Source of the DNA: Paramecium tetraurelia
Taxonomy: Eukaryota
Length of the DNA stretch: 61,095 nucleotides
Reading direction: 5' to 3'
NCBI GenBank assembly: GCA_000165425.1
Contig: CT868033.1
Coordinates: 186,001 to 247,095, forward strand
Positions 1-61,095 of the stretch are shown piece after piece (the first letter of the stretch is position 1; each line of letters starts with the position of its first letter). A program made the translations under genes and the position numbers. Below the pieces are notes generated by a model. That model was not told the DNA's origin. It did not search any database and saw only the letters and a program-made list of their open reading frames with translations.

Positions 1-3000
1 GATATATACCCAATCACATAAGGGTTTTGTGACTCCCTTTAAACTGATGTAAAGACAGTTAATTTCACTCTAACAAACTCATACTCAGGGAGCATGGTAT
101 TTAGTTTGTCTACCAAAAATGTGGGATCTGTTTCAATCAATATGATTACCCTCTCAAGAAGATCAAATTCAATAACATGCTACCCCTCATGTTAATCATG
201 TAGAGGGCCAGAGCAAAACTAGTGTTTATCTTGTTATTATGGTGTACCAACAAATAATATATGCCCCCCATGTCCAAATAATCTATATTATGAAAAATAA
301 TCAGGGTGCAAAATTAATTGTAAATTTTAGAATTCCAAATTTTCAAATGGATTTTGTTAGGCATTTGATTGTAATTTCAGTCTTATATTTTAGATAACTC
401 CATACTCTTATATGATTCTTATATATCACAAACTAGTTTCGTAAAATGGCAATAACTCTACGACCCCCTTCATATAGACACATCTCCAAGCTTACTTTAT
501 TCAAGTTCACAATAGTAAGTCTATGGCATCTTTCGATATAAATCTGGAATAGGAAGATATATTAATGAAATAACTACATCGACATCCACCTATGCTTATG
601 GACTTAGAATATAATTGGAGTTATACAATAATATAGAACTTGGAACAGGAATAAGATTTATGATTAATAACACTTACTATGGTTCTATTTACAAAGATTC
701 TTAAGGGATCTAAACACACAGAATTATGATTGGAAATTCTAACAGCCAATACTCTTCCATTTAAATTCTTGATCTCTATATGTTTGTTGATATGCTCTAA
801 TATCCATTCTACTTTTCAGCTATTGGAAATTTCACGTAATATTATAATTTATCTAAGTATTTCATCCTCAGGATGGAGTTTAATATCTCTCTAAATTACA
901 AAGGGACTTTGCCCAAGGAATTGCCAGGTGTGTGATGTACCCTATTAATGTAAAAAATGCTATTCTGGCTATTATGTGAATAAAGACGGTAATTGTATTT
1001 ATTCTTGTTCTACTGTCACCTAACAAATCGTAGGAGACTATTGTTTGGATTATGATTACGAAATTCCTTGTAATTAATATTGCTTAATTTGTAGATTCAA
1101 AATATTTGATTAAAGACTTTTATAATATGGCTAGTGATCAAGATTAATACCCTGAATATAAATTAGTCTCCTAAAAGGGAGTTAATTTTTTAAAAGGTGA
1201 ATATATCTTTTAGTCTATTAAGAATGACATTACGATGTTAGGTGGGTAATATATCTGGAGTTAGGCTGTATTTTAGAGAATTCATTAAATTAGCAATCCA
1301 CACCATAGAATTACTATTTCATTTAGAATTGTCTTTGGTCCTAGTTTTCCTTCAGATGGCAGATTTATTTATACTGTTGATGATAATGCACCTATTTCAA
1401 ATTCTGGGTCAGGAGGTGGTACATATTTCATAAAAAATAAAATTGTCCATTCATAAAACTAATTAACCGTACAGTGGGAATGTTATGGAGAAAACAATGA
1501 ACCAATAAAAGCATATTGTGGATTCTATAATTATTTCATTATAGTACATTATTGTTAACCCTATTGTTTAAAATGTACTGATTAAGATACATGTCTAGAA
1601 TGGGAACAATATGATTAAGTTTAAATTCAGGTATCTCAGGCTGAATGTTAAAGTGAATAATACTATGATAAATTTGAATTAAAATGTAAAAGTTGTCCTT
1701 CTTCTTGCTTAACTTGTTAATCATCAATCTATTGTCTATCATGTAAACCTACTTACATTATGACTAAATTAGGATGCGTGTGTTAAACAAATCAATATGA
1801 TGACGCCAATTAGTGTGTGAATTGTCCGTAACAATGTGAATAATGTTTAAATTCATCATTCTGTGTTAATTGTTCAATCTTAAAATATAGAACTCTATTG
1901 AATGGGTAATGTGTATGTCTAGATGGATATTACTCAATACCCACAAATCCTTAATGTTAGAGATGCCATTACTTATGTAAAACTTGTTCAGGATATTCAC
2001 AATGTATATAGTGTTAGAGTATCAACAATATTGAGAAAGTTGATTCTACATGCAAATGCAAAGCGGGTACAGCATATCAAGATTCACTTAAGACATGTGC
2101 AGCCTGTCATGTAACCTGTTTGACTTGTTTTAAAATTTCAATAAATGGATGTTTGACCTGTGATTCTGTTTAAAAAAGAGTGTTGAGAGGATTGAAATGT
2201 GAATGTCAACCAGGATATTATGAATTGAATAATATTTGCATAGGTAATTTTTAATCTAATTTTAGATTGCCCTGCGTTAGAGGATAATTTATTAAGTCAA
2301 TGTTATAATCAATGCAATAGCAATCAAAAATTATGGCATACAACTATTTGTAGTGCTTGTGATAGTCCCTAAGAATTAGTCCAAAATAATTGCGAACCCA
2401 AATGTGGAGACACTTAATTAACTCTTTATGAAGAATGTGAAGATGGTAATAATATATTAGATGATTTGTGTTATAATTGTTAATTTTAATGTCCAAAACA
2501 TTGCTTGACTTGTAATTCAGCAACTACATTACCTTGTCCAGATATTTGTGGAGATGGAATAATTTCAGGTAACGAAGAATGTGAAGATGGAAATACAATA
2601 TAATATGATGGATGTTACAATTGTTAATATTAATGCTAGCCTGCTTGTACTAAGTGTATTTTGGGGAAGTGTTATGAATGTTCAACTGTAGGATGGTACA
2701 CTGATACATCAACTACTAATTGGCAATGTAAAGAATAATGTGGTGATGATATACTAACAGGTACTGAATAATGTGAAGACCTTAATACAAGTGATACAGA
2801 TGGATGCCATAATTGTAGATACTTTTGTCGAAAGGGTTGTTCATCTTGCGATTATACAACTGGTACATGTTTAAGTTGTGAATAACCAGGTTATGAACCT
2901 TATCTATATTATTGCAGAAATATTTGTGGAGATGGATTGATTGTCAATGGTCTTTATGGATTTTTCCCGGAGTATTGTGATGACGGTAATACTAATTACA

Positions 3001-6000
3001 GTGATTATTGCAATAGTTCTTGTTAGGATTGTGCAACCGGATATAAAAGATCAAATGTGAAAAAATGTGAACCTATTTGTGGTGACAATCTTAAAGTAGT
3101 TGGTGAAATATGTGAATCAGGACTAATATTACCTTATAGAGGCTGCCAGAACTGTTAACCTAAGTGTCAAAGTATTTGTGATAATTGCGATACTAACGGG
3201 AAGGGTTGTTTAGAATGTTAACTTGGATATGTTAATTTGAATAAAGTGTGTCATTCTATATGTGGAGACCTAATAGTTACTGAAGCTGAAGAATGCGACG
3301 ACGGAAACCTAATATATGGAGATGGTTGTCATTTCTGTAGGTTTAGCTGTGTTAAATCATGTCTCAGCTGCATCAATGGAGTTTGTTATTTATATGAAAA
3401 TGATGAGGATTACGATTGGTCCATATCCAAATGCTTATCCATTATAGGGTTAGATATGAAATCTAATTAATAAACGTGTCTATTATTTAGTGATCTGCTC
3501 TATTTCAGTAGATCTTATGTGAAGAACATATTTTAATGCCATCATCAATGCAAAGTGTGCTAATTCTAAACATGCTATCTTTGCCAATAAGGTTATGAAT
3601 TAACACCTAATAAGTAAGAATGCAGACAATCCTCCATATTATTAGAGGAATTAAAATATTGCCAAATAAGCATTGGGAATTACTGTTATATATGCTATGA
3701 TTATGCTTATTTCGATATATTTGAAAATAGATGTAAACTACCTTCGTATTTATTTCAATTAATATAATAATAATGCAATCAAGGTTATCAATTGGATAAT
3801 AATGGGAACTGTGTTTCTTCATGTGGAGATGGCATTCTTACTGAGGAGGAGGAATGTGAAATCTAAGACGAAAATTGTTTATATTGTATTTACCAATAGC
3901 CTTATAGATGCAATCGTTTCTTCAAGGATCTCTGTCTTGAATGTGAACTTGGTTATTAGTATGATACGATGAAGAAATCATGTCAAATCTAGAGGGAATA
4001 TAAATATTTAGTTAAGAATGAAGAAGAATACAATTATTTGATTTGTTAAATCGAGTTAAGTGGTAATTGTATTAAATGTGAACATGGGACGTGTTTAGAA
4101 TGTAAACAAAACTTCTTATTTATTAATTCATTGTGTAAGGATATTTTAACACCTTCAGAAATAGAAATATTTAATGCAGAATTGGTTTAAGAATAACATC
4201 AAAGTTCATTTAATGATGAATAGTAATAATAATAGTAATTATGTGATTTAAATTGCAATAGATGCATAAATGGAATTTGTGAATATTGTAAGAATGGTTT
4301 TACATTAAATTCTCTTATTCAACTCTGTTAAGCAAGTGATTTCATCTAATATGTTAAAGTCTATGATGAAAATATAATATTGGATTCAGTATTCAATTTA
4401 GATGAACATCGTTGCGAATTACTCAATTATCAAATATTTGTGGATAATAAATTCTATGTTTATGATGAGAACTGCTAGAGTAATGGAGTTAATTAATAGA
4501 GTGAGTAGTATGATCCTTCAACCGACACTCACGAACCTTGTGATTAAAATTGCTTATTCTGCAATTAGGGGATATGTAGTTTATGTTTAAAAGGAAGTTA
4601 CATCTTTAATTATAAATGTCTTTAATTTGGCGTTGTTGAGTATTCTTAAAAAGAATAAGTATGCGGAGATAAGATAGTGTAAATTGGAGAAGTTTGCGAT
4701 GATGGCAATGAGTATTAATATGACGGTTGTTTCTAATGTCAATTTAGTTGTGAGGAAAACTGTTTAAAATGTGAATATGGCATTTGTTTGAGTTGTAAAA
4801 TTGGATTTATTCTGGATTCTACAACTTGTAAACCTTTTTGTGGAGATGGCTTAGCGATACCATACAAGGAGGAATGTGATGATTTCAATGAATCTCAAGG
4901 TGATGGATGTGATCTATGCAAAATTGAATGTGTACCTAATTGTTTAAAATGCAATTAAGTACATTGTTTCAAATGTGAAAAGGGATATAAAAATGAAAAT
5001 GATATTTGTGTAGCTGACTGTGGAGATGCTATCGTAATTCATGAATATGAATAATGCGATGATGGCAATAAAATTATGTATGACGGTTGTTTTAATTGCC
5101 AATACTAATGCAGTCAGAATTGCTTAGAATGCACTTAAGGCATTTGTACCTTCGCTTGCCCTGATGATAGTATTGTCATTGAAGGTCTATGTCTTCAATA
5201 GTGTGGTAAACTAATAGTGAGTTATAACAAAGAATGCGATGATGGCAATGAAACTGAATATGATGGATGTTTTGAATGCAAATTTTAATGCATCCTTAAT
5301 TGCGACTCTAATTTTTGTAAAAAAGGGATTTGCACTAAATGCATATATGGATATGGTTTATAAAAACAACAATGCAACTTATTAGAAATAGAGGAGAGCA
5401 ACTTTGATTCTATGTTAGGAAATTAACAGAATAGTTGGATTTGTAAGGATTCTGAATGTGTGTTCTCTGAGAGTCCTACTCTAAAATTAAAGAGCTAAGG
5501 ATTGTAGAATGAAAAATATAAGTTGCTAATTCAGTTTGATTAGGAAGTAGTTTGTGCATTTACTGAATGCCAAGATATATTCAACATATATTTCCTAGAA
5601 ATAGAAGAAGATTAATACAAAGTCGAATGTTCTCCTTTTGAAGATTAGGGATTTGCAGATCAAGTAGCATGGGTTGAGTACTTAATTGAGATTAATGTAT
5701 TCAATCCAATAAAATTCTAGCCAACTTTAATTGTTACACTTTTACAAGAAATCCTTAATTAAAATTAATAAAATGTTACAACAATTGATTACAAAATAAG
5801 CTTAGACAAAGCAATAATTTTAGAATAGAATCAAAAACAAGCAACTGCTTAAATGCAGATGACAAGCAAAGCTGTTGTAATAGCTTCAATCTCGCTGGGT
5901 GCACTTTCATTAATCTCTGGGGAATCGACTTTTATTATGGAATTACTTAATATCATATAGTACCAGTCATTCCTTAAATATGTGAATTAGGAATATCCAG

Positions 6001-6977
6001 AGAATTTATTAATCTATTTTTAAGCTTCTGAAATGATATCAGTTGGGCCTTATTTGTAGGTTTTCAACATTGATTAATTGATTGAACCCATCTTAGAAAA
6101 GGATAAATTCATTGAACTTGATGGAAAGTTTCTGTATTATGAATTAGAACCAAGTATCATTGTTAACATCTGTCCCTAAATATTCCAATCATTTGGAGTT
6201 TTATTGGTGATGTATTCTGGGAAGGTATTCAATATGTTATTTGTATATTTAATGTCCAATAAATGGTTTTCCTCAACCCTATCAAACAAGAACAATCTAT
6301 ACTCAAAAATAACATACAAAATCTTAAAAACGATTAGGAAGGGAATTAAATTGTTGGAGATCTAGAAATACTATTTTGGTTTGAAATAGATAAAATTGCT
6401 TCTATTATTAAACTCTTGGGACTTGCTATTCAAGTCTGTGTTGTATTTGAATGGTAAGAAAAATGAAAGTCTTAGAAATACCATTGAGTCTACAATGAGT
6501 TTAGTTATCATAGCAACCTATTTAGCTGTTCTTATTGATTGTTTTTAATCTTGCAGACCTAATAAATTATTAAACAAAGCCTAAAGATTTGATCAAATAT
6601 TTGTGACCTTAGAACTTTGTAGAACATTTCTCTTTAGTGGTGTCTTAATCTTATTCTAAAGCAATCAAGTTTTATAAACATTGTTTCTGTATATTGGAAG
6701 TTTTAGTTAGTGCTTTTTTATTTATAAGTATAAACAAGTTGATCAATTTGGTAAAATTTTATCAATCCTTATTGAAGGATCGGTATCCATCTTTATATTG
6801 ACTTCAACAATTTACTTTAAAGCCTTCAGAGCGTATGTAAACCCAGATACTTTGACAACTATAGGATTTGCCCATATAGGAATATTGCTTATAAGTTCAA
6901 TTATTTTAGGTGTAAAATAAACTATCTTTACCATGAAAGTATTTATTAAAAAATTTATGGAGATTAAAATCAATTGA
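1..6977 (+). CDS. Large Cys-rich surface/membrane protein, 5' end outside the window: furin-like CxxC repeats, many CGDG..EECDDGN..DGC repeats (DUF4215/myxobacterial disulfide-repeat type), C-terminal multi-pass transmembrane region
   Basis: Frame open from base 1 with TAA/TAG=Gln. Removing GT..AG introns 371-393, 836-857, 1070-1094 and 2244-2265 restores the frame. Repeats include ICGDGIISGNEECEDGNTIQYDGCYNC (~2545) and ICGDLIVTEAEECDDGNLIYGDGCHFC (~3258). Hydrophobic segments ~5870-6940. Ends MEIKIN-TGA (6975-6977). Not every codon was checked. Confidence 0.85.
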
Positions 6978-7388
6978 AATAAACTTAAATTTCTCTTGTT
7001 TTCTAATATATATTAATAATTTATAAATAAGTACAATTATTATCAATATTTTTGAATTTAAGAAATTTTCTTAAAATAATAATTAACCACAATTTTGATG
7101 AGTTAATTTTTAAATATTTTATATCCCAAATAAAAAGTATAGATCAGAATTTAAAATGGGGAATCTATATTGGGATAATATTATCCATTTTGAACTATAA
7201 CTCCCTAATGTAAATGGTATATAAATGGAGAAATCAAATCATTTTTTTTGCTGATTATTCTGCGGATTTTAGACAGCTTATTAAATGACTTCTTAAGCTT
7301 TTTAAGTGTTGGTTTATTACTATGGATTATAAAGCTTGCATTTGTCTTTATCAGATCCATTCATTCCTGTTTTCATTTTTTGCATCTT
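6962..7388. repeat. ~430-bp duplicated block, copy A (copy B at 20605-21030)
   Basis: Long near-identical runs, e.g. TAATATATATTAATAATTTATAAATAAGTACAATTATTATCAATAT and GGTTTATTACTATGGATTATAAAGCTTGCATTTGTCTTTATCAGATCCATTCAT, occur in both places. Confidence 0.93.
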
Positions 7389-8966
7389 TTTATTATATAA
7401 TAATGAACCGATTGTTTATTATAATATATATTATAATGAACAATAACTGTTTTTAAAATAAGATATTTTATATCCATAATATAAATAATATAATTAATTT
7501 CAACATAATTATTGGCAATAATTTGATATTCAAATATCATGAATCATTTGAACTTAGATTGGGAAGTGATTATAACATTACAATTATATATAATTAAGCT
7601 TCAAATATATTCTTCTAAAAAAAAGAATAATGCATAGTAAATCAGAATGGATTGTAAGAAAGACGTATTCATTAGTTTTTCTATCATCCACCAATTTTAT
7701 ACTGGAGTAAAAAAGAGAGAACAATCTGAATTAGAAGTCCTTTCATACATTTTAAAATTAATTCTCATTTCTTTAATAATATTGATATCTAATAATATAT
7801 TCATCACCTGATATAATCAAAAGGAGATGAAAAATGCAAGAAAATGAGAATTCTAATCAACATTTGAAATTGCTGAAAATCGTTAATTTGAAATCCTATC
7901 ATTTTAGAAATTATAGATTTAGTATTTCTATATGGTAATGACTCTAACTAGCCTGAATGTTATTATACCAGAATTATGAGGAAAGTAACTCTATTAAATA
8001 TTTTTAAACAGAATTATAGCTTAAAAAGAAATTCATCAATAATCCAATTAATTAATATAAAATTTCAAATATTAATAATTTTTAGAATTAATTTTAAAGT
8101 GCGATCATAAAACCACCTCGAAAATAATTGCACCATGGATGAATTACAATAATCTCCTTTATAAATATGATAAAATAAAATAATTTAAAACTTTTTCTTC
8201 ATGAAAATGTCAAACTTTTGTAACTATTAATTCTTGGCTTCCATGCTATCTTCTAAATGATAGTGTGCATAATAAGCAAAGCAAGAATAGATTACAAAAT
8301 ATTGTTCATTATGGCTTGGCAAGATGAGTTTATCCAAACGTCAGTTAAATTTATATACTAAATTCTATCTGATTTAGGTGAAAATCAATTATTTTTATTG
8401 GTTAGGACTATAACTCTGATTGCTGATTATTTCTTCCAGGATTTTAAGATGTATAAGTCTAATCATAGACAAAATGCTTAGAATATGCATTATGGTGGAT
8501 CTTTTGCCTATATTTTTAGAAATGAGATGTAAAAATAAAATAGAAATAATTTAAACTTATAAATTTTAGATGAGTATTATACCCTTTAGTGTTGAGACCA
8601 GAAGGAATGATCTTTGATTCTTATAGAATTAATTATATATAACGAATCATCTTAAAATATTTCATATTTCAAAGATTGCTTATCTGCTTAATGAATCATT
8701 TTTCCCTAATTTTATATTCTATTGTTATTTACTACACCTTTCTTATATAAGAGTTGATGCATTGAGTATATCCACATTTAGGGATATTTCACATATTTGG
8801 TTGAACTTAATGGTATCAACAATTTTCATTGAAATAAACATACTATCCAAAACTAAGATAGTGAGATCATCTTTAAAAAAGACTTCGATCACTCTATTGA
8901 GGGCTAGGTAAATTTTCTACCCTTTTTCAATATCAAACAGAACAATATACAAATTAAAAATAATAA

Positions 8967-9108
8967 TTATGAGAATTAATCATTAAATTAAATTCTCCTG
9001 AGAAATTCGAAATTAATAGTATATCAGCTAGAAATTAAACGAAATTAAATCTTATCCATTTAAAAATCAAAACCATAACCCTTTTATGTTTAATTTACTA
9101 AATAAAGA
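8967..9108 (+). promoter_or_regulatory. Candidate promoter/5'UTR motifs of surface antigen copy 1
   Basis: TTTAATTTACTAAATAAA (9089-9106) lies just before the ATG in all three antigen copies. TTATGAGAATTAA (8967-8979) and CTTATCCATTTAAAAATCAAAA (9051-9072) recur upstream of copy 3. Function is inferred from conservation only. Confidence 0.5.
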
Positions 9109-12100
9109 ATGCAAATCAAATATTTGCTTTTAATAAGTCTTCTGCTTGCAGTAACTAAGCAAGTGACAGTGACTAAAACCGATACATGTGATGATTGCAC
9201 TTAATTCAAATCATCCTTAGATTGTAAAGCATTTGGATGTACTTGGACAGATAAAACAGCCGCAGCAGCAGGATCTTGTGCTAAATCTACAACTCCTCCT
9301 CCTGTTACCTTTACACCATATTGTTCAACAATAGAGACAGCAAATTGTGCTAAGACATTTGGATGTGCCTTAGTTGAAGGAAAATGCACTCATTTCACAG
9401 GATGTTCAGCCTATGTCAAAACTACACACTCAGACTGCTAAGCCATATCTTACATGTGTATTACAAATGGAACAACATGCACAAATGCACTTGAATGTGT
9501 TGGATATACTAAAGAATAATGTGAAACTACCCCTAGCTTGAAGAGCCCATACAAATGTAAACTTGATGGAGAAACATGTAGAGACTATAAATGTATTGAG
9601 GCTGATTCATCACTTACAACTGATTTAGCCTGCTCAACTTGGTTATTAGGTTGTAGATCAACAGGCGCTGGTTGTATTGATTTAGTACCACCATGTGCTA
9701 GTTATTAAGGTACTTCAGAAACATGCCCAAAGATGAAGGGATCAGATGGAAATTGTGAATTTAATGCAGATGGTAATGTTTGTAAAGCAAGAGTATGCAC
9801 AGGTGCAGATACTGGACTTAACACTAATGAGGCTTGTGCTTAATACTAAGTTGGATGTGTAACAACAGGAAAGGGATGTATTGCAACAAGAGGAGCTTGT
9901 TCAACTTATGATGGAAATGCTTCAACTTGTATTGGATATATTGGTACAGATGGAGAATGTGCTGGTGATGCTACAGGTACTAAATGCAGAGCTAGATTAT
10001 GCAGTGAAAAAACCGCAACTACTGATGCTGAATGTGGTACTTGGAAGACTGGATGCAAATCAAATGGAAAATAATGTGTTGATTCATTAGGTGCTTGTAG
10101 CTCATATGATGGAACAACAACTACATGTGCTGGTTTGAAAGGATCTGATGGTAATTGCAAAGGAACTTCAACAACAACAGCTAAATGTGCCTTAAAAGAT
10201 TGTGTGACTGATAGTAATGACACATTTAAAACATAAGCTCAATGTGAAGCTATCTAATCAAACTGTAAAACAACAGGAAAAGGATGTGTAGCAACATTAG
10301 CTGCATGTTCTTCATATTCTTATACAGATGATGGAACATCTTGTAATTCATGGTATGGATCAGATGGTAGATGTAAACCTGGAACAGCTGGAAAGTGTGC
10401 AGCTAGAGTTTGTACTGAAGCTTTAACATCATTAACTACAAACAAATAATGTGATGATTACAAGAGTGGATGTGTAACCACTGGAGCTGGATGTGTTTCA
10501 ACAACTGTTTGCTAAGATACTGTTAAATAAGTTACTTGTGAAGGAACAGGTACTTGTGGATGGAATTCAATCTGTGTTTCAAAGACTAGTTGTGGTTAAT
10601 TATTGACCAAATCTATTTGTGAAAGTGTCAAGATAAGCAATAAGCCATGTAAATGGGATACAGGTACATGCAGAAATGCAAGATGTGATGATTTTACAGC
10701 TACAGATGATAATACTTGCAATACCTTACTTGAAAATTGTGTTACTAATGGTACAAAATGTGTTGATGGTACTAATTGTGCTGCTTAATTTAAAGGAACA
10801 TAATAAGCATGTTAAGCCTTTAAAGCCAAATGCACAAATGATACTAATGCAGCTGATACTGCTGTTTGTAAAGCAAGAACATGTGATGATTCATATCTCA
10901 CTTACGATAATGATCAAGATTGTGGTAATTATTTGACAGGTTGTGTGACAAAAGGATCTGGTTGTATTATTGACACAGCTGTATGTTCAAGTTATTCTGG
11001 TACTCCAGAATAATGTGATAAATTTAAAGGAAATAAGACTACTAGATGTTGGAATACAGGTGCTGCTACTGTTTCTGGTGCTTGTGTTGATAAATAATGT
11101 ACATAGGCTACTAGCATGGGAGATGACACAGCATGTGAATCATTTTTAACAGGATGTTTATATGATGGCAATGGAAGTTGTGTAGCTAAAAGTGCTGCAT
11201 GCACAGCTTATACAGGTACTGCCATTACTTGCTTAAACTTTAAAGGAAGCAGTGCAGCTAATCCATGTTTCCAAGGTGTAGGAGGTAAGTGCAGAAATAA
11301 AACATGTAGTGATGATATAACTAGTTAAAGTGATGGAGATTGCAATACATTTTTACCAGATTGTGTTACTAAGGGAACTGGATGTATTGATAAGACCTCT
11401 TAATGCACTGCATATTCAGGAACAACTGATAAATGTTTAACATTTACTGGAAAATCAGGAGCAGATAAATGCACAAGATTAGAAGCTTGCGTTTCAAAAG
11501 CTACAACATGTGCTTCAAAAACAGGAATAGCTGGAAATGACGACTGTTTATCATATCATGCTGATTGCAGATTTAAATTTGGAGATACTGCTTGCATGCA
11601 AAGTTAAACTGTTTGTACAAGTTATACATTGACTGGTACTGATGATGCTGCAAAGTAGACTTATTGTAATTTAATTACAACATCATCAGCTGGTTCATGT
11701 AGTTATGATACAGGTGTAGTAGGTACATGTTCTGCTAGAGCATGCAATCTATGGGTGAGTACATTAACTAATATTACATGTGACAATTACAATGGAACAG
11801 CTTCATGTAAATTAAATGGTGCTTCTTATTGTTATGCTCCTTTAGCCTCATGTGCTTCATACACAATACCAAATAGTACAACAGATAAATTAGCATGGTG
11901 TAATGCAATGTTCACAAATGCAGCTACCCCAACTAAGTGTTCATATGATGCAGGTGTCAGTACAACAGCATGTTCAAATATAGATAGTTGTGAAGAAATC
12001 ATTTCTCCTACCAGTGCTGCTTATTGTAATAAAATATTAGATGATGGAGACTGCTAATTTACAAATAACAAATGTATTACTACTAAAAATGCATGTACTG

Positions 12101-15100
12101 GTTATTTATTAACTGGTATTACTACAGGTTAAGCTGCCTATTGCTCTGGCTTGAGATCAGATAATTCGGGAACTGTTACAAAATGTTCATATATTTCTGG
12201 AACTTCTACAACTACTTGTGTTGATGAGGTAGTAGCAACAGTTGCTAATCCAGCCGCTATCACTGTTGGAGCTTGTAATACAATTTCATCACCAACTTCA
12301 TAAGCAGATTGTAATTTAGGAACTGGAAGTTGTAAATATTATTCAGGAGCTTGTTATGCCAGAGTTGCATGTGCAAGTTATACCGTTGTTGGTGCAGATG
12401 CAACTGCTAAGCAAAACTTTTGTTAGAATATGTATGATAATACGGCAAATACTTACTGCTCTTATAATGCTGGAGCTTGTGCTGCTGGTAAAGCTGCTTG
12501 TACTGATTATTCTACTTTAGCTGGGGCAGATGATGCTGCTAAAACATTAGAATGTTCTAAACTCAGAATAAAAACAGGAAGTGCTTGCGGCTTCACTGCA
12601 TCAGGAACTGCATGTGCAGCTCCAGCCGATGCTGCTGCTTCATGCACACTTGTAACATCTGATATCACTGCTGATGCAGATTGCGCCTTAAGAACAATAT
12701 TAGGATGCAAGAAACATGCTACTAATCCTGCTTGCATAGCAAATGGTGCATGTACTGCTGCTGCGCCTACTGGTACTGGAGATGCTTAAGTCACGAGCTG
12801 CTAAGCTTTTATTGGTCCTGATTCTAAATATTGTACATTTACAACCGGTGCAAATTGTGCAGTTGCTCAAAGTGCATGCTCAGGTTATTCAACTCTTCCA
12901 TCTGGTACTGAATTAGCTTATTGTTCTTTAAGAATTAATGAGAATGGATAAAGATGTACATGGGTTACTCCTGCTACAGCTTGTTCAGATCCTTCCGCTA
13001 CATGTGTGAGCTACACTGGTCTTACTGGTACTGATATGCTAAAATAATGTTAAGCTAAAAACGATTTAGCTGGAGTAAGATGCTCATGGAATATAGGTAC
13101 TACTGCATGTATTGCTGCTCCAAAAACCTGCGCTGGTTGGAATAGTCTTCCAACTTCAGGATAATTAGAATTTTGTTAGGCCAGAATTAAATCAGATGGT
13201 TTGAGTTGTTCATGGGTTAGCGGTACTTCATGTACCGATGCTCCAGCTGCTTGTACATCATTAGCTAGTCTTCCAAATTCAGGAGAATTAGCTTATTGTG
13301 TATTAAGAATCAAACAAGATGGAGTAAAATGTTCATGGACAAGTGGTGGTAATTGTATAACTCAACCAACAGCATGTACTGACTGGAGCACTCAACCATC
13401 ATTAGAATTTTGTTAAGCTAGAAGTAATATAAGTGGAAATAGATGTTCATTTGTTGCGGCTGCTGCTGCATGTTCTGATGCTCAAGCTGCTTGTACTGGA
13501 TATAGCACATTACCTTCACCAGGATAATTAGCATTTTGTTAAGCAAGAGTTTAATAAGATGGAACTAAATGTTCATGGACTGCTGGAGGAGCAGCTTGCA
13601 GAGCTTATTCATGTGAAGATACAGCATCTCCTTAATCATAAGCTGATTGCGATACTACTGGAACAGGATGCACATATGAACCTCAACTTTAAATTTGTTA
13701 TAAGCCATAGACAGCATGCACAAGTTATACTCCAGCAGGTTCTACTGAAGCTGATAAACTTAACTATTGTAATAATCTATTAAATTCTGCTTCTACTCCT
13801 GTTGGATGTACTTACATCAAAGGAAAAGCTAGTGTTACAACATGTTCAGTATTAGGTGCTTGCACAAGCTATGATGTTTCAGATGTAGCTGCAGCTGATA
13901 AATTAGCTGCTTGTTAAGGTGTAATTCCCTCCTCTGGTTCTTGTACATACTTTTCAGGAAACACATGCGTTGCTGTTGCAGCCTGCTCTACATATACTGG
14001 AGGAAGTTCCGGAACTATAGTGGTTGATTGTGCAAAATAAAAAGATACTACTGGATTATTATGTTATGGATCTGGTACAGCATGTGCTGCAGCAACTTGT
14101 GAAAATGTTACAGGAGCAACAAGTCTTGATGATTGTAAGAAATACGCTACAAATTGTGTGTACGCAGGTGGAAAATGTTACACTACATCTGCAACTTGTG
14201 CATACTCTACTGGAGGAACTAATGCAATTTCAACATGCAATAGTCTAAAAAATACTGGTGGCAATTTCTGTACAGCTGATGCTGATGCTGATGCTAATTG
14301 CAAAGACAGAACATGCGATGATACGGCAACAAATAGTTTCTAAACTCATGATGAATGTAAGACTTATCATTCAACTGCCAAATAAACGGTTAAGGTTGTA
14401 TCCTTGCTTCAAAAAACATGTGCTTAATAAAGTGGATATCTTAGCTATTGTGAATGGGCCTTAGACACTAACAGCAAATCAACTTGTGCCAAAGCAACTG
14501 CTGATACCAATAGTGCTGCTTGTACAAAGTTGACTTGTGAGTTGAATGTTACTGCAACCAGTGATTCAGAATGTATATCATTCAATTCTGATTGTTTAAA
14601 TAAAGGTTTAGGTTGTATTCTTAAAACAGAGCCTTGCTCCTCTTACTATGGTACAAAAACCTCATGCTAGGCATTTACAGGAAATGGTAAGAAATGCTAC
14701 GGAGATTCCACTACTACTACTAAAGCAGCTTGCAGAGATAGATAATGCACTGATATGTCTACAGCTACCAGTGACAGCGAGTGTGAAAATTTCTTAACAG
14801 GATGTTTATTCAATGGAGTTGGTTGTGTACATAAAAGTGCTGCTTGTAGTTCATATAAGGGAACCTAAGCAACTTGCTCAGGATTTAAGGGAAGCAATGG
14901 AACCAAATATTGTTGGGGATCCAGTACAACTGTGGTTGGAAATTGTGCTGATAGAAAATGCTCAGATAAGGTTGGCACAACTGATGCAGAATGTTAAACG
15001 TTCTTGCCTCCTATTGCTCCATCAAAAGTATAATTATGTATTACTGATGGCAAAACTTGTGTTGATATTGGAAAGGCCTGTTCATTCTTTAAAGGAAATG

Positions 15101-17124
15101 ATGACACATGTTTATTATTCACAGCTAATGATGGTCCATGCAAAGCAAGTTCTGTTTCAGCATCTCCTGTTGCTTGTACTTCTAGAGTTTGTTATGAAGC
15201 TCCAAACACATATACAACAGATGATTAATGTTCGAAATATCACCCATCATGTAAAACAACAGGTAGAGGATGTAAGAGCACTGTTGGATGTGGAGAATTA
15301 ACTTCTTAAGCTTCATGCACAGCAAATACATCATGTCAATGGGCAGGATAATGCAGAACTTTACCAGCTACATGTGGTGCATTGACTACATATGGTCAAG
15401 CTATTTGTACAAATACACCTTTATCAACTGGAAAGAAATGTGCTTGGTATAATGGTTCTTCTTCCAATGTTTGCAGAGATTTCGTATGCGCAGATTATGA
15501 TGGATCAATTGCAACTCACAAGGATTGCAATGACAAAGATACAACATGTACAACTAGCGGTGCTGGTTGTGTAACCTTGGGAGTATGCTCATCCTATAGA
15601 TCTAAATCTGTTTGTGAAGCTGCAAACACAACTGAAACTTCAGTTAGATGCACTTGGAATTCTACAACTGCAGCTTGTAGATAAAGATAATGTGCAGATG
15701 GAGTTTTTACCACTGATGATGCTTGCAACACATGGCTTACTGGATGTAAAACTTCAGGAACAGCTTGTGTAGGACCAAACTTTGGATGTGATGTGTTTAC
15801 AGGAAATCCTAAACTTTGTTTGAAGAATAGCGCTAAAAATCCATGTTTATATGTTAATGGAATTTGCTATGATTATGACAATTGTACAGATGTTAGTTCT
15901 TCAACTTACTCATTCTGCTAATCCTTCTCTAAATAATGTGTGCCAACAAATACAACTTGCAGAGCTATTACTCAATGCGATAAATATGAAGATATCAACT
16001 CATGCACCATTGGTATTAATAATACTGTATGTGGATGGCTACCTGAAAATAAATGCAAAGAATACACAGTATGCAGTGATGCAGCAGGTACTGTCTTATC
16101 AGCTTGTACCAGTTGGGGTTCTACATGTGTTTCAGATGGAACCAAATGTGTCGATAAAGGAACTTGTGCTTCATATTTAACCACTTAAGCTTGTGATAAT
16201 GCAGGTACTGATGGATCATGTTAATGGACTGGAACTGCTTGCAGATTGAGAGAATGTACAGATAAGGTTGCTACAACTGATGCTGAATGTTTAGCTTATA
16301 CTGTTAAGAGTGGAATCTGTACAACTGATGGAGCTAAATGTGTTCCTAGAGCTACATGTTCTTCATATTTAACTGAAGCAGCTTGCACAATCGGATAAGA
16401 TGGAATTCCATGTGTTTATGATTTACCAGTTGGTGCTACTACAGGAACTAAATCATGTAGACCTAAGGAATGCACAGACATCAAAGGAACTACTAATGAT
16501 GCTTGTGTATCAATGATTCCAAACAAGGCTTGTGTTTCTAATGGAGTTAATTGTGTTAAATAAGATACATGTGCCAATTATAAGAATAGATTATCATGCA
16601 AAGCAGGAGGTTCAGATGGAAAATGCGCATTTACTCCAGCACCAACTACTGCAGATCCAAATAATGGAACATGTGTATCATTCAAATCATGTGAAAATGC
16701 CAATAGTGATTAAGATGCTTGTGTTACTAAACCAAAAGCATGCAAATGGTAATCAACTACAACTGGAACTACCACTACTACTAAATGTTCATCAATGGAT
16801 TGCCCTGGAGTTGCTTCTGGTACAACTTGCAACCCATTCCAAAGTTTCGATGGAACTTCAAGCACAATTTGTGTTTTGGTCAATAATGTATGTTCAGTTA
16901 GCGATCCATCAACCCTTACAGCAGAATAATGCTATAAACCAACAACTGTTTACACATACACTTGGAATGAATCCACTAATAAATGTGTTTCATGCAAAGC
17001 TCCAACTAATAATAACAATAACTCAACCAATCCAAACACTACAGACCCAGACACTAATACTGATGATAATGGATACATCTTAGGTGTTACAATTCCATTG
17101 GCTATATTGGGAATCTTTGTTTGA
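9109..17124 (+). CDS. Paramecium surface (immobilization) antigen, copy 1; 2671 aa, intronless, predicted GPI-anchored; N-terminus resembles the D-type subfamily from memory (unverified)
   Basis: Signal peptide MQIKYLLLISLLLAVTKQ. Continuous Cys-periodic Thr/Ala/Ser/Gly-rich repeats (e.g. CSTWLLGCRSTGAGC, CDDYKSGCVTTGAGC). Asn/Thr spacer, then hydrophobic tail GYILGVTIPLAILGIFV-TGA. 8016 nt = 2672 codons. ORF-track fragments at 10603, 11755, 12430, 14158, 15382 and 15940 are all in the ATG frame. Confidence 0.95.
12870..13600 (+). repeat. Central imperfect tandem repeats (~6 units of ~40 aa) in antigen copy 1
   Basis: Recurrent unit AC..Y/W..LP...QL.F/YC..R...DG.KCSW at ~120-nt spacing (units start near 12871, 13000, 13128, 13245, 13370, 13490). 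Confidence 0.75.
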
Positions 17125-17305
17125 TTTTGATTTAAAATTTATATAGGGAAAATTACATATATTAATAAAAAATTTCATTTCTCGCAATCAATTTTGATAG
17201 AAATTATTATTCTTCAATCTTTACAGTTTGTTTATTTACAGATTAAAATATGCTATCACTCTACAATATTTTTGTTTTATTATTCACTCATACTATTAAA
17301 TTTAT
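17125..17305. repeat. 3' flank shared by antigen copies 1 and 2 (other copy 30418-30597, running into a gap)
   Basis: TTTTGATTTAAAATTTATATAGGGAAAATTACATATATTAATAAAAAA...CAGATTAAAATATGCTATCACTCTACAATATTTT follows both stop codons. Confidence 0.9.
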
Positions 17306-17719
17306 TTACTATCCAAATTAACTTTGAGTTCAAGGTTAATCCATTCATATTTTGATATAATTATACAAAAAGATCAGCAGTTTTGTAACGGAATCATTCT
17401 AAATTATACTAAATATAATAAAACATTAACAAGCCAAATTTATTTTAGCCTATTATTTCTATATACAACTATTACTACTTAGTAAAACTATGAATTGTTA
17501 TGATTATTAGAAATAAAATAATTATTATAGCTACTTTATTGTCGAAATAGTAAGTTTATTTATGATATTTTATATTATAGTTAAAATAAAAATAAATTAA
17601 TCTCAAATGATAGTGGATTTGTAAACTGTTTAAAAGGTTGCTGCCAGGAATGAAATTTGATTATTGATTAAGTAATATTATTAAATTTAATAAAGAATAC
17701 AAAGCTATATCTATTAATT

Positions 17720-18476
17720 AATATAAGAATACTGGATCTCTAAAATGATGCAATCATATAGATTGATAAAAAATGACGATAGCTTCTAAAAATGACAATT
17801 CTTAATACACAAAGGGTGTAAAATCATATATATCTGTATTAGCTGAACGTATAAAGCCATTATAAATTAGTCTTTTTATATATCTGGTTTATAATCACAA
17901 TGAAGAAATTGTATATGAGAAAAACCCTTGTCTGTTTATTCAAAACAACTCTATTCTCCATCTACAAAGGTATAAATTATTGATATACAAATAAGCAGAT
18001 AGTTTAAATTAAATATCATTATAATAATTGAATATATGTGATTGACAGCAACAATAATGTAATTCTCTTGGCTTATAAAGTATTATCTATTAGTTTAGAG
18101 CATTTTAAGTAGTTATATACAAAAGATACTTTTTATTCTATTTTAGGATAATCATTAGCAACGATGCATAGATATGATAATGCAATTTAGATTTTAGATC
18201 AAGTATTGAAAACAATCAAATAAGTGCTAATCTCTTGTTTGGAAAGGTTACAAACAATTCGAGTTATTTAGGCGACTGTCTAAATCAAGTGGTTTGTTTC
18301 AGTTCTATAAAATTATTATACAATAAATACCAAGCAAATGGCTTATATATAAGGCTATTTTGATGAATCAAAATTTTCCATATGTTCAAAATCAGATAGG
18401 GAAATAAATGTGTTGATGTAACTGGATCTGTAAATTAACAAAAGAAATAGTAATAATGAATCAAATGATAATTTGA
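17720..18476 (+). pseudogene. Degenerate partial copy of the TPR gene at 49585-51346
   Basis: GATGCATAGATATGATAATGCAATTTAGATTTTAGATCAAGTATTG (~18163) matches ~51068. Same intron remnants and same terminal ..ATGATAATTTGA. Many indels and in-frame TGAs; the 5' part is not recognisable. Confidence 0.85.
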
Positions 18477-18749
18477 AAATAGTAATGATCATCAACATTA
18501 GTTATTAAAATAATTTTCATCATCTCTTATTTTGTCAATAAATTTTCTAATTATTGTATTTGAAATTATTAGAGAACTTGCAGTTGACAATTGAATATAT
18601 GCAAAACAGGAATTAAAATAAAGTGCTAAAAAACTCTAAAGTAAAATTTTGTATAATTACAATTTTTATATTAAAAGTATAACTCCATTAGAATTAATTA
18701 ATAGAAGAGCAGATTAAAGCGCAAAAAATCATCTTAGAAATAGTTATAT

Positions 18750-20560
18750 TATTTGAAGATTGGTTGAGTGATTACTATCAATATGCCCAGAGAAAATATA
18801 GAGTAAAAATAAAGTCTGCAATTTTATGCATCCAAGATGATTTGTCGGAATTTTTACTAGCAATTAAGTAGTAACTATTAGAAATTTTTCCTAATAGTAT
18901 TTCAAAGATGCTCTAAATGATATCAATTGATGGAGTTTTTATTATTAATCTATGCCCAGAGTCTGATTTCAAAAACAGCAATTGCTACTATCTACGCAGA
19001 GTTTGGGTATCAAAGAGAAAATATTTGCATTAAAATACTTACAAAGTATTGATCTTGTAAATGGGAAAGTGAAAAAATTAAAAGCATATTGATTTAGAAG
19101 AACTCTGATAATAGGTGTCGAAGAAATATGAGTATAACATTTTAAGTCCTGAGACACTAATAGACTTTCATAGAATATATAATTCTTTAGAAAAAAAAAT
19201 ACTGCCTCAAGAACTTCAAAGGTATTGTGATTACAAAAGACCGAGTCTTAAATTTCATATAGATTAGGAGAAAGTTAAATATGTATCAGCTGAATAGTTT
19301 AAAAGAAAAAAATTGAAGCCTTTATTCGCAGTTAAAGGCCAGAGTTAGAAAAAATGGATACCAAGTCATGTACAAAGTTGTAATTGCTTTTCTAAAAATA
19401 AATTTAAAAAAATCATAACATGATGTCTAAAAAGCAAAATTTTGGACGTTGTATTAATAATGGATTTCACTTTTAGTATTTTTCCTTGGATTAATCAAGC
19501 AAAAGAAAGTATATTAGCAATAATCGATATTTTTAATAAAGATGTCTCATAAACATAAATTAAAATTGCTTTTGTTGAATATAGAGGTTTTAAGATGAGA
19601 AGGATTTTTAATATCATGGTTTTATGACGGATGTTTAATTACCAAAATCATTTATACTCTCTAAGCTAATGGTGGTGATGATGAAGCAGAAGATATTGAA
19701 GGCGAAATTGTGCAAGTATTAATTTAAATTTTCGAACCACCGTAATGTATACTTTATTTTCTAGAATAAAGATTTTTACTCATTATCTAACATTACTATT
19801 AAAAATAGTCTTCAGAAAGGATTTCTAATAATACTAATTTCATTGATAAAGAAAAATGAAAATTATTCCGCTTTTAGTCATTTTACAAATAGAGACCTAG
19901 TGATTTCTGATTTTTAGGGAAACTAGAGGTCCTTTCAGATCCACTTATACATCCATTTTAGAAAATTTAACATTTGAAGGATGAAACAAACATTCAAAAT
20001 TTAGGAATTGAAACATTTTTCCAGAGTTAGTTTAATGATAGAGTCTAAAGAAATTAAGTTCATGAAGAGTCTCCTAAAATTGATCATTTCTATAGCTGAA
20101 ATAACTTAACATTCAGAATGTGAATGTAGTTTTTAATGTTTGTGGTGATATTTTCTAAATTATTTTTTATCATTACGATGGTTAAATTGATGATGCCTAT
20201 ACTTACCAAAATGTCTATAGTTTTATGAATTGACTGAAATTTGTGAATGCTGTGGTAATGAATTAAAATTTATTATAAAAAGTGTATTAAATTAAACATT
20301 AGATTTAAAAATATGTGAAGAGTGTTAGAGAGATTACTTAGATTAGAGATGTAATCAAAGTGCATAAATTTTATAAAAGCAAGTCTTTTTCGTGAAAAAT
20401 TTTATAAAAGAAATATGTTTCTACTATTCATCATAATCTGGCAGAAGAAAAGTAAGATAAATTTAATGACACTGATGGAGAATCCAAATATTTATGTGAG
20501 GAAGCATGCTAATTGCTTGAAAACCCATATTGTTTGAACATATACATAATTATTTATTAT
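18750..20560 (+). pseudogene. Degenerate copy of the CCCH-vWA-alpha-kinase gene at 52493-55250, with a large internal deletion
   Basis: Collinear matches: CTATCAATATGCCCAGAG (18776); PWINQAKESI and GGDDEAED vWA remnants (19485-19700); NYSAFSHFT..LVISDFQG kinase remnant (19861-19920); GGAGAATCCAAATATTTATGTGAGGAAGCATGC (20477). Frameshifts and TGA stops throughout. Confidence 0.88.
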
Positions 20561-20604
20561 TAGTTTTCTGAATAATTGTGATTTTTGTCATCATAAAAAA
20601 AATT

Positions 20605-21030
20605 ATCAAAATCAATTGAATATAACTAAATTTCTCTAGTTTTTTAATATATATTAATAATTTATAAATAAGTACAATTATTATCAATATATTTTTGAAT
20701 TTAAGAAATTTTCTTTAAATAATAATTAACCATAATTTTGATGAGGTAATTTTTAAATATTTTATATCCCAAATAAAAAGTATATATTAGAATTTAAAAT
20801 GGGGATTCTATATTGCGGAGAATATCATCCATTTTGAACTATAACTCCCTCATGTAAATTGGTATATAAATGTAGAAATCAAATCATTTTTGCTGATTAT
20901 TTCGCGAATTTTAGACAGCTTATTAAAAGACTTCTTATGCTTTTTAAGTGTTGGTTTATTACTATGGATTATAAAGCTTGCATTTGTCTTTATCAGATCC
21001 ATTCATCCCTGTTTTCATTTTTTGCATCTG
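20605..21030. repeat. ~430-bp duplicated block, copy B (of 6962-7388), including the last codons/stop of the upstream Cys-rich gene
   Basis: AAAATCAATTGAA...TTTTCATTTTTTGCATCT aligns with 6966-7388. Weak similarity continues to ~21130 vs ~7540. Confidence 0.93.
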
Positions 21031-22339
21031 TTTATTTTAAATTTATTAACTGATAAATTATGATTTTATAAATTAATACATTCTATATAAATAATATCAA
21101 TTAAATTTTTATTCTTTATTCAAATATCTTGAGGAGTTCAGCAAAATTATTGGTACACAATTAGACTAGAAGGAGAATCATTTAGAAAATAGGAACGTTA
21201 TCAATATGAATTCCAAATATTATTAATTTTAATAAGTAAAATAGCTAGCTAAATTTGATTTATAGATATGGGGTTATGTTTTTCCTGGGTCCTTACGAAT
21301 AATAAATTAAAGTAATATGACAAAATGAAAGTTTGTATAAATCCTTTATTCTATAAATTAAAATTTATTTTTGTCAGAAAAATATATTACTTCATTTAAT
21401 ATTTTACAAAATAATTGTTTAGAGCAAAGGTTGATAGAAAAACAAAAATTTAGGGTGATCATTTTTTTGAAATAGATTATTTAATAAATTATTATACCCT
21501 TCTCATTAATTTTCCCATAATATTTTGGAAATAAAGTATACATAATCTGGAAGCAAGGATTCTTCTAATTTCAGAGTTGCAAGTAGTAATTATGAAGTCA
21601 AAATTGATATTATTGATTATACTTTTTTTTTTTTAGAATAACAGAATAAATTAATTGATGTAGGTTTGTTTCTGTGATTCTATATTTTGATATTCCCACC
21701 CTGTATTTTCAGATGTAGAAAATAGAAGGAAAAATACTTCTTTAATAATTAGAATTAACAATTTTACTATTGTCTCAAAAAGAGATTATTTTAAATAAAA
21801 TAGTTGCAAACTTCGAATAACTTTTATTGAGCAACTATTTTACTCAATTCTGATCAAAAGATGCAAATCTCTCCAATAAGTGTCGTATATTGACAAATTA
21901 CTATAAAATTTATTCCTTCATATATATCAACATTTAAACATGATTCATCCTTCTCCTTTATTTTTTCTATAAATATTCTATTGATAAAGTTGATCTGTAA
22001 TAATAATATAGACACACTATCTAATTTAGAAGGACTCTATTAATCTTGATAACTTTCAGACCTGGTTATTCTGAAAAAATAGGTGTTTGTTAATAAAAAA
22101 ATAAATATATAAGTTGATAATATCATCAAACATATTAAAATAGAATACAAACACTCTGTTAGAAGCCATCTGTGTTTTCATTCTCAAGTTAGTCTAGATA
22201 ATTATATTAAAATTAATGATGATTATGATGGAGGATTATTAGATAAAATTAAATTTCCTAAATTACATATTTAATAATATGATATAAGATAAAAAATTAA
22301 AAAATTTAATTTTTCATATATTTTAAATTGAAAAAGTAG

Positions 22340-22369
22340 ATCCTTAAATATTTAATTTACTAAATAAAA
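22340..22369 (+). promoter_or_regulatory. ATG-proximal motif of antigen copy 2
   Basis: ATCCTTAAATATTTAATTTACTAAATAAAA differs by one base from the copy-3 upstream sequence and shares its last 18 nt with copy 1. Confidence 0.5.
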
Positions 22370-25300
22370 ATGCAAATCAAATATTTGCTTTTGATAAGTC
22401 TTCTGCTTACAATAACTCAGTAAGTGACAGTGACTAAAAATGATACCTGTGATGATTGTACATAATTCAAATCTTCCTCTGATTGTAAATCATTTGGATG
22501 TACCTGGACGGAGAAAACAACCACAACCCCAGGATCCTGTGCCAAAACTACTACACCACCACCTATTGCTATTACAAGATATTGTGAAACAATAGAGACA
22601 ACAAATTGTGCTAAGACATTTGGATGTGCCTTAGTTGAAGGAAAATGCACTCATTTCACAGGATGTTCAGCTTATGTCAAAACTACACACTCAGACTGCT
22701 AAGCCATATCTTACATGTGTATTACTAATGGAACAACATGCACAAATGCACTTGAATGTGTTGGATATACTAAAGAATAATGTGAAACTACCCCTAGCTT
22801 GAAGAGCCCATACAAATGTAAACTTGATGGAGAAACATGTAGAGACTATAAATGTATTGAGGCTGATTCATCACTTACAACTGATTTAGCCTGCTCAACT
22901 TGGTTATTAGGTTGTAGATCAACAGGCGCTGGTTGTATTGATTTAGTACCACCATGTGCTAGTTATTAAGGTACTTCAGAAACATGCCCAAAGATGAAGG
23001 GATCAGATGGAAATTGTGAATTTAATGCAGATGGTAATGTTTGTAAAGCAAGAGTATGCACAGGTGCAGATACTGGACTTAACACTAATGAGGCTTGTGC
23101 TTAATACTAAGTTGGATGTGTAACAACAGGAAAGGGATGTATTGCAACAAGAGGAGCTTGTTCAACTTATGATGGAAATGCTTCAACTTGTATTGGATAT
23201 ATTGGTACAGATGGAGAATGTGCTGGAGATGCTACAGGTACTAAATGCAGAGCTAGATTATGTAGTGAAAAAACTGCAACTACTGATGCTGAGTGTGGAA
23301 CTTGGAAGACTGGATGCAAATCAAATGGAAAATAATGTGTTGATTCATTAAGTGCTTGTAGCTCATATGATGGAACAACCACTACATGTGCTGGTTTGAA
23401 AGGATCAGATGGTTAATTGCAAAGGAACTTCAACAACAACAGCTAAATGTGCCTTAAAAGATTGTGTGACTGATAGTAATGACACATTTAAAACATAAGC
23501 TCAATGTGAAACTATTTAATCAAACTGTAAAAACAACAGGAAAAGGATGTGTGGCAACATTAGCTGCATGTTCTTCATATTCTTATACAGATGATGGAAC
23601 ATCTTGTAATTCATGGTATGGATCAGATGGTAGATGTAAACCTGGAACAGCTGGAAAGTGTGCAGCTAGAGTTTGTACTGAAGCTTTAACATCATTAACT
23701 ACAAACAAATAATGTGATGATTACAAGAGTGGATGTGTAACCACTGGAGCTGGATGTGTTTCAACAACTGTTTGCTAAGATACTGTTAAATAAGTTACTT
23801 GTGAAGGAACATCTAATTTGTGGATGGAATTCAATCTGTGTTTCAAAGACTAGTTGTGGTTAATTATTGACCAAATCTATTTGTGAAAGTGTCAAGATAA
23901 ACAATAAGCCATGTAAATGGGATACAAGCACATGCAGAAGTGCAAGATGTGATGATTTTACAGCCACAGATGATAATACTTGCAATACCTTACTTGAAAA
24001 TTGTGTTACTAATGGTACGAAATGTGTTGATGGTACTAATTGTGCTGCTTAATTTAAAGGAACATAATAAGCATGCTAAGCCTTTAAAGCCAAATGTACT
24101 AACGATACTAATGCAGCTGCAACTGTTGCCTGTAAAGCAAGAACATGTGATGATTCATATCTCACTTACGATAATGATCAAGATTGTGGTAATTATTTTG
24201 ACAGGTTGTGTGACAAAGGGATCTGGTTGTATTATTGACACAGCTGTATGTTCAAGTTATTCTGGTACTCCAGAACAATGTGATAAATTTAAAGGAAATA
24301 AGACTACTAGATGTTGGAATACCAGTGCTTCTGGTGCTTGTGTTGATAAATAATGTACATAGGCTACTAGCATGGGAGATGACACAGCATGTGAATCATT
24401 TTTAACAGGATGTTTATATGATGGCAATGGAAGTTGTGTAGCTAAAAGTGCTGCATGCACAGCTTATACAGGTACTGCCATTACTTGCTTAAACTTTAAA
24501 GGAAGCAATTAAGCTAATCCATGCTTCCAAGGTGTTGGAGGAAAGTGCAGAAATAAAACATGTGGTGACGATACAACTAGTACAAGTGATGGAGATTGCA
24601 ATACATTTTTACCAGATTGTGTTACTAAGGGAACTGGATGTATTGAAAAGACCTCTTTATGCCCTGCATATCAAGGAACAACTGATAAATGTTTAACATT
24701 TACTGGAAAATCAGGAGCTGATAAATGCACAAGATTTGGAAGCCTGTGTATCAAAAGCTACGACCTGCGCTTCAAAAACAGGAATAGCTGGAAATGATGA
24801 TTGTTTATCATATCACGCTGATTGCAGATTTAAATTTGGAGACACAATTTGCATGCAAAGTTAAACTGCTTGTACAAGTTATACATTGACTGGTACTGAT
24901 GATGCTGCAAAGTAGACTTATTGTAATTCAATTACAACATCATCAGCTGGTTTATGTAGTTATAGTACAGGTACAACAGGCACATGTTCTCCTAGAGCAT
25001 GCAATCTATGGGTGAGTACATTAACTAATATTACATGGTGAAAATTATAATGGAACAGCTTACATGTAAATTAAATGGTGCTTCTTATTGTTATACTCCT
25101 GTAGCCTCATGCGCTTCATACACAATACCAACAAGCATTACAGATAATTCAGCTAAATTAGCATGGTGTAATGCAATGTTCACAAATGCAGTTACCGCAA
25201 CTAAGTGTTCATTTGATTCAGCCACTCCAACTACATGCTCCAATATAGATAGTTGTGAAGAGATCATTTCTCCTACCAGTGCTGCTGATTGTAATAAAAA

Positions 25301-28300
25301 ATTAAATGATGGACAATGCTAATTTGTTAACAACAAATGTATTACTACTAAAAATGCATGTACTGGTTATTTATTAACTGGAATTACTACAGGTTAAGCT
25401 ACTTATTGTTCTGCTTTGAAATCAGATAATTCAGGAACTGTTAAAAAATGTTCATATATTTCTGGAACTTCTACAACTACTTGTGTTGATGAGGTAGTAG
25501 CAACAGTTGCCAATCCAGCTGCTATCACTGTTGGAGCTTGTAATACAATTTCATCACCAACTTCATAAGCAGATTGTAATTTAGGAACTGGAAGTTGTAA
25601 ATATTATTCAGGAGCTTGTTATGCTAGGGTTGCATGTGCAAGTTATACTGTTGTTGGTGCAGATGCAGCTGCTAAGCAAAACTTTTGTTAGAATATGTAT
25701 GATAATACAGCAGATGAATATTGCTCTTATAATGCTGGAGCTTGTGCTGCTGGTAAAACTGCTTGTACTGATTATTCTACTTTAGCTGGGGCAGATGATG
25801 CTGCTAAAACATTAGAATGTTCTAAACTCAGAATAAAAACAGGAAGTGCTTGCGGCTTCACTGCATCAGGAACTGCATGTGCAGTTCCAGCCGATGCTGC
25901 TGCTTCATGCACACTTGTAACATCTGATATAGCTGCTGATGCGGATTGCGCCTTAAGAACAATATTAGGATGCAAGAAACATGCTACTAATCCTGCTTGT
26001 ATTGCAAATGATGCATGTACTGATGTTACTCCTACTGGAACTACAGATGATGCGAAGACCACTAGTTGCTAAGCTAATATTGGTCCTGATTCTAAATATT
26101 GTACATTTACATCTGGTGGTGCAAAGTGTGTAGCTGCTTAAAGTGCATGTTCAGGTTATTCAAGTCTTCCAAGTGATGATACTAAATTAGCTTTTTGTCA
26201 ATTAAGAATTAATGAGAAAGGATAAAGATGTACATGGGTTACCGCTGCTACAGCTTGTTCAGATCCTTCAGCTACATGTGTGAGCTACACTGGTCTAAGT
26301 GGTACTGATATACTAACACAATGTTAAGCTAAAAATGATTTGGCTGGAGTTAAATGTTCATGGAATATAGGTACTACTGCATGTATCCCTGCTCCAAAAA
26401 CCTGTGCTGGTTGGAATAGTCTTCCAACTTCAGGATAATTAGAATTTTGTTAAGCCAGAATTAAATCAGATGGTTTAAGATGTTCATGGGTTAGCGGTAC
26501 TACATGTACAGATGCTCAGGCTGCTTGTACATCATTAACTGGTCTTCCAGCCTAAGGGGAATTAGCTTATTGTTAACTAAGACTAAAACAAGATGGAGTG
26601 AAATGTTCATGGAGTAGTGGTGCTACCTGTTAGGATTAGCCAACAGCATGTTCAAACTGGAGTACTCTTCCATCATCAGAATAATTAGAATTTTGTTAGG
26701 CTAGAAGTAACGCAGCCGGAAATAGATGTTCATTTGTTGCAGCTGCTACTGCATGTTCTGATGCTCAAGCTGCTTGTACTGGATATAGTACACTACCTTC
26801 ATCAGGATAATTAGCATTTTGTTAAGCAAGAGTTTAATAAGATGGAACTAAATGTTCATGGACTGCTGGAGGAACAGCTTGCAGAGCTTATTCATGTGAA
26901 GATACAGCATCTCCTTAATCATAAGCTGATTGCGATGCTACTGGCTCAGGATGCACTTATTAACCTCAACTCTAAATTTGTTATAAAAAAGAAGCAGCAT
27001 GTACAAGTTATACTCCAACAGGTGCTACTGAGGCTGATAAACTTAACTATTGTAATAATCTATTAAATTCTGCTTCTCCTGCTGTTGGATGTACTTACAT
27101 CAAAGGAAAGACTAGTGTTTCAACATGTTCAGTATTAGCTGCTTGCACAGGCTATGATGTTTCAGATATAACTGCTGCAGCCGATAAATTAGCTGCTTGT
27201 TAAGGTGCAATACCCTCTACTGGTTCATGTACATACTTTTCAGGAAATACATGCGTTGCTGTTGCAGCTTGCTCTACATATACTGGATATACTGGATCAG
27301 ATGTAGTAGGTGATTGTGCAAAATAAAAAGATGATACTACTAAATTATTATGTTTTGGATCTGGTACAGCATGTGCTGCCGCAACTTGTGAAAATGTTAC
27401 AGGAGCAACAAGTCTTGATGATTGTAAGAAATACGCCAATGGTTGTATATACTATAATTCTAAATGTTATACTTTATCAGCAACTTGTGCATACTCTACT
27501 GGAGGAACTAATGCAGTTTCATTTTGTAATAATCTAAAAAACACTGGTGGTGATTACTGTACAGCTGATGCTGATACTGATGCTAATTGCAAAGACAGAA
27601 CATGTACTGATACTGCAACAAATAGTTTCTAAACTCATGATGAATGTAAGACTTATCATTCAACATGCAAATCAGACGGCTAAGGTTGTATCCTTGCTTC
27701 AAAGACATGTACTTAATAAAGTGGATATCTTAGCTTTTGTGAATGGGCATTAGATACTAACAACAAATCAACTTGTGCCAAAGGAACGGCAGATACTAAT
27801 AGTGCTGCCTGTACAAAGTTAGCTTGTGAGTTGAATGTTACTGCAACAAGTGATTCAGAATGCCAATAATTCAATTCTGATTGTTTGAATAAAGGTTATG
27901 GTTGTATTCATAAAACAGAGCCTTGTACCTCTTACTATGGTACAAAAACATCGTGCTAGGCATTTACAGGAAATAGTAAGAAATGCTATGGAGATTCTGC
28001 TACTACTACGAAAGCTGCTTGCAGAGATAGAAGATGCAGCGATTTGGCTACAGCTACCAGTGATGCCGACTGTGAAAATTTCTTATCAGGTTGTTTATTC
28101 AATGGAGTTGGATGTGTAGACAAAAGTGCTGCTTGTAGTGCATATAGGGGAAACTAAGATACTTGCTCAGGATTTAAGGGAAGTAATGGAACTAAATATT
28201 GTTGGGGACCCAGTGCTACAACTGTTGGCAATTGTGCAGATAGAAAGTGTTCAGATAAATCTGGTAGCACTACCGATACAGAATGTTAAACTTTCTTGCC

Positions 28301-30417
28301 TCCTATTGCTCCATCCAAAGTATAATTATGTATCACTGATGGTACAAATTGTGTTGATATTGGAAAGGCCTGTTCATTCTTTAGAGGAGATGATGCTAAG
28401 TGCTCCTCCTTCACAGCTAATGATGGTCCATGCAAAGCAAGTTCAGTTTCAGCATCTGCTGTTGCTTGTACTCCTAGAGTTTGCTATGAAGCTCCAAATA
28501 CATATACAACAGATGATTAATGTTCCAAGTATCACCCATCATGTAAAACAACTGGCAGAGGATGTAAGAGCTCTGTTGGATGTGGGGAATTAACTTCTTA
28601 AGCTTCATGCACAGCAAATACATCATGTCAATGGGCAGGATAATGCAGAACTTTAACAACTACATGTGGTGCATTGACTACCTAAGGTCAAACTATTTGT
28701 ACGAATACACCATTATCAAATGGAAAGAAATGTGCTTGGTACAATGGTCCTTCTTCCAATGTTTGTAGAGATTTCACATGTGCAGATTATGATGGATCTA
28801 TTGCAACTCACAAAGATTGCTAGGACAAAGATACCACATGCACTACTACAGGGGCTGGTTGTATAACCTTAGGAGTATGCTCATCTTATAGATCTAAATC
28901 TATCTGTGAAGCTGCAAATACAACTGAAACTTCGGTAAGATGTACATGGAATTCTACAACTGCAGCTTGTAGATAAAGGTCTTGTGCAGATGGAGTGTTT
29001 ACCACTGATGAAGCTTGCAACACATGGCTTACTGGATGTAAAACTTCAGGAACAGCTTGTGTAGGACCAAACTTTGGATGTGATGTGTTTACAGGAAATC
29101 CTAAACTCTGTTTGAAGAATAGTGCTGGAAACCCATGTTTATATGTTAATGGAATTTGCTATGATTATGACAATTGCACAGATGTTAGTTCTTCAACTTA
29201 CTCATTCTGCTAATCCTTCTCTAAATAATGTGTTCCAACAAATACTACTTGCAGAGCCATAACTCAATGCGATAAATATGAATATATTAACTCATGCACA
29301 ATTGGTGTTAATAATACTGTATGTGGATGGTTACCTGAAGGTAAATGCAAAGAATACACAGTGTGCAGTGATGCTACTGGTACTGACTTATCAGCTTGTA
29401 CCAGTTGGGGTTCTACCTGTGTTTCAGATGGAACCAAATGCGTCGATAAAGGAACTTGTGCTTCATATTTAACCACTTAAGCTTGTGATAATGCAGGTAC
29501 TGATGGATCTTGTTAATGGACTGGAACTGCTTGCAGATTGAGAGAATGTACAGATAAAGTTGCTACAACTGATGCTGAATGTTTAGCTTATACTGTTAAG
29601 AGTGGAGTCTGTACAACTGATGGAGCTAAATGTGTTCCTAGAGCTACATGTTCTTCTTATTTAACTGAAGCAGCTTGCACAATTGGATAAGATGGAATTC
29701 CATGTGTTTATGATTTACCAGTTGGTGCTACTACAGGAACTAAATCATGTAGACCTAAGGAATGCACTGATATCAAAGGAACTACTAATGATGCTTGTGT
29801 ATCAATGATTCCAAATAAGGCTTGTGTTTCTAATGGAGTTAATTGTGTTAAATAAGATACATGTGCCAATTATAAGAATAAATTATCATGCAAAGCAGGA
29901 GGTTCAGATGGAAAATGCGCATTTACTCCAGCACCAACTGTTGCAGATCCAAATAATGGAACATGTGTATCATTCAAATCATGTGAAAATGCCAATAGTG
30001 ATTAAGATGCTTGCAACAGTAAACCAAAAGCTTGCAAATGGTAATCAACTACAACTGGAACTACCACTACTACTAAATGTTCACCAATGGATTGCCCAGG
30101 AGTTGCTTCTGGTACAACTTGCAACCCATTCCAAAGTTTCGATGGAACTTCAAGCACCATTTTGTGTTTTGGTCAATAATGTATGTTCAGTTAGCGATCC
30201 ATCAACCCTTACAGCAGAATAATGCTATAAACCAACAACTGTTTACACATACACTTGGAATGAATCCACTAATAAATGTGTTTCATGCAAAGCTCCAACT
30301 AATAATAACAATAACTCAACCAATCCAAACACTACAGACCCAGGTACTAATACTGACGATAATGGATACATCTTAGGTGTTACAATTCCATTGGCTATAT
30401 TGGGAATCTTTGTTTGA
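22370..30417 (+). CDS. Paramecium surface antigen, copy 2 (paralog of 9109-17124); ~2679 aa once eight +1 insertions are removed (sequencing errors or recent pseudogenisation)
   Basis: MQIKYLLLISLLLTITQQ... to GYILGVTIPLAILGIFV-TGA, collinear with copy 1. Extra bases near 23413, 23531, 23818, 24197, 24736, 25037, 25062 and 30161. (8048-8)/3 is an integer, and the frames of the ORF-track fragments step as predicted. Confidence 0.9.
26140..26880 (+). repeat. Central imperfect tandem repeats in antigen copy 2
   Basis: Same ~40-aa unit as 12870-13600, with more substitutions relative to copy 1 than the gene ends show. Confidence 0.75.
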
Positions 30418-30597
30418 TTTTGATTTAAAATTTATATAGGGAAAATTACATATATTAATAAAAAAATTCATTTCTTACAATCAATTTTGATAGAAATCAT
30501 TATTCTTTCAATCTTTTCAGTTTGTTCATTTACAGATTAAAATATGCTATCACTCTACAATATTTTGTTCTATTATTCTCTCATCCTATTAAATTTA

Positions 30598-30849
30598 NNN
30601 NNNNNNNNNNNNNNNNNNNNNNNNNNNNNNNNNNNNNNNNNNNNNNNNNNNNNNNNNNNNNNNNNNNNNNNNNNNNNNNNNNNNNNNNNNNNNNNNNNNN
30701 NNNNNNNNNNNNNNNNNNNNNNNNNNNNNNNNNNNNNNNNNNNNNNNNNNNNNNNNNNNNNNNNNNNNNNNNNNNNNNNNNNNNNNNNNNNNNNNNNNNN
30801 NNNNNNNNNNNNNNNNNNNNNNNNNNNNNNNNNNNNNNNNNNNNNNNNN
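30598..30849. other. Assembly gap
   Basis: Run of N. Confidence 1.
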
Positions 30850-30999
30850 AGTACTTTATTATATTTAAAAAGCAATAAGTTATTTGTTTAATGTTTTTTT
30901 TTAGTATATATATTTTTTAATTTGCATAAATTGCTTCTTGCTTTTTCAATTAATTGAACAAAGACCTACAATTCTTTATGATTTCCATCTTATAAGCAA

Positions 31000-33900
31000 T
31001 ATTGAGCTGAATCTATGTATTACGGACAATCTTAACATGATATTATTTGTTGCGATTCATTAATTGCTAAGATCTGCAACTAAAGAGGAAGCTTTTAAAG
31101 AGATTTTTAAAAGAAACTAAATAGCGAAGGTATTGGCTTTGCTGATGGAACCACATAATATTCATAAAACAATAGATCCTAATCATTCTTTATTAAAGAA
31201 ATAAAAAGAGAAATATTAATCAAATCTTAAATAAGATGATTTAGGCAATAAATTGCTTAAATTTCAAAGGTACCTGAAGTGTTAGAGCAAATAAATAAGA
31301 AGTTTATTATGTTAATTAAGTTGAGTAGTGCTAATTAAGTGCAAACTTCGCGGTTGTAATTCCTAAACTACACACAAGTAAGTATGTATGTTAATAAGAT
31401 AGTTTAAGGAATTTATCTGCTAGTTTTATAGCAGAATTGAATAAATTTGGAAGATTAAAGAGATACTGTAAAGAAATAAACTATTAAGATTCAATAATTA
31501 TAATGAAAGTTTGGTGAGACGTAGTTTAAATAAATTCAACATACCTTGAGTTAATTGAAAATACTAGGATGATATTAAGAGAAACTAAGACTAATAAGAA
31601 GATTAAGAAAATATGGAAGAATAACCAGTCTAATAAATAGCTAAGTTAGATTGCAAGGAACTGTTGGCATTTGTTCTTAAATTTGCCAGCTTGAGAAATA
31701 GTAGTTGAAAGACAGCTTCACTGATTTCTGTGATAAATATTGGGAGAGAAACTCAATTGAAGTACATGATGGAGTCATAACCAATAAATTTGCGAAGTTT
31801 CAGCAACATGTGCTAAGCTATAACTTGTGATTTATGATTCATATAAGAAATGTTCTCTTAACTTATCTTTGCAGAAAAAGTGGTTTACATAGTGAATTAA
31901 AAAAGAGGAATAATTATAGAAATTTTATTAATTACAGAAACTCTGAACGAAGAATCTATTAATTTATAATAGATAAGAGATGTAGCAATACATTAGAAAT
32001 CTAATGGGCGATTAGAAGATGCCATGAGGGATTCAATCAGTTCAACAGTTATAATCCGAATTATAGCAATAGACAATGTTTAAACAACTAATAGGGAGGC
32101 TCTAGGTAATTTATTGGGTTGAGGAGCAATTATGGAATCAAAACTATAGCCAGATTTATTTAGAGGGAAAAACAGACAAATCCCTCATAGTTTCGTTCTT
32201 TATGGATAGAGAAGATGAATGATGAAGCTTAAGGCTGAGTACTAACAGAGTGTAAACCATATTTAAGGGTAAGTCTAAATAGGTGAACTAGACCTTGACT
32301 AAAGGGATACCAGCAGCAAGACAGAATAAATCGTTTCCCAAAAGTCACCACAACACAACTAAACTAACTCACAGAATAACAAATTCAAATGTTGGCTCAA
32401 TATAAAAGGCACCAGTTATTTGGCAAAAGAAAACTAACCACTTATTATCTATCTAGAAGAGGCAAGGTAAAAATTTATATAAAAGTTTCCTCAATATACT
32501 TTTTTGTTCAAAAAGAAGGTTAAACATAAGAGGTGTTGCAATTGGAATACACTCATACTTTGATTTCACTTATATTTCAGATAGGTTAATTCCCAAAAAT
32601 CCTACAGATTATGACTATATTGCTATAAATTGTAGAAACCAATGCTTGGATTTGATCATTTGAATTTTCTACATTTCAAACAAACAAATTCGTAAAAGAA
32701 TAAAACTTATTCATGGATACAAAGTTTAATTTTCAAGAAAATAGAAAGTCAAAGAATTGTTGTATATAGAATTTTAATCATAATAGTTTATAGTTCGATT
32801 AGTTAACTAACATTCTAGATTAATCAGACCTCACTTTTGTTGAGAATAATAGTATCCTCTCTTTAGACTTCATTTGTTGTTCAGGTTAAGCATGATTTGA
32901 AAAAGTCTTATTTTCACTAAATTTTCAAGTCATGCAAAATTAGCAGTGACCTAAATCGATAAGGAGTAAGCAGAACACAGGATAGGCCTCAAAAGGTGAA
33001 TGCTTATAATCTCAATTAAGAGGCAGCATTTAAGTGTAATGATTTCTAAACCTGATAAAATTGTATTAGATGTGACATAAGAAAGAGACTTATGATTAAA
33101 AAGATTCATCTTATCTTACCAAATCAAGCTAAAGGAAAACATAACTATTGAAGAATAATTTATGAAATTGCTACAATATTTAATCAGTCAAATCCCAAGA
33201 AGGCTTTCTGATAAATAAAAGAATGGCAACTCTAACCCTCAAAGAAGGATGGTTGGTATCTCAGACACTTTTATAAGAAAAAACTCTAAAATAATAAAAC
33301 ATCTATGGAAGTGCAACGTCCTTAAATAAATAAATATATTAGTAATGCCCAAATAGTTTCATTAAGTAAGGAATATCCAGAGATTCATTAAATAGCTATT
33401 CAGGCCTATCACAATACTAAGCCCATTATTCAACTTTTTTTAGATTTAAGATTCTTAAATAAGATTTAAGGATTTTGCGAGCATTATCTTAATTAAGAGT
33501 AAAATGGCATCATTTCTAAAAGAGGAAATCAGTAACAATGGGGAAATTGGTAACATTCTTAGATGATATAAATAAGCAAGAGAGGAAATGCGTGATCTTT
33601 ATTGATTTCTCAAATGCATATTGCACCATCATTAGAATTAAGTTATTCTTAGTTATGGAAGAAAAAGAAGTGTTAAAATTGAATAAATTGACATTTCTTA
33701 AAGGACTATGTTCTTTACTTCATTATCAAGACCCTCTCAAAGAATAAGAGAAATGGTGGTTTAAATGGAGTTTTTTATTGATCCACATTATCACTATTGC
33801 TATTCAACATTTATTTGGATGCCTTTTTATAAGATATCTCCTCAAATATGAATTAAGAGCTGAATGTTGAAGCTTATGCAGAGAGGAGTTGATCACTTTT

Positions 33901-34400
33901 ATTGTAGACTACAAAGATGCAGAACACTTTACTTGTTTATTAGATGAAATTAGTAGAATATGGAACTAATATTAAATAAAGCAAAATCAAGAGTATTTCT
34001 AATTGGAAAATCTAAATGAAATGCAGAAAATATATATGGTACTTAAGTACTCTAAAGTATAACTATCTTAAAGAACGATCTAACAAAAATACAAAAAAGG
34101 ATTTGAAGGCCATAATCAAATTACCAAAATCGACACCAAATCGCATTATTAATATTTAATCAGAATTAACAACAAAAGTAAGGTTCCTAAAACCTCAATG
34201 AAATACACTACTAACAAGATAAAATTTGCAAAACTTAACTGTATTATATGAAAGATTAACATATAATTGAATAGGATTTTGGACTTAAATTTACAGAATT
34301 TCTAGAATTCATTTAGGGGAAAAGAAGAAAAATATAGTTATCAGATTGAAGAAAAAATAGAAGAACTGATAACTGAGATCAATCTGAATAAAAGAGAATG
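31000..34400 (+). mobile_element. Degenerate non-LTR (LINE-like) retrotransposon: reverse transcriptase remnant, probable upstream APE-type endonuclease remnant and ORF1-like region; boundaries approximate
   Basis: RT motifs in the correct order: FRPITILSPL (~33399), CVIFIDFSNAYCTIIRIKLF (~33589), NGVFY*STLSLLLFNIYLD (~33764, decayed GVPQGSxLSPLLFNIY), AYAE (~33872, decayed YADD), LILNKAKS (~33965). Weak endonuclease hints at 32530 (RGVAIG) and 32860 (SLDFIC). Many frameshifts. Confidence 0.75.
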
Positions 34401-34876
34401 AATAATTTATTGCTGTTTAGTTTCTTAAAATGACATTCTAATAATATTAATAATAATAATCAATCATTTCTTCTTGTACCCTCACGAATTCTTAAAGCAT
34501 GATAGGCATTTCAATTAATTAATTTGATTTATGAGAAAATGCAGAGAATATTTGTATACGAAATATAAAAAAATGCACAAAAATTCTAGAATATATATTA
34601 TTTCTAAGAAGAATTATTTAAAAAATTTTATTTCAAACTTACTTTAAATAGGCTTGGTTCAATTGTTAATTGGCTATTGCTATCGTAAAATAAGCAGGCA
34701 TTTTCTATTTTAGGCCAGCGAATATTAAATTAATATTAGAAGCTAGGGATTTTAGATTTGATAAAAAATGTCATTAATTGATTGTAGTCATCAAAGAATC
34801 AATTTTTGATGAATTTTTAATTATTTTAGATTGAAAGAAAAGTAAACAGAAGAATGTAAATTAAGCTAATATGAAA

Positions 34877-35926
34877 TCAAACATGAATTAAATCATTCTT
34901 TTATCTAACTTAAAATTCTTAATTCTAAAAGTCCCAAGTAATAAAATATTCTTCATCTGAACTCAAAGCTGCGAAATTCCAATTAGTGCTAAATGGGATA
35001 ATCTATTATATCTTAAACTCTTAAGTTTCATCCATTTTTAAGAAATACATTCTATATTTATGTCGAACAATAAGCAAGCGAGATATATTTGAGTAAATTG
35101 ATTCAAAATAATGAAAGTCATAATTTCCCTGTCCTAATATTATTTTATTCTTCAATTCAAAAAGTAAATTTCGTGGATTCATTTAAAACACATATAACTA
35201 CCCATCACTAGTAGGTTACCATGTTAACTTATCATGATCAATAAAACAGATTTTAGTTCCATAATCTTCATTCCTAATATTCTAAAACTTTTTCCATTGT
35301 ACTTCATTATTTATGATTGCTCTTTATTGTCTCCAAAACGTTATAGTTTTATTTTCAGAGCATGAAGCTAATATGTCTGAAGTAGAGTTCTCAACAATAC
35401 TATAAATTTCCCCAGTCATAGATTTCAATGTCTCTTAACATATCCAACCATTATTTTGACCCTAGGCTACCCAAATCTTGATTGTTCCATCTTCACTTGA
35501 TGATATGATTGAATCATCCTTCTTACTTATTATGATTGCACTCACCCTCCCTTTATGTCCAACCAATTAGGTGCAAAATTTCCAAGTATTTTTCTGTAAT
35601 TCCCAAACCAGCATTGTTTCATCACTTCCGCCAGCAACAAGAAAATTTGATTATATACCAAATTTAATTATTTTCACCAGCGATTTCCCTTTTAAAAATT
35701 ATGGATTCGTAACATAGCCATTATTGAACTCCCATATCTTTACATCATGTTTCGATGCAGCTGCTAATAAATTGCCCTTATTATTAAATGCTAATGCTCC
35801 TCCCCATTTTCTCTATTTTTATTTTGAAATTAATTAGTAATTTAAGCTGCTCCCTTCAATAATTTCTTCAACTTAGGTCACGTTTGTATTTTCCAACTAT
35901 TCCTATAGATTTAAATCTTAATCCAT
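34877..35926 (-). CDS. WD40-repeat protein, 349 aa, intronless
   Basis: MDQDLNLQEQ...LAFNNKGNLLAAASKHDVKIWE...FLVAGGSDETMLVWE...GHKGRVSAIIISKKDDSIISSSEDGTIKIWV...FITWDF...LIHV-TGA; 1050 nt open in the ciliate code. Confidence 0.88.
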
Positions 35927-36639
35927 GAAAAAAAATAATTATTAATAATATTGTTTTCCTTTTAAATTAAATACAGTCTCATTATAATACATATGTCATC
36001 ATAGATTCTCGATTTTAACAAACATTTATATTAGTTTCAAACATTTAGAACTCTTCTCTTTCATAGCTTGAAGCTCCATTCTTTTTAAAAGATACATTAA
36101 TGATTCATTTATAAAGCTAATTATTTAGGTAACATCCTTGGTGCAAAAATATTTATTGATAGCACCTATTAGCTGAATTCAAGATTATTGAATTTGTGCC
36201 TTATAGATAAGCCAGTTTAAAACAACAATAACGGATAAATAATAAATTCTGATTGCTAATTATTCAATAAAAATAACATATATTACTTAAATATAACATA
36301 TTCATGCTTTATTTTCCTTTGCAGATAATAACTTTTTCAAATTTTTCAGTTTTATTAGTTCAAAATTTCCATTACTAAATCTCATAGCGAAAGGCCTACA
36401 AGAGATGGTTTTTTGGAAATGGATAATAGTGAATTGGTTTTTCATATTTTTTAAAGTTTGGGGATCATATATTAAAATTGAGCCAAGATAGAATTGTTTT
36501 CCATGTGATGAAAATTATAATTTTTAATTTAAGACTAATCTAAAGTATATGTTATTTTATTAGTTTTAGAATCCATTATTTCTAAACTATTTCTATAAAT
36601 TTTGCAACAAAATTAGTTACAAATTGTTTCTATTATCAA

Positions 36640-37680
36640 AACCACCTTCACTACCCTCTTCTATAACTCCTGTTTATTTATAATCAGAAATTTTTCCTTC
36701 AATTATGTATCCTGATTTATTAAGAATTTATAAAAGCAAAAGCAAGTGCTTCAAATGGTGTTGTCTAATTAATCTGTGTATAATCCTTTTTTGATCTGAA
36801 ATATCCCATGACCTAAGATTATGAATCATTCCCAATGTAAGTAAAAAATTTCCATTTTTAGAAAATTTGAGTATAGAAGAAAGATCTTATTTTTTAAGAT
36901 AATTTCCTTCCACAACCACAATGACTTTTAGATTTTTTTTACGATACATCATATATATCTTTAGGTAGCTTTATTTTAGATGGCGACTAAACTTTTGGCT
37001 TAATTAAATCCTGCTATGAAATTTGATGATGATAAAGGATGACTAGTTGCTTCATCTAAAACAAAACCAAAATCTGAGTTACTTTAATCTTCCCATAATT
37101 TTCCATTTTTCATGTGATACAGATATGAATTCTTCAACTTTCAAAAGGGAAAATCTACAACCTAATATTTGTCTTTCAACTCCTCTATCACCTACAGTTT
37201 TAAGTTCTTATTTATTATAATCAAATTTATCAATTATTTTAAAATATTTATAACTTGATCCATATATAAGTGAATCATTGTTATACATTCCATAAAGCCA
37301 TTGATAAAATCTAATTTTTTTCTAAGGAAAATGAAATTCTATTGATTTTTTCTCTAGTGACCATATGATGATTGATGAATTTTCACCTTCAATAGCTAAT
37401 CTCTGATTAACATGACATATGGAATAGTTGCTGTTTAACTACTTTATAATCCATTAATTTCTTCAATCTTTAATTCAGAATTATTATTTGTTAAAATCAA
37501 TTCAAATGAACAGAAAAAATATTTCTTCAATAATGTTTGGAATTCCTAAACATTATTAGAAATTTTATTATAAATTGTGAAATCAAGATTTGCAGTTATT
37601 TCTACAGTTTTTTGTTGATTATTTTAATAGTTAATTTTTATGGATAAGATCGTTTTCTTTAAAACTTATACATACATTCA
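36640..37680 (-). pseudogene. Probable decayed WD40/beta-propeller gene
   Basis: Fragments RLAIEGENSSIIIWSLEKKSIEFHF (~37400-37330) and SSILKFSKNGNFLLTLGMIHNLRSWDISDQK (~36880-36790) are WD-like. The frame is not continuous. Confidence 0.4.
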
Positions 37681-38260
37681 ACAATTTATTTACAATTTTT
37701 TAGATATTTAAAAGTATTTAATGCAGATAATTTTTTCTTAAGTTATTTCTCTTAATTACCAAGAAAATCTTTTTATATTACTGCAAACCAAAGTTTTCAT
37801 GGTTAATTCTTCTAAATTTATTTTTAATCAAATTAAAATAAGAAATATTTCAATTCATTAGTAATCTATTTGGAAGTAATTATTTATACTAAATTATGCC
37901 CTCAAGTGTTAGTTAAATTTAAGAATGATAGGGATATTCACTTTTAGGTAGTAATTTATCTAAATTTTGAGATTAATCAAAAATGAGAATATTACAATAT
38001 TGAGGAATGGAAATTAAATAGGTTGCAATATAAAAAAAATAAGGATGCAAATTTGTTTTAGATTGATTCTCAAACATGACTCATTGATTGCAATTAACAT
38101 AAACATAGAAAACACTTGTGAAAATGAAATTTTCAATTATATATATAAATTTAAAAACACAGATAATTTTAGTTTTATCATTTTTATTGATGAATTTGTT
38201 TGATAAAATCTTTTTATTATGATTCAGAGATTTTATGTTAATTTTAGATACCTGGGTTCT

Positions 38261-39713
38261 TCAAAATAGAGAAAATGGAATAATAAAAGTTTAAGAGCTT
38301 AGTATAATGATTTACTTTATTAGGGTCAAATTTAAACACGTTTAACAATTTTTTAAGATTAACTTCTTAAAAAATCTCATCTCCAGACTCTAAATGTGTT
38401 TTTATTTCTTATTTAATTGAGTCACTTACTACTGCATCAAAATCATACCTTATAAAATAATTATAATATGTTACAATAGAGCTTTTAGATATTCTATTAC
38501 TTCCTTCTTTGGATTGTGCATTTATTGAAATAGTGGTTAATTCAATTGGTTCCGAGATGGAAAACATTATTATTGTATAGAGTATATCCTTAAGAAATTT
38601 GGTTATCCTTTATGCTGTGGATGTTGATTATTGTTATTGCTATTATTAATATTACTACCATTGCTATTATTAAAATTATTATTATTCTTATTAATAATGG
38701 TAGGAAATCGTTGAGAATTTATGTTCTCTGGATGTTAACCGAAACTTAAAAAAGGATTCATTCCAGGAAGTTTATTAAACTAAAAAATTTGAGATCCTAC
38801 ATTGTTAAGTTCTTGTTCAAACCTCTAAAAAACCTATTAAAATGGAATTCTTTGATCAGGGGAATAAACTAGCATTTGTTCAATAAGTTCGATATACTTT
38901 GAATTCCCTTGTAATTATAACGTTTGTAATTTTATTTGATTCAAAAATTTGATAATTTCAATGACTTAAGAATCAAAAGGTAAACTCCCATATACCATCT
39001 AATACAATATCAAACCAATCTAGATTTATTCATATAATTACTGAATAAATATCAATTTAGCTTTTATGATTTTCAATATTCTTGATAGAATTAAAGCAAT
39101 AGCTTAATTCCAAGTCTTGCTATATTGGGCTTATTTCTGGAGCAGCATATGCAGGCGTTCCAATTTTTTCAAGGGGGGAATCATCATCTTTTAAAAATAT
39201 TTTTGCAATTGCAAAATTTGCTATTTTAAATATTGGCTTTCCGTTTACATATTTAACTTATATGTTTTCAGGTTTGATATTACGATGAATAATAAATTCC
39301 TAATAAAGAACTCTATAACCATTTAGAAATTGAATAAAAAATTCATCTATTTTAAAATCATCGAACTTTTTTTTTTAATCCCATATTTATTGTAAAGTAG
39401 TTTCGCATTTCTCCATAATTATTACAATCAAATTCCTTTCTTTTAGTTTTCTGACGAGATGTACATAAACTAAATTTTAATTATTTCTATTTTTATAGAG
39501 TATTTCATGGATTTAGAATTACATTTCATAATGCATCTATAAGTGCTATTCTTGCATTGGTATTAGCTATAATAGTGTTAAATTATTAATTACTCTAGCA
39601 CAATAAGCAATATAAGAATTCCGAGTTGATTTGCAATCATATAATTTATCAGTAATATTCTCCCCAATAGATATCTGGTACTCATCAATTATCAAAATTT
39701 CACCTATCTGCAT
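38261..39713 (-). CDS. Protein kinase-fold protein, predicted pseudokinase, with Asn-rich low-complexity tail; one 22-nt intron (39020-39041); 3' end could contain a further intron
   Basis: MQIGEILIIDEYQISIG...YCARVI...IIMEKCETTL...IIHRNIKPENI...FKIANFAIAK...GTPAYAAPEI...IDIYS^IGLILYQMVYGSLPF...LIEQMLVYSPDQRI. 1431 nt after splicing, ending in TGA. Confidence 0.85.
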
Positions 39714-40149
39714 TTCTTATATTAATTTACTTATTAATTTAACACTTGAGATAAAGAATTTGGAATTAAACTTAATAGAAAAAGAATGAAATATAAATAT
39801 AAACAGATGGTATGAACCAGAAAAATAGAAATTGTAATAATTATAAATAACTTTGTATCTACATTAATAAATCGTCACAGATAATTACATTTGGGCTCAT
39901 TATTGGGTTTTGATTCTACTTTGGTTATAATAAACAATAATTTCTAATATAATTTGATAGAATATATTATATATTCTATTAGTTTGTATTAAAACATAAT
40001 ATATTTTCATAATCAAATTTAATAGATTTAATAGCTGAGCTCAACAGAACTAAAAATATAACAAGGACTATTAAATCTATTAATCTATTTAAGAAATTAA
40101 AATATCAATATATGGAAATAAGTTAATCAACAACTAGAAGCTTATATTA

Positions 40150-43100
40150 GCATCCAGCAGAAGCAGAAATTTACCTACCATTGCAATAGTTAAGTTTATC
40201 ATCCTCAGTAGTACTCGTTTGGGTGTAACTTGGACATGCTGTTTGTGGAATAACCAAGTTAATTTTGGGGTGAATAAGAACATCCTGTTCCATTAAAATC
40301 TTAATCAACTTATGATTAAGGAGATACATTGTCTAGAAATGAATAATATCTGCAATTTGTTCCACTCGTCCATAAACATTTAGTTCCAACTTATAAAATT
40401 CTGGCTAAACAAAATGCTAATTATACTGTTGATGGAACAATCAATCCACTCAAGCAGCCTGAGCATCTGTACATGTAGTACCGCTAACCCATGAACATCT
40501 TAAACCATCTGATTTAATCCTGGCTTAACAAAATTCTAATTATCCTGAAGGATCTGAGCAAGCTGTGGCAGGGGTAACCCATGTACATCTTTATCCTTTC
40601 TCATTAATTTTTAATTGGCAAAAGGCTAATTTAGTATCATCGCTTGGAAGACTTGAATAACCTGAACATGCACTTTAAGCAGCTACACACTTTGCATCAC
40701 CAGATGTAAATGTACAATATTTAGAATCAGGACCAATATTAGCTTAGCAACTCGTGGTCTTCGCATCATCTGTAGTTCCAGTAGGTGTAACATCAGTACA
40801 TGCATCATTTGCAATACAAGCATTATTAGTAGCGTGTTTCTTGCATCCTAATATTGTTCTTAAGGCGCAATCCGCATCAGCAGCTATATCAGATGTTACA
40901 AGTGTGCATGAAGCAGCATTATCAGCTGGAGCTGCACATGCAGTTCCTCCATTAGTGAAGCCGCAAGCACTTCCTGTTTTATTCTGAGTTTAGAACATTC
41001 TAATGTCTTAGCAGCATCATCTGCCCCAACTAAACCAGTATATTCAGTACAAGCAGTTTTACCAGCAGCACAAGCTCCAGCAGTTCCCAGATTTCTGATC
41101 TCAAGCCAGAACAATAGGTAGCTTAACCTGTAATAATACCAGTTTATATATAACCAGTGCATACATTTTTAGTAGTAATACATATGTTATTATGAAATTA
41201 GCAGTCTCCATCATCTAATCTTTTATTACATTAAGCAGCACTGGTAGGAGAAATGATCTCTTCGTATGTATCTATAGTGGAACATGCTGTTGTGCTTTCA
41301 CCTGAATCATATGAACACTAAGTAGGAATAGTTATATTTTTGAACCTTGAATTACACCATTCTAGTTTAGCTGAACTCTCTTTAATGGTAGTTGGTATTG
41401 TGTGTGATGCAAGCAGCTTAAGTTTGGATACAGAATTGTATCTCCAAATTTAAATCTGCAATTAGCATGATATAATAAACATTCATCATTCCCAGCCACT
41501 GACGTTTTTGTACCGCATGTCGTAGTTTGATACATGCATTTATCTGCTACTGATTTTTCAGTATAATTTAAACATTTATCAGTTGTTCCTGGATATGCAG
41601 ACCATAAAGAGGTCTTATCAATACATCCAATTTCCTTTGTAACATATTAATCAGGTATAAATGTATTGCAATCTGAATCACTTAAACTTATCACATTGTC
41701 TTGGAGTACCAGAAAAACTTGAACATAAAGCTCTTTCACTAATACAACTAGTTCCTTATGTCACACAGCCTTACATTAGATTATCATAAGTGAGATATGA
41801 ATCATCACAGGTTCTTGCTATACAAGCAGCAGAGTATCAATTGTGCGTTTGGCTTTAAAGGCTTGGCAAGCATATTATGTTCCTTCAAATTAAGCAGCAC
41901 AATCAGCATCATCGACACATTTTCTACCATTATTAACACAGTATAATCACCACATCTTGCATTTCTGCATTTACTTGTATCCAATTTACATAGTAAACTG
42001 TTTGTCTTCACACTTTACAAATAGATTTAGCCAATAAGTAACTACAATTAGTCGTACAGATTGAATTCCATCCACAATTAGATGTTCCTTCACAAGTAAC
42101 TTATTTAACAGTATCTTAGCAAACAGTTGTTGAAACACATCCAACTCCAGTGGTAACACATCCACTCTTGTAATCATCACAATATTTGTTTGTAGTTAAT
42201 GATGTTAAAGCTTCAGTACAAACTCTAGCTGCACACTTTCCAGCTGTTCCAGGTTTACATCTACCATCTGATCCATACCATGAATTACAAGATGTTCCAT
42301 CATCTGTATAAGAATATGATGAACATGCAGCTAATGTTGCCACACATCCTTTTCCTGTTGTTTTACAATATGATTAAATTTTCTGACATTCAGCATCTGT
42401 TTTAATAGTTTCCTTTCCATCCAACACACAATCTTTTAAGGCACACTTAGCTGTTGTTGAAGTTCCTTTGCAATTACCATCTGATTCTATCAAGCCAAGA
42501 CATGTAGTTGTTGTTCCATCATATGAGCTACAAGCACCTAATAAGTCAACATATTATTTTCCATTTGATTTGTATCCAGTCTTCCAAGTACCACACTCAG
42601 CATCAGTTGTTGAAGCATTTCCATCATAAGTTGAGCAAGCTCCTCTTATTGCAATATATCCCTTTCCCGTAATTGATTAATCAGCACCTGTACATAATCT
42701 TGCTCTAAAATTATTACTTCCATCTGGATTCAATTCGTAATTTCCATCTGATCCCTTCATCTTTGGGTATGTTTCTGAAGTACCTTAATAACTAGCACAT
42801 AGAGTTATTGAATCAATACAACCAGCACCTGTTGTTTTACAATCTGATAACCAAGTTGAGCAGGCTACATCAGTTGTAAGTGAAGAATCAGCTTCAGTAC
42901 ATATGTAGTCTCTACATGTTTCTCCTTTAAGTTTGTGTTTAATATCAATTGAACTTGTCGATACACTTGTATGGACTCCTTAAGCTACAGATAGTTTCAC
43001 ATTAATCTTTAGTATATCCAACACATTCAAGTTCATCTGTTCTATTTGTTATACACATGTAGATTTGGTTTAGCAATCTGAATGTGTAGTTTTGACATAA

Positions 43101-43391
43101 GCTGAATATCCTGTGAAATGTGTGCATTTTCCATCAACTAAAGCACATCCAAAGGTCTGAGCACAACTTGTAGTCTCTATTTTTAACAATATGATGTAGA
43201 AGTAACAACAGGTGTTGTAGATTTGGCACAAGATTCTGCTTTTTGTGGCTGTTTTCTCTGTCCAAGTGCATCTAAATTTAGTTGCTTTACAATCTGAGGA
43301 TGAATTGAATTAAGTGCAATCATCACATTTATGTATTTTAGTCACTGTCACTTACATAGTTATTGTAAACAGAAGACTTATTAATTTGCAT
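40150..43391 (-). pseudogene. Surface antigen copy 3: inverted, 3'-truncated pseudogene with many internal deletions
   Basis: The reverse complement starts ATGCAAATTAATAAGTCTTCTG (frameshifting deletion in the signal peptide) and aligns in blocks to copy 2 22370-~27080, i.e. ~4.7 kb compressed to ~3.2 kb. ORF-track fragments ATLAACSSYSYTDDGTSCNSWYGSDGRC and GACAAGKTACTEYTGLVGADDAAKTLEC. No GPI tail. Confidence 0.92.
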
Positions 43392-43505
43392 TTTTATTTA
43401 GTAAATTAAATATTAAAGGATTTTTTTTTTGATTATTAAATAGATAAGGTTTTGATTTTTTTTATTATCTCATTTTTTTTATTTATTTTATCTTAATTCT
43501 CATAA
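43392..43505 (-). promoter_or_regulatory. Conserved upstream motifs of antigen copy 3
   Basis: Minus strand: TTATGAGAATTAA (43505-43493), CCTTATCTATTTAATAATCAAAA (43449-43427), ATCCTTTAATATTTAATTTACTAAATAAAA before the ATG. Confidence 0.5.
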
Positions 43506-44818
43506 GCAATTTTATTATTATCTATTAATTGCTTGATATTTTGAGAATTACAATTGAGAATCATTCAATGGATGATTGCATTCTAGATTGGAAATGCTTA
43601 CAATTTTATTCATCCAAATACAGGAAAGTTTATTATTATTTTCTTTAGAACTAATATATATACTATAAACAATATAAATATTATTTCAAATGCTTCTATT
43701 TCACGAAAATTTAAGAAATTGTTGATGGAATGGACAAGTCTGAAAAATTATGGCTAATAGAAGAGTCATCAGAAAGTGTATCTATACTAATTGATATCAG
43801 CTTATAAGTTGTTGATTTAGGAAAATTTGTAGGGAGATTTAAAAAAAGGAGAGTTGTTATAAGTAGGAGATAAAAATGTTGAAATGAAGTATTTAGAATA
43901 ATTTACAATATACAAAAATTGACTTGTGTCTTTCAGATCACAAATAGTCCAATGAGATAGTCATCAAAATAGGTCGGATAATTACAATATTTGGTTTTGT
44001 TTTGATTTTTTCTCTTTGAACAAAAAGGAAATTTAAGAACTTGGAACAAAAATGAACGTTTTATGATTACAATTAATTATTTTCTTAAAACTCTTGAATA
44101 GTACCATATTTTAATTATGGTAAGTACTGTTTATTGGAGATTTAAAATATTTAAACACCAAACTCATGAAAATTGTAATTATGATTTTTATGTCTATATA
44201 AGAACTAATAAATTAAGTATAGATTTATTCTTAAGTTGAATCAGATTTGCATGTGTTTTATTATTACATTATTATTAAATTAGTTGATTTGAATATGAAG
44301 ATTTACATCTATTTTAAATATATCAAAACAAGCATAATCTTAGCATATCTAACAAAAAATCAAAATGCTTAATTGGCAGGAATTTAATTCCTCTAATAAT
44401 ATAGAAGATTGTAAACATTTTTATTTATTCGGTGTTAATTCATATCATTATTACAAAAGTTATTTGTTTGAGATTAACAAGGAGTAGAGCATGTTTTGAA
44501 TTAGCAAACTTAGCATTTATGATCTTATTTTAAATATATCTATAAATTTTATAAAATTGGTGCGATGAATATAGAGGAATAGAATCTCTTTCAAAAATGT
44601 TAAATGATAAAATGATGCATAATGTAAATTAAGAATTGAAACATAGGACTATCTTTCAGTTTGATTTAGATATAGGTTTAAAAATTCTATTTAAGTGAAT
44701 CTTTAAATCGCCATATAAATTAAAATGTTAACTTGAACATGAAAAGAGGTTTCAATAAAAATAGGAAAATTAATTGAATTAAATTATATGTACACAAAAA
44801 CATTGATGTTATCACTCA

Positions 44819-46040
44819 TCAGTTATGTATGAATCTGGGCTTTATTGATTATGAAAATAATCGTTCCTTTCTAAATAATAAATTTATAATTTACTCTTTT
44901 CCAACATACGGTTATTCATCTATAAAAAAATAGTGATCTAAGCATTCTATAACATCTAACCTCTGATATGGATCAGGATGCAGCATTTATGTGACTAAAT
45001 CTACTGCTGCGGGATCTATCTCTAATTGTTGTAATTTAGAGGAATCCTTTTAAAAATATATACGCCTTTAAATTCTTTTATTTTTCAACAATTCATAAAG
45101 CACTACTCCTGCACTATAAATGTCAAATTTATTTGTATGAATAAAACCCTCAATAACCTCAGGTGGTCTATAAAATGGAGATCCACCAAATCTACAAAAC
45201 TCTTAACCAAAAACTGCCTGACTAAAGCCTCCAATCTTAACTTTAGGCTTTTCAAAATTTGTAATAATAATATTTTCTGGCTTGATATCTTTATGCATAA
45301 TGTAATTAGAATGTAGATGCCTTATACCTTAGTTTTATCTAAAAACTTATTACCATTTAATAATTATATCATAATCTCTTTCACAATTTTTAATGGGACC
45401 TTCTTATATCTAGAAAAAATTTGATCCAAAGTAACATATTATTAATAATCCAAAGTTATAAATTATTTCTTCTTATCTATACAATGAGAATTCCATCTCA
45501 GAATATTAGGGTGAGGATTCCTTTAGAGATAGACTTCAATCTTAAATTCATCAACAGGCACCTACACATTTTAGTAGATTCTCTTCATAATTTACTTTTT
45601 TTTCGTACTTTTATCCTTCACAATAATACTCTAAGTTTAAATAAAAATACATTTTATACATTCTCTTAAAAAAATGTTGGTTCCTCCTTTACTTTTTCAT
45701 ACTATTCTTACCATTTTATCGAAATCGGAATCTTACCTTCAATAAAATCCTAAAACCACATCAATTCGTCATATGACTCTCCGCGAACCTTATACCTAGA
45801 TTACTATCTAAAAATTCTGAATCCTTTAGTAAACTCGGTAAAACTAAACAATAATTAATAAATACCTATTCTTTCGCCACTATATAGCCAAATCAACTAA
45901 ATCAAATCTGCAGACAATTTCTTCAAAATTATTCTAATCGTTTATCGCTCTAATATACAATATATCGTCATTTACTAGGATCGTAGGATGAAAAGTACTA
46001 TAATTATTATATTATACCAAATTCAAGATTAATCTTATCA
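44819..46040 (-). CDS. Protein kinase-fold protein with N-terminal extension, DFG Asp absent (probable pseudokinase); several tiny introns; start codon uncertain
   Basis: ...KQIMKRIY...NPHPNILRW...LLN^GIRHLHSNYIMHKDIKPENIII...KVKIGGFSQA...GGSPFYRPPEVI...KFDIYSAGVVLYELL...AVDLVTQMLHPDPYQRLDVIECLDHYFF. GT..AG introns near 45855, 45645 and 45340. Confidence 0.8.
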
Positions 46041-49000
46041 TTTAAAGTAAAACTATTAATAATTTATGCATAAAGCAAAATTAGTATTAATATCGATATA
46101 AAAATATAGAATAAATAGAATTCTGCATATTCAAGAAATTCAACCACATTCTTAGAAAACAGGTAATTATTTACTCTTAAATCAAGGATTATTTGAAAGT
46201 ATTTGTTTATCTCTATTACTATTTTTGAAGACATCTCTTAAAAAGGACAATGGATTTGAGAAATAATGAATAAACAATTGAAGTTAGCGAAGTGTATGTT
46301 ATTTGAGTTAAATATTGTATAGTTTCAATATAATATGGAAATTTAAATTCCTTAAAAATGAATGATTGCTTGAAGGATAAAAAATTAAAATATTTAATAG
46401 AAATTACCTTTGATACAATCACCTCTCAAAACTATTATTTTATATCCTTAACTTCAACTTCACAATAGTGATAGTACCTAAAATTATTGAATGCACATTT
46501 GGGACAATTGTAAGATCATCAGATGATAAGGGGGTCAGAATCCATTGTAAATTCTTGCTGGTTCTTCTGATAGTCTCCAAAGTTCACTAATCTATACTTA
46601 ATTCTGTGATGATAAACTAAGGAGGTGAATAAATTATAATATGGAATAAAATTTGAAATAGTACCTCCATTTCATAGTAGAGTACTGATATTTTTTACAT
46701 ATCTTGTAATACGTGGGCTAAAGACTTGAAATAGAAACTAATTACTAGCTTTGGCTTAATCAATAAATATTAGTCAATTTAGAACTAAAAATCAATAAAT
46801 CCATTACAGTAAATTACAACGAACCTTGCATAAGGACTAGAAGTTCAATTAATAATTTTAACCCTGAAAATTTGTTATATTTACAATGAGAAATGTTATG
46901 AGGAATATTATGAAATAACTATGGATTTTTCTAAATCAAATCTGTTTACAGAATAGTATCTAATGGTGAAAAAAGGCACTAATTCTCTTTTGAGAATATT
47001 TTAGTAAGTGTTTCACATAAAAGTAATTAATTTATAGACAAACGATACCTTAAAAATCATTAGCTTTATATTTTCATTGACTAAAAGAGAATTTATCATA
47101 AATTTACATGAGTTGAATTTTTTATAATATTATTTTTATTGATTTAACAAGTAATTGAATATTAGAATTTTTGCATGTTCCCAGCCTTATAATTCTTACC
47201 GAGGATTTTATTTTGAGTTTTGGATGTTATATATTAAATTGCTATAAGCAAATAAAGATAATAGACTGACTAAGTTATGCTTCTTTTCTAATGGATTAAT
47301 TCAAACTTAAATCATATATCAACAGAATTTTTAAAAGTTAGTTATTTATAAAAATAAATTATTGAATTCATATTAATACAACGCTATTTTGAATAATGTA
47401 TTAGATTAAATCTCACTACATAAATTATTTCTACTCTTATAATTATATATTCCAACCCAATTACAATTATGAGTTGATACTCATTAATTAAATGACTCCT
47501 TTTTATTTATATAAAAATTCATCCTAATGGATACAAGTAAATTTTTCCTTCAATAAACTGATATCATCTAATATTTAAATAACAGTTAGTTAGTTGGTTA
47601 AAACTAAATTATATTTGACTTGATGCTGCAAATCAATATCTACTGTCATATGAAAGAGACCAATTTAATATTAACAATCATGGAAGATCCCTAAAAATAT
47701 ATATGAAAGTTAGAAATTTGGTAGTATTAACTGAATAACTTAGTTGAATACTTACAAAATTTGTTGATTAATATCTATTGTCAGAAGGAAGGCAACCAAA
47801 AATTCAATAGTTTTATGAAATTATTAATTTCGACCTATTTCTCCTTTATAATTTGTCATGCATTAAAGGAGAAAATCAAGCTCTCGCTAACGGCCAGTTA
47901 AGTATATGCTTGAATTATAGAACTTGACCTGTTTGAATTTAATCAGATGATTAATTTTGTTTTCATAAAAAACAATAGTCTCTACTATTCGTTTTGGACT
48001 GGCCTTTTCCATTCAGAATTTGCTGGCGTAAATAAATAACTAAATATACTGGAGTAAAAGTGAGAACTAAAGTACCTGACGTTATGATTACAGTGGTAAA
48101 TTCTAGACTTCTGTCACTTTGGGTTAAGGGGATATCCTTAGTCATATTAAGACTTGATAGAAAGTCAAGGCTTATTGCGATCCAAAAAAAAATGGATAAA
48201 ACAAATAGTTTTGTTATTTGAGCGCTCAATAATTAGAGAGCATGCTTTAAGTTTTCAAAATCCCATTGCTATCATATTTTTTCTATGTTCTTCGATGCTA
48301 TTTGACCTAATATCACTATCTTACAAGATAAAAGCAGAATTTATTATTGATGACTTCCATCATTCCCTTGATATTAGGTCAAAATCAAGTTGTTGTTGAA
48401 TATTCTTATTTTCTGAAAGTCTAAAAATCTCTCTCAGATTTTATTGATTTTAAGATTTAGGCCTGCAAAAGCTAATTAGAATTTTGGAATTTTTTTGTAA
48501 CCATTAAATTTTTGTTAAAAAGTTTATTAATATATTGATAAAATAATGTAGTTTATGGCGATTAGAATTCTTCAAATATCAAAGTGATTTTATTTGAGTT
48601 CTTTAGTAGATATGCAAAAATGTACGTTAAAGTAGAAATTGAATATAGTTTATATCCCATTTAAGAATCATAATATATAAATCATAAAGTACTTATTAAA
48701 TCTTATAATAGAATTTAAAATTATCAAATTCTTTTAATGGATAACATTATATACTTATAATTATGAATTATGTTATTATATATCCTGATGAGTGTTGAAA
48801 TAAGATTCTAAAACACCAATTCTTGCTAGACGATGTTTATTTATTCAAAAAGATCGATTTTGCAATTCAAATTCAATAATTATTAAATTAGTAAACCCAA
48901 GTATCTAGATTAATTATTAAATTAATTTTTATTTAAATTTCTGCATTACTCAAATTTTGTTGAGGGAGATGCATGCAGAAAGTGAAATTATTCTAAAAAT

Positions 49001-49584
49001 CAAAGCTTAGAAAATTCAAGAATTATAATCTATTCATAATTTCAGTATAGTATAATTAGGTTTTAATCTATAAATATTAACAAGGGTAAATTTCAAATTA
49101 ATTATAAATAGAGCTAATACAATTTAGTAAAGTGTTTTATATTATGATTAGTTGCAAAATGAATGATAATAAAAAAACTAGTATTGAATCAATTAGAAAT
49201 TTTGATTAGACATTTTGATTTTGAATCTAAAATAGGATGTCGACAATATAACAACCTTATTTTTCGATAAAGCCTGAGTAAGAGAGAAATGGAAGTAACT
49301 TAGAAACAAAAGGATTCACGATTCACTTATCAAAATCAAATACTTAAGATAATGGAAAAAAAAACTCAAAATTAAATGCCGATCCAAAAGATTTATTAAT
49401 AATTTTGCATAGTCTAACTTATGAATCAAAGATTATAAGTTATTTATCTAATACTAATACTTAAAATAAACTAGTCCAGAATTCATTTAGATATGTGCTC
49501 TAAAATTCTGAGGACATGTAACAATGATAGATATACAGGATAATGAAAATATATTAAATAGAATTAAAAATAATAAAAATATAT

Positions 49585-51346
49585 ATGAATTCGATTGGAG
49601 AATTTGCAATGAAATGTTCTAAAGAAAATCATGATTATGCTTCTTTGACTTGTTTAAATAAAACATGTGAGTCTAGTAGAATTTATTGTGACTAATGCCT
49701 TAGAAATGGAGATCACATAGATCACATTAATGATCAATGGAATTTGTCAAGATTAATTTAGGTTTTTAAGAGTATTGAGAAAAAAAGTAAAACATTAATT
49801 TCAGATTTATGTTTGATGAATGAAGTAATAAATCAACTATTCACTAAATTAAATTAAAAGATAAGAAAAAAATTTCAATATTCTTAAGAAAGAATATAAG
49901 GGTAGGATACAAAACAATTAAATTAAATTTTGGATGAGATTATTAAATATGATGAATTTTAAAAAGAGTTATTAGAGGAACTTCATCACTATTCTGACAA
50001 TATGATTATGTATTTAACAAGATAAATCACAGAATTGAAACTAGATAAATTAAGTGATTATTAATTAGATTTATAAGATATAGAAGAGGTTGAATCTTTA
50101 CATGAAAGTGGTAATAAATCATTAAATTAGGTTATCAATTATATTATAAAGATAATAAATGTAAGGCAGCAATTAAAATAATAGATGATGCATTACTCAT
50201 CAATCCAAAACATCTGAATTCATTACGTACAAAAGGTATAAAATCAGACATTAATGTATTAGCATATTGTTTATAAAGACTTGGTAATTACCATGATGCA
50301 ATTGTATTTGCAGAAAAAGCTTTGTTAATTGAATCAAAACATGTCAAATCTTTATTTATAAAAGGTATAAAATAATATTAATAATAATAAGCGGAATGTT
50401 TAAGAATGCTTGGTCGCTTCAATGATGCAATTATATGGATTGACAAAGCTTTATCAATAGATTCTAAAAATATCAATTCTTTATATACAAAAGGTGGAAA
50501 ATTTCAATATCTGTATTAGCTGAATGTTTATTTATGATTGATAATTACAAGGAAGCAATTCTATGGGCAGATAAAACCTTGTCTATTGATTCAAAGCATC
50601 TCAATTGTTTATTTACAAAAGGTATACATCGCATGTATATGAATAAGCTTATAGTTTATATATGATTGATAACTACAATGAAGCAATTCTCCGGGCCGAT
50701 AAAGCATTATCTATTGATCCCAAGCATGTCAATTCTTTATTTACTAAAAGTATAAAATAAAACAAAAATTTAGCTGAATGTTTACAAAGGCTTGGTAATT
50801 ATAATGATGCAATTTTCTGGGCAGATAAAACTTTGTTGATCGATTCTAAACATGTCAATTCTTTATTTACTAAAGGTATATCATCAGGCAATATGGAAAG
50901 CTGAATGTTTAAGAAGGCTTGGTAACTATAGTGAGGCAATTCTATGGGCCGACAAAGCATTATCGATTGATTCAAAGCATTTCAAGTCGTTATTTATAAA
51001 AGATATTATTTTATTCTATTTTAGGAGAATCATCATGTTCTAAGAGATGATATAAAAATTTAGCAATGATGCATAGATATGACAATGCAATTTAGATTTT
51101 AGATCAAGTATTGGAAAACAATCCAAATCATTATTAATCTCTAGTTTGGAAAGGTTAAAAATATTTCTAGTTATTAGGAGGCTGTTTACAATCATTAGCA
51201 AATTACTAACAAGCTATATGTCTTTATAGTAAGGCTATTTTGATCAATCCAAATTTGTGCATAAGTTCAAAATCAAAAATGTATATTAAGATATTTATGT
51301 AGCTGAATGTGAAAATTAACTAAAGAAATATCAAATGATAATTTGA
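49585..51346 (+). CDS. TPR-repeat protein with N-terminal Cys/His (B-box-like) zinc motif and coiled coil; one TPR-length exon per repeat; 3' part has lesions (possibly a young pseudogene)
   Basis: MNSIGEFAMKCSKENHDYASLTCLNKTCESSRIYCDQCLRNGDHIDH..., then repeats such as AECLRRLGNYSEAILWADKALSIDSKHFKSLFIK. Phase-1 introns 50111-50130, 50236-50262, 50365-50391, 50494-50519, 50622-50647, 50750-50773, 50876-50900, 51003-51024 (AT donor), 51154-51177, 51281-51302. TGA at 51344-51346. Confidence 0.85.
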
Positions 51347-52492
51347 ACTATCTAATCTATTTGATGATTATCATGAAGTGAATTATGTTATCTTCTTTTA
51401 ATTATTTTGGCAATAAATCTTTAAACCTACTCTAAATTTATTATTTATAAAATTTAAACCAAATAAGAGAAGTAGAAACAGAGGAAAATAATAAAGAATA
51501 ATGATCACTCAGTTTAGTAATGTTTATTCTAAAGAATAAGATAACTCTTATTCCTATAAATTAGATTCTTATTATTAGTTAGGGACTTAAACAAAATATC
51601 ATTTTATAGTTATTATTCTCCTAATCCCAAGTCACCAATTATATATATTAATTGTTCTGATAGTGGGCTTTTGTTCAATGTTATTGGGCATTTTGAATAA
51701 ATATGGTAATACACTGCCATCAACTTAATCTCAACGAGAAATTAATTTTATTTAGTTTTATTGTTCCGTTTGTATATGTCAAAATATTGTCATCTTTCAT
51801 GCCCTTAACAAATTTTCTTTATAAAGGGATTTGACTATTTACGCTAAACTAAAGGAGCATTCATTTTTAATGATAAAATTCTAATGCTTCTAAATGAAAA
51901 TCTATGGTCCCTAATTTGCTTTCCATCTAACAGCTATATTTGAAGAATCCATTTAATGCAATTGTATAACAGAATTCTTTGGCAATATATATTCAAAAAT
52001 TCTGAAAAATAATTATTGATTAATAGTTATCATATATTATCAATAAATAGTAAAAATTACCTAACTATTATAATGACAAGAGAATTTTAGCAGAATGATT
52101 TATACTGTTGGTTTTTTATGGGGGATTTTATGTGTATAACAGAAACATCGACAAGACATTCCTTAATAAATAATTATTAATGAAATTTATCTAATAGAAG
52201 TATTTTGGGTTAATTAAATGCTGTAAAAATAATGTTAAAGTCTTTGATAATATTTGTAAATTATATGAATTAATTCATTTTTATGATCTGCATTGAAATG
52301 ATATATGTAATATAATTCTTAAAGATAGCAAAGAAATAAAGCATGATACTAAGTTGGGATGAACATCAATTTTTCAGTCGAGATTAATAATAATTTTAAC
52401 TGCAATTTTGTATTAAAAATTCCTAATTCTATTAGAATTTAAATTAGAGAAGGGAAGATTAAAATGAACAAAATCAATTTTGAAATATTTAA

Positions 52493-55250
52493 ATGATTCA
52501 AAAGTTATTTGAGTCATTGCTATCAATATGCCCAGAGAATATAAAATGTAAAAATAATGGATGTAATCTAATGCATCCAAGATGCTTTGCAGGAATTTGT
52601 ATTCACAATTTAAATGGTAATTGCAAGAAACCTTGCCCTAAGAATTTAATTCATATAAGCAAGGGTAGTTTGAAAGAGAAACTGTAAATGCATTCAATTA
52701 ATGGAGTTTTCGTTATTAATCTATGCCCAACATTTGATTGTAAAAATAGCAATTGCTATTATCTGCACAGAGATTGGATATAAAAGAGAAATATTTGCAT
52801 TAAATATTTAAAAAACAATGATGACTGTGAGGGTGAATGTGAAAAAAATTAAAAGCATGTTGATTGGCAATAACTACAATCAGAAGTATTTAAAGAATAT
52901 GAGTATATGAATTTAAGTCCAGAAACGATGATAGTTGTCGATAAAATATATTATGATTTAGAGAAATATTGCATTAAGTACTTCAAAGGTATTTGTGATT
53001 ATAAAGGAATATGTCCCAAATTTCATGTTGATTGGGAGAAAGTTAAATATGTATCAGCTAAATAGTTTGAAAGAAAAAAATTGGTACCATGCACTCGTAG
53101 TTAAAAGCCTGAGGTATAAAGAATGGATAGCAAGTCATTTACAAAATTGGAATTGCTTTTCGAAAAATAAAATCTTAAAAAATTATAACATGATATCAGA
53201 GCAAGCAACATTTTGGATATTGTATTTATAATGGATTGTACTGGAAGCATGGATCCTTGGATTAATCAAGCAAGAGAAAGCATATCAGAAATAATCAATA
53301 TTTTTAACAAAGCAGTATCATAAACATAAATTAGAATTGCTTTTGTTGGCTATCGAGATTTTAAAGACGAGAAACATATTTAATATCATGATTTTACAAC
53401 GGATGTCGAATTAATTAAATCATATATAAGTACTGTCTAAGCTGACGGTGGTGATGATGATGCAGAAGACCTAGCAGGGGGAATTTCGCAAGTTTTAAAA
53501 TTGGACTTTTCGAAGCACTCTTAAAGTATTCTTTGCACATTTTTGATATGTGACGCTCCAACACATGGCAAATAATATCATGATTATTCAGTTTCAGATA
53601 AACATAACGACTGTATTTAAGAGGGTTCTTTGGAAAATCTTATGTAAATTTTGGATTAAGAAGAGACTCCTAATAATTATTTCTTTTGTTGTAAACTAAA
53701 CGAAACTACAAATCAGATGTTTGAGATTATGAAATAAAACTTCAAGAATTTAGAAATGAGTTAATTAGAAACAAAAGATTTTACAAATTATGTATCTATA
53801 TCCATGATTAAGTCTTTTCAATCCTCCTGTCTAATTCAAAAGAACATTTCATAAACATAAGGGTTTCAAGCACATTTTATTTGGCATAAAGTAATTGAAC
53901 CAGTTGAATGCACACAAACGCACTCAGCTAAACCTCACTTTTTCTAATTTTTTTAACTTAAATGCGCAAATAACAAATTGGCGGCGCTACAATTTTAGCA
54001 ATAGCAATGCATGAGCAATCATTGCGCTCAAATGCTAATGCCAAGGCTTCCTATATCTTCGCAGCATTTGATATTAGCACTCCTTTGCCCATTATTATGG
54101 AGCTTCCAAAGGGCGCTGCAGATCAGTATAAGGGCGGCTAAGCTGATTAAGCTATTATTTAATAGGCGCAAGTTTCATCTCATGTTAGATATAATTAGCC
54201 TTTAATAGCAAAACAACTAAGTAGTGCTTAAGCTATTAAGCTAATNNNNNNNNNNNNNNNNNNNNNNNNNNNNNNNNNNNNNNNNNNNNNNNNNNNNNNN
54301 NNNNNNNNNNNNNNNNNNNNNNNNNNNNNNNNNNNNNNNNNNNNNNNNNNNNNNNNNNNNNNNNNNNNNNNNNNNNNNNNNNNNNNNNNNNNNNNTCCCA
54401 ATTTCATAGATAAGGAGAAAGAAAACTATTTTGCTTTTTGTCATTTTTACATATCATTTTACAAATCGAAGCTTAGTGATTTACTGATCTATAAGGGAAA
54501 CAAGGAGTCCTTTCCGATCCATGCATACATACCTCTAAGGTAATTACATACTTGATAGATGAAACAAATCATGGCGATTTAGGAATTTAAAGATTTTTTT
54601 CAACTTAGCATAATTAGTGCAATGAAGTTTGCAAATTTTTAGGATTATAGAGAAATGATGATGATGATAAAATTCCTGAAAACAGAATATTTACACAGCT
54701 GTAATAACTTAACATTCAAAATGTGAATGCAATTTGCAATGTTTGTAATGATATTTTCTAAATTAATTATGATAAATACAAAGGTTAAATTGATAATGAC
54801 GACACTTGCCAAAGTTGCACTTAGGTTAATGAATTGACTGAAATTTGCGAATGCTGCGGAAATTAATTTAAATTTAATCTGAATAGGGTATTGAAGTAAG
54901 CGTTAGATTTAAAAATATGCGAAGATTGTTAGAGAGATTGTTTGGATTAGAGATGTAATCAATGTGCATTACAATGTGCGTTAACTTTATAAAAGCAACC
55001 CACTTTTTGTAAACAATGTGATATAAAGGAATAATGTTTTTACTGTTCATCAAAATGTGCTAGAAGAAATATAAAGAGAAAAGTTAATGATACTAATGGA
55101 GAATCCAAGTACTTATGTGAGGAAGCATGCCAATTTTTTGAAAACTTATATTGTTTCGAATGCTTATCCGCTTTTTCTTATCAAAATTGGCCTTCTTAGG
55201 TGGAATATGTTAAAGGAGAGTACAAATGCTACAATTGCTAAAATTAATGA
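52493..55250 (+). CDS. Multidomain atypical kinase: ~5 CCCH zinc fingers + vWA (MIDAS) + alpha-kinase (eEF2K/MHCK/VwkA family) + C-terminal CxxC-rich region; spans an assembly gap
   Basis: Fingers CPENIKCKNNGCNLMH, CPTFDCKNSNCYYLH, CIKYFKGICDYKGICPKFH. vWA LDIVFIMDCTGSMDPWI..RIAFVGYRDF..GGDDDAEDL..CDAPTHG. After the gap YFAFCHFTYHFTNRSLVITDLQG..LSDPCIH..ETNHGDLGIQRFFSTQHNQCNEVCKFLGL (two extra T in homopolymers near 54445 and 54481). ~10 CxxC pairs. TGA at 55248-55250. Confidence 0.88.
54246..54395. other. Assembly gap inside the alpha-kinase domain
   Basis: Run of N. Confidence 1.
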
Positions 55251-57144
55251 ATATATTATTATTTATTATATCCATAATTATTTATAATTAGCTCTTTGAT
55301 AAATTGAGATTTTGCTATTTATAAAAATAATTTGCTTGCATCATCATTAGAACCATTTGAATATTAGATAAATACAAAAGTAGATGATATAATTATAATT
55401 ACTAAATTTGTGGTTATTGTAATGAAAACATAAAGTATTTTAAAATATGGGAAGAACTCTATCATATTATTGTGAGTAAAACAAATGAAATCTGACTGCA
55501 AATTTAGGTGATTGAAAAGTGAATATTTAGAGAGTTTGGAAGAGGATTATAAGAAAAAAACCATGATGCTATTGTTAGATAATCGTTTTTAATGGGGCTG
55601 ATTTATATAGGGTGTAATCGAAATCAATTGGTTTTAGGATAAAAACACAGAAATTATTAAGTTTCGAGTCTGATTGACTCAATCACTTTAAAAAAATATA
55701 TGGATAAAATTTTAATGGGCAATTTTATAATGATGACGTAAATGTGGAAGCAAAATATAGAAAAATGATAAATCTGTTATTAGAATTGGAAGTATGTATG
55801 AGTAAAGGCCTTTGAAGTGTTATTAATGAATAATTTAGCATATACTTTCTAACATATATCAAAGGAAGAAATGATTGTTGGAAATTGATGATCATATGAT
55901 TAACAGTAAGAAATCTAGTTTATAAAACCCTAAAAATAATATTAAAAAGTAAGTTAATTTTCTGTAAAAGTATAAAAAATAATACCAAAAATAATTACTG
56001 TTCTAACATAAAATTTCAGTTCTTAAGGAAAAAAAGAATAAAATACCAATTATATATAACCCATTTGTGAAGTTCTATGATTTAATGCATAATAATTAAA
56101 ATTAATGCCAACTATCAATAAAAGTAGTTTTTTGTTTTTTAATTAAAACGCCAGGCATACTATAAATTGTTTATAAACTCCAATTAAAAGTATCCAAAAA
56201 ATGAATTTTTTCATCCAAAACTTTTAATAAAAGAAGAGTTAAATCACTTAGTTTAATTGGGTATAATATCTTAGAATCTTGTATTGTAAGGCTAGCAAAA
56301 ACGTAAATTCTTAAAAATCATTTCAATATTCAGTTCACAAATTAGGTCTGCAAGATAATATTGAAATGCAGTATAACAATTCTCATTTATATTATTAAGA
56401 AAATTCTATTTTACCGCCTTAAATCCTACTGTATTTGTAATATCTTCTAAGGTGAAGAAACCGAATTTTAAATTATTTATTCCACATTTACTTTAGAGAA
56501 TATGAAATATTTGGATGAAGACTTTACTATGAGGTTAAAATTGAGAAAAAGTAACCCTAAAAATAATTTAAGCGAAGTTAGAAGGAATCAAAATCTATCT
56601 ATTCTTGTAAATTGTTTTTCTCCATAGCTGAAACTCATTTATATTATAAATCAATAATTTGTACCGAAGTGAGAATTTTTTTAGTTTCTAGAATTAAATT
56701 ATTGGAAAATAGACTGTTTAAAGTATATTTATTATCAAATTATTAAAATCATTATTAAATTTACTTTAAAGGGGGAGATAATTTATTATTATTAGATAAA
56801 CTTAATAACATAAATCAATAAAAATGCTATATAGTGATGGCAATAATTTATAAGAAATATCTAAATTTGTATCATTCCATCAAAATATTAAGAGGAATAA
56901 ACCATGCTCAAATTATTATTCTAAATATAAATTTGATTTTGGAATATTTTATAAACATTAAATTCTATGATTTTATATGATTCTATTTGTATATCACCAT
57001 GTCAAATGTAATTTTTTAATCAGAATTATATCCAAATGATAACAAATATTTGAATTTCATTTTCCTTAATGTTCAAAAAATATCTGAAATGCTTGATCAA
57101 AAAAATATAAACAAACTCAACACCTGCTATTTTATTTAACAATA

Positions 57145-57610
57145 NNNNNNNNNNNNNNNNNNNNNNNNNNNNNNNNNNNNNNNNNNNNNNNNNNNNNNNN
57201 NNNNNNNNNNNNNNNNNNNNNNNNNNNNNNNNNNNNNNNNNNNNNNNNNNNNNNNNNNNNNNNNNNNNNNNNNNNNNNNNNNNNNNNNNNNNNNNNNNNN
57301 NNNNNNNNNNNNNNNNNNNNNNNNNNNNNNNNNNNNNNNNNNNNNNNNNNNNNNNNNNNNNNNNNNNNNNNNNNNNNNNNNNNNNNNNNNNNNNNNNNNN
57401 NNNNNNNNNNNNNNNNNNNNNNNNNNNNNNNNNNNNNNNNNNNNNNNNNNNNNNNNNNNNNNNNNNNNNNNNNNNNNNNNNNNNNNNNNNNNNNNNNNNN
57501 NNNNNNNNNNNNNNNNNNNNNNNNNNNNNNNNNNNNNNNNNNNNNNNNNNNNNNNNNNNNNNNNNNNNNNNNNNNNNNNNNNNNNNNNNNNNNNNNNNNN
57601 NNNNNNNNNN
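57145..57610. other. Assembly gap
   Basis: Run of N. Confidence 1.
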
Positions 57611-57899
57611 TTATTTAAAGCTAAGCAATCATTTTTATGCTATTTTTTTTTAAATTGACTAATGGAATAACTACCAATTCTACTTATATGCTGATACAAA
57701 AGTTGAAAATTTTTAGTTATACTACCTTAACAAACTTTCATTTTCAAATTCACTGAATTTACTTGTTTTTACTAGGTTTCTAATATAATCTAGGACATTA
57801 AAAAGTATTTAAAAAACTAAAAAAGTAGAGTACCATAATTTTAGAAATTTACTTATTGCCCTTAATAATCTCATTTTCTCAAAAATTTACAATTGTGAA

Positions 57900-58700
57900 T
57901 CCAAATGAAAGAGATGAGCAAGAAAAATTTAATTTGGTGAGAAACCAATCAATAATTATCAAAAAAACTTGCTGTTATTTCAATTGATCTATATATAATC
58001 CTTAAAAATGATCACTCACTCTTTAGCCTCTCTGTAATTTTGAAATTTAAAACAAAGCAATTTCTAATGATGGAATTTCTGATACTTTTATCAGAAAAAC
58101 TAAGAACTTTTTCTATATTCCTAATTATTTGGATTAACTCCACTATGATTAATCAATTGCGCTGCAGAGCCAGATTGATACAACTTAATAAAATATTCCA
58201 TAAAAAGATCAACTTTTGCACCACTAAAAGCAGAACTATATATTGATTGATTTCAGTAATGCTTTTATTTTTGTAAATAGAAATATCTTTTATTATATTT
58301 TCAGAGTAAATCCATAACAATATACAAGATTTAAAATTTCTACAAAATTGCATTTCAACTTACTTAATCAATGGAAAATTCTATTTTGTTGATGGCGTTC
58401 CTTAAGGATCGCCTCTTTTTCCAGCCTTATTTAACATATATTTTGAACAATTTATGGATGAACTCAAAAACTCTCTAAAATATATATATTAAAGTTTCTA
58501 ATTTGCTGATCATGACTTAGATTTAATAATTGACACTAAAAATTCAAGTGCTTGCTTGGTCAATAAATCTAAAAGTAGCATAATTCTTTTACCGAATTTT
58601 TCATCTATAAAAAATTAGACTTCATCAAGTCTTCCTTATTGTGGATGTACAGATTGTAACTGGAGACATTAATTTCATCATTAATAACTTTTCCATAAAT
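57900..58700 (+). mobile_element. Second degenerate non-LTR retrotransposon reverse transcriptase fragment (element probably extends further both ways)
   Basis: KLRTFSI (~58097), LIDFSNAF..VNRNI (~58243), YFVDGVPQGSPLFPALFNIYFEQF (~58382; Gln encoded by TAA), FADHDL (~58502), LVNKSKS (~58556), in canonical RT order with frameshifts. Confidence 0.8.
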
Positions 58701-61095
58701 TAATTTATAAATTAAGTTGGTAGTTTTTTAAGGATTATTTCTGAATTCAGAATTAAATTAGGGAGGGATTCATCCGTTTGCTCAAAAGAAAATATATCAT
58801 GTTGCTGCTATAAGTGAGACTTTGCAACTCTTAAATAAAAAAATTCATCTCATTATAATTAAATGCCTTAATAAGTAAGCAATTGAATATTTGCAATTAA
58901 TTTCTATTGTGAAGATAAATTGAAAAAATTATTTGGATTAAAAAATAAAAACAAAATTTAAATCAATTTTAAGTTTAATAAACATAATTAATCGCTGCAC
59001 TCTAATAAATAAATCATCTAAATATCAAGCCTGATAACAATTAATTAGACAATTAAGATTTTTCGCCATTCTCCATAAACAAATTAAGTCATTAATAAAA
59101 AGAGCATAGATTTTCCAATCATCAGCAAATAAGTCCATTTTATAAAGGGAGTTATTCTGTTCAATCATCATTAAATACAAGCATTAGTTGTTGTTAAGCT
59201 AAAAATATTTGAGGAAATATACACAAAATCTATTGTTGCAAAAAAGAGATTTTCGGAAGAATAGATGAAAAATTAAAACAGATTTGTTCAGTCATCTTTA
59301 GAAAGACTAAATTTCATATTAAATAAAAAAAAGGAATGAAATTATGGCCATAAAAATAACTTAAAAGCAAAATCATTACATTAAAAAATTAATAACCAAG
59401 TCATTTCAATAAAAGCCCCATATAATATTATTGAAATAAGGAAAAGTCATTTAATTAGGAATTATTTTATGATCCCAAAGCAATTGAGTTATTTCTGAAA
59501 TATCAACCTTTATTATAATCGAAATAATTACAAAAATAATTATTTTGAAATCCAAAAATCTATTTTTATGATAAAATTTTCAAAGTTAATTAATGATTTA
59601 AACTTCTCATTCATAAATTTTACTTATTTAAGTCTTTTTACTTGCTTATATATGCTTATTTATATCAAATTATAGATGTTTATTTGTTTTATTAGAAATA
59701 CTAATATTAATTCATAAATATGTTTCTTTGAGCACAATTTATCCTAAGCCTAACAATTCAAATATTACTTGAACCAGGAAAAGAAAGAGTGGGTTTCATA
59801 ATGATGAAGAGTGTAATTCAGGGCTATTTATTGAATTCGCCTTAATTTCTAAAAATAATGATGGGTACCAGTAAAACCTTAACACTGCACCAAAATATGC
59901 TATTGGCGTTCAAGTTGAATTTATTAGTTTTATTTTGTCTAGGGTTAGTGCGAGGGTTATAGTTTGTTTTTATTTTATCGGAATAACTCAACAATCAAAA
60001 GTCCTAATTGAATAAAATTTGCAAGTTAAGATTAACACTATGAAATTTTGCAAATCTGAATTTATGAACTCAAAAAGTATAACTTGAATTCGAAAATAAA
60101 AACTGAAGTTCAAAATAAAATTTATTCAATATTACCGAAAATGCAATTAATAATTAGAGAAGTTTTTCCTGCCTTAGGGCCATTAGATCCAACCTTTTAT
60201 GAGGTAGAATTGAAAAGATATTACCTCCCTAAAAGATCAACCTCAATAATCATATTTGTTTTTAGAGTAATTACCAATAAATTATCCAGAATCAAATTTA
60301 AAGATATTAAAATAGCGCAGTTGTTCCAAAAACGCAAAAGAAAAGATGTTATCCGAAAGCTACGTTTGTTTGATGTTGGAAGGGGTTTTGACTAGGATCA
60401 TTAACCAGATAAAGTACGGTTGATTTAAGTCCTCGCACTAGTTCAGATTTCTTTCTATATTCCTTTTTATTTTTTGAATCTTAAGGGTTATATAAATATA
60501 AAAAGTCTTTTGGAGTTGAGTAAAAAGTAAATTTTTTAGATAAATGAGTTTATCAAAATTGAGGTCATTGTTAATACAATGAAAATTTATTAAATTTGTT
60601 AGAATGCTATGAATGATTAAATTTTATGAAACAAAACAGCTACAATTATGAAATACAGTGTGTAAAATCCTTAATAAACAGGAACCTTTTGAAAATATTA
60701 TTGTAAAAATGTGTTCAACTCATAGTGCAAAAACCACTAATTTGCATGAAATTAATACGTTATAAATCATCTAGAATGAAGAATTTTTTGTTAGCCAATT
60801 TTCATTTAACAATTATTTAGTTATTTTTGTTGTACAGTCTTTTATATTCGGACGCTGAAAATAAAGGCAGTTGATTCAAATTGAGGTAAATGATTTACAT
60901 AAGAAACCGAAACCATAATAATTTGCAACAATAAATGATTGGCTTGGCTTTTCAAAATTAGATAAAGGAAATAGTCATCAAAGTAAAATGAAAATGTTAT
61001 GAAAATTAATTTGGCTCTATGATATTTTTTATGTTTCTGATTAATTTCTGGTCTTGAAAAAAAATGTATGTATAAACAAGGTAGAGATCAAGAAA

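Follow-up and report, generated by a model that had tools for sequence, protein, structure and literature searches.

One gene of the window, a stretch of 61,095 nt from the Paramecium tetraurelia contig CT868033.1, encodes a protein of about 912 amino acids in which five CCCH-type fingers, modelled as one packed unit, are followed by a flexible linker and a helix, a vWA domain, an alpha-kinase domain and a tail of predicted tandem Cys4 zinc modules (Table 1). It belongs to an expanded, Paramecium-specific branch of a CCCH-vWA-alpha-kinase-4xCxxC family that is found in ciliates and oomycetes. The gene is intact, intronless and macronuclear, and the breaks in its assembled sequence are errors at a scaffold gap.

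Table 1. Features of the gene and of its decayed copy, in window positions
Feature	Position	Strand	Details
Whole CDS as assembled	52493..55250	+	ciliate code 6; ATG 52493, TGA 55248-55250
CCCH finger 1	52529..52576	+	aa 13-28, C-x5-C-x4-C-x3-H, Nab2-like spacing
CCCH finger 2	52598..52654	+	aa 36-54, C-x7-C-x3-C-x5-H
CCCH finger 3	52724..52768	+	aa 78-92, C-x4-C-x4-C-x3-H, with C-x-[YF]-L-H
CCCH finger 4	52796..52858	+	aa 102-122, C-x9-C-x3-C-x5-H
CCCH finger 5	52970..53026	+	aa 160-178, canonical C-x7-C-x5-C-x3-H
vWA, Pfam-matched part	53219..53575	+	aa 243-361; VWA_4 (PF25106) and VWA
MIDAS DCTGS	53234-53248	+	aa 248-252
Alpha-kinase N-lobe	53917..54245	+	frame differs from that of the ATG; low-quality contig end, C/G miscalls, frameshifts
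150-N run	54246-54395	none	within kinase domain; corresponds to ortholog aa 582-634
Alpha-kinase C-lobe	54397..54659	+	AFCHF / TYHFTNRSLVI / TDLQGKQGVLSDPCIHT ... HNQCNEVCKFLGL
Cys-rich tail	54660..55247	+	196 aa, 24 Cys, 9 CxxC
Decayed second copy (pseudogene)	18664..20535	+	34 kb upstream; 76% nt identity over 1135 nt, 73% over 758 nt

An intact gene across a scaffold gap

The coding sequence contains no introns, and TGA is the sole stop codon of the code in which it is read. The sequences flanking the N run match the P. pentaurelia ortholog P0003 (914 aa, of which aa 1-913 were aligned) in order and without introns, and contigs from four sequencing runs, three of DNA and one of RNA-seq (X1, X11, X14 and X20), bridge positions 54230 to 54398 via 155 letters. 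Counted between the aligned flanks, the insert is 159 nt, or 53 codons. As the flanks are collinear with one ortholog and the contigs span the gap, this is a single gene, as had been supposed at the outset, and not two genes separated by the gap. Its span in the assembly is 2758 letters. The bridging contigs shorten this by 19, and the true coding length inferred from these independent contigs is 2739 nt (3 x 913), or 913 codons for 912 amino acids and a stop. Ortholog lengths are 910-914 aa.

The window carries four frameshifts in this gene, all of them no more than about 340 nt before or 85 nt after the N run. Identity to P0003 drops from 75% to 49% in the stretch immediately before the gap (53917..54245), and at dozens of sites with a C or G in the window all four runs give A or T instead, indicating one-directional miscalls near the gap. 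Over positions 52400-54230 the contigs differ from the window by 69 letters and 5 gaps, and over 54398-55300 the bridging contigs show 2 gaps; by the contigs of the three DNA runs, exactly 5 + 2 letters are superfluous, and without them the length is divisible by three. The remaining ~2.2 kb of the coding sequence is free of in-frame TGA. Because the contigs give an open frame of 2739 nt, the frameshifts and C/G-rich miscalls are assembly errors and not signs of pseudogene decay.

At least half of the sampled words of the gene were present in 19 of 24 sequencing runs, with shares of 0.65-0.67 that are compatible with an error-laden stretch missing from real reads. RNA-seq contigs spanned the gap joint and covered 26 of 30 bins in all, with the bins at 53758-53951 uncovered; as the gene has no intron, this cover is indistinguishable from carried-over DNA. 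The four neighbouring open reading frames had no Pfam match. Since the reference assembly breaks the gene, a full-length model of the protein was absent from the protein searches that were run.

The decayed second copy listed in Table 1 is interrupted by stops and frameshifts whichever frame is read, and ~870 nt of its middle are deleted; the gene model P0030 lies over it. In P. pentaurelia, the paralog model P0002 follows a wrong frame both in the kinase core and at the C-terminus. A search with the N-terminus against 1.84 billion representatives gave 14 matches at E <= 1e-3, seven of which are full-length members of 861-924 aa (P0005, P0024-P0027, P0031 and P0032), the others being fragments, P0030 and P0029. 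P0029 is a low-complexity repeat protein and was rejected as a spurious match. The 13 paralogs are 29-68% identical.

Fingers, vWA domain, kinase and tail

The preliminary description had proposed about five CCCH motifs, a vWA domain with a DxTGS MIDAS, C-lobe motifs of an alpha-kinase and about ten CxxC pairs, and nearly all of this was recovered. Five finger motifs are present. Fingers 1, 3 and 5 follow the spacing C-x4-15-C-x4-6-C-x3-H strictly, and fingers 2 and 4 do so loosely (x3/x5), their counterparts in paralogs being canonical. This is beyond shuffle expectation: among 20,000 shuffles that preserve composition, none had the three strict motifs observed, or even four loose motifs where five are observed. 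Across 14 family members, the Cys and His residues of these motifs vary little or not at all. In finger 2, C36 and C44 are invariant and C48 and H54 nearly so, the paralogs having C-x(n)-C-x4-5-C-x3-H; in finger 3, C78, C83, C88, H92 and W95 are invariant (14 sequences); and in finger 5, C160, G166, C168, C174, H178 and W181 are invariant (13 sequences). Finger 4 is a degenerate version of the C-x7-C-x5-C-x3-H motif found in paralogs P0024 and P0031; its C102 and C112 are invariant, and the third Cys is missing in P0008 and P0026.

None of the five fingers passed a Pfam CCCH threshold, the best being finger 1 with Nab2-zf4 (15.7 bits vs 20), and the same held for all ten proteins scanned with these models, including six other full-length Paramecium paralogs and two fragmentary models. 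An AlphaFold2 model of the N-terminus (pLDDT 78, pTM 0.70) shows one compact finger unit, set apart from the vWA domain by a predicted disordered linker. With this model, Foldseek found nothing significant in PDB and BFVD (best E 5.6-9.6), and none of 48,161 chains reached Z >= 2 in VIA-align. Searching PDB sequences with the family profile returned 11 alpha-kinase chains alone, with no CCCH or vWA chain at E <= 10. Language-model neighbours of the ortholog N-terminus in the ESM Atlas were CCCH clusters at 0.80-0.88, which is below the tool's 0.9 and is taken as a lead only. By spacing, conservation and homology to Pfam-passing fingers in relatives, the fingers are probably of the CCCH type, and it is plausible that they bind RNA. 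RNA-stacking CCCH fingers typically have an aromatic residue in the spacer from the third Cys to the His; here finger 3 alone has kept it. The net charge of the N-terminus differs between family members, from -4 to +9, and is only mildly and inconsistently basic.

The vWA domain scored above the cut-offs of both VWA_4 (PF25106; 43.1 bits vs 27) and VWA (24.8 vs 23.8), and profile alignment extends it to about aa 440 (about position 53810). Along with the DCTGS motif, the T of FTTD (about aa 301-304) and the D of CDAPTHG (D354) are conserved, so that the predicted MIDAS is complete. The D-x-T-x-[ST] motif and the later T and D were found in 12 of 13 paralogs; the exception, P0026, is a disrupted gene model.

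The C-lobe motifs AFCHF, TYHFTNRSLVI and TDLQG...DPCIH...HNQCNEVC can all be read in the window, although the assembly scatters them over three frames; two extra letters split the first 85 nt of the C-lobe in this way. The post-gap piece of the window passes PF02816 (38.7 bits vs 21.3); P0003 scores 97.6 bits over aa 516-711, and its C-lobe aligns to the solved kinase chains of ALPK1, MHCK-A, eEF2K and TRPM7 with E values of 3e-11 to 3e-4. K537, D663, L664, Q665 and G666 (P0003 numbering) are invariant in 13 paralogs, with D673/P674 nearly so, and the Glu of YAE/YGE is invariant in 13 family members. The column of the catalytic Lys holds an E in the window, inside the miscalled stretch. No family member departs from the residues of the zinc site (H649 of FSHF and, in H-x2-C-x3-C, H704, C707 and C711), which appear in the window as AFCHF and HNQCNEVC. 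In TRPM7, the catalytic residues are K1648, D1767 of D-x-Q-G and D1777 of [ST]-D-P (accessible text of PMC2827801).

The Paramecium kinases differ from those of the wider family. Their Pfam kinase scores are 65-107 bits vs 160-187 in wider relatives. All 26 wider-family members compared have the Arg of the P-loop G-x-x-R, and the 12 aligned Paramecium members carry S, V, C, A, T or I in its place, so that their kinase activity may be altered. This Arg has a role in ATP binding.

The tail is Cys-rich, as first described, with nine non-overlapping CxxC pairs where about ten had been given; none of 20,000 shuffles reached nine. Eighteen of its Cys are invariant. Its first ~70 aa (CxxC-x20-CxxC-x9-CxCC-x20-CxxC) correspond to the tail of the wider family, and the remainder is a Paramecium-specific extension. 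Three beta-hairpin-plus-helix units are predicted by the structural model. The best VIA-align match of this model had Z 3.0, to generic zinc-finger entries, and tail residues 121-180 matched RING/B-box-like entries (Listerin, FANCL, TRIM28 B-box1 and arenavirus Z) at Z 2.0-2.9. All Foldseek matches had E >= 0.7, with LIM, PHD and Stc1 at E 1.6-4. A search with the tail only (P0003 aa 722-914) returned three close orthologs alone and is uninformative on wider relatives.

A family in ciliates and oomycetes

The suspicion that this four-part architecture was new went too far, as CCCH-vWA-alpha-kinase-CxxC proteins already exist in the public protein sets of Tetrahymena, Litonotus, Phytophthora and other Paramecium species. 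With hhalign (probability 100, E 4.8e-80), finger 5, the vWA domain, the kinase and the first CxxC pairs join the Paramecium proteins to a wider family from Tetrahymena, Litonotus, Phytophthora/Nothophytophthora and many uncultured eukaryotes, finger 5 pairing with the vWA-proximal CCCH of that family. By strict motifs, 56 of 120 relatives have a CCCH, a vWA domain, a kinase and at least three CxxC. A CCCH passes the Pfam gathering score in five of eight wider-family proteins scanned, and the N-terminal finger of one relative matches the ZAP-like PF22628 (31.1 bits vs 27). The order of the modules, the DCTGSM MIDAS and the DAPCHG..YH signature are shared. However, the wider family has one or two fingers (rarely three or four), a four-CxxC tail (52 of 68 parsed) and an invariant P-loop Arg, whereas the Paramecium protein has five fingers, nine CxxC and a diverged N-lobe. 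From these comparisons, the Paramecium branch would appear to have gained four fingers and a longer tail and lost the P-loop Arg, while keeping the catalytic Lys, DLQG, DP and the zinc site.

Wider-family proteins are annotated as 'MHCK/EF2 kinase domain protein' or hypothetical, and nothing more. Ciliate vWA-alpha-kinases are mentioned in print (PMC2827801, PMC3019232); the accessible text of these two papers does not mention the zinc-finger parts or any function. We found no functional study of these proteins in the literature on alpha-kinases in Paramecium and Tetrahymena, CCCH, VwkA and kinomes. The phrase 'alpha kinase' does not occur in the accessible text of PMC3341644, and supplementary kinase tables of that paper and of PMC3019232 may list the genes.

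Comparison with Dictyostelium VwkA, which had been drawn early, is apt, as in both proteins a single polypeptide has a vWA domain on the N-terminal side of its alpha-kinase, without a WD-repeat domain (accessible text of PMC2827801). As described there, the kinase domain of VwkA is placed at the very C-terminus and fingers are not reported for it, differences that are set by description and not by alignment. The Paramecium protein, by contrast, has five CCCH before its vWA domain, a multi-zinc tail of 196 aa and no P-loop Arg, and since the tail follows the kinase, the latter does not occupy the C-terminal position seen in VwkA.

The tandem CCCH arrays of Nab2/ZC3H14, TIS11/TTP, MBNL and ZAP are similar in their Cys3His spacing and, if the model is right, in having fingers packed as one unit, as Nab2 fingers 5-7 are. 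They differ in that none of them carries a kinase and in that the Paramecium fingers pass no Pfam CCCH model; the tandem fingers of MBNL2 gave a Foldseek E of 8.6. The catalytic C-lobe is homologous to those of ALPK1 (E 3e-11) and eEF2K (6.5e-9). The regulatory parts of eEF2K are a calmodulin site and SEL1-like repeats, and ALPK1 has an N-terminal helical sugar-binding domain; Pfam found neither set of accessory domains in the Paramecium protein. A function shared with eEF2K or ALPK1 cannot be inferred.

A candidate mechanism and its alternatives

The best explanation, which we hold tentatively and at somewhat less than an even chance, is that the protein is an active alpha-kinase placed by its vWA domain, by an RNA-tethering CCCH array and by its zinc tail. 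The protein would be an active Ser/Thr kinase whose non-catalytic modules set its place and substrate: the vWA MIDAS would engage a protein partner through one acidic residue of that partner, the CCCH array would anchor the kinase on single-stranded RNA or on an RNP, and the zinc tail may be an extra docking or self-regulating module. The outcome would be phosphorylation of proteins near the bound RNA or partner. Constitutive tethering is favoured over an RNA on/off switch.

Alternatively, by analogy with VwkA, which localises to the contractile vacuole and affects myosin II (accessible text of PMC2827801), the protein might regulate the cytoskeleton or the contractile vacuole, its zinc modules being protein-binding or structural with no role in RNA binding. 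This is rather unlikely, yet it is the strongest of the alternatives. The shared order of vWA and alpha-kinase is consistent with it, as are the weak and variable charge of the finger region and the faint resemblance of the tail to the protein-binding RING, B-box and LIM folds (Z 2-3). However, those fold matches are all far below significance, VwkA is described with a C-terminal kinase and without fingers, and the conservation of CCCH and tail on either side of the core in both ciliates and oomycetes argues for a specific ligand.

Another possibility, the RNA-gated kinase of the preliminary description, is that particular RNA (foreign, double-stranded or unusual) on the CCCH array switches the kinase on, for defence or translational control, by analogy with PKR or ALPK1. 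We consider this improbable, and RNA gating itself is speculation. CCCH fingers are classical RNA binders, the ZAP-like finger of one relative points the same way, the linkage of fingers and kinase is conserved between ciliates and oomycetes, and the multi-member family, the decayed copy and the frameshifted paralog model suggest turnover. On the other hand, all fingers of this protein are sub-threshold for every CCCH model, Pfam shows no accessory domain of eEF2K or ALPK1, and the N-terminus is modelled as a rigid unit joined to the vWA domain by a disordered linker. A related idea, about equally doubtful, is that the whole ciliate and oomycete family could be the protist equivalent of RNA-triggered kinases like PKR: ZAP-like or Nab2-like fingers would read a class of single-stranded RNA, the vWA domain would hold a translation or RNP factor and the kinase would phosphorylate that factor, coupling the state of the RNA directly to phosphorylation, with conflict-like turnover having expanded the Paramecium fingers and tail.

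It is slightly less probable still that the protein is a catalytically weak or dead scaffold, a pseudokinase whose fold is retained for binding. The loss of the P-loop Arg in the aligned Paramecium members and their lower Pfam kinase scores would fit such a scaffold, and D-x-Q-G...DP is unrecognisable in 44 of 120 wider-family relatives; the scaffold can therefore outlast catalysis. However, 13 paralogs with no more than 29-68% identity all keep the Lys, the Glu, D-L-Q-G and the His and Cys of the zinc site, with D-P nearly invariant, a pattern that indicates selection on catalysis. Least credible of all is that the organism itself carries these frameshifts, which would make this copy a pseudogene: the four frame changes, the decayed copy 34 kb upstream and the out-of-frame P0002 speak for it, but the frame changes are confined to the vicinity of the N run, where identity drops and miscalls go in one direction, the DNA contigs restore a length divisible by three, and the rest of the frame is open.

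Alpha-kinases are defined by the targets of their accessory domains, such as WD repeats (myosin), SEL1 repeats (eEF2), the ADP-heptose pocket of ALPK1 and the channel of TRPM7. The evidence presented here, including that the gene is whole despite a break in the reference assembly, adds a well-conserved and unstudied design, in which two major protist groups, one of them with crop pathogens among its members, attach zinc fingers of RNA-binding type and a MIDAS docking domain to a kinase. Should the fingers bind RNA, the protein would be the first alpha-kinase linked to RNA, and it would be amenable to RNAi feeding in Paramecium.

Integrity of the gene across the assembly gap

The locus lies in AT-rich DNA (G+C 20-34% around it) and is open under the ciliate code only. 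All of the motifs listed in the preliminary description are present, although those of the kinase C-lobe are split over three frames of the window (AFCHF; TYHFTNRSLVI; TDLQG...DPCIH...HNQCNEVC). In a Pfam run on the genetic code 6 translation, the matches were VWA_4 at aa 243-361 (43.1 bits versus a cut-off of 27) and Alpha_kinase on the post-gap piece (38.7 versus 21.3), and the initial observation of the gene and its parts is confirmed.

Features of the locus in window or protein coordinates
Feature	Position	Strand	Basis or place
ORF start ATG	52493	+	table 6
TGA ending the last frame	55248-55250	+	table 6
Run of 150 N	54246-54395		inside the locus
Five Cys3His motifs	aa 13-28, 36-54, 78-92, 102-122, 160-178		motif spacing

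It had been a concern that the gap might separate two genes. In tblastn with P0003, the intact 914-aa P. pentaurelia ortholog, aa 1-475 aligned to 52493-53911 in one frame (75% identity, without intron-sized insertions), aa 473-581 to 53908-54228 in another frame (49% identity only), aa 635-661 directly past the gap in two further frames, and aa 661-913 to 54480-55244 (70% identity). Because of these flanking alignments, which run in order, the gap stands for aa 582-634 of P0003, or 53 codons. In 19 of the 24 public runs listed, at least half of the sampled words were present (shares 0.65-0.67). Contigs from three DNA runs and one RNA-seq run were then compared with window 52400-55300. One contig per run spans the locus, linking 54230 to 54398 via 155 letters, which together with flanking bases make 159 nt, i.e., 53 codons. 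The gap is closed by all four runs, settling the question in favor of a single gene.

Before the gap, 69 letters and 5 gaps separate the contigs from the window; of the differences listed closest to the N run (about 53914 onwards), most are C-to-A and some G-to-A. Past the gap there are 2-3 letter differences and 2 gaps. The contigs are 19 letters shorter overall, yielding a coding sequence of 2739 nt (2758 - 19), or 913 codons. The frames fit, as five extra window letters account for the pre-gap frame change and two for the post-gap one, assuming that the five pre-gap indels all fall within 53912-54230; as far as 53911 the tblastn alignment shows no frame break. This comparison indicates that the frame breaks arose as errors where the contigs end in poor-quality sequence and do not reflect decay. 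Of 30 bins across the locus, 26 have cover by RNA-seq contigs, as does the gap joint, but since the gene has no intron, such cover is indistinguishable from DNA carry-over. The gene is whole, and it is present in the contigs of an RNA-seq library.

The stretches beside the N run (53900-54245 and 54397-54482) show dense miscalls and single-base insertions, with G+C up to 34% and C or G where all compared runs read A or T. Genes adjoining the window gaps 30598-30849 and 57145-57610 may be damaged likewise; G+C falls to 6% at 57000-57750. Within the portion of the gene that is otherwise intact, the window has G where all three DNA runs have A at 52955, 52963, 53660, 53663, 53725, 53758, 53812, 53842 and 53861-53863 (the RNA-seq run also has A at the first four, where covered). 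Such sites reflect either mistakes in the reference or differences between strains.

Domains and conserved residues in Paramecium

The N-terminal 236 aa contain 17 Cys and 8 His, forming the five Cys3His motifs. With a loose pattern 5 were observed and with a strict one 3, while none of 20,000 composition-preserving shuffles reached 4 or 3, respectively. Similarly, the 196-aa tail has 9 CxxC, a number attained by 0 of 20,000 shuffles. Among CCCH-type Pfam models, the sole match was sub-threshold (Nab2-zf4, 14.5-15.7 bits versus 20).

A search with aa 1-470 returned 22 proteins, the best being two from P. pentaurelia (77% and 75% identity) and two from P. sonneborni (63% and 62%), all of 910-938 aa. 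The first 205 aa matched only 14 of 1.84 billion representative proteins, seven of them full-length family members (861-924 aa). Named members are all from Paramecium (tetraurelia, octaurelia and sonneborni, plus pentaurelia and primaurelia from the aa 1-470 search) and carry automatic names only. Alpha_kinase was found in all six further full-length members scanned, and VWA_4 in five; the exception, P0026, has a gene model disrupted in that stretch.

In alignments of 14 and 13 family sequences, the following are invariant: the finger Cys and His; the Trp three residues past the His of fingers 3, 4 (nearly so) and 5; DCT..M and DAP.HG..YH; the kinase Lys column, Glu, DLQG, FSHF His and H..C...C (D-P nearly so); and 18 tail Cys. 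Catalytic, MIDAS and zinc ligands are conserved, and the domain order is established.

An AlphaFold2 model of aa 1-236 from 14 sequences (pLDDT 78.1, pTM 0.70; 185 residues at 70 or above) has a disordered linker at aa 188-212 and a helix at aa 213-235; the prediction is thus that all five fingers form a single body. It had no match among solved structures or viral predicted structures. The tail model is weaker (pLDDT 68.8, pTM 0.36), with three beta-hairpin-plus-helix units of the type made by zinc knuckles; its resemblance to RING, B-box, LIM and PHD folds did not reach significance.

A decayed copy and other related genes were also seen. The decayed copy, at window 18664-20535 (+), matches the gene at 76% nucleotide identity along 1135 nt and at 73% along 758 nt. 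Every frame is interrupted by TGA stops and frameshifts, and about 870 nt are deleted, comprising the C-half of the vWA and the N-lobe of the kinase; the public P. tetraurelia gene model P0030 (293 aa) extends across this copy. The P. pentaurelia model P0002 (938 aa) is out of frame in the kinase core (between QKAS and KSLVITDLQG) and at the C-terminus, the cause being either recent pseudogenisation or a mistake in assembling or annotating that genome. Three Paramecium proteins, P0021-P0023 (996-1038 aa), represent a second architecture, with a ubiquitin-like domain, an extended coiled-coil-like region, vWA and an alpha-kinase with DVQG and without the C-terminal H-x-C-x3-C zinc site.

Relatives outside Paramecium

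The aa 1-470 search also yielded P0015 and P0016, which have one CCCH finger, vWA, alpha-kinase and a four-CxxC tail. With P0015 as query, 173 proteins were found at E <= 1e-10, including ones from Tetrahymena (thermophila, malaccensis and utriculariae), Litonotus, Phytophthora capsici and Nothophytophthora. Strict motif patterns were applied to the 120 matches listed, and 68 were parsed: at least one CCCH precedes the vWA in 58, at least three CxxC follow the kinase in 65 (exactly four in 52), and both occur in 56. CCCH fingers passed Pfam gathering scores in five of eight relatives scanned (zf-CCCH, zf-CCCH_4, Nab2-type zf-CCCH_2, ZAP-like zf-CCCH_10 and Torus).

Profile-profile comparison of 13 Paramecium with 26 wider members (probability 100, E 4.8e-80) gave a match that begins at finger 5, spans the vWA and the kinase, and reaches the first CxxC pairs. 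The four-part plan is thus both ancient and widely distributed. In the Paramecium branch, four fingers were gained and the tail became longer. The kinase N-lobe of this branch has diverged (Pfam 65-107 bits versus 160-187 in wider relatives), and other residues replace the P-loop Arg that is present in all 26 wider members. The protein is a lineage-expanded variant in a conserved, uncharacterised subfamily of vWA-alpha-kinases.

The D-x-Q-G...DP motif is absent from 44 of the 120 relatives listed (P0107-P0155 and others), and many uncultured-eukaryote proteins among these keep FSHFSY, the H..C...C site and the four-CxxC tail, which suggests a pseudokinase branch.

Possible function

The P0003 kinase C-lobe aligns by sequence to ALPK1, MHCK-A, eEF2K and TRPM7 chains. 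The alpha-kinase is probably catalytically active; the vWA may dock a protein partner, the CCCH body may tether the enzyme to RNA or RNP, and the tail could be one more zinc module for docking or regulation. Switching of the kinase by RNA in defence or translation, as first proposed, is possible, but the present results do not support it. Against an RNA role are the sub-threshold finger scores, the lack of a structural match for the N-terminal model, a net charge spanning -4 to +9 across the family, and the loss in four of five fingers of the aromatic residue typical of RNA-stacking CCCH fingers.

In Dictyostelium VwkA, the vWA is at aa 121-233 and the kinase at the extreme C-terminus; this protein localises to contractile vacuoles and influences myosin II, which it does not phosphorylate (PMC2827801). 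Passages of PMC2827801 and PMC3019232 that mention ciliate vWA-alpha-kinases say nothing of CCCH fingers or a Cys tail, and full-text literature searches turned up no functional study of these ciliate and oomycete proteins.
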